A stretch of 44,605 bases of DNA from an uncultured archaeon (GCA_964458565.1 CAYWJO010000028.1:1-44605), one strand, 5' to 3'. Shown: positions 1-44,605, counted from the stretch's first letter. Notes: a model not told the origin generated them from the sequence alone. Made by a program: numbers and translations.

Positions 1-1037
1 TCAGTCACAAGCGATTTATCAGTTAGAACAGAGTCAACTGCATTCTGAAAACTGGTAAAAGTCCGATCGATTAACAAGCCTGTCACTCGATTGTGTATTA
101 AGCGTGGGACATCCCCAACCCTTGTTGATATTACTGGAACACCCGATGCCATTGCTTCTAATACAACTGTAGGCATTCCCTCCCAATATGAGGGTAATAT
201 CAATGCATTCGAGTTGTTAAGCAAATCGGGAATCTCATCATGACTCCGGGGTCCTAGAATTTCAATTGATACTCCTTTGTCCTTTTCTTTTAGCCGCTCT
301 CTTAGCTTTACAAGGTTTGATAGATAACTGCCTTGACCAACAAAATGAACATTGAATTCATGATCACACCATCTATCATACTCGTTAATCCATTTCATCA
401 ATAAACCTACTCCCTTCCACGGCTCTAAGTCTCCAAGATACAAAAGAGTCTGTTCATCAGATTTGTGATTGTGTCTGAAACGGAATTTGTTTGTATCAAC
501 CATATTTGGAATATATCGTAGGCGTTCTTCAGAGATGCTATAACGTGAGGCGATGGCTATCAAGTCATTTTTAGAAACAGAAGAGATTAAGTCACTATTT
601 TTAATTGTAAATTTACCCAAAGACCTATCATAGAAATGTTTCGCGGCTAGTTTTAACCAACTGATCTGATATGGGGGAATACCAACACCCCCATGGAGTT
701 GAAGTAATGCCTTTTTCCTTTTCAGCAATTTTGCAAGGACCGCCTGATTTGATAGAGTGTATAGATATGAGTGAATGTGATAGATATCAAAATCGACTCG
801 CATCAACTCGTGTAGAATCAGAGTAAGAGGGTTGATGTTCCAAACAACAACAGGCGTATAGGAACGATGAATAGTTACACCATTGACTATTGAGGTTCCT
901 GCAGAATCCATTTGATTTGTTGTAGTAAAAATATGTACGTCATGCTTTTTCGCTTGAGCCTGAGACAGATTGTATACATATCGTTCAGACCCACCCATCT
1001 GCTCTCCAACAAACGGACAAATATGAGCTATTTTCAT
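1..1037 (-). CDS. Glycosyltransferase family 4 (GT-B fold), 3' end truncated by the window edge
   Basis: Not in the ORF track because it has no stop inside the window. My translation from ATG at 1037 reads MKIAHICPFVGEQMGGSERYVYNL...IPNMVDT...LILPSYWEGMPTVVLEAMASGVPVISTRVGDVP, with the GT4 GGxE and EX7E signatures. The frame is open to position 1. Confidence 0.93.
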   Translation of the reverse strand, partial: MKIAHICPFVGEQMGGSERYVYNLSQAQAKKHDVHIFTTTNQMDSAGTSIVNGVTIHRSYTPVVVWNINPLTLILHELMRVDFDIYHIHSYLYTLSNQAVLAKLLKRKKALLQLHGGVGIPPYQISWLKLAAKHFYDRSLGKFTIKNSDLISSVSKNDLIAIASRYSISEERLRYIPNMVDTNKFRFRHNHKSDEQTLLYLGDLEPWKGVGLLMKWINEYDRWCDHEFNVHFVGQGSYLSNLVKLRERLKEKDKGVSIEILGPRSHDEIPDLLNNSNALILPSYWEGMPTVVLEAMASGVPVISTRVGDVPRLIHNRVTGLLIDRTFTSFQNAVDSVLTDKSLVT

Positions 1038-1312
1038 TTCACAGCCACCCTTTCCACATCGTAATTATGCACTAACATTCATTTATTTTCTCATAAGTCT
1101 TGGTTAAACAAACTCCCTACAATACACGATTTTCTAGATATGCATATCAATTTATTGGAGGGATAGTAGAATGAATGTGCGAAGGGTTTTTGGGAGGGAA
1201 GCCAATCAAAAATACTCCATTCCAAACTCAATAAGTTACCTAAACCTGGAATTAGGGATTTCCAATTCTGAACGTGCAAAATTTCGCCTTCAATGGACAA
1301 CTATTGGTGCTC

Positions 1313-1795
1313 TCATGACCCATGATACATTTTCAACAAATGACTCATTAACAGAGATAGGAGAAGAAGAGTAACACCCAATATTGGATACCACCACAAA
1401 TCAGGCCATAGCAGATTAAATGAAAGAGCAAGTTGCAGGGGATACAAGAGATACAGACCATATTCAGCCCAAGGATACATCACCATATCTAGCAGAAGAT
1501 GGCTAATGCATCCGATAAGAATCAATTTGAAGACGGAATTGAAATCAAGTCCATTAATCTGAAAGCATGCTGCAGCGAAATAGGCAAGGACTACAGCACC
1601 AAGAATTGAGTGAAATGCCTGTCCTAGACTAATCCATTCGAGACTGGTCCCAGCGAGCAACCAGGAAAAAGGACGCTCAATATCAATTAGAACCGCTCCA
1701 AGAATAATCAACATCTGTTCAATCCTAGGACCGTTTCTACGATAGACTATTGCTATTGATGCGCCTACGAGGAGATGTGTTAATACATCAGGCAC
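1313..1795 (-). CDS. Membrane-bound metal-dependent hydrolase (YdjM-like)
   Basis: Motifs PDVLTH, LIDIE, FHSILG and SHLLLD with several TM helices. Start moved to GTG at 1795 (AGGAGG upstream, overlaps the stop of the upstream gene); the track start is 1864. Confidence 0.8.
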   Translation of the reverse strand: MPDVLTHLLVGASIAIVYRRNGPRIEQMLIILGAVLIDIERPFSWLLAGTSLEWISLGQAFHSILGAVVLAYFAAACFQINGLDFNSVFKLILIGCISHLLLDMVMYPWAEYGLYLLYPLQLALSFNLLWPDLWWYPILGVTLLLLSLLMSHLLKMYHGS

Positions 1796-2276
1796 TTTTT
1801 CCCCTCCTTTCGATGAAAGCAAATGTCTTGAAATCGAAATCAAATACCCATAAGAACAATGCAATAAATAAGATGATACCTGGAATGGAACGGATTATCG
1901 AACTGCTGTAATCCAAAACATAGAACTCATGGACTATGATTGTGTCATTAGTCTGTATCCATGAGATGCCACGTACATAGACCCTATCACCTTCCTGTGG
2001 TGAGCCAATTGGAGATTGGAATGTTAGATAAGCGTCTTCCTCGATCTGAGCGATGAAATTTGACCCTGAACTCGAAACAGAAATAATTGTTGCTGTCGTG
2101 GATACACTTTCTCCCTCGAAGAGGCTAGGATTTGCTTTAATGTCCTCAATGGATACTGCGATGTACTGCGATTTTTGGATTGAATAGGGGAATAGTAAAT
2201 CTGATGAAACCATCAATATAATGAAGAGACCAAGTAGTGCAATCCCTCTTTTGAGTTCTGGTCTAATTCGTGGCAT
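1788..2276 (-). CDS. Hypothetical membrane protein with an extracytoplasmic OB-fold-like domain
   Basis: N- and C-terminal TM helices flank a beta-rich domain (IEDIKANPSLFEGESVS...GDRVYVRG). Overlaps the downstream hydrolase gene. Confidence 0.65.
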   Translation of the reverse strand: MPRIRPELKRGIALLGLFIILMVSSDLLFPYSIQKSQYIAVSIEDIKANPSLFEGESVSTTATIISVSSSGSNFIAQIEEDAYLTFQSPIGSPQEGDRVYVRGISWIQTNDTIIVHEFYVLDYSSSIIRSIPGIILFIALFLWVFDFDFKTFAFIERRGKSA

Positions 2277-2344
2277 GATATTGACGATGATACCTCGTCT
2301 AATGAACCATTCTCTGAGATGGATGAGAATTAATCTATTCTACT

Positions 2345-3685
2345 TCAGCTCTGTGCTCCGACCTTTCCAATACAACGATACTCAAAACCGGCAGCCCCAA
2401 CGGCTGCCTGATCGAAGACATTCCGACCATCAACTAGAACAGGGGTTCTCATGACCTTTGACAGTTTCTTAAGGTCAATGTCGAAGTATTCAGCATGTTT
2501 TGTCACTAGTACAAGACAGTCGGAACCTGTTGCTGCCTTCGTCAAATCCCGTTCCAAGTCAGTAACTGCGAGATCCCACTCTCTAACAAAGGGGTCATGA
2601 AGTCTTAGTTTTGCACCTTTTGCCTGTAGATTGAACATGAGCGGACCAGCAGGAGTATTTCGTGTATCATCAGAGTTTTCCAAATATGCAATACCGAGAA
2701 TGGTAACGATTGAGTCTCTCACAGCACGTCCTCTTGATTTCAATGCATTCTCTACTAGATATGCCATGTGTATAGGCATGTGATTATTGATTCTTCGAGC
2801 AAGAGAGATGAACTCAGGTTCTACGTGCCACGCACCATATTTGTATAGGCCATGTCGAAGTAACCACGGGTCTTTTGGTAAACAGTGTCCACCAACACCA
2901 GCTCCAGGAATGTGAAGATTCCTACTGTCCAATTCATTAACAATATCACGTACTTCAAAAATATTAACACCCATACTCTCACAGACGAGGGCCATCTCAT
3001 TTGCGAATGCAATATTGACGTCCCGATATGCGTTTTCAATCGTCTTTGAAATCTCAGCAGTGAGAACATCTGTTACCCTGATTTTTGCCTTTACAATACC
3101 AGAATATAGGTCCCGTGCACGTTCTGCACTTTGAGGTGTGATTCCACCGAGTACTCGAGGAAGATTGACTATGTTGTGGATTAGTTTTCCGGGCATAACA
3201 CGCTCATAGGAAAAGACAAGATCGAAATCCACACCGCCTTTCAAGCCCGAGTGTTCCTCAATTATAGACTGAACAATGTTCTGTGTGGTACCAGGAGCGA
3301 CAGTGGATTCTACAATGACAAGTGTACCTTTCTTCATCAGTTGTCCAATACTCGCACTTACTTCACGGAGAGAGGTGTATTGAGGAATATTCTGTTCATC
3401 GGTTGGAGTTTGTACGTCAATGAGTATCACATCAGCGTCTTTGAGAGCATCAACGTCCTCAGTTGCCCTGAATGTACCGTTTTTAACAACTCTAGCAATC
3501 AGCTCAGATAGACCGGGTTCATTCCCCTCAAATGGGGACTCACCACGGTTGAGAACATCAATTTTCCATCCGGATCTCTTTGATCTACGCTGTAACCCAG
3601 TTACATCATTACCCTCAACATCTGCAAGAAGTGCTGCACAGGGGATACCAACGTAGCCCATGCCGATGACAACTATTTTTCTCAA
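2345..3685 (-). CDS. wecC: Nucleotide-sugar 6-dehydrogenase (UDP-ManNAc/UDP-GlcNAc dehydrogenase, WecC/WbpA family)
   Basis: GMGYVG Rossmann motif, ESTVAPGTT, YERVMPG, KTIENAYRDVNIAFANE, catalytic GVGGHCLPKD, DTRNTP. The exact substrate cannot be read from sequence. Confidence 0.88.
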   Translation of the reverse strand: MRKIVVIGMGYVGIPCAALLADVEGNDVTGLQRRSKRSGWKIDVLNRGESPFEGNEPGLSELIARVVKNGTFRATEDVDALKDADVILIDVQTPTDEQNIPQYTSLREVSASIGQLMKKGTLVIVESTVAPGTTQNIVQSIIEEHSGLKGGVDFDLVFSYERVMPGKLIHNIVNLPRVLGGITPQSAERARDLYSGIVKAKIRVTDVLTAEISKTIENAYRDVNIAFANEMALVCESMGVNIFEVRDIVNELDSRNLHIPGAGVGGHCLPKDPWLLRHGLYKYGAWHVEPEFISLARRINNHMPIHMAYLVENALKSRGRAVRDSIVTILGIAYLENSDDTRNTPAGPLMFNLQAKGAKLRLHDPFVREWDLAVTDLERDLTKAATGSDCLVLVTKHAEYFDIDLKKLSKVMRTPVLVDGRNVFDQAAVGAAGFEYRCIGKVGAQS

Positions 3686-3763
3686 CTGTCTTGACCTCAG
3701 TCAATGTCTTTTACATGGTGATGCCAGATGGACTCCATAAAAAGGTAATTCAAAACTGCAATT

Positions 3764-3777
3764 TTGTACTAGTACAA
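3764..3777. promoter_or_regulatory. Perfect 14-bp palindrome in the divergent promoter region
   Basis: TTGTACTAGTACAA lies in the 145-bp gap between the two head-to-head dehydrogenase genes. Confidence 0.4.
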
Positions 3778-3830
3778 TTCATAGCCTTGAGTAATCCTTA
3801 AGTTCTTAACTCGTAACCGACGCTTCTGAC

Positions 3831-5150
3831 TTGGAGACACCTCAATTGAGCAGATACACAGAGCTTCTTGAGAAGATAAAGAAAAAACAGGCAGTTGTTT
3901 CTGTAATAGGATTGGGGTATATTGGATTGCCAACTGCTCTATTCTATGCTAGAAGTAATCTGATTCTTCATGGAACTGATACTAATGAGGTACTTGTGTC
4001 AGATTTAAAACAAGGAAAAATTGCCATGTTGGAGGAGGGCCTCGAAGAAATCGCTCGTAATTATCTAATGAAAATCGATCTTCATACCAACTATGAACAA
4101 CTAGGTGATAGTGATGTCTGTGTTTTATGTCTTCCAAGCCCACTGGATGAGAAGGGAAAACCGAACACTGCATATCTGGAAGATTCAATATCGAATCTGG
4201 CAAAGATCTTGAAGAAGGGACCACTGATTATTGTTGAAAGCACCATCGCAGTTGGGACAACAGAGATGCTATCTCGTATGTTCGCTGAGAAATCGGGTCT
4301 TAAAGAGGATAAGGAATTCTGGTTTGCGCATTGCCCTGAGAGAGTTCTTCCCGGCAAAATTGTTCAAGAGATGGATGAGAATCATAGATTAGCGGGGGGC
4401 ATCAGTACAAGATCAACAGAAATCACTGTTGAGTTTCTAAAATCAGTGTTTCGCCCTGATCTGATACATCCAACTAGTGCAAGAATATCTGAAACTGCGA
4501 AACTAGCTGAAAATGCATTTCGTGATACAAACATTGCTTTTGCAAACGAACTTGCTAGAATATCTGATGCACTAGGTGTCGATGTGAACGAGGTCATTCG
4601 TTTTGCAAATCTACATCCAAGAGTTGAGATATTAAATCCGGGATTAGGAGTAGGAGGGTATTGCCTTCCAAAAGACGGGTGGATTCTTGTAGAGTCAGCA
4701 AGAGAGAAAGGGTTTGATTCAAAATTGATACCAGCAGCAAGAGCCGTTAATGACAGTATGCCAGAACATGTTATGAGAAGAATCCAGAAAACTATGAAAG
4801 ATCGTAATCTTGAATCAACCACAGTAGGTCTTCTTGGTTTGAGCTTCAAAGCGAATGTGTCAGATACTAGAAATAGTCCAACACTGCAACTAATGTCGTT
4901 CCTGAAAGAGGAAGAAATTTCCTATGTGGTATATGATCCTCTTGTGGAGAATGATTTCGGTTCAACCAAACTCAATTCTATGAATGAGATTCTTTCTGGA
5001 TGCAAAATTATCGTTCTGTGTGTGGGCCATAAAATCATTCTCGAAGAACTACAGAGAGCGGACTTATCAAAGATTATTCTTGTCGACCCTCGATATGAGT
5101 TAAAGAGATTGAAATCCGAAGTAGAGTATTATATCGGTCTGAGCTCATAA
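3831..5150 (+). CDS. Nucleotide-sugar 6-dehydrogenase (WecC/WbpA family), second paralog
   Basis: GLGYIGLP, ESTIAVGTT, HCPERVLPG, KLAENAFRDTNIAFANE, GVGGYCLPKD, FKANVSDTRNSP. Confidence 0.9.
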   Translation: METPQLSRYTELLEKIKKKQAVVSVIGLGYIGLPTALFYARSNLILHGTDTNEVLVSDLKQGKIAMLEEGLEEIARNYLMKIDLHTNYEQLGDSDVCVLCLPSPLDEKGKPNTAYLEDSISNLAKILKKGPLIIVESTIAVGTTEMLSRMFAEKSGLKEDKEFWFAHCPERVLPGKIVQEMDENHRLAGGISTRSTEITVEFLKSVFRPDLIHPTSARISETAKLAENAFRDTNIAFANELARISDALGVDVNEVIRFANLHPRVEILNPGLGVGGYCLPKDGWILVESAREKGFDSKLIPAARAVNDSMPEHVMRRIQKTMKDRNLESTTVGLLGLSFKANVSDTRNSPTLQLMSFLKEEEISYVVYDPLVENDFGSTKLNSMNEILSGCKIIVLCVGHKIILEELQRADLSKIILVDPRYELKRLKSEVEYYIGLSS

Positions 5151-5154
5151 CAAT

Positions 5155-6018
5155 TTAATTGGAACTTAAAACTGCTCGAGCGGACTCTAGACCTTTCAAG
5201 TCATTGACTGGAATCCAACAATCTGATGGAAATTCAATTGAATAGAGTTTTCCTTCTTGTGCCAACGTAGGACATATGACATTTTCAAACGAAGATTCTA
5301 CACTCAAATCGACCATTCGCCGAAAATATTCGTATATTTCAGGATCGAAAGTCGAAAGGCCAGTATGTGTTGGAAGAGGGATTAAAGGATATTTTCTGAT
5401 ACTTTGAATTTTGCTTCCTTGTACAAGCATTCCTGAATAAGGGTAAGGTGTACTAGGAACAACAACCATAGAAGCAATGCAACTCGCCTTTCGAGCTTGG
5501 AGATGACCTTCTATGAGAAGTTCAGGGAAGGGACGTTGCGTATTTACTATAACATCATCTGGATTATGAATAAATGAAACAAGAGAATCATCGATGGTTC
5601 CATTATCAATTGCATGACGAATAGCGCCGGCATTTCCAACCTTTCGACCTTCGGGGTCCGCGGAATATTTTATTGATACGCCCCATTGTGACCCGTCACC
5701 TAAATGATCTTCAACAACATCAGCAAGAAATCCGGTCAAGATAACGAATTTTTTAATACCATTCTCTCGGTAAACGCGAATTGTGCGTTCAATCATACTT
5801 TCAGTTTTATTTATTGGAATCATGACCTTATTGATATTCTCGCTTTGAGTTTCAGCTCTGATTCTAGTTCCCTTTCCACCTGCAGGCATAACGACAATTA
5901 TCTCGGACTTGATGTCTTCGATTTCTTCACGAGTCGTCTTAGTTCCTGTGTCCCGAGAGTTAACGCGCTGACCTAGTTCTTCAAGAATCGATTCCAATGT
6001 ATCAACCATTTCTATCAA
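5155..6018 (-). CDS. Sugar-phosphate nucleotidyltransferase (NTP_transferase family)
   Basis: MPAGGKGTR signature, K in INKVMIP, GNAGAI. ATG at 6009 is an alternative start. Confidence 0.85.
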   Translation of the reverse strand: MIEMVDTLESILEELGQRVNSRDTGTKTTREEIEDIKSEIIVVMPAGGKGTRIRAETQSENINKVMIPINKTESMIERTIRVYRENGIKKFVILTGFLADVVEDHLGDGSQWGVSIKYSADPEGRKVGNAGAIRHAIDNGTIDDSLVSFIHNPDDVIVNTQRPFPELLIEGHLQARKASCIASMVVVPSTPYPYSGMLVQGSKIQSIRKYPLIPLPTHTGLSTFDPEIYEYFRRMVDLSVESSFENVICPTLAQEGKLYSIEFPSDCWIPVNDLKGLESARAVLSSN

Positions 6019-6066
6019 GTCATTGAGTGCATATTGATTTGAAAAGGGTTTTGCAGTACTAGCAAG

Positions 6067-6300
6067 TTATTCATCCATTTTTGAAGCCATGTTTGCCATT
6101 TCTTCAAAAAGTGCTAGAGTCTTCTTCGCCTCTTCCTGGTCTAGTCTTTCAATGGCATATCCAGTATGTACGATAACATATTCTCCCACTTTCAAATCGG
6201 GAAGAAGTGTGACACATACCCTCTTTTGAACCCCACCAAACTCTACTTCTGCATAATCACCATCGATACTCTCTACAAGTCCGGGAACTGCTAGACACAT
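6067..6300 (-). CDS. hypC: [NiFe]-hydrogenase maturation chaperone HypC/HupF
   Basis: MCLAVPG N-terminus and VGEYVIVHTGYAI motif, 77 aa. Confidence 0.97.
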   Translation of the reverse strand: MCLAVPGLVESIDGDYAEVEFGGVQKRVCVTLLPDLKVGEYVIVHTGYAIERLDQEEAKKTLALFEEMANMASKMDE

Positions 6301-6359
6301 GACAAAGCCTATGATGTTTTGAATTAGAGTCTTTTGACATGACCATTCAATAACTTAGG

Positions 6360-7103
6360 TCATCTAAAGTGAGAGTCCTCTGGTCTAGCGACTGTGCAAT
6401 TTATACTTGGTAGATTATCCATTCCTGCAGTTTTAAATGCTGTAACATCATACATGAAAGTCAACGGAGCATCCAGTAGTTCACGTTCCAAGAACTGATC
6501 TGCTACATCTTTGAGAACCTCAAGTATATATTGGATTTCAAAAGGAGATTCTGGCACATGCTCGAGGCGAATGGAGAAATCCTTCCCACCCAAACTTGTC
6601 CTGATGAGGTGTCCAAGAAAACGTGGATAACGTAATTGAAATTCAGACGCTAATTCTTGCCGCATCCCATCTACGGTCCAGCCTTTGAAACGAGGTCTGA
6701 AGCCGTCAGGTCTTTCAGTCTTAGGTTCTGTAGATATGATTTCTCTTGCTGCTGCATTAATCATTACTGCTTCAGTTTCAGCTCGCAATGTGATTTCTAC
6801 AGTCCTTAAACTGTCATTGAGATTCATGAACGACTTCAGAATGGACTGTGCTTTTTGATAAAGTTGCTCTCCTATTGGAAAGCTGGATGTATCATTGGTG
6901 TATTTAGCCAGCTCTGAGATCTGTTCTTTAATTACAATTAGTCCTCTACCAGTTTCATTATCTTCTTTTGCCGCATCCAAGTCTAAGAGCTGATCAATAT
7001 ATTCAATTAACTTGGAAGTAGAAATATGGATTCTCATAATTGAATCTTGAATTGACGCCTTAGCTTCATCAGCTCCCATAACACGAGGTCTCACTCTAGA
7101 CAA
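6360..7103 (-). CDS. Hypothetical protein
   Basis: 247-aa ORF with a GGAGTG SD-like site upstream, in a co-oriented run. No motif recognised. Confidence 0.7.
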   Translation of the reverse strand: MSRVRPRVMGADEAKASIQDSIMRIHISTSKLIEYIDQLLDLDAAKEDNETGRGLIVIKEQISELAKYTNDTSSFPIGEQLYQKAQSILKSFMNLNDSLRTVEITLRAETEAVMINAAAREIISTEPKTERPDGFRPRFKGWTVDGMRQELASEFQLRYPRFLGHLIRTSLGGKDFSIRLEHVPESPFEIQYILEVLKDVADQFLERELLDAPLTFMYDVTAFKTAGMDNLPSINCTVARPEDSHFR

Positions 7104-7121
7104 CTCTAGTCACTCCTTAAA

Positions 7122-8222
7122 TTAACTAACGGGTCTCCAACAAATGCCCAGTTCATCCGCTTTCTCGAATGCAATACGCATCTCGTCATTTGACACCCTT
7201 CTATTGATGTCAGAAAATTCCTCAGGATATTTACGAACTCGGTGTTCTGGACGATATTGAGCCATGATGTTCACCATGCAATTGGGCATGTTCTTTGCAA
7301 CCCACTCCAGAATTGGGATTGTACAACATTCAGTGTGATTCGGCAGCACAAGATGACGGATAATGACCTCCCCTGATTCATAGGCAATCAGATGGTTTCT
7401 GGATATAACATCAAAGTAGTTCTTTACTCCAGATAAACGCTCAGCACATTCATTGTTCCCGTATTTGAAATCAGGTAGATACACATCAAACACATCACGG
7501 AGTAGATTCATGGTCTCTAATGAGCAGTAAAGATTAGAGTTCCATAGTTGAGTAACATTGGACTCCTGATATTGTAGAGACGCCATTATTGTGTGCGTGT
7601 TTGGTATGGGATCACCACCAACATAGTTGATATTCAGTGCACCATCGAGGAAGAGAGATTGAGCAATTGCAGCGAGATGCTCAGGGTCTACAATTTGCCC
7701 GGAATTTGGATTAGTTGATATGTCATGATTCTGACAGAAAACGCATCCAAAACAGCATGATGCAAAAAAGATGGTCCCGCTCGGAACTAGTGGTGCCTCT
7801 TCCCCTGAATGAAGGAACGCGGATGAAACTCTTGATTCTGCACCTAATTTACACCACCCATTTTTATCTCGAGTTCTATCAACACCGCATCTGCGCTCAC
7901 AGAAATGACAATTCTGTAATATTCCATGTGCAATCCTAATCTTGAGGTCTAGAAAACTTCTCTCAACAGAATCCCCAGAAATCCTTGGTTTTCCATCATC
8001 TACGCTAGTGATGTATTCCTGTAGAATACCTGAGAGTCGTGTGTTTTCTGCCCACAGAGCATCAGGTTCATCATCAAGCATAACTTCACAGGATATATCC
8101 TTAGCAAGTATGTATTTTGCCCAATTCTTATCATCGATTATGTTTCTGTATCGACGTAATCGCTTCAGAGTTTCTGGATCTTTCCAGACACGTGCTACAT
8201 CAGGTCGAAGATAACGCCACAT
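7122..8222 (-). CDS. pflX: Radical SAM protein, PflX (pyruvate-formate-lyase activating-like) family
   Basis: CCFGCVFCQN (CxxxCxxC), N-terminal CHFCERRCGVDR...WC cluster motif, HSGEEAPL.PSGTIFF, YLPDFKYGN, RHLVLP. Confidence 0.85.
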   Translation of the reverse strand: MWRYLRPDVARVWKDPETLKRLRRYRNIIDDKNWAKYILAKDISCEVMLDDEPDALWAENTRLSGILQEYITSVDDGKPRISGDSVERSFLDLKIRIAHGILQNCHFCERRCGVDRTRDKNGWCKLGAESRVSSAFLHSGEEAPLVPSGTIFFASCCFGCVFCQNHDISTNPNSGQIVDPEHLAAIAQSLFLDGALNINYVGGDPIPNTHTIMASLQYQESNVTQLWNSNLYCSLETMNLLRDVFDVYLPDFKYGNNECAERLSGVKNYFDVISRNHLIAYESGEVIIRHLVLPNHTECCTIPILEWVAKNMPNCMVNIMAQYRPEHRVRKYPEEFSDINRRVSNDEMRIAFEKADELGICWRPVS

Positions 8223-8273
8223 AAAATCACGTTTCCTTTACACAAGTTGGATAAAAATCATGGTGACAGACAT

Positions 8274-9248
8274 TTAGTAAAGAAAGATAGGCTCCGCTAG
8301 CTTATTGGATTCAGTCTTTACAAATCTCATCGTAGATACCAAAGAGGATGCTACAAGATTATACCAACCTGAAATCAAGTTTGATTTACCCTGAATCAAT
8401 CTCTTACTTACAGATACATCCATTTGCAATGGAGGTTCAGAAATTAATAGACAGTCTTCTGCTATCTTATGATCGTCAAGGTACCAATCTCTGAATTCGG
8501 AAGCAACATCAGAATATCGTTCAGGATGAGAGAAATCCTCAATGCGACACCAATTGATTGGTATCACAACATCAGCTTTTATGGGAAATGTATCAGTGTG
8601 TTCAATAACCTCAATTCCACCATAAGATTCACTCTTCCGAATCACACGGTTGAGAACGGGAAATTTGTCTGGGGTGACTAGACTCATGTTCGCACCTAGT
8701 TTAGCTCCTTGAAGAATTACAAAATGGGCGACACTCGGAAGAACAAAATTGGATCCGTATACCCACATTACACTAATTCTTTTCCCCGCAAGAGAACCCA
8801 ACGCTTGACGTATTCCCAGGAGTATAGCAAGACCAGACAGATTTGCATAGACATCATCACGTATTGAAAATGACGGGATTATTGAATTCTTAGCAAGTTT
8901 TTCAGTAAACAACCTACCTTCCGAGAAGGATATGAGATCTATAAAGGAGGTCAAGAGAAAATCAACAGCCTCGGAAACCATTCTGAATCGTATCAGGAGC
9001 TCATCAGTAGAGAGAGCTGCTCCATGATTCCAAGAGAATGGAGTCAGAGGAATCCCAATTCGGTTTACTGAATTCAGGATTGACTCGATCTCAAGTGAAG
9101 GAGATTCATAAAAGAGACCACCTATGTGATTGGTATCATGCAATTCAGGAGGTCGTATAGAAGATCTAATTGAAAATGTGTCATCTGCGAATGCAAGTAT
9201 TTTATCAAGTGTATCCGAATTGACATCTTCAATATTCATTGACACCAT
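8274..9248 (-). CDS. Degenerate aspartate/ornithine transcarbamylase-fold protein (YgeW/knotted-type-like), probably catalytically inactive
   Basis: Length and layout match transcarbamylases (LAGKRISVMWVYG...PSVAH, LGANMSLVTP, ADVVIPINW, FRDW), but the STRT, HPxQ and HCLP motifs are absent. Confidence 0.7.
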   Translation of the reverse strand: MVSMNIEDVNSDTLDKILAFADDTFSIRSSIRPPELHDTNHIGGLFYESPSLEIESILNSVNRIGIPLTPFSWNHGAALSTDELLIRFRMVSEAVDFLLTSFIDLISFSEGRLFTEKLAKNSIIPSFSIRDDVYANLSGLAILLGIRQALGSLAGKRISVMWVYGSNFVLPSVAHFVILQGAKLGANMSLVTPDKFPVLNRVIRKSESYGGIEVIEHTDTFPIKADVVIPINWCRIEDFSHPERYSDVASEFRDWYLDDHKIAEDCLLISEPPLQMDVSVSKRLIQGKSNLISGWYNLVASSLVSTMRFVKTESNKLAEPIFLY

Positions 9249-9378
9249 AATGTTGTTACAGAAAGAGGAAACAATATCAATATGATGATTCTATTTCAGA
9301 TGCAGTACGAGAAGATGTATTCATAACTTCGACAGAGTAAAATGGATTCAGGCACGCCTAGAATTAAGAGGTTTTACA

Positions 9379-10158
9379 ATGAAAAAACTCCTAGTCACAC
9401 TCACAGTTGCGGAAGGCAAGCGTTTGATTGCTAAAGGACTGCTAGCTACAGAGATAATCCAAGATGTTCTTCAAAATGGGTATCTCTGCATAACCCTCGG
9501 AACAACTTCATCATATCTTGTTGAGGAGATATTAGGCGAGTATGACAAGACACGCCACATCGCAGGTATTGTAATACCCAAGGGGATATGGATTACAAAA
9601 GGTGAATATAGAAACTTCGATGCAATTTTTCATAAAGGAAATTATATTGAGGGAAAAAAGGTCAAAGACGTCATAAACGAACTCGGACCAAATGATGTGA
9701 TTGTAAAGAGCGTGAATGCAATAGATGCAGTAGGGACGCCCCTTGTATTCCTCGCAAGTCCAATAGGAGGAACAGTTGGCTCATTCATTGGTGCTGCCGC
9801 TGCGAAGAATGTGACAATTGTTGCAATAGGTGGTTTGGAAAAGTGCATTCCAACATTATACGATGACTTTGCTGGAAGTTTTGGAATGCAAGAATGGGAC
9901 TATGCTATGGGATTGGCATCAGGCATGATAGCACTCACCGAAGCTGTACTCTTTACAGAAGTTGACGCATTTGAAATTCTCTTCGATGTTGAAGCGATAC
10001 CTATTGCCGCAGGAGGTGTGAATGGTGCAGAGGGGAGTTACACATTTTTCCTTGAGGGAGAGGATGGTGATATTGACAGTGCATACGAGTTTCTCAAAGA
10101 GCTCAAAGGAGAGCCGCCATTTCCAAACGTAGAGCATGTGAAAGAATGGGAGGATTAA
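9379..10158 (+). CDS. Conserved hypothetical protein, possible RpiA/NagB/CoA-transferase-like fold
   Basis: TLTVAEGKRLIAK, LGTT, GGTVG, GLEK and AAGGVNGAEG motifs; SD GAGG upstream. The fold call is a guess. Confidence 0.7.
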   Translation: MKKLLVTLTVAEGKRLIAKGLLATEIIQDVLQNGYLCITLGTTSSYLVEEILGEYDKTRHIAGIVIPKGIWITKGEYRNFDAIFHKGNYIEGKKVKDVINELGPNDVIVKSVNAIDAVGTPLVFLASPIGGTVGSFIGAAAAKNVTIVAIGGLEKCIPTLYDDFAGSFGMQEWDYAMGLASGMIALTEAVLFTEVDAFEILFDVEAIPIAAGGVNGAEGSYTFFLEGEDGDIDSAYEFLKELKGEPPFPNVEHVKEWED

Positions 10159-10164
10159 CTTCTA

Positions 10165-10932
10165 ATGGTCAGCGATACGGTAATTCAAACAGAGCACCTC
10201 ACAAAGATATTCGAGAAGGGAAAGAAAAGAGAAGTGATTGCTCTAAACGACGTCAGTCTTGAAATAGACCGTGGCGAGGTGTTTGGGTTACTTGGTCCAA
10301 ACGGAGCTGGAAAGACAACGTTGATACGCTTACTTGTAGGTCTCCTAACTCCAACATCAGGGAAAGCTTGGGTTCTTGGCAAAGATGTTGTAACTGATAT
10401 TGATGACATAAGACAACAGGTAGCTTTACTTCCTCAAGAGGCAGGCATCTATGAAAGGCTTACTGCTCGAGAGAACCTGATTTTTTATGGAGGTCTATAT
10501 GGAATCCCTGAGGAAATACTTGAGGAACGTGCAGATAAATTACTTGACATTGTTGATTTAAGGGAAAAGGAGAATTATCAGGTCAAAGGATTTAGCGGTG
10601 GAATGAAGAGAAAAGTGCTTGTTGCGAGAGCGCTCATTATCGAACCCGAGATAATTTTCATGGATGAGCCCACAACTGGTGTTGATACAATAGGAGCAAG
10701 AGTTGTCAGAACCCTTCTCAAGAAACTTAGTGGAGAAAAAAGACAGACAATCATTCTAACTACTCATGATCTTAACGAAGTATCAGAATTATGTGATAGG
10801 GTTGGAATCCTCAATGAAGGAAAATTAATTGCCGTTGGGAGACCGAGCGAACTTGAAGAAAAATACAAGGGTGCAAACCTCGAAGACATATTCGTAGGAC
10901 TCGTGACCGGAGAGGGCGTCTATGGGGGCTGA
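10165..10932 (+). CDS. ABC transporter ATP-binding protein (ABC-2/NatA-like exporter)
   Basis: Walker A GPNGAGKTT, signature FSGGMKRK, Walker B IFMDEPT, H-loop TTH. Confidence 0.96.
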   Translation: MVSDTVIQTEHLTKIFEKGKKREVIALNDVSLEIDRGEVFGLLGPNGAGKTTLIRLLVGLLTPTSGKAWVLGKDVVTDIDDIRQQVALLPQEAGIYERLTARENLIFYGGLYGIPEEILEERADKLLDIVDLREKENYQVKGFSGGMKRKVLVARALIIEPEIIFMDEPTTGVDTIGARVVRTLLKKLSGEKRQTIILTTHDLNEVSELCDRVGILNEGKLIAVGRPSELEEKYKGANLEDIFVGLVTGEGVYGG

Positions 10933-10935
10933 TCA

Positions 10936-12147
10936 TTGATGCAACGACGCGAGTCCAGATTCAAGAAAGATAGGTGGCTAATCAAAAAAGAAGTTAAGTC
11001 GCTCTTACGGTCTCGATGGTTAATCTTAGGATTTATCATCAGTCCAATGTTTGCATGGTTGTTTCAAGGAGCCTTCATCTCATTTGTTTATGACCAATCA
11101 ACTGGTTCTGGAGCAAGATCCAAGGTATATTTCACGCTTGAAGATAAGGGAGAAATAGGGGAATCTTTGTACAGAAACATCTCGTTAAACCAATTCAATC
11201 TCAACATCACACAAATGATCAATATTACGTGGGATGAGGGTCAAGCACTCATAGATAATAGGTCTCTTACTGTGTGGGTGATAATTCCGGACGGGTTTAC
11301 AGAAGCGTATACGAACTATACAGGGGACCACCCAATAGGAACGGTTCAGATGTATACTAACACAGGAGTGTTAAGAGCTAGGGCAGTAGCACTTAAGATT
11401 AAGAATTACATAAACGCATTAATTGATTATAGACCTTGGGTAAAGGAAGTACGCATTCAAGAGTACAGCATCTCTCCTGAAGCAACCTATGGACACCAAT
11501 TGGCAATCTTCCTTATCATGATCACATCTGTTCTTGCTCCAGCCCCGTATGTCAGCCAATCTTTTGCGGGGGAGCGTGAAAAACACACCCTTGAAGCATT
11601 GCTTGTAGTCCCTATGAGTAGAATCAGAATATTAGGTGCTAAATTGATTTCAGGATTATCGCTTACTACAATCTACATGTTCTTCACTGTAGTTGGGGTT
11701 TTGGTTTATAACTGGTCAATACTAGCGCGAGCTCCAAATCCAATTGAAGCAGCGATATTTACTGTCAATATTTCAACAATTCCACTTCTCATGCTTTGTC
11801 AGTTCCTAGTGTTATTATGCTCCATAGGAATTGGGGTAGTAATCTCATGTCTTGCTAAAGACCAAGCAACTGCTGAGTCGGTCAACAGTCTCATTCTATT
11901 AGTTCCAACCATGGTGATAGGTATACTCGGGTTCACAGGGAGCATTAACCAATTCCAAGGAGAACTCTTTGGATTCTTTGTTCAGGCAATACCATTCACA
12001 CATGCAGTCATAATCCTTGAGGGAATCTTGACAGGATCAGGAACCTTACTTGGTCTGTTGGGAAATATATCCTATTTGCTTGGATTCACTTTGGTATTCC
12101 TCATCATTGGAGCAAAACTCTTTGATCGAGAAGCAATAATTTCCTAG
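10936..12147 (+). CDS. ABC-2 type permease (NatB-like)
   Basis: LIKKEVK, AGEREKHTLEALLVVP...ILGAK; one plus five TM layout with a large external loop. Confidence 0.92.
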   Translation: MMQRRESRFKKDRWLIKKEVKSLLRSRWLILGFIISPMFAWLFQGAFISFVYDQSTGSGARSKVYFTLEDKGEIGESLYRNISLNQFNLNITQMINITWDEGQALIDNRSLTVWVIIPDGFTEAYTNYTGDHPIGTVQMYTNTGVLRARAVALKIKNYINALIDYRPWVKEVRIQEYSISPEATYGHQLAIFLIMITSVLAPAPYVSQSFAGEREKHTLEALLVVPMSRIRILGAKLISGLSLTTIYMFFTVVGVLVYNWSILARAPNPIEAAIFTVNISTIPLLMLCQFLVLLCSIGIGVVISCLAKDQATAESVNSLILLVPTMVIGILGFTGSINQFQGELFGFFVQAIPFTHAVIILEGILTGSGTLLGLLGNISYLLGFTLVFLIIGAKLFDREAIIS

Positions 12148-12270
12148 AAGAACATAATGATGTCCAGACCACATCACTGAAACTAAGAAGATGTTTACGC
12201 ATAAGACAACTAGTGAAGTCGGGAAAAGAGAACCCATTGATCATCTGGCCAGAGGGTGTATGCGTTAGAC

Positions 12271-12651
12271 TCATACACCTCCATTTTGTTGAGTTTCGGA
12301 TACATCGTTTGGAATTTTCAGTACCGCCGCAGACACAAGCTCCCGCATCCTTACAAGTTGACTTTGTACTTTTTCAATCCCTTCTTTTGTAATGGTAACA
12401 ATTGTCGTTGGTTTCAATTCAACAAAGTGCTTTGATATCTTGACTAGTTTCATATCCTGAAGTTTTCTGAGATGGCTTGAAAGATTTCCGGAGGTGAGAT
12501 TCAATTTGTTTTGTAGATGGGTGAACTGTGCTTTCTGTGTGAAATAGAGATACACTAAAATAGACAGACGCGCCGGGACGAAGGTTTCACGGTCTTCTTC
12601 CATGAAACCTACAAGTGCATTAAGCACATCCCCATCAAGTGACAAGCTCAT
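12271..12651 (-). CDS. Winged helix-turn-helix transcriptional regulator (HTH_34, ArsR/MarR-like)
   Basis: PARLSIL...FTHLQNKLNLTSGNLSSHLRKL...KPTT...ITKEG. Confidence 0.9.
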   Translation of the reverse strand: MSLSLDGDVLNALVGFMEEDRETFVPARLSILVYLYFTQKAQFTHLQNKLNLTSGNLSSHLRKLQDMKLVKISKHFVELKPTTIVTITKEGIEKVQSQLVRMRELVSAAVLKIPNDVSETQQNGGV

Positions 12652-13349
12652 TCACGTCCCATTGTCTGAACCAGGATGCGTTCTGCAGTCATTAGAATAT
12701 AGATTCCCTGAGCATAGAGCCCTCCAATATCGACAAGAATCATTACTGAAAAAGCAAGTTCGGGTAGAGCAAGGATTGGAATCAGACTTAGACTTACCAA
12801 CAGCACAAAAACGAGATGTGAAAGTGAGTAATCCACGGATTTTGGATTTTTTCTCATGTCAAGATAGATAGCGAGGTTACCAATAGCCAAGATAATCTGC
12901 ACAACAATGAGGAAGAGAAGCGGTTGTCCAGTTCCGAAGGAGTAAATGGAACTTATCACCATTATTATTGCAAATGCGCCCCATATCACATTCACTAGCC
13001 AACTTGACTGGTCTTCTTCTTGTTCAATACTTGTGTAAGATTTGGTTAATGGAACTATTAATCTGAAGGCGATGATGAACGATACTAATAAACTGATAAC
13101 CACGAAGAAAACGACGCTAATTAATTCAAGACCCAATGCTTGAAAGAAACCAAAAAGTGTTGTATAAACCAGAGTGATAATAGAAACCCCTCCGCCTATT
13201 AAAACGAAAATCAAACCAGTCACTCTACGTTCAACAACAGCGGGGTATCTATCAACAAGATCGGTTAGTTTGAGTAATTTCATTGCCGATTCTCGCATTT
13301 CCTCCTGACTTAGGTCGTTTTGGTTTTCGGATTTCGATTCGTCATTCAT
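12648..13349 (-). CDS. Hypothetical six-TM membrane protein
   Basis: About six hydrophobic segments; ATGA overlap with the wHTH gene; SD AGGTG upstream. Confidence 0.8.
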   Translation of the reverse strand: MNDESKSENQNDLSQEEMRESAMKLLKLTDLVDRYPAVVERRVTGLIFVLIGGGVSIITLVYTTLFGFFQALGLELISVVFFVVISLLVSFIIAFRLIVPLTKSYTSIEQEEDQSSWLVNVIWGAFAIIMVISSIYSFGTGQPLLFLIVVQIILAIGNLAIYLDMRKNPKSVDYSLSHLVFVLLVSLSLIPILALPELAFSVMILVDIGGLYAQGIYILMTAERILVQTMGRE

Positions 13350-13416
13350 ATTAACACCTACTTTTGTGACCTAGACTGCTTGGTTCTTGAATATTATGTT
13401 TCAGAGTAATAAATTA

Positions 13417-13436
13417 CGCGGGGGGAGAGACCCGCG
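13417..13436 (-). terminator. GC hairpin downstream of the ABC permease (possible terminator or transcript-stabilising stem)
   Basis: 6-bp stem CGCGGG/CCCGCG, followed on the minus strand by TAATTTATT. Confidence 0.4.
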
Positions 13437-13469
13437 CGTTCGGAGAGAATCAAGCAAGTCCAGAATGAG

Positions 13470-14633
13470 TCATTTCTTTGCAGATTGTCTCCCAAAGAGC
13501 AATGCTCCAATGGCTAGCATTGCAATCCCTATAACTGCCACTACAACAAGGTCTATCCACACCGACATCGTGCCTACAGGAGCCCCCCTAAGGAAAAGTG
13601 TCGTGAGTGCATGAGTGACATAGTTGCTAGGCATGAATGTGCCAAGTACCTCACTGAGTCCTCCTAAGGGCATGAATGTGCCAAAGAACATCTGTGGCAT
13701 AATGAAGATGAAACCAACTCCGGTTGCTATATCTGCGGTCTTTGATATTACTGCTGTGATTAGACCCATGCCGACGCAGGTAAGAGTGAATACTACCACT
13801 ATCAGAAATGCGAATAATAGTCCAGAAGCAGTCGTATTGGGTTGATAACCAATAGCAAAGGACCCTGCAAAGACCAAGGAAACCTGCAACACTCCCACAA
13901 TCATGTATGCAAGCGTTTTCGCAGCTATGAACTCAGAGGATGTAACTGGTGTGGTCCCCATCCTATTCAGAAGACCATTTTCACGTTCTACTGTGAGTGA
14001 TTGTGAAACGGTCATAATCATGAAGATGGCAGCAAAAGCGAAGATTCCGGGTGCCATGAAATCCCATTGAGTTAAATCACTCACATAGATGAGCGATGGA
14101 CTACCAATTTCGATTGGGAGCTCCATCGAACCCGCTTGCGCACCGTATATTGTTGTGAAGAGCACTTGTTGTACCATTGGGGGTACTGCGCTACTTGCAA
14201 TCATTGATCCACTATCAAGGTATAGTTCAACGGTCGTATTATCCCAAGTACTGCCATCAAGTGGAGAAACCCAGTATGACTCAATACTATCCCCAAATCC
14301 CTCAGGTATAATAACAAGAGCATGTAGACCGCCATTCAAGAGATCATCCTGTCCGGTTGTGTTAGAATCATAATGGTTGATAAGAGTACCATTGAGTTCT
14401 GTGAGATTACCAATAAAGGACTCAGACCATCCTGCATTATTTGAATTTGCGTCCATATTAACGATACCAATCCTGAATTCAGTTTCTCCCCCAGTATTTA
14501 TCCCACCGAATGCAATACCAAATATCAGACTGATTACTAAGGGAAAGAGTATCAACAAGAACAGCGCTGCAGGTTCACGATAGAATAATTTCAAGTCTTT
14601 CTTAACAAGAGCCGCAATTCTTCTGCTTTTCAT
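13470..14633 (-). CDS. ABC-2 type permease
   Basis: LVKKDLKLFYREP, DFMAPGI, ERENGLLNRMGTTPV; six TM segments. Confidence 0.93.
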   Translation of the reverse strand: MKSRRIAALVKKDLKLFYREPAALFLLILFPLVISLIFGIAFGGINTGGETEFRIGIVNMDANSNNAGWSESFIGNLTELNGTLINHYDSNTTGQDDLLNGGLHALVIIPEGFGDSIESYWVSPLDGSTWDNTTVELYLDSGSMIASSAVPPMVQQVLFTTIYGAQAGSMELPIEIGSPSLIYVSDLTQWDFMAPGIFAFAAIFMIMTVSQSLTVERENGLLNRMGTTPVTSSEFIAAKTLAYMIVGVLQVSLVFAGSFAIGYQPNTTASGLLFAFLIVVVFTLTCVGMGLITAVISKTADIATGVGFIFIMPQMFFGTFMPLGGLSEVLGTFMPSNYVTHALTTLFLRGAPVGTMSVWIDLVVVAVIGIAMLAIGALLFGRQSAKK

Positions 14634-14635
14634 TT

Positions 14636-15382
14636 TTAGACGACCTCCCTGAGTTTCTTTCCAGTTAGTTTTATGAAGACCTCTTCGAGGTTCTCCGCAT
14701 TATTTTCGTCCATGAGTTCCTGTGGAGTTCCTAAAGCAATCAGACGCCCCTCATCGATTATACCAACTCGGTCGCAGAGAAATTTGGCTTCTTCCATGTA
14801 ATGTGTAGTCAAGACAATCGCAATCCCATTCTTCTTCAGTTCTAATATGAAATCCCAAACTGCTCGTCGAGAAACTGGATCCATGGCTACAGTAGGTTCG
14901 TCAAGGAGGGCAACTTTTGGATTATGAATGAGAGCCATCAATGTGCTGATTCGACGAATCATTCCGCCGCTGTATTCCTTGGATTTCCTGTCTGCATGGT
15001 CATCCATTCCAATCTTCCGGAGAAGATCTGCAGTTCTTTCCTTGAGCTCTGTCTTTGGCACATCATGGAATGTACCATATATCTCGATATTTTCACGACC
15101 AGTGAGATGACCATAGAAAGCAGGTTCTTGGGGACAAACGCCAATTATCTCACGAACGTTTTTTCCATCATATTCCACATCGTAACCTCCGACCTGTGCG
15201 CCACCATTAGTTGGAGTTAGGAGCGTTGCTAGAATATTGATAAGCGTGGTCTTGCCAGCCCCATTAGGACCAAGAAGACCAAAGATCTCACCCCATTTGA
15301 TTTCAAGACTCACACCATCAACAGCAGTAACAGAACCAAATCGTTTGGTTACATTTTCAATAACTATCGCAGATTCAGACAT
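14636..15382 (-). CDS. ABC transporter ATP-binding protein (DrrA-like)
   Basis: GPNGAGKTT, YSGGMIRR, LLDEPT, TTHYMEEA. Confidence 0.96.
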   Translation of the reverse strand: MSESAIVIENVTKRFGSVTAVDGVSLEIKWGEIFGLLGPNGAGKTTLINILATLLTPTNGGAQVGGYDVEYDGKNVREIIGVCPQEPAFYGHLTGRENIEIYGTFHDVPKTELKERTADLLRKIGMDDHADRKSKEYSGGMIRRISTLMALIHNPKVALLDEPTVAMDPVSRRAVWDFILELKKNGIAIVLTTHYMEEAKFLCDRVGIIDEGRLIALGTPQELMDENNAENLEEVFIKLTGKKLREVV

Positions 15383-15676
15383 TGTTAATCACATGTATGT
15401 AGATGTATAAAGGGAATATAAGGGGTGAACAATGCGTGAAGCACAACCTAGTTTGTACGGCAAACTATTGTAAAATGAAACAGAGCCTAAAAATGAGTAT
15501 GGAAAAATGGTCAAAATTAAAGTTGAATTGAATATCAATACTGTAAAATTTTAGTTGTTTGAAATCACCTATTCAAAGTGCCTAAAGATGAGGATTTGGG
15601 CTATTTGAGCAACACCTGTTCTTTATATTATGACCACTACCGTAGTATATACATCGAGTGGAATGGAACGAAAAAA

Positions 15677-15760
15677 TGGACTCACAGAGTCCAACAGTGT
15701 GGGCTCACAAGCCCGCACTGTTCCCATATGTGGGTGGAGGGGACCAAAGTGTATCACTTT
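15677..15760 (+). ncRNA. Candidate structured RNA (four closely packed stem-loops), possibly a leader of the downstream regulator
   Basis: Hairpins at 15677-15693 (7 bp), 15693-15722 (13 bp with one U-G), 15723-15734 (4 bp) and 15746-15760 (6 bp). TATA-like TTTATATT at 15622-15629. Confidence 0.4.
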
Positions 15761-15864
15761 CTATCAATTACTAAGACATATAATGGTGATTATTCTGCTT
15801 ATTACTACCTGAAAGAACACAAGTCAATCTGCAGCACGTATATGATATACGGAAAGAGGTCAGA

Positions 15865-17481
15865 TTGAACACGGAGCGAGAGTGTGATTACGAAGAAGAA
15901 ATCAGTAGATGTTGGCTGGAAGTATCTGAAATTATCCATACCTTATTTGGTCTTGACGCAGCACAAATTCCGAGAGAGATTGAATCAGTAAGTTCGACTG
16001 AACTACTTGATGGCATTAGTCAAATCCAAAATGGGAAACTCTTGATTTCCGAAAAGGTCGCTTTGGGGGATATACCACTTCAAGCAGTAGTGGCAAGAGA
16101 ATGTTTGAAATCTGCACTCCCAAAGAAGGGTATATGCATTAAATGGGCGGAAGATCTTGCTAATGAGTTCGCGCGACAGTATCTAACAGGCAAGAACAGG
16201 GAAGATTGGTACAGAACATGGATAGAATCAACTCAAGAAACAAAAGTGAATGATGCATTGTCTCACTCACCCCAAAGAGCTTACGCATTGCTCTACGAAG
16301 CAATGGGTGAAAGAGCTCTGCAAAATATCGTATCGGATTTTATAAACGCATCAAAATATGGAACTGAAATGAGTTTGGAAGACTATCTTCAGTACTTTTA
16401 CACGGTAACGAGCCGGTTCACGGTTCCTCTAGATACGACAGAACTTCACATCATTGATTCATTAATTAAGGATCCCAATGCGACACCAAAGACACAAGCA
16501 AAAAAGCTCTCTCTCTCACCTCAATGGATATCGACAAAAATCACTGAACTTCAGAGAAAAATGATTCTTCGCAAATTCGAAACTGTTAGGTTTTCTAAAA
16601 TTGGAATTAGGATGTTTCATCTTGAGATTGGAAATGTTAGTATCTCTGAGATACTCAATCAGTATCTCTCAGGATGCCCATTTCTATATGGAATACGTAG
16701 TATTCTATCAGGACCAAATCAAGCACTGGCAATCCTAGCCGTTCCGGATAATCCAATCAATATTGCAGCCCTTGACAGATTCATAAAAGGATTGCAGGAT
16801 GATATGATCGAACACAGATTATTCGAAGTTACTTCATCAAGTGCAAATTATTGCTTTGATTACTATGATTCAGAAGACGGAATATGGAGAATACCTTGGG
16901 ATTTGGAGAGGGTGCAATTATCTAAAATTCATCAGGATGATCTTGCTTCGATATTTCCCAAAATCGATGAGAAAAAATGTATGGACAACTCTGAATTCGA
17001 TATGCTCGATATGCGAATACTAGGTACTGTTTGGAGGGGAGCAACATCGGTTTATTCTATTCGAAAAGAGCTGAGAGTAGGGCAAGAAAGAGTTGCAGCG
17101 AAATTAAAGGAATTTAGAAATCAGGACATTATAACGATGAAATGGGAAATCCATAACATTGGACTAATTGAGAACATTATGATACATACTGAAGATGCTA
17201 GTATAGGAGCATCTATTGCCGCTTGGTCACAGAGATTACCAAGGACGATTCATTCCTTCGATGATGAAAGACGAATGGTCCTGATGTGTTCCCTTCCCCA
17301 AGGAGGCACGTACGGAATGATTTGGGCAATGGAATTATTAGCAACACCAATCCAGACCAGTGTTCTCGGTCAATCACTTTATGGATATTGGAGATTTCCG
17401 GATGCACAATGGGATGTCAATACTTGTCAATGGAAGGCATCTTATGACGAAATCGAGAGTTGGTTGGGTTCAATACCATAG
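15865..17481 (+). CDS. Large regulator: degenerate IrrE/ImmA-like N-domain plus two wHTH-Lrp/AsnC-like repeats
   Basis: wHTH 1 (LDTTELHIIDSL...QAKKLSLSPQWISTKITEL) and wHTH 2 (FDMLDMRIL...IRKELRVGQERVAAKLKEF), each followed by a beta-alpha-beta domain. SD GAGGT before the TTG start. Confidence 0.75.
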   Translation: MNTERECDYEEEISRCWLEVSEIIHTLFGLDAAQIPREIESVSSTELLDGISQIQNGKLLISEKVALGDIPLQAVVARECLKSALPKKGICIKWAEDLANEFARQYLTGKNREDWYRTWIESTQETKVNDALSHSPQRAYALLYEAMGERALQNIVSDFINASKYGTEMSLEDYLQYFYTVTSRFTVPLDTTELHIIDSLIKDPNATPKTQAKKLSLSPQWISTKITELQRKMILRKFETVRFSKIGIRMFHLEIGNVSISEILNQYLSGCPFLYGIRSILSGPNQALAILAVPDNPINIAALDRFIKGLQDDMIEHRLFEVTSSSANYCFDYYDSEDGIWRIPWDLERVQLSKIHQDDLASIFPKIDEKKCMDNSEFDMLDMRILGTVWRGATSVYSIRKELRVGQERVAAKLKEFRNQDIITMKWEIHNIGLIENIMIHTEDASIGASIAAWSQRLPRTIHSFDDERRMVLMCSLPQGGTYGMIWAMELLATPIQTSVLGQSLYGYWRFPDAQWDVNTCQWKASYDEIESWLGSIP

Positions 17482-17521
17482 AGGAATTATATTCAGATAA
17501 GGCGTGGATTAAAAGAATAGT

Positions 17522-18919
17522 TCATTCAATAGGCCATTTAGGGTCAATTCTCAATCCAGCTCGATCAAGTAATTCTGCACTATGCTTGAGCGCCTTCATT
17601 CTAACATCACTTTCATCAAGAGTAAGTAGTTTCTTACCTTGCATCAGGACATGACCATTTACTATGGTAGTATCAACATATTGACCTGATCCAGAGTATA
17701 TAATATTGGAAACCGGATTCTCAGGAGGTGTGAGACCTAGACTAGTCAGATCTATAAGTATCAAATCAGCGAGTTTTCCAACCTCCAATGAACCCACTTT
17801 GTCCTGAATTCCCATTGCTATAGCTCCTCCTAATGTAGCCATCTCTAGGGCTTGTTCCGCTGTCACAACTAATGGGTTTTTGACAAATGCTTTGTGAATT
17901 AATGCAGCTAAGCGCATTTCTCTTATCATGTCATAGGTATTATTGCTCGGTCCGCCATCGGTTGCAATTGATACAGGAACCCCTTTCTGCAGCATCTGTG
18001 GAACTTTCGCGAATCCAGAGGCGAGCTTCATATTGCTCGCTGGACAGTGTGCGATATTAGACTTCGTTTTAGCAAGAATATCAAGTGCGTCATCTTCAAA
18101 ATGAATCCCATGAGCAAATATCATTTCAGGACCTAGAAGATTATTCTCTTGCGCGAACTCAGTCAATTTCATATTGTAGTTATTTTTAACATAGCGTACA
18201 TCATCTACCACTTCTCCAAGATGCATTGTCATGTGAGTCTTCTTTTCACGGGTCAATCGGGCAACTTCTTTGAATAGATTAGGAGTGACAGCACCAAGAG
18301 ACCTAAGACCATACCATACCTCTAGTCGGTTTTCACCGGCTCCATGCCACTTCTTGTACATCTCATCCGTTTCTTTCAGACAGGTATCAGCATCTTCAAC
18401 CATTCCATGATACATGATGTCATCATTATCAGCATAGCCTGTAGAGTCCATAATAATCTTAGAGAGTGCTGCTCTCATACCAACAGTCTTGACAGACTCA
18501 GCAATCTGGTTGAACCCATAACGAGTATGAATCATACACTCTACAAAAGATGTTGTTCCAGTACGGATCATCTCAGCCATGCATAGCTCAGCAGACACTT
18601 TACCATCAGTGCCCTCAAAATTGCCTTGTAAGACCCAAACATAATTCTTCAACCAATCAACCAGAGAGACATCATCTGCGCCACCCCTTATCAATGCCTG
18701 AGCGAGATGCACGTGAGTATTTATTAGACCAGGCATGACTACCATGTTTTTCGCATCAAGAACTATATCAGCGGTCTTGTATGACATCTGCTCTGTTTTA
18801 TTGACCTCAGCTATTTTAGTACCCTCGATAAATACAGCCCCGTCTTTGATGATACGCCGTTTGGGGTCCATTGTTATTACATAACCATTTTTGATAAGAA
18901 TAGATTCTGCTGAGCTCAT
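17522..18919 (-). CDS. Metal-dependent deaminase/amidohydrolase (MtaD/AtzA/8-oxoguanine-deaminase-like)
   Basis: PGLINTHVH, HLGE, HCPASN, ATDG, GSLEVGKLAD. Start moved to ATG at 18919 (GGAGG upstream); the track start is 18952. Confidence 0.9.
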   Translation of the reverse strand: MSSAESILIKNGYVITMDPKRRIIKDGAVFIEGTKIAEVNKTEQMSYKTADIVLDAKNMVVMPGLINTHVHLAQALIRGGADDVSLVDWLKNYVWVLQGNFEGTDGKVSAELCMAEMIRTGTTSFVECMIHTRYGFNQIAESVKTVGMRAALSKIIMDSTGYADNDDIMYHGMVEDADTCLKETDEMYKKWHGAGENRLEVWYGLRSLGAVTPNLFKEVARLTREKKTHMTMHLGEVVDDVRYVKNNYNMKLTEFAQENNLLGPEMIFAHGIHFEDDALDILAKTKSNIAHCPASNMKLASGFAKVPQMLQKGVPVSIATDGGPSNNTYDMIREMRLAALIHKAFVKNPLVVTAEQALEMATLGGAIAMGIQDKVGSLEVGKLADLILIDLTSLGLTPPENPVSNIIYSGSGQYVDTTIVNGHVLMQGKKLLTLDESDVRMKALKHSAELLDRAGLRIDPKWPIE

Positions 18920-18973
18920 GAAGAATCCTCCACGTCTTAATAGTGGGTACAAAATCGTGATAATAGTTATGGT

Positions 18974-20761
18974 CTATTCTGATGGTTCATGCACGATACA
19001 AAAGGTGATTATTATCTTCAGACCTTCGTTGGTGTATCCATTTACTCTGTCTTCAGCTCTTAACTTGGCACCATATTTCAATACAAGTTGGCGTACAATA
19101 TGTAGTCCAACACCACCAAAACGCCGTACCTCATCAAATATCTGAGTACGCTCTGCAGGACCCAAACCTTTCCCATTATCTGCTATGCTTAACTTGAATG
19201 TATCATCGGTGGTTGTACCTTCAATCCAAATTCTCTTTTCCTCTTTGGGATTATGTTTGACTGCATTCTCCATCAGGTTCCAAATCAACTGGCTTAATGC
19301 ACCATCTGCGAAAATCATTACAGATTCAGGTAGATTTAATGTTTCAACTTCAATGTCATAAAGCCGTTTCAATAGATTAATCTCACCCTTCAAAACAGGA
19401 ATCAGATCAGTGAGAAACAAAGGTTGGTCCTTTGCTTCCTCAGATCTTCGTATCTTAGTAATCAAGTCAAGACATCTTTGTGCGCCGTCACGAACGTATT
19501 GTTGTGCACCTTCAACCACTTCTAGTGACGATTCTTTATTGCAAAGATCAGATCCTGCAAGTATTAACTGTAGTTGATTTCCTATATCATGCATAAGCAA
19601 ATCAAGTAGGAAACGAGCTTCAGCTTCAGCATCCCTCAACTCTGAAATGTCAGAGAAAATGGCAAATGTACCTACAAATTCACCATTGATATCAAAATAG
19701 GGAGATGCACTAACAATGACTGGAACTAACCGTCCAGACCGATGTTTCAAATAGGTGTCATATCTCTCAGTTGTACCCATTCGGCGATCAGTATATCGTT
19801 TTTCGAGAACATCATTAGAATATCCATTAAGTACATCACCGTCACGGAAACCTACTATTTGTTCACCCTTTTCAAGTCCCATCATTTTTGCTAGAGCATC
19901 ATTCGCATAGATAATCTGACCATTTTCATCGTCTACTGCTAATCCGTCAGCCATAGTTTCAACAAGCGACCGATATTTGTGTTCGCTTTGTTTCAGAAGC
20001 TCTCTCCCTTCCGTTTCCTCGGTGATATCAATTAATTGAGCTACTGTCTTAATCGACCTATCACGTGACTGCATGGTTACAGATGTTATCTGGACGTCCC
20101 TCTCAGTACCATCTTTTTGCAAAATCTTAAATGAATAGGTTTTCGGAACATCTTCTCCTCTTTGACGCCTTATGTATCGCTCTCCAACTAATTGTACACT
20201 ATCAGGGTGTAAAAATTCTCGAAAATCATGTCCAAGAATCTCACTTCGTGTTCTATTAAGAATCTCACAAAACCGATCATTTACGTAATCGAAACTGTAT
20301 TTATCATTCACAAGAAAAATCCCAGCATACGCGTGTTCGATAACAAGATCTAGAAATTCCCTCGTATCTTCTAGTTTCTCCTCAATACGTACCCGTCGTG
20401 TCATGTCTAGTATATATGCAATGAAACCGCATTTTGAACTATCAACACTGATTACGTTGCAGAATACCTCTATTGGGACTTCAACTCCATCTGAGCGTAC
20501 TGCGCGAATTGAAATTGATGATGGCTCAGCACCTTCAAGAAGGGAATTAAGACCAGTATGTACAAGATTCGTGAACTCACTGGCAACTAAATCATCAACA
20601 TGCAAATGTGAATCGAGTATGGATATATCATACTTGAGGAATTTGAGTGCGGCATTATTGAAATATACAAGCCTGAAATCTAAGTCAAACTCGAGCACTG
20701 GAATATGTAAATTGTTTAACAATTTTCTTAGGTGGTCCTGCTCTAAGTTCATCTTAGTCAA
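18974..20761 (-). CDS. PAS-domain sensor histidine kinase (three PAS domains plus HisKA/HATPase)
   Basis: Three PAS/PAC repeats, H-box LLMHDIGNQL, N-box WNLMENAVKH, G1 IADNGKG, G2 GGVGL. No TM segments. Confidence 0.92.
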   Translation of the reverse strand: MTKMNLEQDHLRKLLNNLHIPVLEFDLDFRLVYFNNAALKFLKYDISILDSHLHVDDLVASEFTNLVHTGLNSLLEGAEPSSISIRAVRSDGVEVPIEVFCNVISVDSSKCGFIAYILDMTRRVRIEEKLEDTREFLDLVIEHAYAGIFLVNDKYSFDYVNDRFCEILNRTRSEILGHDFREFLHPDSVQLVGERYIRRQRGEDVPKTYSFKILQKDGTERDVQITSVTMQSRDRSIKTVAQLIDITEETEGRELLKQSEHKYRSLVETMADGLAVDDENGQIIYANDALAKMMGLEKGEQIVGFRDGDVLNGYSNDVLEKRYTDRRMGTTERYDTYLKHRSGRLVPVIVSASPYFDINGEFVGTFAIFSDISELRDAEAEARFLLDLLMHDIGNQLQLILAGSDLCNKESSLEVVEGAQQYVRDGAQRCLDLITKIRRSEEAKDQPLFLTDLIPVLKGEINLLKRLYDIEVETLNLPESVMIFADGALSQLIWNLMENAVKHNPKEEKRIWIEGTTTDDTFKLSIADNGKGLGPAERTQIFDEVRRFGGVGLHIVRQLVLKYGAKLRAEDRVNGYTNEGLKIIITFCIVHEPSE

Positions 20762-20932
20762 TTCTCATTTGATAATTCCAAGAAGCCGTGACTCATATAA
20801 AATCTGACTTTATCGTGATATAAGGGTCACTAATAACGTTTGATTGTATATGATACCACACGGATTCCAACAACTTAAAGTGGAAGAGAGTCATTGAACC
20901 TGACTGGCAAATAACAAGAGAGTCTGGTAACC

Positions 20933-21415
20933 TTGAAGAATATCCTAGCAGTTGACATGAACCTTTGCACTGGTTGTCGAAATTGTGAACTTGCTTGTTC
21001 TGTGAAACATACACATTCTTTCAATCCAGCAAGAGCAAGAATTCAGATTATCAAAGAGGAGCCGAGTAATATTGTCCTTCCAGTGGTGTGTTTACAATGT
21101 GAGGTTCCACTATGCAAAGATGCATGTCCTACCGGTGCAATAATGGAGAATGATGTAGGAAATCTAACAGTGAACAAAGATATTTGCATTGGATGTTACA
21201 ATTGTGTCACTGCCTGTGTTTTTGGGGGAATTGCTGTAGACCCAGTTACACGGAAGGTAGTAAAATGCGATATGTGTAATGGAGACCCGGCTTGTGCAAA
21301 AGCATGCGAGTATCATGCAATAAGCATTAGACCTGCTACGTATGAAGGAGCTACTGAGAGATACTCTGGATTCAAGCCAGTTTCGAATCTTTACAGCCTT
21401 GAACAGGAGGGTTAA
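20933..21415 (+). CDS. 4x[4Fe-4S] electron-transfer subunit (DmsB/CooF/AorA-type)
   Basis: CTGCRNCELAC, CLQCEVPLCKDACP, CIGCYNCVTAC, KCDMC...PACAKAC; TAATG overlap with the AOR gene. Confidence 0.93.
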   Translation: MKNILAVDMNLCTGCRNCELACSVKHTHSFNPARARIQIIKEEPSNIVLPVVCLQCEVPLCKDACPTGAIMENDVGNLTVNKDICIGCYNCVTACVFGGIAVDPVTRKVVKCDMCNGDPACAKACEYHAISIRPATYEGATERYSGFKPVSNLYSLEQEG

Positions 21416-23349
21416 TGAGAATGACATTTCCATACAAAGGATACGCAGGATACTATCTGGATATAGACTTAGATAAAGGAAAGATTCACAAACGAGAAAT
21501 GGAGAAGGAGTGGGCGCGTCTCTACTTGGGTGGAACAGGAGTCGCAGCAAAAATACTCTGGGATCGTACAGGACCAGAAACAGATCCAATGTCACCAGAT
21601 AATATACTGATTGCAGGTACAGGACCACTTACAGGTGTTATGTTCTCACCTTCTGCTAGGATGATGTTTGCTGCTAAGAGCCCTCTTACTGGAGTCTGGG
21701 GTGAATCGCATGTGGGCGGCTTTTTTGGTCCGGAGATGAAATTTGCAGGATTTGATTTTGTAATATTTAACGGGCGTTCACAGAAACCAGTTTATCTCTA
21801 CCTGAGTGATGGAGAGGCTGAACTACGTGATGCATCAAAGATCTGGGGACGGGAAACTGATGTGGCCACGAATATTCTCCGTGAGGAACACAAAAACCCA
21901 GAACTTAAGACTGCAGTCATTGGGCCAGCAGGAGAGAATGGTGTCCCTTATGGATGCATCATTCTTGATTACTACAGAGCTGCAGGTCGTACGGGAATGG
22001 GTACTGTCTTGGGTTCCAAGAATGTCAAAGGGATTGCTGCGTCAGGATCCTTAGCTCTTGAAGCTCATGACATGGACAAGTATCTAGAAGCTAATGAAAT
22101 CGAGATGGAAAGACTTAGAGACCCGATATGGACTGATTCGCTAGCATCTCTGAGAAAATATGGTACGACAGACCTAGTAGCTGTAATTAATGAAATCGGA
22201 CGACTACCTACAAAGAATCATTGGACGGGATTCTTTGAGGATGCTGAAGACATAGGACCAGAGGTTATTGCAGAGAGGTACCGTCTTGGACAAGAAGCTT
22301 GCTTCGGTTGTGAGCTAGGCTGTAAATATGTCATTAGAGTAAAGGATGGGCCCTATCAGACTGGACCGATTGGGGGACCTGAATATGAAACAATTATGGC
22401 ATTCGGATCCAATTGTATGAATAAGAATGTAGAATCTATTTTCTATTTAGGAAAACGATGCGACTTACTCGGATTGGACACCATTAGTTGCGGAAAATCG
22501 ATTAGTTTTGCTATGGACCTCTGGGAGCAGGGTATTTGGACCGCAAAAGATACGGATGGTTTAGACCTATCCTGGGGCAACTATGAAGCAATGACGGAGC
22601 TGGTTGAGAAGATTGCCAGGAAAGAAGGAGTTGGTAAGATACTAGCTCAAGGTGTAAGAAAGGCTGCGGAGATTGTTGGAGGGGACGCATGGAAATATGC
22701 AATCCATGTAAAGGGATTAGAAGCCTCCGGTCAAGATCCACGTGCGCATCAATCAATTGGATTAACGTATGCTACGAATGTTCGTGGAGCTGACCATCTC
22801 AGAAGCCTCTCTAGCCTTGAAGAACTGGGATATCCAGAAATCGCAGCTGCAAGATTTGGTGAGGAAAAGGCGAGTGATATTCTTGAGATTATGTCGCCGA
22901 AATATAAGGGTGAACTTGTGAAGGATGTCGAGGACCTTTATGCAATCACAGATTCCGCTATCATCTGTAAATATGGTACTATGTGGCCACCAGTTTATTA
23001 CTTCGAAACTTTCACCAATGTCATCGCCCCCCTCACAGGAATGAGTGAGTGGAGTGACATGAAATTCGTCCGGCGAGCAGCTGAGCGAATCAACCATCTA
23101 CGACGCGCGTATAACCATAGACTTGGAATAACCCGGAAAGATGAAACATTACCAAAGAGACTCCTCAAAGACCCAATGCCAACCGGACCTTCAAAAGGAG
23201 GACTTCCAGATTTAGATGAGATGCTTGATGAGTATTATGAGTTCAGAGGCTGTGATAAAGAGACAGGCTATCCATTTAGAGCAAAGCTTCAAGAACTCGA
23301 ACTTGATTATGTCGTTGATGATTTAGGGAAACGCAATATGCTTGCATAA
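21415..23349 (+). CDS. aor: Tungsten-dependent aldehyde:ferredoxin oxidoreductase family protein (paralog 1)
   Basis: KSPLTG, IGPAGE, RAAGRTGMGTVLGSKNVK, CFGCELGC, GPEYET, CDLLGLDTIS, RGADHL, MLDEYY. Substrate unknown. Confidence 0.95.
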   Translation: MRMTFPYKGYAGYYLDIDLDKGKIHKREMEKEWARLYLGGTGVAAKILWDRTGPETDPMSPDNILIAGTGPLTGVMFSPSARMMFAAKSPLTGVWGESHVGGFFGPEMKFAGFDFVIFNGRSQKPVYLYLSDGEAELRDASKIWGRETDVATNILREEHKNPELKTAVIGPAGENGVPYGCIILDYYRAAGRTGMGTVLGSKNVKGIAASGSLALEAHDMDKYLEANEIEMERLRDPIWTDSLASLRKYGTTDLVAVINEIGRLPTKNHWTGFFEDAEDIGPEVIAERYRLGQEACFGCELGCKYVIRVKDGPYQTGPIGGPEYETIMAFGSNCMNKNVESIFYLGKRCDLLGLDTISCGKSISFAMDLWEQGIWTAKDTDGLDLSWGNYEAMTELVEKIARKEGVGKILAQGVRKAAEIVGGDAWKYAIHVKGLEASGQDPRAHQSIGLTYATNVRGADHLRSLSSLEELGYPEIAAARFGEEKASDILEIMSPKYKGELVKDVEDLYAITDSAIICKYGTMWPPVYYFETFTNVIAPLTGMSEWSDMKFVRRAAERINHLRRAYNHRLGITRKDETLPKRLLKDPMPTGPSKGGLPDLDEMLDEYYEFRGCDKETGYPFRAKLQELELDYVVDDLGKRNMLA

Positions 23350-23446
23350 TTCAAGCGCTAGGAAACCCACTCTAAATAATCTGACATCGGGAAAATTCTA
23401 AAGTCGTAGATACAATATGTGAAAATATTGCTTAGGAGGAAAATAC

Positions 23447-24541
23447 ATGGTAAACGTCTCATTTGAGATGCACGGGATGAGATTCAGAAATCCTGTCTTC
23501 ACTGCTGCAGGACCCACTTCCAAAGATGGCATGATGCTATTAAATGCAGCAGCTGGTGGTGCAGGGGGCTTAGTAGCAAAAACAGTGAGTGTGAAACCTG
23601 CTGAGGTACCTAAACCAAATATGGCAGCTGTTCAGAGGGGGCGGGTTGAATCAAGGAGAGGAATTCTCAATGCAGAGCTCTGGAGCGAACTGCCTCTTGA
23701 AAGATGGCTAGAGAAAGAGTATCCAATCGCTCTTAGCGCAGGATTACCATTGATTGCAAGTCTTGGATATACACCAGGGGATGTCAGTGAAATCGCACCC
23801 AAATTACAGAAAGTAGGTGTCAACGCACTTGAATATAGCACACACTATGTTGGTGGCCATGTTGAGATAGCTAAGGCATTGAGAGAGTCTGTAGACATTC
23901 CTATCTTTGCAAAATTGAGCCCCAAAGTGGATGTCGCGAATGTAGCTAAATCATTAGAAGCTCATGTCGATGGTATTGTAGGAATCAATACTTACGGACC
24001 ATGTTTGAGAATAGACATTGAAACTGGAAAACCCATGCTTGGAAGTAAGGGTGGTGAAGGTTGGTTAAGTGGAGCATCTATCAAACCAATTGCTATACGA
24101 TGCATCGCAGACATAGCCAAAGAAGTCAAACTTCCAGTGATTGGAGTAGGCGGCGTCACAAGTGGTGCTGATGCAATTGAGTTCTTTATGGCAGGTGCGT
24201 GGGCAGTGGAAGTCTGCACTGCTGCAATTCTAGATGGACCCTCAGTCTATGGAAAAATTGCTACTGAGATTGAAGAATGGTTAGATCAACATGGTCATGA
24301 CTCAATTGAAGATATACGTGGTATCGCTCTGAAGCACATTCCCAAAGGGGTCCAATTATCCCCACCACCTAAATTAGACGACGAAAAGTGCACTAAATGT
24401 GGACTCTGTGTAAAATCATGTGTCTATGATGCAATCACACTTGATAAAAAAGCAGGAATATTGACAATAGACGAACAGAAATGTGAGGGATGTGGAATGT
24501 GTATTTCTGTTTGTCCCTATGTTGCATTATCCATCTCCTGA
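23447..24541 (+). CDS. preA: Dihydropyrimidine/dihydroorotate dehydrogenase-family FMN protein with C-terminal 2x[4Fe-4S] (PreA-like)
   Basis: NPVFTAAGP, KTVS, LNAEL, AKLSP, INT, GWLSG..IKP, IGVGGV, CTKCGLCVKSC and CEGCGMCISVCP. The active-site loop is atypical (EYSTHY). Confidence 0.78.
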   Translation: MVNVSFEMHGMRFRNPVFTAAGPTSKDGMMLLNAAAGGAGGLVAKTVSVKPAEVPKPNMAAVQRGRVESRRGILNAELWSELPLERWLEKEYPIALSAGLPLIASLGYTPGDVSEIAPKLQKVGVNALEYSTHYVGGHVEIAKALRESVDIPIFAKLSPKVDVANVAKSLEAHVDGIVGINTYGPCLRIDIETGKPMLGSKGGEGWLSGASIKPIAIRCIADIAKEVKLPVIGVGGVTSGADAIEFFMAGAWAVEVCTAAILDGPSVYGKIATEIEEWLDQHGHDSIEDIRGIALKHIPKGVQLSPPPKLDDEKCTKCGLCVKSCVYDAITLDKKAGILTIDEQKCEGCGMCISVCPYVALSIS

Positions 24542-24631
24542 TTTGCGGTTCAAAACAATAGCAGAAATCAGTATTGCAGTTGCACCAAAGACACTTGTAA
24601 TGATTGCAAAAGGCGGAAGGCTAAGTGACAA

Positions 24632-25813
24632 CTAAAGGAAATATTCATCTAATCCTGGTGTGAGTCGTTTTGCCTTTTTCTTCGTAACTAGGTAGTCGTT
24701 CTCAATTCGAACACCACCAATCGATTTAAAATAAACTCCTGGCTCTATAGCCATTACGTGACCTTCCAAGAAGGTGGCGTCATAACGATACATACTTGGG
24801 TTCTCATGTACATCTAATCCAATCCCATGACCCAGACCATGAGTCATTCCATCAACTGCATCCGGATTTAATCTTCGAGAGTCATATCCATATCGTTCAA
24901 GAGTTTTGAAACAAGCCAGATTTACATCATCAATCTTAGCCCCAGAAGTTAATGCATCAGCTGAGGCGTCTGCTGCGCCTTGCACAGCCTCATACATTTT
25001 TGAGACCTTTTTACTTGGAGTGCCCTTGATAAATGTACGAGTTACATCAGCGATATATCTTTCGGATTTCAGACGCGGAAAAACGTCTATAATAATGGGA
25101 ACTTCAGCTTTTAATTTATCACGTGGGTGTCCCAAATAATGCCAATCGAATCCTTTCTTTCCAACAGCTACAATTGCATCCTCTGCTGATTCAGCACGAT
25201 AATCCAGCAATGTGTTATCTAACTTCGTTTTGACATCTGCAACAGTCAAAGGCTTCTTCTTATGCATCAAAACTTTGTTTGCCCCAACATCTGCATCCTT
25301 TACGATGTCTGCCACTTCACTGATGGCACTGATTGTAGCATTTCCAGCGCTCTTAATCAACTTCACCTCTCTTGTAGATTTTGTCGCACGAGCGTTCTTG
25401 AGAAGATGGGTTACAACCTTGATTGTGTAACCTAATTTTTGAATAGCAACAACTGCATTCGCGGGTAGATGGATTGGGATGCCTAGAACTTTGCCAGAGA
25501 AGTTCTTACCAAGAATATCACTATAAATGATATCAGGATTGTCTATTGCACGCTGCTGTTTTTTCATCAATGAAAGATATACATCAGATAGATCATGGGT
25601 CCGTTTTACAAAGCTCTGATTCTTGATTCTATCCAAAGTATTGAAACCAGATGCGATTAAGGCTTCCTCACCTCGATTCTTAAAGACTACAATATTATCG
25701 GGAGAGAGGAATCCAGTCAACCAATAGATATCGGGAACTTCGAAACCATTTCCTTCAGTAATGATGGCATCAATACCTTCCTCTTCCATTAGTAAATCAA
25801 GGTCTTCAAGCAT
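24632..25813 (-). CDS. Xaa-Pro aminopeptidase/prolidase (peptidase M24B)
   Basis: IIDVFP...YIADVTRT, HGLGHGIGLDVHE, AIEPGVY, GGVRIEND. Confidence 0.93.
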   Translation of the reverse strand: MLEDLDLLMEEEGIDAIITEGNGFEVPDIYWLTGFLSPDNIVVFKNRGEEALIASGFNTLDRIKNQSFVKRTHDLSDVYLSLMKKQQRAIDNPDIIYSDILGKNFSGKVLGIPIHLPANAVVAIQKLGYTIKVVTHLLKNARATKSTREVKLIKSAGNATISAISEVADIVKDADVGANKVLMHKKKPLTVADVKTKLDNTLLDYRAESAEDAIVAVGKKGFDWHYLGHPRDKLKAEVPIIIDVFPRLKSERYIADVTRTFIKGTPSKKVSKMYEAVQGAADASADALTSGAKIDDVNLACFKTLERYGYDSRRLNPDAVDGMTHGLGHGIGLDVHENPSMYRYDATFLEGHVMAIEPGVYFKSIGGVRIENDYLVTKKKAKRLTPGLDEYFL

Positions 25814-25876
25814 TGTGAGCTACTCCTACGAAAATGAATCGAGTTTACTTCGGTAAAAACTTACCTGATGTAGTAT

Positions 25877-26779
25877 TCAAAGATGTGGTTTCAATCGTTT
25901 TTCAATGTCATCTCTATTTGGTAGATTATATGGCCCTATATTTTCGAGATTATAAGAGGCACATGTTGCGCCAAACAGACCGGATCGAAATAGATCTTTA
26001 GACTCAAGATACTCACATAAAAATCCAATAATGTAAGTGTCGCCAGAACCAGTAGCATCGATTATATGATTTGCTAATACGATTGGAATCTCTATCAGTT
26101 CACTTTTTGAAAAAATTGTTGAACCTTGGCGGTCTCTTGTCAGAACCAGAATATTAACACCTAATTCAAATAGGAAATCACGAGCATCATTCACGGAAGA
26201 AACGCCAGTAATTGTTAGTAACTCTGATGTATCTGCCTTTACAATATCTACATATTGCAGAACCTCAGACGCATCATTCCATCCTCTTGAAATTACCAGG
26301 TCGCCTTTTACGCCGCGTGTAAATCCTTGTATATCTAGGGAAACAAGAACATCAGATTTCGAAGCGAGTTCAAAGCATTTTTTCTCTAACTCAATACGTG
26401 TAAGCGGACAGAAATGAATACAGCGTGTTTCTAAATGAGAACTCAGATTATTTGCTAGAATGGGCGGAGCAAGATGTTCAATTCGTTGAGTTCTAGTTCC
26501 ATATTGATCATATTCGTTTATGAACCTAGTAGTAAATTGACCAGATTTTGTAAAACCATTCAGGTTCAAACCCGATTCTCGGAGAATTATCTCATAGTCC
26601 GCTTCAAAATCTGCTCCGACTTTTGTTACAATCCCAGAATCATTTCCGAGAGCTGGCGCTAACATGGCATAGGCTGTCCCACCACCCAATGCTTCTCTCC
26701 TTAGTGTTGGAGTTATCAGTAGGTCTCTGCTTAGATGACCAACAACGACAATATCCAAGAGTATGACTCCTTTAAGCAT
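25877..26779 (-). CDS. PfkB/ribokinase-family carbohydrate or nucleoside kinase
   Basis: VVGHLSRD, LGGGTAY, DATGSGDTY. TTG at 26758 is a likely alternative start. Confidence 0.9.
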   Translation of the reverse strand: MLKGVILLDIVVVGHLSRDLLITPTLRREALGGGTAYAMLAPALGNDSGIVTKVGADFEADYEIILRESGLNLNGFTKSGQFTTRFINEYDQYGTRTQRIEHLAPPILANNLSSHLETRCIHFCPLTRIELEKKCFELASKSDVLVSLDIQGFTRGVKGDLVISRGWNDASEVLQYVDIVKADTSELLTITGVSSVNDARDFLFELGVNILVLTRDRQGSTIFSKSELIEIPIVLANHIIDATGSGDTYIIGFLCEYLESKDLFRSGLFGATCASYNLENIGPYNLPNRDDIEKRLKPHL

Positions 26780-26850
26780 CCATGCACATTATCGTTAGAC
26801 TGAAGTGCTTTAATATCTTGGTTACTTATTCAGTGGATGAGTGAAATTCA

Positions 26851-27132
26851 TTGCCAATGATCAAAGTGAAGTTTTTTGCAACAGTCCGAGAAGTAACAGG
26901 AATACGATCAATTGATTTAGAAGCGAACACTATCCAGGAGGTCTTGGACAAACTCATGATTAAATATGGACGAAAGTTCATAGATACCGTCATTGATGAG
27001 GAAACAATGAAGCTCAAGAGATTCTATTCATGCATGGTTAATGGAAAACGCATCGAACTCCTAAATGGATACGAAACAGTACTATCTGAAGGAGATGCGG
27101 TAGCATTATTCCCACCGGTAGGGGGCGGTTGA
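26851..27132 (+). CDS. moaD: MoaD/ThiS/SAMP ubiquitin-like (beta-grasp) protein
   Basis: IKVKFFATVRE...VNG...LSEGDAVALFPPVGGG with a free C-terminal GG. Confidence 0.92.
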   Translation: MPMIKVKFFATVREVTGIRSIDLEANTIQEVLDKLMIKYGRKFIDTVIDEETMKLKRFYSCMVNGKRIELLNGYETVLSEGDAVALFPPVGGG

Positions 27133-28496
27133 ATATGTCGAACTCAGTAGACTTGGTATTAAAGAATTCAAGATTGATACTTGAAACAGGTATTGTAAGA
27201 GGGGGATTAGCTGTCAAGGATGGCTCAATTGTAATGATAGCAACTGATAATCATCTTCCTCAAGGAGACGAAGTCATAGACGTTGGCGGTAAAATCGTTA
27301 TGCCAGGTCTCATTGATGCTCATACACACATACATGATCCCACAATGCTTGAACATGAAGACTTCACAACTGGGTCCCAAGCTGCAGCTGGAGGCGGTGT
27401 GACAACTGTCATTGATATGCCACTTACAAATCAGATGGATACAATGAATGCCATTGATAGGCACATCAAAGAAGGGGAGGAACAATCAATTGTAGACTTC
27501 TCATTTTATGTGGGAATGATGAACACAGAAAATTGGGGAATCATCCCATCAGTGATTCAGAAAGGCATCGTTGGATTCAAAGCATTCACATGTGAACCGT
27601 ATCAGACAAACAATGGTGTGATAACACGACTTCTTAGTGAAACATCTGAAAGTGGAGGTCACATCACAATTCATGCAGAGGATCAAGGAATCCTTGACGA
27701 ATTTAGGAAAGATATGATGAAGGATTGGGATGCACCTATCAGCCATTCCCTATCAAGACCGAATCAAGCTGAACAATTAGCTGTTAGGCAAATGATTAGT
27801 ATTGCTAAAGAAACAAATGGGCATCTTCATGTGGCTCATATTTCGACGAAACAAGGACTTCATGAAGTTGAGAGGGGAAAACTGGATGGCGTGATGCTCA
27901 CTACAGAGGTGTGTCCGCATCATTTGGTTTTCAATAGAGATGAAATGAACAGACTCGGATCCAAGAGTAAAATGAATCCCCCACTGAGGACAAAGGAAGA
28001 TAGAGCAGCACTTTGGTCAGGATTACTGAGGGGCGTTATTGACATCACAGTCAGCGATCATGCGCCATGTCCAATTGAGAAAAAAGACGCAGGAAAAGCG
28101 GATATTAGAGAGGCATGGTCGGGGGTAGATGGAACTCAGATAATATTGAGAGTGCTTCTGAGTGAGGGAATCAATAAGAACAGATTATCTTGGCAAAAAC
28201 TTTTGAGAGTTGCATCACGAAATCCCGCGCGGCTTTTTGGTTTATACCCACTGAAGGGAGTCCTGCAGATAGGTTCGCATGCAGATTTTGTTATTGTTGA
28301 TCCAACGAGAGAGGAAAAGTTGACAGCAGAAATGATGTTTTCAAAGTGTGGATGGACACTTTATGAAGACATGACTATGAAGGGCGTTCCAGTAGCCACT
28401 TATGTGAGAGGAAATAAGGTATTTGAAAATAATCAATGTCTAGTTAAGAAAGGATACGGAAAGTTCGTATCATCGCCTGCTATAATAGATAAATAA
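27129..28496 (+). CDS. allB: Cyclic amidohydrolase (allantoinase/dihydroorotase/hydantoinase family)
   Basis: PGLIDAHTH, GGVTTVIDMP, GFK (carbamylated Lys), HAED, HVAHIS, EVCPHHL, KMNPPLR, SDHAP. The family is secure; allantoinase is only the closest label. Likely start is ATG at 27135. Confidence 0.75.
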   Translation: MNMSNSVDLVLKNSRLILETGIVRGGLAVKDGSIVMIATDNHLPQGDEVIDVGGKIVMPGLIDAHTHIHDPTMLEHEDFTTGSQAAAGGGVTTVIDMPLTNQMDTMNAIDRHIKEGEEQSIVDFSFYVGMMNTENWGIIPSVIQKGIVGFKAFTCEPYQTNNGVITRLLSETSESGGHITIHAEDQGILDEFRKDMMKDWDAPISHSLSRPNQAEQLAVRQMISIAKETNGHLHVAHISTKQGLHEVERGKLDGVMLTTEVCPHHLVFNRDEMNRLGSKSKMNPPLRTKEDRAALWSGLLRGVIDITVSDHAPCPIEKKDAGKADIREAWSGVDGTQIILRVLLSEGINKNRLSWQKLLRVASRNPARLFGLYPLKGVLQIGSHADFVIVDPTREEKLTAEMMFSKCGWTLYEDMTMKGVPVATYVRGNKVFENNQCLVKKGYGKFVSSPAIIDK

Positions 28497-28695
28497 TATT
28501 GGCTCTGTTTTGGACGCATATTTTTATTTTTGATGAAATAAAACTCCAAAACCCTTTTTTCGTCTAAAAAAGAATTTTTGACATAATATTAATAAGGTGA
28601 GAAATACAGCTTCTATAGAAGAAGGAAGGAAAAATACAAAGCTGAAGTAAAGGATAGTCATCCACACTTTAACTGATAGTTACCTTATATTCTTG

Positions 28696-28736
28696 CTAGT
28701 ATCAATGGGATACTACATTAGGACCATTGACACTAG
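28696..28736. promoter_or_regulatory. 13-bp inverted repeat (one mismatch) upstream of tfb
   Basis: CTAGTATCAATGG-N15-CCATTGACACTAG. Confidence 0.4.
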
Positions 28737-28811
28737 AAAACATCCCGATGTTCCAACAAATCCAATACACAAGCAGTTACTAACTACCTTCAATCTAAAA
28801 CGGTGAGTTTT

Positions 28812-29741
28812 ATGGCAGGTTCAATAAATACAGAAAATGGAGTGGTGGTTTGTCCTGAGTGTGGAGGAAAGGACTTTCAGCATGATGCATCTCGAGGAGA
28901 GAGTACATGTTCAAGTTGTGGGTTAGTTGTTTCAGCTCAGCATATAGATACAGGCGCTGAGTGGCGAGCGTTTACAAGAGAAGAAAAGGATGCAAGAGCA
29001 AGAACAGGTGCACCTATGTCGCTCTTGATACCGGACAAAGGGCTCTCCACCACAATAGGACTCTCGATGAAAGATGCAGCAGGACGAGCTTTGAATGGAA
29101 GCACGAGAGCTGCGATGTATCGCATGCGTAAGTGGCAGATAAGGAGTATCGCACACAGTTCTGAAATTCGCAACCTTTCTATAGCATTAAGAGAATTAGA
29201 TCGACTTGCCTCAAACCTAGGAATATCACGAGATGCCAAAGATACTGCATCTTTCATATATAGAAAAGCACTATCCAAACGTCTGGTGAGGGGGCGAAGT
29301 ATTGAGGGAATGATTAGTGGGGCATTGTATATCGCATGTAGAATGCATCGAGTTCCAAGGCAATTAGATGAACTTGCTGATGAATCAATATTATCGAGAA
29401 GGGAGTTAGGAAAATGTGTGCGGCAATTGATCAGATATCTGGATCTCAAGGTGCCGATTCCATCAGCTACAAACCTGATTCCAAGAGTTGCCTCTGAATT
29501 GAATCTTAATGGAAAAACAGTAGTCAGAGCAGGTTCAATCATATCTCAAGCAAAGGAAAGAGGAATAACGGCTGGAAAAGATCCAGGTGGTATTGCAGGT
29601 GCAGCGATATATATTGCGGGAATTCTTGAGGATGATAGAAGGACACAAAGAGAGATTGCAGAGATAGTGAATGTAACTGAAGTTACTATTCGAAACAGGT
29701 ACAAGGAGCTCGCAAGAAAATTAGCGATTAGTCCAATGTAG
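28812..29741 (+). CDS. tfb: Transcription initiation factor IIB (TFB)
   Basis: Zn ribbon CPECG...CSSCG, B-reader IDTGAEWRAF, DKGLST, two cyclin folds (RGRSIE, GKDP), HTH VTEVTIRNRYKEL. ATG at 28812 is preceded by GGTGAG; the track start is 28803. Confidence 0.97.
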   Translation: MAGSINTENGVVVCPECGGKDFQHDASRGESTCSSCGLVVSAQHIDTGAEWRAFTREEKDARARTGAPMSLLIPDKGLSTTIGLSMKDAAGRALNGSTRAAMYRMRKWQIRSIAHSSEIRNLSIALRELDRLASNLGISRDAKDTASFIYRKALSKRLVRGRSIEGMISGALYIACRMHRVPRQLDELADESILSRRELGKCVRQLIRYLDLKVPIPSATNLIPRVASELNLNGKTVVRAGSIISQAKERGITAGKDPGGIAGAAIYIAGILEDDRRTQREIAEIVNVTEVTIRNRYKELARKLAISPM

Positions 29742-29786
29742 TAATTCACAACGATTTTAACCCTATTTTGACCATCAATATAACTG

Positions 29787-30284
29787 GTGTATCATTTGTC
29801 CCAGCTCAAGTACGTGTTTGGTAACCCCCATATATGCACAGGATGTATGGTCTGTGTGAACACATGCAGCATGTACTATTCAAAGGTCATCGGACCAGAA
29901 TGGTCAAGAGTGCGAGTTGTTAGAATTGAACCGGGATTAGATTTCCCATTATTTTGTAGGAATTGTGTTGATGCACCTTGCATTACAGCATGCCCCAATG
30001 AGGCGCTCTTTCGCACATCGAAAGGTATTGTTATGGTCAATAATAAGAAATGTACTGGGACAGGTGCGTGCATTACTGCATGCCCGTATTCCGCTATTCA
30101 TCTCAATCCTGACACAGGAAAAGCGATCAAATGTATTCAATGTGGCGAGTGTGTTAAACGCTGTCCTGCAGATGCGATTTGGATGAGTTCTGATCAGGAT
30201 ATCGAAAATAGAGATGGTGATGGAGAAATCAGAAAGTTGTACGAGGAACATGAACAAGACCTGTACGGGAGGAAAAAACAATGA
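29787..30284 (+). CDS. [4Fe-4S] electron-transfer subunit (DmsB/CooF/AorA-type)
   Basis: CTGCMVCVNTC, CRNCVDAPCITACP, CTGTGACITACP, KCIQCGECVKRCP; ATGA overlap with the AOR gene. Confidence 0.92.
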   Translation: MYHLSQLKYVFGNPHICTGCMVCVNTCSMYYSKVIGPEWSRVRVVRIEPGLDFPLFCRNCVDAPCITACPNEALFRTSKGIVMVNNKKCTGTGACITACPYSAIHLNPDTGKAIKCIQCGECVKRCPADAIWMSSDQDIENRDGDGEIRKLYEEHEQDLYGRKKQ

Positions 30285-32167
30285 AGGGCGTAGGCGGAAC
30301 AATACTCTGGATTAACCTCTCTACTGGGGATATTGAGAGAAAACAACTTGATGCAAGCATGATTAGAAAGTACCTTCTAGGAGCTGGATATCTCTCAAAA
30401 ATCATATACGACCTCGTACCTCCAGGAACAGACCCCCTATCCCCACAGAATGTATTAGGAATAGCATCGGGACTATTAACAGGATCAATGTTTCCGCAGT
30501 CATCAAGACATGTAGTTGCAGCATTATCACCGCTCACTGATGTCTGGGGAGAGAGTCATGCTGCAGGATTCTGGGCACCGGAGTTAAAATTCGCTGGATA
30601 TGATGCACTAATTTTCACAGGTGCATCCGATCATCCTGTCTATCTTAACATTAAGGATGATAACGTTATGCTAAACAACGCAAGAGGTCTTTGGGGTAAA
30701 GATGTCTTTGAAACAGATGATATTTTGCGCGCACAGCATGGAAAGGAGTGTAGAACACTTGCAATAGGTCAAGCAGGTGAGAATTTAGTGCGGATGGCTG
30801 CGGTTATGAACGACAGAGACCGGGCGTCAGCAAGAGCAGGTCTAGGTGCTGTCATGGGTGCAAAGAAAATCAAAGCAGTCTGCGTACGTGGCACTGGTAA
30901 ATTAGAAGTTGCAGATCCTAGTAACTACCTCAAACACATGGACGAGTTCTACAAGAGAATGTTAGAAAATCCTTTTACTCCTGGTCGTGTGAAATACGGT
31001 ACAACAAGTCTAGTTGAACTCATGCAACATATCGGGCGCCTCCCGAGCTACAATATGAAACAGGGAGTCTTTGAGGGTTATGAGAAGATAAGTGGAGAAC
31101 GGATAACTCAGGAGTTTCTAGTTAAACCACGAGCAGATTGGTCATGTTTACAGAGATGCGGGAGGTATACGACTGTAAGGAAAGGACCATATGAATACAT
31201 TGGAGGGTCTCCGGAATTTGAGACCCAGTCATCCATGGGATCGAGATGTGGCAATGATAATTTGGAATCGGTGCTTTACAGCCATCATTTGTGCAATCTC
31301 TATGGAATGGACACAATATCAGTAGGTGCAACTATCTCATGGGCCATGGAAGCATGGGATGAGGGGCTAATCACATCTGACGACACAGGGGGCATCGATC
31401 TCAGTTGGGGTAATCATGAAACAATAGTAAATCTCACTAAGATGATTGCGCTACGTGAAGGATTCGGTGATCTTCTCGCAGAGGGTAGTTATCGTGCTGC
31501 GAAGAAAATAGGACGGGGGACAGAGAAATTTGTCATGACCGTGAAAAAACAAGAGATTGCTGGACAAGAACCACGAGCTCAGAAATCAATGGGACTTGCA
31601 GCAGTGACTTCTGCAAGAGGTGCAGATCATCTCTACGCATTCCCCGTACTAGATGAAGCGGGTTTTGATGATGAGATAAAGAAGAGATTTGGTGAACAAT
31701 ATCTCCCTGAAATGGCAGAGAGATTGAATCCCAAATATAAAGGAATCATGGTAGCTGAATGCGAGAATTATATGGTAGTTGTGGAGAGTGTGGGGTTATG
31801 CAAATATGGAACTCAAATCCCACCAGAGTTCTATTACGATGATGTAGCCTTGGCTTTAAGGATACACAACGGTCTAGATTTTAGTAAAAGAGATCTCGAG
31901 GAAATTGGTGAACGCATAGTCAATTTGAACCGCTTGTTCAACGTCAGATTGGGAATCACTAGAGAAGATGACAGCCTTCCCAAACGTCTGACTGATGAGC
32001 CTGCACCTCTTGGACCTTCAGCTGGAGAAGTGGTAGAATTGGACCAAATGCTGGATGAGTACTATAAAGCCCGAGGATGGGATATGGGAACAGGTATTCC
32101 ATTACCTGAAACACTGAAACGCCTTGGTCTTGAGAACGAAGCCAAGGGTATCGTGGATTTGTCATGA
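30281..32167 (+). CDS. aor: Tungsten-dependent aldehyde:ferredoxin oxidoreductase family protein (paralog 2)
   Basis: LSPLT, IGQAGE, RASARAGLGAVMGAKKIK, SPEFET, CNLYGMDTIS, RGADHL, MLDEYYKARGWD. Confidence 0.95.
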   Translation: MKGVGGTILWINLSTGDIERKQLDASMIRKYLLGAGYLSKIIYDLVPPGTDPLSPQNVLGIASGLLTGSMFPQSSRHVVAALSPLTDVWGESHAAGFWAPELKFAGYDALIFTGASDHPVYLNIKDDNVMLNNARGLWGKDVFETDDILRAQHGKECRTLAIGQAGENLVRMAAVMNDRDRASARAGLGAVMGAKKIKAVCVRGTGKLEVADPSNYLKHMDEFYKRMLENPFTPGRVKYGTTSLVELMQHIGRLPSYNMKQGVFEGYEKISGERITQEFLVKPRADWSCLQRCGRYTTVRKGPYEYIGGSPEFETQSSMGSRCGNDNLESVLYSHHLCNLYGMDTISVGATISWAMEAWDEGLITSDDTGGIDLSWGNHETIVNLTKMIALREGFGDLLAEGSYRAAKKIGRGTEKFVMTVKKQEIAGQEPRAQKSMGLAAVTSARGADHLYAFPVLDEAGFDDEIKKRFGEQYLPEMAERLNPKYKGIMVAECENYMVVVESVGLCKYGTQIPPEFYYDDVALALRIHNGLDFSKRDLEEIGERIVNLNRLFNVRLGITREDDSLPKRLTDEPAPLGPSAGEVVELDQMLDEYYKARGWDMGTGIPLPETLKRLGLENEAKGIVDLS

Positions 32168-32197
32168 ACTAGACCCAGTAAGTCACAAGACGTGCTA

Positions 32198-32431
32198 TCA
32201 GGTTGATGCACATACATTAGTTACTGTGTCTTTCACTCCGTCAATCTTTCGCAACTCATCCACTACAAAGGAACTTAGTGCCTCAGGAGTTTTGAAGAGA
32301 CCCTTAATCAACAGATCATAGGCGCCATAAATCATATAGACTTCACTGACTTGGTCAAGTTCCTTAATTTTTTCCAGCACATCTCGCGCTTTTGGCGAGT
32401 CAACCTTGGCCATTATGAAAGCTGTAATCAC
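32198..32431 (-). CDS. Stand-alone Lrp/AsnC ligand-binding (RAM) domain protein
   Basis: AFIMAKV...EVYMIYGAYDLLIK...LRKIDGVKDTVT; 77 aa with no HTH. Confidence 0.92.
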   Translation of the reverse strand: MITAFIMAKVDSPKARDVLEKIKELDQVSEVYMIYGAYDLLIKGLFKTPEALSSFVVDELRKIDGVKDTVTNVCAST

Positions 32432-32661
32432 TATGTATCCACATCTCCTGCAAATAGTGTTATCTCATGTGCTTAGATATCTTAAAACTGTGCCGTAGAA
32501 GTTCAAAGATAATCTATAGATGATAGATTTACTCCTTTGGTAAAAAGATAGCACCCCTGTAAACAGGTCGAGCCTGAAATACTGATTGTTGATTATCCGT
32601 TTCAGGAATCTTAATAGGGAGTCCTCGCGAAACGCACCTTGGCCTCAGGAGGTCCCATAAC

Positions 32662-33723
32662 TTGACAGCAGCTTCTCAGAAAGCGACTTCCAAAACTAAA
32701 AATACAAAGAAAGGCTTCGAACCGAGAATTGTTGCATTGTGTTGCAACTGGTGCTCGTATGCAGGGGCTGACTTAGCTGGTACAAGTAGGAAGAAGATGC
32801 CTCCAAATATGCGGGTCATTAGAGTGAACTGTACTGGACGAATTGATCCCATGTTTATTCTCCAGGCATTAGAGCGTGGAGCGGATGGAGTCCTGATAAG
32901 TGGATGTCACGAGGGAGATTGTCATTATGTTGAGGGGAATATCCACTCGAAGAAACGATTCGACTTCTTCAAAAAGATACTAGACCAGATGGGGATGGGG
33001 AATAGGATTGATTTTGTTCACGTTTCAGCAGCTGAAGGTGACAAATGGGCAGAGATAACCATAAACTTTGTCAAGAAAATCAAGAAGCTTGGACCAAGTC
33101 CCATAAGTGATGTTACAAGTCCAACGGCTCTAGACATAGATCAAAATCATTCAAGAAAGGACCGTATTCAAGAACTTCTCCTGTCAATTGCTAAGCGACT
33201 CGGATATGAACAAAAAATACCATTGGAGTTCGACCCAGATGAGGTTGCAGAAGGATACGGTTTTCCTAAAAGAGACCCTGAGAAGTGTATTGGATGCTAT
33301 GCATGCTATAGTGTCTGTCCTGAAAATGCAATAACCATTGAAGATGTGAAGAACAAACGCAGGTATGGAACCCTTCATGCTCATTGCTTGGTATGCAAGG
33401 AATGTGAAAAAGAATGCCCTCAAGAGGCTATCAAAATCTCGCCTGGATTCGAATTACTTTCCTTCCTGTATAACACACCTATTTGGGAGTTTGAAGTCGC
33501 AGTACAGAAATGCTCGGTCTGTAATGAATTTTTCAATCCGATACCCTTCTGTGATGACTTAAAAAACAGAATTACAGACAAAGTAGCCAAAGACAAACTC
33601 GATGAGATGAATTTGCCCTATAATCCCTACACAACATGTCCTGATTGCAAGAGAGAGAAAATGGCTCAGTTATTCGCTGAAGTTGCGCAACCTGCGATGA
33701 AAGGAGGTTCCAAATCAAAATGA
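32662..33723 (+). CDS. mvhD: MvhD-like [2Fe-2S] subunit fused to a C-terminal polyferredoxin region
   Basis: CCNWCSYAGADLAG, IRVNCTGRID, GADGVLISGCHEGDCHY.EGN, SAAEG; then CIGCYACYSVCP, CLVCKECEKECP and CSVC...CPDCKR. Confidence 0.9.
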   Translation: MTAASQKATSKTKNTKKGFEPRIVALCCNWCSYAGADLAGTSRKKMPPNMRVIRVNCTGRIDPMFILQALERGADGVLISGCHEGDCHYVEGNIHSKKRFDFFKKILDQMGMGNRIDFVHVSAAEGDKWAEITINFVKKIKKLGPSPISDVTSPTALDIDQNHSRKDRIQELLLSIAKRLGYEQKIPLEFDPDEVAEGYGFPKRDPEKCIGCYACYSVCPENAITIEDVKNKRRYGTLHAHCLVCKECEKECPQEAIKISPGFELLSFLYNTPIWEFEVAVQKCSVCNEFFNPIPFCDDLKNRITDKVAKDKLDEMNLPYNPYTTCPDCKREKMAQLFAEVAQPAMKGGSKSK

Positions 33724-33735
33724 GGTGGTACCAGA

Positions 33736-34227
33736 ATGACACGTAATGTGTTTCTTGTGATGAATCGTTGTTTGGGTTGTGAGGAATGTGTAGAAGCATG
33801 TAGAAGAGAGAATTCCATCTCATTGTGCTATGTAGATTCATACAAGGGAGTTCCTGTACCATTTCGTTGTGCAAACTGTGAAACAGCTCTCTGTGAACAG
33901 GTCTGCCCAACAGAGGCAATACACAGGGAAAATGGCATCGTCCTGATAGACTCTGAGAAATGCATTGGATGTAGATCCTGTGAGTTCATCTGTCCATGGG
34001 GTGTTCCAATTTACAGAACTGATATTCGTAAGATGATGAAATGTGATATGTGTGTGGACCGACAACGAAATGATAAAGTTCCAGCATGTGTAGAGGCATG
34101 TCCCACAAATGCATTGGTTTTTGGAGAGCTTTCGGACTTTGCAGAGGACTATCATGAGAAAACTGCGGCGAGAATTACGAAAGCAGGCAAACTCGCTAAC
34201 GAGATAATACTTCCACAGGAGGGCTGA
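33736..34227 (+). CDS. 4x[4Fe-4S] protein (HydN/FdhB/DmsB-like)
   Basis: CLGCEECVEAC, CANCETALCEQVCP, CIGCRSCEFICP, KCDMC...PACVEACPT. Confidence 0.92.
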   Translation: MTRNVFLVMNRCLGCEECVEACRRENSISLCYVDSYKGVPVPFRCANCETALCEQVCPTEAIHRENGIVLIDSEKCIGCRSCEFICPWGVPIYRTDIRKMMKCDMCVDRQRNDKVPACVEACPTNALVFGELSDFAEDYHEKTAARITKAGKLANEIILPQEG

Positions 34228-34229
34228 AG

Positions 34230-34628
34230 ATGGTCTGCGCAGTCGAAGCAATACCATATGAGAAAATCAAAAGCCAGTTTACACAGGGAGAGAGAGTGTC
34301 TATTGTCACCTGTAACACATGCACAAGATCACAGGAAGCAGGTGGTGCAAAGCTCATGGAGGAAATGAGTGAGCTGCTTGTTAAGGACGTTGGAATTGAA
34401 GTCGTGGAAGAGATTGTACTCACAACAGGATGCAATGCAGATTATTATGATCAAGCAAATCCTAGAGATGATGTTGATAAAATACTCTGTCTAGGATGCT
34501 GGGCGGGTTGGACAGTGATAAAAAGAAAATTCCCAGATATACCAGTCATTGCAGGAGTCCGAACATTGGGAATCCCTGAATTGTCTGAAATGAAAGCGGT
34601 AGTCCCACCAAAGGAGATAGAGGGATGA
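34230..34628 (+). CDS. Small Cys protein resembling the N-terminal domain of MetV (copy 1)
   Basis: PYEKIK, IVTCNTC.....GG, GC, ILCLGC..G, PVIAG..TLG pattern. Confidence 0.65.
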   Translation: MVCAVEAIPYEKIKSQFTQGERVSIVTCNTCTRSQEAGGAKLMEEMSELLVKDVGIEVVEEIVLTTGCNADYYDQANPRDDVDKILCLGCWAGWTVIKRKFPDIPVIAGVRTLGIPELSEMKAVVPPKEIEG

Positions 34629-35122
34629 TTGTAGTACTTCGGGATATTGATTATGAGCAGTTAAAGGAACAAATCACAACGGATGATAGGATTATAGTTT
34701 GGTCATGTAATGATTGTACCAAATATTGCGACCTAGGTGGTCGTAAGAATCTCAATGCGCTGGCGGATGCTCTTGAGAAAGATGGTTACAATGTAATCCA
34801 CCGTGAGCTGATTGGTGTGGGTTGTCAACCACCACTTATTAGACTACGCTCCCAACACCCAGCAACAAAGGATATTTTTGGATCAGCCTCAGTCATTGTA
34901 GTTCTTTCATGTACCGATGGATTCCTCAAGACTCAGAGAGTCTTCAAGAAGCAGAAAGTCATTCAGATTGGTGTAAGTGTTGGACTCGGGGCATATTCCA
35001 AGAAGGAAGGAATGAGATTGGTAATTCCGATGGATGGAATAGGACTTGAGCCCTCTATAGAGGGTTACAGCCTTGATGAGGTTGCAAAGAAATTAGGCAA
35101 GAAATCAGGACCTCTTGTTTGA
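34625..35122 (+). CDS. Small Cys protein resembling the N-terminal domain of MetV (copy 2)
   Basis: DYEQLK, VWSCNDCTKYC..GG, VGC, VVLSC..G. Same Cys spacing as the preceding gene; ATGA overlap. Confidence 0.65.
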   Translation: MIVVLRDIDYEQLKEQITTDDRIIVWSCNDCTKYCDLGGRKNLNALADALEKDGYNVIHRELIGVGCQPPLIRLRSQHPATKDIFGSASVIVVLSCTDGFLKTQRVFKKQKVIQIGVSVGLGAYSKKEGMRLVIPMDGIGLEPSIEGYSLDEVAKKLGKKSGPLV

Positions 35123-35138
35123 TAACAGTAGCGGACAG

Positions 35139-35564
35139 CTAACCCAGTTTCTTATTCATATCTTGCACAAGCCAAAGTAGGAATGCACCCTGGTTCTTGT
35201 GAGGTTTGTCAACACCCTCCGAAGATGCTTGTTTTGCTGTATTTCGCATCGTATTATCATCAACACCCAAGGCAGCTTGATAAATACAAAGTACAAAACC
35301 AAACAAAACATCACGTATCTTCTTGTCAGGACATTTCAATTTCTTACCCTTTCCAGCAACACCAAGACTTGCTTTATAGGTCTGTGATTTCTTCAGAAAA
35401 GGATCATTCTGACTGAAACCTACAAGGGTCGAGTAGTGCTTCTCATAGAGCTGTTTCGTAAGTTCGCAAGCATTTTCAGAGCCTTGTTCAAAGGCATTAC
35501 ATGCATCTTTGAGCAAAGGAATGAGAACATCTCGAGTAATTTGTGACGCAGACATTATCTCCAC
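35139..35564 (-). CDS. Hypothetical alpha-helical protein
   Basis: 141-aa ORF filling the gap after the redox operon. ATG at 35555 is a probable start. Confidence 0.6.
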   Translation of the reverse strand: MEIMSASQITRDVLIPLLKDACNAFEQGSENACELTKQLYEKHYSTLVGFSQNDPFLKKSQTYKASLGVAGKGKKLKCPDKKIRDVLFGFVLCIYQAALGVDDNTMRNTAKQASSEGVDKPHKNQGAFLLWLVQDMNKKLG

Positions 35565-35752
35565 TTCGCAGTTTGTGTTTAACGAACACTAATATCTAGA
35601 TTTCAATATGCCTATTGGAAGCCTAATAAGCTAGACCTTGCTGCCCAAGGTATATTTAAACGCACATCTAAATAAAGACTTCAAGTTTTACCCTTCTTCG
35701 TAGTAGGCAAAAAACATATGTGTACAAAGAGTGAAAATAACAGGGGTAACAG

Positions 35753-36031
35753 ATGAACGCCATGCACAAGCTCACTAGGGCAGCAACCAGTCAGCAATAC
35801 ATGGAAAAAGGGTCGATGATCAGAGTACCCAAGTGGGCATATTTTATGGGTGGGATTCTTATTGTGATGAGCTGTCTACTTGGCGGGACCATTGTGTTTG
35901 TACTTCTGGAAATGCTTCCTCAAGGAATGGACATCCAAGTACCCCTGCTATTCATCATACTCCCCATGAGTATTCTCAGTCCACTAATAATGGTAACAAT
36001 GGCAATACTGCTAACAAGGAAGAGGGAGTAA
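35753..36031 (+). CDS. Small two-TM membrane protein
   Basis: Two hydrophobic helices and a basic C-terminus (RKRE). The real start may be 35801 or 35816. Confidence 0.55.
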   Translation: MNAMHKLTRAATSQQYMEKGSMIRVPKWAYFMGGILIVMSCLLGGTIVFVLLEMLPQGMDIQVPLLFIILPMSILSPLIMVTMAILLTRKRE

Positions 36032-36103
36032 ACACAATAAGGCAACGCAAAGAGGGAATCTTTCAGTATCGACATTGTGACAATCTTGTACCATCTCAAA
36101 ATA

Positions 36104-36901
36104 CTATAACGTTAAGGACATCTTGTACAATTTGTGGTGTAACTTATAGTTACGCTGCTCACAAAGACCAGCGAGGTCGTACATATCTGTAAATGTTACT
36201 CTCACATAATCAAATTCAGGAAGACAAAAGTTTTTCACACCTAGAATAAAATCATCAAAGCATTCAGTTTTAACAATTTCAAAGGGGAAACAGCCTGGAA
36301 AATCAGGGGTAAATCGACATACTCCCACAATATTTCTCCATTCATCTTTCAATGTGAGAACCTTGTATTCATCATAGGAAAGAAAGCGCTCAATCTGAGC
36401 TGCTGGGAGCGATTCGAATAGAGCTCCAACAGGATCTATTTCGGTTTGTTCTATTTCTTGGCATACGTATTTGTATTGAGGCTCAAGAGAATCGAATGGC
36501 ACAAAGAAATGCCAAGTTGTGCCTGTCATTTCAAATCCAAACTTTCGATATAGTCCTTGAGCTACGATGTTATCATGTTGCGTATAAAGATGAACATTAC
36601 TGATATCACCCTGATCCTGGAACCATTCAATTGCATACTTCATGAGTGACTTACTAAAACCTCTACCTTGTTGGTCAGAATCTACACCAATCCGACCTAA
36701 ATGACCCTCATCCTCTCCGAATCTGGATACAATGAGTTCACCAATAATAACGTCTTCGAGTTCTAGTACAAAACAACCATCTCGTTCGACTCGTTTCTTC
36801 ATCCATTCTTCACTCAACATGTCATCTGGGAATATGACCTTGTCCATGACATGAAATCCTTCCCAATCACTTGATGTCATTTTTCGAATAATTGGCTCCA
36901 T
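36104..36901 (-). CDS. GNAT family N-acetyltransferase with an extra C-terminal domain
   Basis: IGVDSDQQGRGFSK (motif A) and NIVAQGLYRKFGF (motif B). Confidence 0.9.
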   Translation of the reverse strand: MEPIIRKMTSSDWEGFHVMDKVIFPDDMLSEEWMKKRVERDGCFVLELEDVIIGELIVSRFGEDEGHLGRIGVDSDQQGRGFSKSLMKYAIEWFQDQGDISNVHLYTQHDNIVAQGLYRKFGFEMTGTTWHFFVPFDSLEPQYKYVCQEIEQTEIDPVGALFESLPAAQIERFLSYDEYKVLTLKDEWRNIVGVCRFTPDFPGCFPFEIVKTECFDDFILGVKNFCLPEFDYVRVTFTDMYDLAGLCEQRNYKLHHKLYKMSLTL

Positions 36902-36991
36902 TGTACGTCGCGTCCAGAATATTATAAATAAAATATAACCTTCTCTGAAAAATCATTGGCTCATTTGAATTAACCAAGATTTTGAACTTGT

Positions 36992-38107
36992 TCACTTGTC
37001 ATTTATGGAAGATAATGGGTCATCTACAATGAATTTCCTTGATTCAATCCAACCTCGCTGATTATCATTAAATGCTCCAGACCAGACGCCATAAGCTACA
37101 CTAGTTTGATAGTCTAAGAGTGATGTATCTAGCTCTTCAACATTTGCTAGAAGATATGTAAAAACAGACGAAAGATGATTTGGGGGTAGTCTCAAGAACC
37201 AAAGAAATTCATCACCATTAACACGTAGTGTGCTTCGAAATGGTATTGGGTGGGTTTTCAGACGTGATGCAAGGTCGTCTACAAATGTATTCGTACATTT
37301 TGCAGTGAGTAGGACATTGCTATATAGATTGAAAGCCTCAGGATCAAGAAATATCATATAATTCTTAATGAACTGATCATTAAGCAATGCAAGACTCCTT
37401 GAGAAGTCCTGCGAGGTGTAGCTTACACTATCTTTCTCAAGTGCTCTGATAATCTCTATCTGTTTTCTACGAGCACCATATGAAAGCTGAGTGAGAATGC
37501 TAATTTCCCGACTGGTAAGTATATGAACAACGGAATCAATGAGCTTGTCTGAATCTGGAGTTGATTTTACCTTCTTCTTTGACCAACCATTCCAATCAAA
37601 ATCCCATGTGAATGAACTACTATTCCAGTGCTTCAAGAGGGAAGTAGAAAAAATGGGTTCGACACCAGTGGTTGATAATACTGTATAGTCTACAACTATA
37701 TCTTGTTTTTTCAAACCAGAGAATAGTGATTTAAGAAATGATTCTGTTCCTTTTGGAACTCGAAATTGAACAAATAATCCTGAATGGTACCCAAAACATC
37801 TCGCACGATATTTTGTGTATGGATGATCATCACAGAACTTCTCGATGATTCGGATATTTGATAGGTTCCTAATCTCTAGAAATACATCAACGGTGACTAA
37901 ACCTAGTGCACCTTCGTTCAAATCCGGTACGACTCTAAAGAATCTAGTTTTTTGCGAGGGGTGTTCTCCACTCAACCACTTCAAATCTTTAGAAACAGTA
38001 GTCGGTGAATTTCCCACCCTCTTCGCCAAATCCTTCAAAAGATCCATTGGACCTTCCTGAAGTGCAATCAGAAGTGTGAGATACTTCCCACTGAGTCGTT
38101 GCTTCAA
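36992..38107 (-). CDS. Regulator with two wHTH-Lrp/AsnC-like repeats
   Basis: LKDLAKRVGNSPTTVSKDLKWL, LTSREISILTQL, HPYTKYRARCFG, and W-rich repeat ends like the 15865 protein. Confidence 0.75.
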   Translation of the reverse strand: MKQRLSGKYLTLLIALQEGPMDLLKDLAKRVGNSPTTVSKDLKWLSGEHPSQKTRFFRVVPDLNEGALGLVTVDVFLEIRNLSNIRIIEKFCDDHPYTKYRARCFGYHSGLFVQFRVPKGTESFLKSLFSGLKKQDIVVDYTVLSTTGVEPIFSTSLLKHWNSSSFTWDFDWNGWSKKKVKSTPDSDKLIDSVVHILTSREISILTQLSYGARRKQIEIIRALEKDSVSYTSQDFSRSLALLNDQFIKNYMIFLDPEAFNLYSNVLLTAKCTNTFVDDLASRLKTHPIPFRSTLRVNGDEFLWFLRLPPNHLSSVFTYLLANVEELDTSLLDYQTSVAYGVWSGAFNDNQRGWIESRKFIVDDPLSSINDK

Positions 38108-38137
38108 AGGTTAGACTTCACTCCATAAGCTCTATTG

Positions 38138-38608
38138 TTACCATACCAGTATTTCGAGGTAAGGCTCGCCACCACCGCTTCCAGTAGGTGGATCAAAATC
38201 ATAATCTGCCATTGAGTATCCGGTACTGTATCCATAATAGCCAAATGCATCTACTCTTACATTATACCAACCTGTTTCAGTAGCTGTATCATACCATAGC
38301 ATGGTCATCTCAAAGATACGATATTTTCCAATTATGGTAAGAATCAAGATATATTGAAATCCAGATGGAAGTGTAAGAGTGATGATATAGTCAGAGGTCG
38401 AGGGGCTCTTTATACCATCCCTTACTTCAAATGTTAAATCAATGAGAATATCATCTTCAGACAAATCATCATCAAGGTCGTAATAGAATGCGTGGTTGAT
38501 GGATATATCCAGCCAATCTAAGGCAGCAGATGCCGTCTGAATTGAATTCAACATGAAGAACATACTGAGAAGAATGATAAGAACTCCAACTCTTTTTCCA
38601 CGCTTCAT
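38138..38608 (-). CDS. Secreted or surface protein (signal peptide, beta-sandwich-like)
   Basis: MKRGKR plus hydrophobic core and ASA cleavage site; acidic DLDDDLSEDD loop; GWYNVRV. Confidence 0.7.
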   Translation of the reverse strand: MKRGKRVGVLIILLSMFFMLNSIQTASAALDWLDISINHAFYYDLDDDLSEDDILIDLTFEVRDGIKSPSTSDYIITLTLPSGFQYILILTIIGKYRIFEMTMLWYDTATETGWYNVRVDAFGYYGYSTGYSMADYDFDPPTGSGGGEPYLEILVW

Positions 38609-38714
38609 AAAAGTGGGAGGAATCAGGATTACTTATATATATTCGCCATTTTGTCCCATTTGGGAAATTTCTATTTTTTCCCCCCAACGCGTTCCCTCAT
38701 CCCACTCTTTTTGG

Positions 38715-39344
38715 TTAAGATCCGGCTCTTTCCAAAATTAAAGACGACAATGCTGAAGAGATATTTGATTTGCTAACCTTCTTTGGTTCAATAATGTATT
38801 CGATTTTTGGGGGTGCGTCAAGATTCTGTAATGCACTTTGTATTTTTCTAAGACCCTTCATATCTGTTCTTCGGCCAAATCCGAGCGATGTGAGAAGTCG
38901 GTATCCATGAGCAGTTAGCCATAATTCATCTAAAACGACAGTCTCTCCTTTATCTGGAATAACGGTTCGTTCTAACTCTCTCATGAATACATCATAAATG
39001 ATTAGCTCTTTTCCAACAACCTGAATAACGACTTCATCAAGTTCTTTTTTTCGAAGCTCTGTGATACGAGGAATTAAAATCGAGGCCGGAGTCTCTTTCA
39101 TCTTATCAATATCTAAGAGAATGGAATTGCCACCCATTTCTAACCGTTCATGAAGGCTCTCTACTAACGTATGTTGTAGAAAGCATTGCACATCTATTTC
39201 TTCAGCATCTACTGGAATTTGTTCCAGAATAGGTAAAATATCAATGTCACATCCAGAGAACTCATCTAAACCGAGAGATTCCAAAAATTCCCATTGCGCC
39301 CTGAGCCATTCATCTCCATTCAGATTCTCTTTTAGAGATTTCAA
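38715..39344 (-). CDS. Hypothetical protein
   Basis: 209-aa ORF. No motif recognised. Confidence 0.7.
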   Translation of the reverse strand: MKSLKENLNGDEWLRAQWEFLESLGLDEFSGCDIDILPILEQIPVDAEEIDVQCFLQHTLVESLHERLEMGGNSILLDIDKMKETPASILIPRITELRKKELDEVVIQVVGKELIIYDVFMRELERTVIPDKGETVVLDELWLTAHGYRLLTSLGFGRRTDMKGLRKIQSALQNLDAPPKIEYIIEPKKVSKSNISSALSSLILERAGS

Positions 39345-39565
39345 TTGGAAGATGTGTTCTTGGAGAGCAATATGCTCATGATTGTCTTTTTTCAGTTCTC
39401 AGCACCCGGAAAGTATTGTAACGAATCAGATGGAATACATTCCTACGTTTATTGTTATCCCTTTGTCAGAAACTCTAACAAACTGAATGACAAAGAATGG
39501 ATAGTAAAAGAATTTGTATGTTCAAAACTAGTATAGATGTCGCCCAGCTCCTACTTTGCACAGGC

Positions 39566-39573
39566 TTATAAAG
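39566..39573 (+). promoter_or_regulatory. Candidate TATA box of ssb
   Basis: TTATAAAG about 140 bp upstream of the ssb ATG, implying a leader of roughly 115 nt. Confidence 0.45.
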
Positions 39574-39709
39574 AAACCAACATAGATAATGGTAGCAGGT
39601 CCTAAGCGAAGTCAAGTTTCCGGAAGTACCAGTTGTTCATCACCTGCGAAGTTTCCCGAATGGTCCCTCGTTTTTCAGACACTGCAAAGCTATCATAGAG
39701 AGAACCGAA

Positions 39710-40249
39710 ATGAGCTATGATCAAGAACCAACCCTTGCCACAGTGGCAGAGCTATCTCCACGTATGAAGAACTTGACAATTACGTTCAAGGTAGTGGAGA
39801 AGGGAGAAGAACGTGAAGTCTTTTCTCGTAAAAGTAATGAAACCCATCGTGTGGCTGACGCGATTGTTGCTGACTCAACAGGCTGCGTAACCGTTCCACT
39901 CTGGAATGAAAGCGTAGATACTGTTGAGGCTGGTAAATCATACACACTAAAGAATGGCTACACAGGTCTATTCAAAGGTCATCTGAGATTAAACATCGGA
40001 CGCTATGGTGAAGTTACACCAGCGGAAGAAGAGATTGAAGAGGTGAACGTGGAAAACGACATGTCAGAACCCGAGCATGAACGCGAATATCGCCCACGTC
40101 GAAGTTACGGCGGTGGCGGCGGTGGCGGCGGCGGCTATGGAGGCGGAAGAGACAGACGTGGTGGCGGCGGCTATGGCGGTGGCGGCGGCTACGGCGGCGG
40201 AAGAGACCGGGACGACAGACGCGATAGAGACCGTGGAAGACGTTATTAG
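39710..40249 (+). CDS. ssb: Single-OB-fold single-stranded nucleic-acid-binding protein with a Gly/Tyr/Arg/Asp-rich tail
   Basis: VAELSP...FKVVEKGE...VADAIVADSTGCV...LWN...NGYTGLFKGHLRLNIGRYG (crenarchaeal-type SSB OB fold). Confidence 0.9.
   Translation: MSYDQEPTLATVAELSPRMKNLTITFKVVEKGEEREVFSRKSNETHRVADAIVADSTGCVTVPLWNESVDTVEAGKSYTLKNGYTGLFKGHLRLNIGRYGEVTPAEEEIEEVNVENDMSEPEHEREYRPRRSYGGGGGGGGGYGGGRDRRGGGGYGGGGGYGGGRDRDDRRDRDRGRRY
40108..40246 (+). repeat. GGC/GGT low-complexity coding repeat (GGGGYGGGRDR twice, then an RD run)
   Basis: GC-rich tract with duplicated GGCGGCGGCTA(T/C)GG(A/C)GGCGGAAGAGAC units. Confidence 0.85.
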
Positions 40250-40250
40250 A

Positions 40251-40298
40251 AACAGATTTTTCTAACGGGAGCTCTTGCTCCCGTATCTGTTCTTTTTT
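40251..40298 (+). terminator. Hairpin plus oligo-T terminator after ssb
   Basis: ACGGGAGC-TCTT-GCTCCCGT perfect 8-bp stem (40265-40284), outer AACAGAT/ATCTGTT pairing, then TTTTTT. Confidence 0.75.
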
Positions 40299-40350
40299 AT
40301 TGAAATCATCGATATTCTATGTAGGCCAGGTAAGATTGAGGTGAATCATC

Positions 40351-40794
40351 TTGGAATTGAAAGCAACAATAATCGGATACGTAAGGAAGGAGGAGGGTAT
40401 AGCACCATATATTGAGATTGATAGAAAATATTGGGGTGCAACTCTGAATCTTGAAAAGTTCTCACACATAATCATTCTCTGGTGGATAACCGAACGTGAT
40501 AATCAAGAGGATAGATCGAATATTCAAGGCACACCACCAGTAGAAAATGCGGAATTATCAGGAGTTTTTGCTACACGCTCCCCCAGAAGACCAACGCCAG
40601 TTGGTCATACAATTTGCTCGATTGTTGAGATAGACCAAGAAAGATGTCGAATAATAGTGGATCACATGGATGCCTTTGATAATACTCCAGTGATAGACAT
40701 CAAACCATATCTTCCATCTTCAGACCGAGTTAGTCATGCAAAAACACCAAAGTGGTTCGATGACAATGTATACCGATACTCTTCTGGAGATTAA
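40351..40794 (+). CDS. trmO: TrmO/TsaA-like tRNA m6t6A37 methyltransferase domain protein
   Basis: IIGYV, FSHIIILWW, GVFATRSPRRPTPVG, MDAFDNTPVIDIKPY, PKW. Confidence 0.88.
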   Translation: MELKATIIGYVRKEEGIAPYIEIDRKYWGATLNLEKFSHIIILWWITERDNQEDRSNIQGTPPVENAELSGVFATRSPRRPTPVGHTICSIVEIDQERCRIIVDHMDAFDNTPVIDIKPYLPSSDRVSHAKTPKWFDDNVYRYSSGD

Positions 40795-40914
40795 TATAAT
40801 ACTGCAATAAGATACAGCATCAAGTAGACTAAAGCCTCTTAGTATTTCTTAAGATTTGCTTTTTTTTTGGCGTCCTAACAACCATATACATTCCTAAAAC
40901 ATATGATTTTAAAT

Positions 40915-40930
40915 TGAAACAAATGTTTCA
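40915..40930. promoter_or_regulatory. Perfect 7-2-7 inverted repeat upstream of the hdrA pair
   Basis: TGAAACA-AA-TGTTTCA, next to AT-rich TATA-like sequence. Confidence 0.45.
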
Positions 40931-41066
40931 TATATGCAACACTTTAAATTCAGTTGCGTGTATAAATTGCTCAGGGGTTTGACAGGATTCAATGAAAGGA
41001 ATTTGGAAGGAATTGAAATGACTGATGCAGCAAGAACAGCATAAAACCATCAGGAAGGAATAAAAA

Positions 41067-42407
41067 ATGAATACAAACGCAATAGAGGTTTCATCAAGCC
41101 AAGCAACAGAATTGGTTCCTGCATCATTGAATGCCATGGTCATCGGAGGTGGTGTAGCAGGGATTCAGGCAGCACTCGATATCGCTAATCAAGACTTTGA
41201 GGTATATTTGATTGAAAAAGCGCCATCAATTGGGGGGAAGATGGCTATGTTAGATAAAACATTTCCGACTCTGGATTGTTCAGCATGTATTCTTACACCT
41301 AGATTAAGTGAGGTTTCAAGACATCCAAAGATACACACGCTAACTCTTTCAGAGGTGCAATCGATTACAGGAAAAGCTGGTAATTTCAAAGTTAAAATAC
41401 GGAAAAAGGCAAGATATGTACATGAAGAAAGATGTTCAGGGTGTGGTAATTGTATCAGTGAATGTCCTGTTGAGCGACCAAATCCATTTGATCAGAATAT
41501 TGGATTTAGGAAAGCAATCTATATCCCATTTGCGCAAGCCACACCCAATGCCTGCACAATTGATCTCGAATCCTGTATTCACTGCAATAGATGTCTGAAG
41601 GCATGTGAAAGAGAAGCAATTGATTTCAATATGGAAGATGAGGAGTATGAGCTTGAAGTCGGAACCATAGTTTTTGCTACTGGTTATGAACTATTCGACG
41701 TGACCAAGTATCCTCGATATGGGTACATGAAGCTTGATAATGTCATCCACGCGATGGAGTTTGAACGACTCATCAATGCGACAGGCCCAACCCATGGTCA
41801 TCTCATTAGATTAGGAGATGGAAAAATACCTCGAAACATCGGGTTCATTCAATGTGTTGGTGCTCGTGATGTCAAATTAGGAGTTCCATATTGCTCAAGA
41901 GTGTGTTGCATGTATGGAATAAAATTGGGAATTATGGCAAAAGAGCACAATCCTGACACCGATGTTACAATATACTACGCAGATGTTCGAGCATATGGCA
42001 AAGGATACGAGGAATTCTACCAGATGGCAAGAAAACGCTACGGTATTCATTTCGTGAATGGACGGGTAGGAGAAATATCGGAGGACCCAGAAACGCGCAA
42101 TCTTAGACTTATATCGGATGATATCATTAACGACTCTATTGTGCATGCAGAACACGATTTGATTGTAATAAGTCCAGGCATCCAACCGTCAACTTGTTCA
42201 GAGGCCATCTACGAGCAAATTGGAGTGGATCTTGATGATGAGGGGTATATTGAGGAGTCGCATCCGATTCTAGGACCTGTTAGTACACGGAACAGGGGTA
42301 TTTTCGTCTGTGGTTGTTCAGAAGGTCCTAAAGACATTCCTGATTCAGTTGCAGCAGGAAGTGCTGCAGCTATGAAAGCGACCATTATCCTTTCCGGGAG
42401 AGCATGA
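41067..42407 (+). CDS. hdrA: HdrA-like flavoprotein, core module (FAD domain plus inserted ferredoxin)
   Basis: GGGVAG, KTFPTLDCSACIL, CSGCGNCISECP, CIHCNRCLKAC, MEFER, QCVGAR, YCSRVCCMY..K, GPKDIPDSV. Confidence 0.92.
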   Translation: MNTNAIEVSSSQATELVPASLNAMVIGGGVAGIQAALDIANQDFEVYLIEKAPSIGGKMAMLDKTFPTLDCSACILTPRLSEVSRHPKIHTLTLSEVQSITGKAGNFKVKIRKKARYVHEERCSGCGNCISECPVERPNPFDQNIGFRKAIYIPFAQATPNACTIDLESCIHCNRCLKACEREAIDFNMEDEEYELEVGTIVFATGYELFDVTKYPRYGYMKLDNVIHAMEFERLINATGPTHGHLIRLGDGKIPRNIGFIQCVGARDVKLGVPYCSRVCCMYGIKLGIMAKEHNPDTDVTIYYADVRAYGKGYEEFYQMARKRYGIHFVNGRVGEISEDPETRNLRLISDDIINDSIVHAEHDLIVISPGIQPSTCSEAIYEQIGVDLDDEGYIEESHPILGPVSTRNRGIFVCGCSEGPKDIPDSVAAGSAAAMKATIILSGRA

Positions 42408-44164
42408 TGATGATCGATGGAACTAGCGAACCGCGTATTGGCGTCTTTGTGTGTCATTGCGGCCATAATATTGCCGGGACTGTAGATGTAGTCAATGTAG
42501 CAGAAATGGCATCAATCCTACCATACGTTGTTTACAGTACAGATCACATGTTCGTATGTTCAGATAATGGACAGCAATTAATCAAAGATAAAATCAAGGA
42601 ATATGGTTTGAATCGAATTGTGGTTGCTAGTTGTTCACCAAGGATGCATGAACCGACATTTAGGAGAGTCGTGGAAGAGGCTGGATTGAATAGGTATGTG
42701 TTTGAACAAGTCAATCTCAGAGAACACGTATCTTGGTGTCATATGCATGAGAAAAAACTAGCAACGGAGAAGGCAGCAGATCTTGTAAGGATGGCTGTTG
42801 CAAGAGCGTCCGAATTAGTATCATTACCTGTAAAAACTGTAAGTGTGACCCCGAGAACCCTTATTGTAGGTGGAGGGATTGCTGGAATGACTGCAGCTCT
42901 CGATATTGCCAACAGAGGATTTGAGGTGGTCTTAGTGGAGAGAAGAGGTAATTTAGGAGGGCATCTCATCAATTGGACGCACATCTATCCAACCGGTGAA
43001 AGTGGGGCAGATATAATTGAACCTCTCGAAGAGCGGATTCGGTATAACCCAAATATCGCAGTACATACGAATAGTGTTGTAGTGGATTTTGAGGGATATA
43101 TTGGGAATTTCGTAGCCAGAGTTAGAAATAACCTTGATGATTCCGAGATTGTGTATGATATTGGAACGGTTATTGTTGCAACTGGATTTGAAGTCTTTAA
43201 GCCATTTGGATATTATGGATATGGTGAAAGCCCAAATGTAATTACACTTGCTGAGCTTCAAGAGTTGGAACCAAAACCTAAGCTACTCCGACCTAGTGAT
43301 GGAAAAAGAGTGCGAACTATGTTGTTCATAAGTTGTGTCGGTTCAAGAGAACCCGGAAAATATGGACATGAACACTGCTCAAGACATTGTTGCTTTGCAA
43401 TCTCAAAAGCTGCGTCTGATCTTAGAGAAAGTATGGATGAAGTAATTGTAGTCTATAGAAGTCTAAGGACCTATGGCAAGCACCATGAAGCCATCCATCG
43501 TTTAGCACGTGCAAGACACGTTATATACTCCAGATATTTAGCAGAAATGCCTCCGGTTGTTGAGGTTGATGCAAATAAGGAGATTGTTGTTAAATGGAGA
43601 GATATTCTTGCTAATGAAGAATTAAGTTTCAGACCAGATCTCTTGGTCTTAGCATCTGCAATGATAGCACCACATGATATCAACCGTACAGGGAAAATAT
43701 TCGGATTATCCCCAAGTGCAGATGGTTTCTTTAGTCCTGAACATATCAAATTAGCTCCTCTCACAACACATGCAGCTGGGATAATGATTGCAGGAACAAG
43801 CCAAGCGGCTAAAACTGGTGCTGAATCTGCTATTGATGCAAGTGGAGCAGCCGCGAAGGCTGTTGCTTTGATGGCAAGAGGGCAGGTTGAGATAGAATCA
43901 ACTGTCCCACAAATAAATAGCGAATTGTGTTCGGGATGTAGAACCTGTGTAGTGGCGTGTCCATATAGTGCGATATCAATGGAAGAACGTAAAGGAAATC
44001 AAATTGCTGTTGTCACAGATGCAAAATGTCATGGTTGTGGTACATGTGCAGGAGCCTGTCCAAGCAATGCCATATCGATGCTACATTCCACTGATGAACA
44101 AATACTTGCAATGGTGAGTGCATTTCTGAATCCTTCATTAGTTAATAGGAGGGGATACATATGA
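42404..44164 (+). CDS. hdrA: HdrA-like flavoprotein (N-terminal Cys domain, FAD domain, C-terminal ferredoxin)
   Basis: RIGVFVCHCGHNI, ASCSPRMHE, NLREHVSW, GGGIAG, SCVGSR, CSRHCC, CSGCRTCVVACP, CHGCGTCAGACP. Confidence 0.92.
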   Translation: MMMIDGTSEPRIGVFVCHCGHNIAGTVDVVNVAEMASILPYVVYSTDHMFVCSDNGQQLIKDKIKEYGLNRIVVASCSPRMHEPTFRRVVEEAGLNRYVFEQVNLREHVSWCHMHEKKLATEKAADLVRMAVARASELVSLPVKTVSVTPRTLIVGGGIAGMTAALDIANRGFEVVLVERRGNLGGHLINWTHIYPTGESGADIIEPLEERIRYNPNIAVHTNSVVVDFEGYIGNFVARVRNNLDDSEIVYDIGTVIVATGFEVFKPFGYYGYGESPNVITLAELQELEPKPKLLRPSDGKRVRTMLFISCVGSREPGKYGHEHCSRHCCFAISKAASDLRESMDEVIVVYRSLRTYGKHHEAIHRLARARHVIYSRYLAEMPPVVEVDANKEIVVKWRDILANEELSFRPDLLVLASAMIAPHDINRTGKIFGLSPSADGFFSPEHIKLAPLTTHAAGIMIAGTSQAAKTGAESAIDASGAAAKAVALMARGQVEIESTVPQINSELCSGCRTCVVACPYSAISMEERKGNQIAVVTDAKCHGCGTCAGACPSNAISMLHSTDEQILAMVSAFLNPSLVNRRGYI

Positions 44165-44397
44165 GTGGGCATTTTGTTGCATTATTTAAACAAAAAACCG
44201 CTGAAGTCCGGAATCAGAGGAGAGAAATCTTGAATATTCTTTCATTGAATTCAGCTACAATCAGCGAGTTGTCAATAAAACTTGAGATTCCAAAGAATGC
44301 CATTTTATGGAATATGATTGCCATGATAAGATGGGGACAAGTAGAAATTATTGAGGAAAGAAACGATGAACTTGTTTATGCCATTACTGGCATGTAG
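44161..44397 (+). CDS. Small winged-helix protein
   Basis: RREILNIL...ATISELSIKLEIPKNAILWNM...GQVE...Y; ATGA overlap with hdrA and AGGAGG SD. Confidence 0.78.
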   Translation: MSGHFVALFKQKTAEVRNQRREILNILSLNSATISELSIKLEIPKNAILWNMIAMIRWGQVEIIEERNDELVYAITGM

Positions 44398-44605
44398 AGA
44401 TCAATAGGCATCGAACATCCATTGTGGTGAAACATAGACGTGTACCTTTATGATCTCCAGTTTATAATTGGACTATTTGAAAGATAGTAGCAAAGAAGAT
44501 ATGCATTAATATTCTAAATTCCAGAAAGGATTTGTAGGGAGATAAGATACGGGATGCACGCCCAGAAGCAAATATATACAGGTTAACTGTTTTTTTGCCT
44601 CTTAT

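Follow-up and report, generated by a model that had tools for sequence, protein, structure and literature searches.

Buried start codons that are unmasked by ribosomes are known from the coat-replicase coupling of MS2 and from the leader-peptide control of ermC, and archaeal repressors usually act over the TATA/BRE or the start. To our knowledge, the regulation of gene expression in Asgard archaea is almost unexplored, and no comparable unmasking device in these archaea was documented in the literature searched. Here we analysed a cluster of four stem-loops (hp1 to hp4) in a window of 44,605 nucleotides, the whole stretch of DNA under study, which, judging from the public names of homologous proteins, belongs to a Thorarchaeota (Asgard) MAG of 3.73 Mb (93 contigs, 93% complete) that is the sole representative of its genus among the genomes searched. 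As in the MS2 and ermC type of control, an upstream ORF (uORF) of the window crosses the strand that pairs with the start of the following gene, its stop overlaps that start (TTGA), and the weak TTG is almost fully paired. Unlike that type, the window is without a conserved leader peptide, the block formed by hp1 to hp3 is without a counterpart there, and the uORF is known here from sequence and folding.

U-tracts are described as an archaeal termination signal (PMC8716108). Archaeal and bacterial sRNA genes that end in a stem-loop and a U-tract are resembled by the minus strand of the window, which carries a TATA-like box, ~87 nt of stacked hairpins, a 7-bp GC-containing stem and U6, together with a C-rich loop able to pair with Shine-Dalgarno (SD) sequences. 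Unlike these genes, the window locus is without homologs and has a mismatch in hp2 on the minus strand, and stem-plus-U terminators are no general feature of this genome. The locus also resembles the tandem palindromic operators that winged-helix (wHTH) regulators of the MarR/Lrp/ArsR type have in divergent promoter regions, since a regulator gene and a transporter operon here flank two inverted repeats that have a common half-site and are two helical turns apart. It differs from them in that its arms greatly exceed the length required by a dimer, the spacing is uneven, and the best promoter candidate lies upstream of it; neither a regulon-wide motif nor conservation accompanies it.

The features of the locus are listed below, with their coordinates in the window and their strand.

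15383-15864, no strand: divergent spacer of 482 nt between an ABC ATPase gene (14636-15382, minus) and the regulator gene
15622-15629, plus: TATA-like box, TTTATATT; with its flank, CTTTATAT at 15621-15628
15671-15676, minus: run of six T (T6) directly 3' of hp1 on the minus strand; A6 on the plus strand
15677-15693, plus: hairpin 1 (hp1), TGGACTC-ACA-GAGTCCA; perfect 7-bp stem, ACA loop, apex with TGGACTCACA
15693-15722, plus: hairpin 2 (hp2), AACAGTGTGGGCT-CACA-AGCCCGCACTGTT; 13-bp stem with one U-G, CACA loop, apex with TGGGCTCACA
15723-15734, plus: hairpin 3 (hp3), CCCA-TATG-TGGG; 4-bp stem, TATG loop
15736-15742, plus: GGAGGGG, SD-like; on the minus strand CCCCUCC, an anti-SD-like loop
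15746-15760, plus: hairpin 4 (hp4), AAAGTG-TAT-CACTTT; 6-bp stem, TAT loop, 5' arm including GTG 15749-15751
15749-15868, plus: candidate uORF of 39 codons, the final part of a 101-codon open frame; its TGA (15866-15868) overlaps the regulator TTG (15865-15867)
15824-15868, plus: predicted start-occluding helix of 8 perfect bp, TCAATCTG (15824-15831) with CAGATTGA (15861-15868); a small hairpin (15837-15851) lies inside
15865-17481, plus: 538-aa regulator-like protein with a weak wHTH signal; TTG start behind AGAGGT

All four stem-loops reported in the initial annotation of this DNA were recovered at their positions, as was the repeated apex motif, TGGRCTCACA. Hairpins hp1 and hp2 have A15693 in common, and their large apices carry a 9/10 direct repeat, TGGACTCACA (15677) and TGGGCTCACA (15700), 23 nt apart. 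The sole non-Watson-Crick pair of hp2, T15700-G15715, would be U-G in a plus-strand RNA and C-A in a minus-strand one. The 3' arm of hp3 (TGTGGG) is complementary to both CTCACA apices via G-U pairs. In the modelled leader the mean P(unpaired) of hp1 was 0.21, while hp4, marginal when taken alone, showed a P(unpaired) of 0.46. An 8-bp inverted repeat flanking the cluster (15617/15812) was within chance.

Folding of the 96-nt core gave -39.2 kcal/mol (z = -4.4) for the plus strand and -38.3 kcal/mol (z = -4.2) for the minus strand, values that were equalled by none of 200 shuffles in either case. The 90-nt window at 15678 on the plus strand reached an MFE of -39.6 kcal/mol and was beaten by only 2 of 25,219 random windows of its own 3.73-Mb genome, both of which are Pro/Gly- and Gly-rich coding repeats with 73% GC. 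The single components were less distinctive. Stems of at least 13 bp with at most one G-U occur at ~14 loci of the genome, hp2 being the most GC-rich, and hp3 (4 bp) and hp4 (6 bp) are each within chance individually. The motif GGRCTCACA was found 51 times genome-wide with ~34 expected, which was not regarded as enrichment; nowhere else in the genome does it occur twice within 23 nt. The region 15703-15742 forms an island of 62% GC, whereas most of the spacer has 20-40%; at the other spacer end one 40-nt window (15423-15462) reaches 50%. The signal therefore consists of the abutting hp1 and hp2 with their common apex in a GC-rich island. The stem-loop cluster was confirmed as real, non-random and unusually stable for its own genome.

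The 538-aa protein belongs to a large paralogous family, named Lrp/wHTH in public sources, with homologs in 56 of the 86 Thorarchaeota-family genomes searched (the count includes the window's own). Its closest relatives show 54% and 50% identity, and the protein is present in a second assembly too. In 12 of the ~28 loci inspected (L011, L012, L013, L018, L021-L025, L034, L037 and L040), the regulator is the second cistron: the 540-aa gene directly follows one of ~220 aa, whose stop codon abuts or overlaps its start. This partner combines a CARF-like N-terminal domain (HFX_2341_N / Csa3_N) with a MarR-type winged helix. The window's genome carries one full pair (C66:11542-13818) and one orphan partner (C6:42539-43171), while the window copy of the regulator is orphaned. 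The initial annotation had rightly placed a regulator downstream of the hairpins but had missed both the usual CARF-wHTH partner and the lineage-specific nature of the spacer that replaces it.

On the other side of the spacer, the minus-strand ABC operon comprises the ATPase (14636-15382), an ABC-2 permease, a membrane protein and an HTH_34 winged-helix regulator of 126 aa (12271-12651). A GC-rich 7-bp hairpin, GCGCGGG...CCCGCGT (13416-13437, minus), was observed in the 120-nt gap between the permease and membrane-protein genes. Comparison with the syntenic locus of genome G045 (G045:C32, L068) showed that orthologs of the window genes 9379-12147 are kept upstream and an amidohydrolase downstream, and that the partner gene is located there exactly where the window carries the minus-strand ABC block and the spacer. 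The synteny break covers window positions 12148-15864, in which the inverted four-gene ABC block is present and whose borders are without repeats. A mobile element was rejected, as no repeats or transposon ends connect the two borders of the inserted block. The spacer was also considered as a degraded CARF-wHTH partner, and this was discarded: hmmsearch gave E >= 0.5 in all frames, and the best tblastn value among 12 queries was E = 0.029, with fragments that were not colinear. Judging from gene order, the spacer is a lineage-specific replacement at the site of the CARF-wHTH partner gene in relatives. As the partner gene is missing and the spacer is lineage-specific, the regulator gene would have had to acquire new expression signals.

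The spacer half nearer the ABC operon contains two pairs of direct repeats, 15466-15476 / 15539-15549 (TAYTGTAAAAT) and 15482-15500 / 15577-15595 (AGWGCCTAAARATGAGKAT, 95-nt spacing), which may be protein-binding or promoter modules. Near the regulator gene, 21 nt at 15783-15803 (ATGGTGATTATTCTGCTTATT, which would encode MVIILLI) matched, at 95% identity, the part of a P-type ATPase gene of G021 (L009) that encodes its first transmembrane segment; we judged this match to be due to chance.

Searches for relatives of the cluster returned its own locus only. The cluster is single-copy in its 3.73-Mb genome, where the covariance model finds nothing but the source locus, and is therefore not a MITE or REP repeat; with one genomic copy and no terminal repeats, the repeat alternative raised in the initial annotation was excluded. 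No homolog was detected by DNA search of 40 relatives and the other 85 genomes of the family, no match by an exact 30-mer scan of a metagenome collection, and no related locus in the genome and metagenome contigs; a single-sequence covariance model of the four hairpins recovered the source locus alone from 86 genomes. Weak BLAST matches to hp2 in G094, G013 and G017 lie inside coding sequence and were dismissed as chance, and the 'hairpin' of the same-genome paralog on C66 sits within the coding sequence of the partner. The earlier statement that the hairpins match no known RNA family was borne out when Rfam 15 was searched. At a permissive threshold over 15000-16300, the best matches were SNORA61 with 21 bits (gathering score 74) and two C/D snoRNAs with ~20 bits; all of these had E > 0.2 and none covered the hairpins. 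A C/D or H/ACA box reading was rejected, given that the boxes are not suitably spaced and the Rfam scores are at noise level, and a tRNA/tmRNA scan of the region found nothing.

Among the ~28 homolog upstreams inspected, nothing resembled the hairpin block. Covarying homologs upstream of orthologs, whose absence the initial annotation had named as speaking against its proposal, were found neither in these ~28 upstreams nor, by DNA search and covariance model, in the 85 family genomes, and as far as these data reach the proposal is contradicted on this point. An RNA family cannot be defined from one unconserved locus of one MAG, and the 'novel ncRNA' of the initial annotation is not established as a new family by a cluster found once, in one genome. 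The cluster is best filed as a lineage-specific instance of an already known sort, a structured leader or control region.

Relatives of the regulator gene that lack the partner were found to carry same-strand elements in the 150-350 nt before the gene. At nine such loci (L029-L033, L035, L036, L038 and L039), a same-strand micro-ORF of ~22-26 codons with the core ..LPWFWRYFWR..H.Y lies at about -350 to -130 and ends 130-150 nt before the regulator start; its complementary TGG and CCA codons make up an overlapping hairpin. This hairpin is kept in L033 even though its 5' arm contains a stop codon there. These LPWF cassettes resemble the window in the downstream gene family, the strand, the similar distance (ending 130-150 nt before the start), and the presence of a hairpin that overlaps a small ORF and contains complementary TGG and CCN codons. 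They differ in that the peptide profile is unmatched in the window's spacer and genome and the hairpin sequences are unrelated: a profile of the nine peptides matched no window spacer frame at E <= 10-20 and gave nothing below E 0.2 in the whole genome. A minus-strand 49-aa ORF (15389-15538) with a weak tblastx resemblance to the LPWF peptide was rejected when the profile failed to match it.

A second kind of element was found in two syntenic orthologs of genus g7.

L064:1501-1840 (G006:C19:19024-19364) and L065 (G094:C4:126961-127297): g7 element, in which the two species are 89% identical

This GC-rich structured element of 340 nt (z = -4.4) ends in a long hairpin and U7 ~75 nt before the regulator. 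All 17 substitutions in predicted stems (17/17) are one-sided and keep the pair in the plus-strand RNA (GC/GU/AU switches). The element has no Rfam match and occurs in genus g7 only. Together with the LPWF micro-ORFs, it indicates that the stretch before partner-less copies has repeatedly been used on the gene's own strand. By their sequences, the devices before partner-less relatives are not homologous to the window's hairpin block. The wider value of the locus lies in the regulator family, whose three alternative upstream arrangements, namely a CARF-wHTH partner gene, an LPWF micro-ORF or a structured element, are suited to comparative and experimental study.

We tentatively favour the reading in which the regulator gene has a plus-strand leader RNA whose structured 5' portion is formed by the hairpins, this leader having arisen on loss of the translationally coupled CARF-wHTH gene. 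The TATA-like motif proposed earlier at 15622 is present, and CTTTATAT is the best spacer match to the YTTWAWA boxes that lie ~30 nt upstream of this genome's tRNA genes; the motif match would put a plus-strand start near 15650-15655, ~25 nt before hp1. SD-like motifs peak at -15 to -10 from start codons in this strongly SD-led genome, so that untranslated leaders (5' UTRs) are normal in it. GGAGGGG begins 13 nt before GTG 15749, which is the canonical distance. From 15652 to the gene the plus strand contains no T5 run. The partition function of a transcript spanning 15651-15900 showed that the regulator TTG pairs with 15825-15827 inside the occluding helix and has a P(unpaired) of 0.003, which places it at the 1.25th percentile among 400 SD-led genes sampled from this genome (median 0.42). 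The uORF frame is the only plus-strand frame that crosses the occluding arm. The sequence and folding features expected of a uORF-coupled leader are present: an SD and a start, a stop overlapping the main start, and the sequestering strand inside the uORF. Neither the uORF (39 aa) nor the 96-aa frame had a homolog in the 85 family genomes or in 400 genomes of the phylum (Asgard), or a Pfam match, and all-against-all short blastp of every spacer frame with the homolog upstreams returned noise only. The 32-codon ORF of the initial annotation is indeed opened by an ATG at 15676, but it has neither an SD nor a homolog.

According to the leader reading, transcription would start ~25 nt after the TATA-like box at 15622, and hp1, hp2 and hp3 would fold right after the 5' end into a compact stacked block, which we guess might stabilise the transcript or serve as a protein docking site. 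The short ORF would follow, with its SD GGAGGGG and its GTG start (15749) within hp4, and its ribosomes would traverse 15824-15831 and stop on TGA 15866 atop the regulator TTG. With the TTG locked in an 8-bp helix with 15824-15831, translation of the regulator would depend on the uORF ribosomes, and the protein would be made only when these open the helix and reinitiate. As modelled, the layout of the spacer is that of classical translational coupling by unmasking and mirrors the ancestral arrival of partner-gene ribosomes at the regulator start; the position of the regulator behind a CARF-wHTH gene in 12 of ~28 loci and the arrangement in G045 make such an ancestry of the coupling device plausible. 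Should the leader model hold, the locus would rank among the earliest concrete examples from an Asgard archaeon of translation that is coupled to a uORF and gated by structure, and it would show a gene rebuilding its expression signals after losing a coupled upstream gene.

The leader was ranked first because it covers the most features. It accounts for the promoter box and for where the hairpins lie, for the SD with its uORF, for the stop-start overlap and the buried start codon, and for the evolutionary context. Of the 'cis-regulatory leader or sRNA' of the initial annotation, the plus-strand leader is the most coherent reading, whereas an sRNA on the minus strand is only a rival. Several observations count against the leader: in such a spacer an SD and start pair is expected about once per strand by chance (a rough estimate from background counts of SD motifs), the TATA box, being nearly symmetric, could also direct transcription to the left, the fold of the minus strand is almost equally stable (z = -4.2) and has a textbook hairpin with T6, and a 5' UTR of 213 nt is long when compared with the typical 10-40 nt implied by the SD peak. 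The leader model also does not explain the TGGRCTCACA common to hp1 and hp2. We consider it very improbable that the adjacent dead-protease/tandem-wHTH protein, which belongs to an Asgard-wide family of DNA-binding regulators, uses these twin GGRCUCACA hairpins as an RNA operator to autoregulate its own translation after loss of the CARF-wHTH partner; by pure inference, recognition of the hairpins by the wHTH protein is a candidate only. The U-G pair of hp2, put forward as an argument for the plus strand, is present as described but is weak evidence of strand, worth at most a factor of two, because a single-arm transition in a palindrome is as likely to produce G-T as A-C.

On the minus strand, the earlier strand call overlooked the T6 that directly follows hp1. 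A terminator test asking for a GC-containing stem with at least five U starting 0-2 nt behind it was positive for the minus strand alone, where a 7-bp stem with 4 GC pairs runs straight into TTTTTT; this is the only terminator-like site in 15300-15950 (shuffles 0.4) and the cleanest in 40 kb of the window. A minus-strand RNA of ~85-90 nt, acting as an independent sRNA or in cis as an antisense RNA, could begin ~25 nt beyond a TATA-like CATTATATG (15786-15778), run through hp4', hp3', hp2' and hp1' and end in U6, and in a variant its CCCCUCC hairpin loop could pair with the SDs of target mRNAs or with the plus-strand leader. We consider this RNA, variant included, unlikely. A compact succession of a promoter, four hairpins and a terminator is what an sRNA gene usually looks like. 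The minus-strand fold has z = -4.2 and a predicted CCCCUCC loop, and the U6 end agrees with archaeal U-tract termination (PMC8716108). On the other hand, hairpin-plus-T terminators are at chance level in the genome (15 found and 13.5 expected; 13 and 13.0), and a T6 next to one of eight hairpin ends has, as a rough estimate, a ~2% chance. The minus-strand TATA-like box matches the genome's tRNA promoter boxes more poorly than the plus-strand box, hp2 would carry a C-A mismatch, and no homolog was found in the family genomes by DNA search and covariance model. Moreover, hp1 with T6 is not at the 3' end of a minus-strand unit, as the flanking genes diverge and the nearest upstream minus-strand gene ends at 17522, 1.8 kb off. 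The common 10-nt motif, which is needless for RNA folding, would be expected if one protein bound two sites, and we regard as rather unlikely that the two palindromes are dsDNA operators, O1 (TGGAC-N7-GTCCA, centre 15685) and O2 (TGGGC-N6-GCCCG, centre 15707.5) with the common half-site TGGRC, bound cooperatively by a winged-helix dimer that controls one or both divergent promoters. The binder could be the adjacent 538-aa protein or the HTH_34 regulator (12271-12651) that closes the divergent ABC operon. Two wHTH regulators are thus encoded next door, and the spacer holding the palindromes separates a regulator gene from a divergently transcribed transporter operon. Half-sites are about one helical turn apart and sites about two; at a distance of 22.5 bp, O1 and O2 would occupy the same helix face. 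Against such operators, the half-site spacing is unequal by 1 bp (7 in O1 and 6 in O2), and the complementarity of hp2 continues 8 bp past the common motif, giving 13-bp arms around a 4-nt centre, which fits selection for an intrastrand stem over a dimer site. O1 and O2 lie at +25 to +70 from the best TATA box and not over the TATA/BRE or the start, the pattern GGRCT-N3-6-AGYCC is not enriched in the genome (52 matches and ~48 expected), and an operator-like motif is absent upstream of orthologs.

The cluster might also be a functionless by-product of the rearrangement, for example of a local palindromic duplication during repair, which persists only since the lineage is young; to us this appears unlikely as well. 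It would account for the lineage-specific spacer at the synteny break relative to G045 and for the lack of any relative of the cluster in all searches, and it agrees with hp3 and hp4 being within chance and with stems of at least 13 bp at ~14 genome loci. The combined stability in the top 0.01% of the genome speaks against it, as do the orderly translation signals and the buried start codon in the spacer, and the inserted block has neither repeats nor transposon ends connecting its two borders. The almost perfect arms, which also count against a by-product, imply either that there was little time to decay or that they are under selection.

Other structured stretches were also observed. At G000:C32, ~24240-24390 on the minus strand, a fold of ~-60 kcal/mol shows a tRNA-like acceptor and T-arm (..GGTTCAAGTCCCGGCAGACGCACCA) with a long insert, and is probably an intron-bearing tRNA missed by ARAGORN and by Rfam at the gathering threshold. 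An intergenic stretch at G000:C35 (~36290-36430, minus), with ~-52 kcal/mol over 150 nt and no Rfam match, is located just upstream of the minus-strand open frame 35967-36347.
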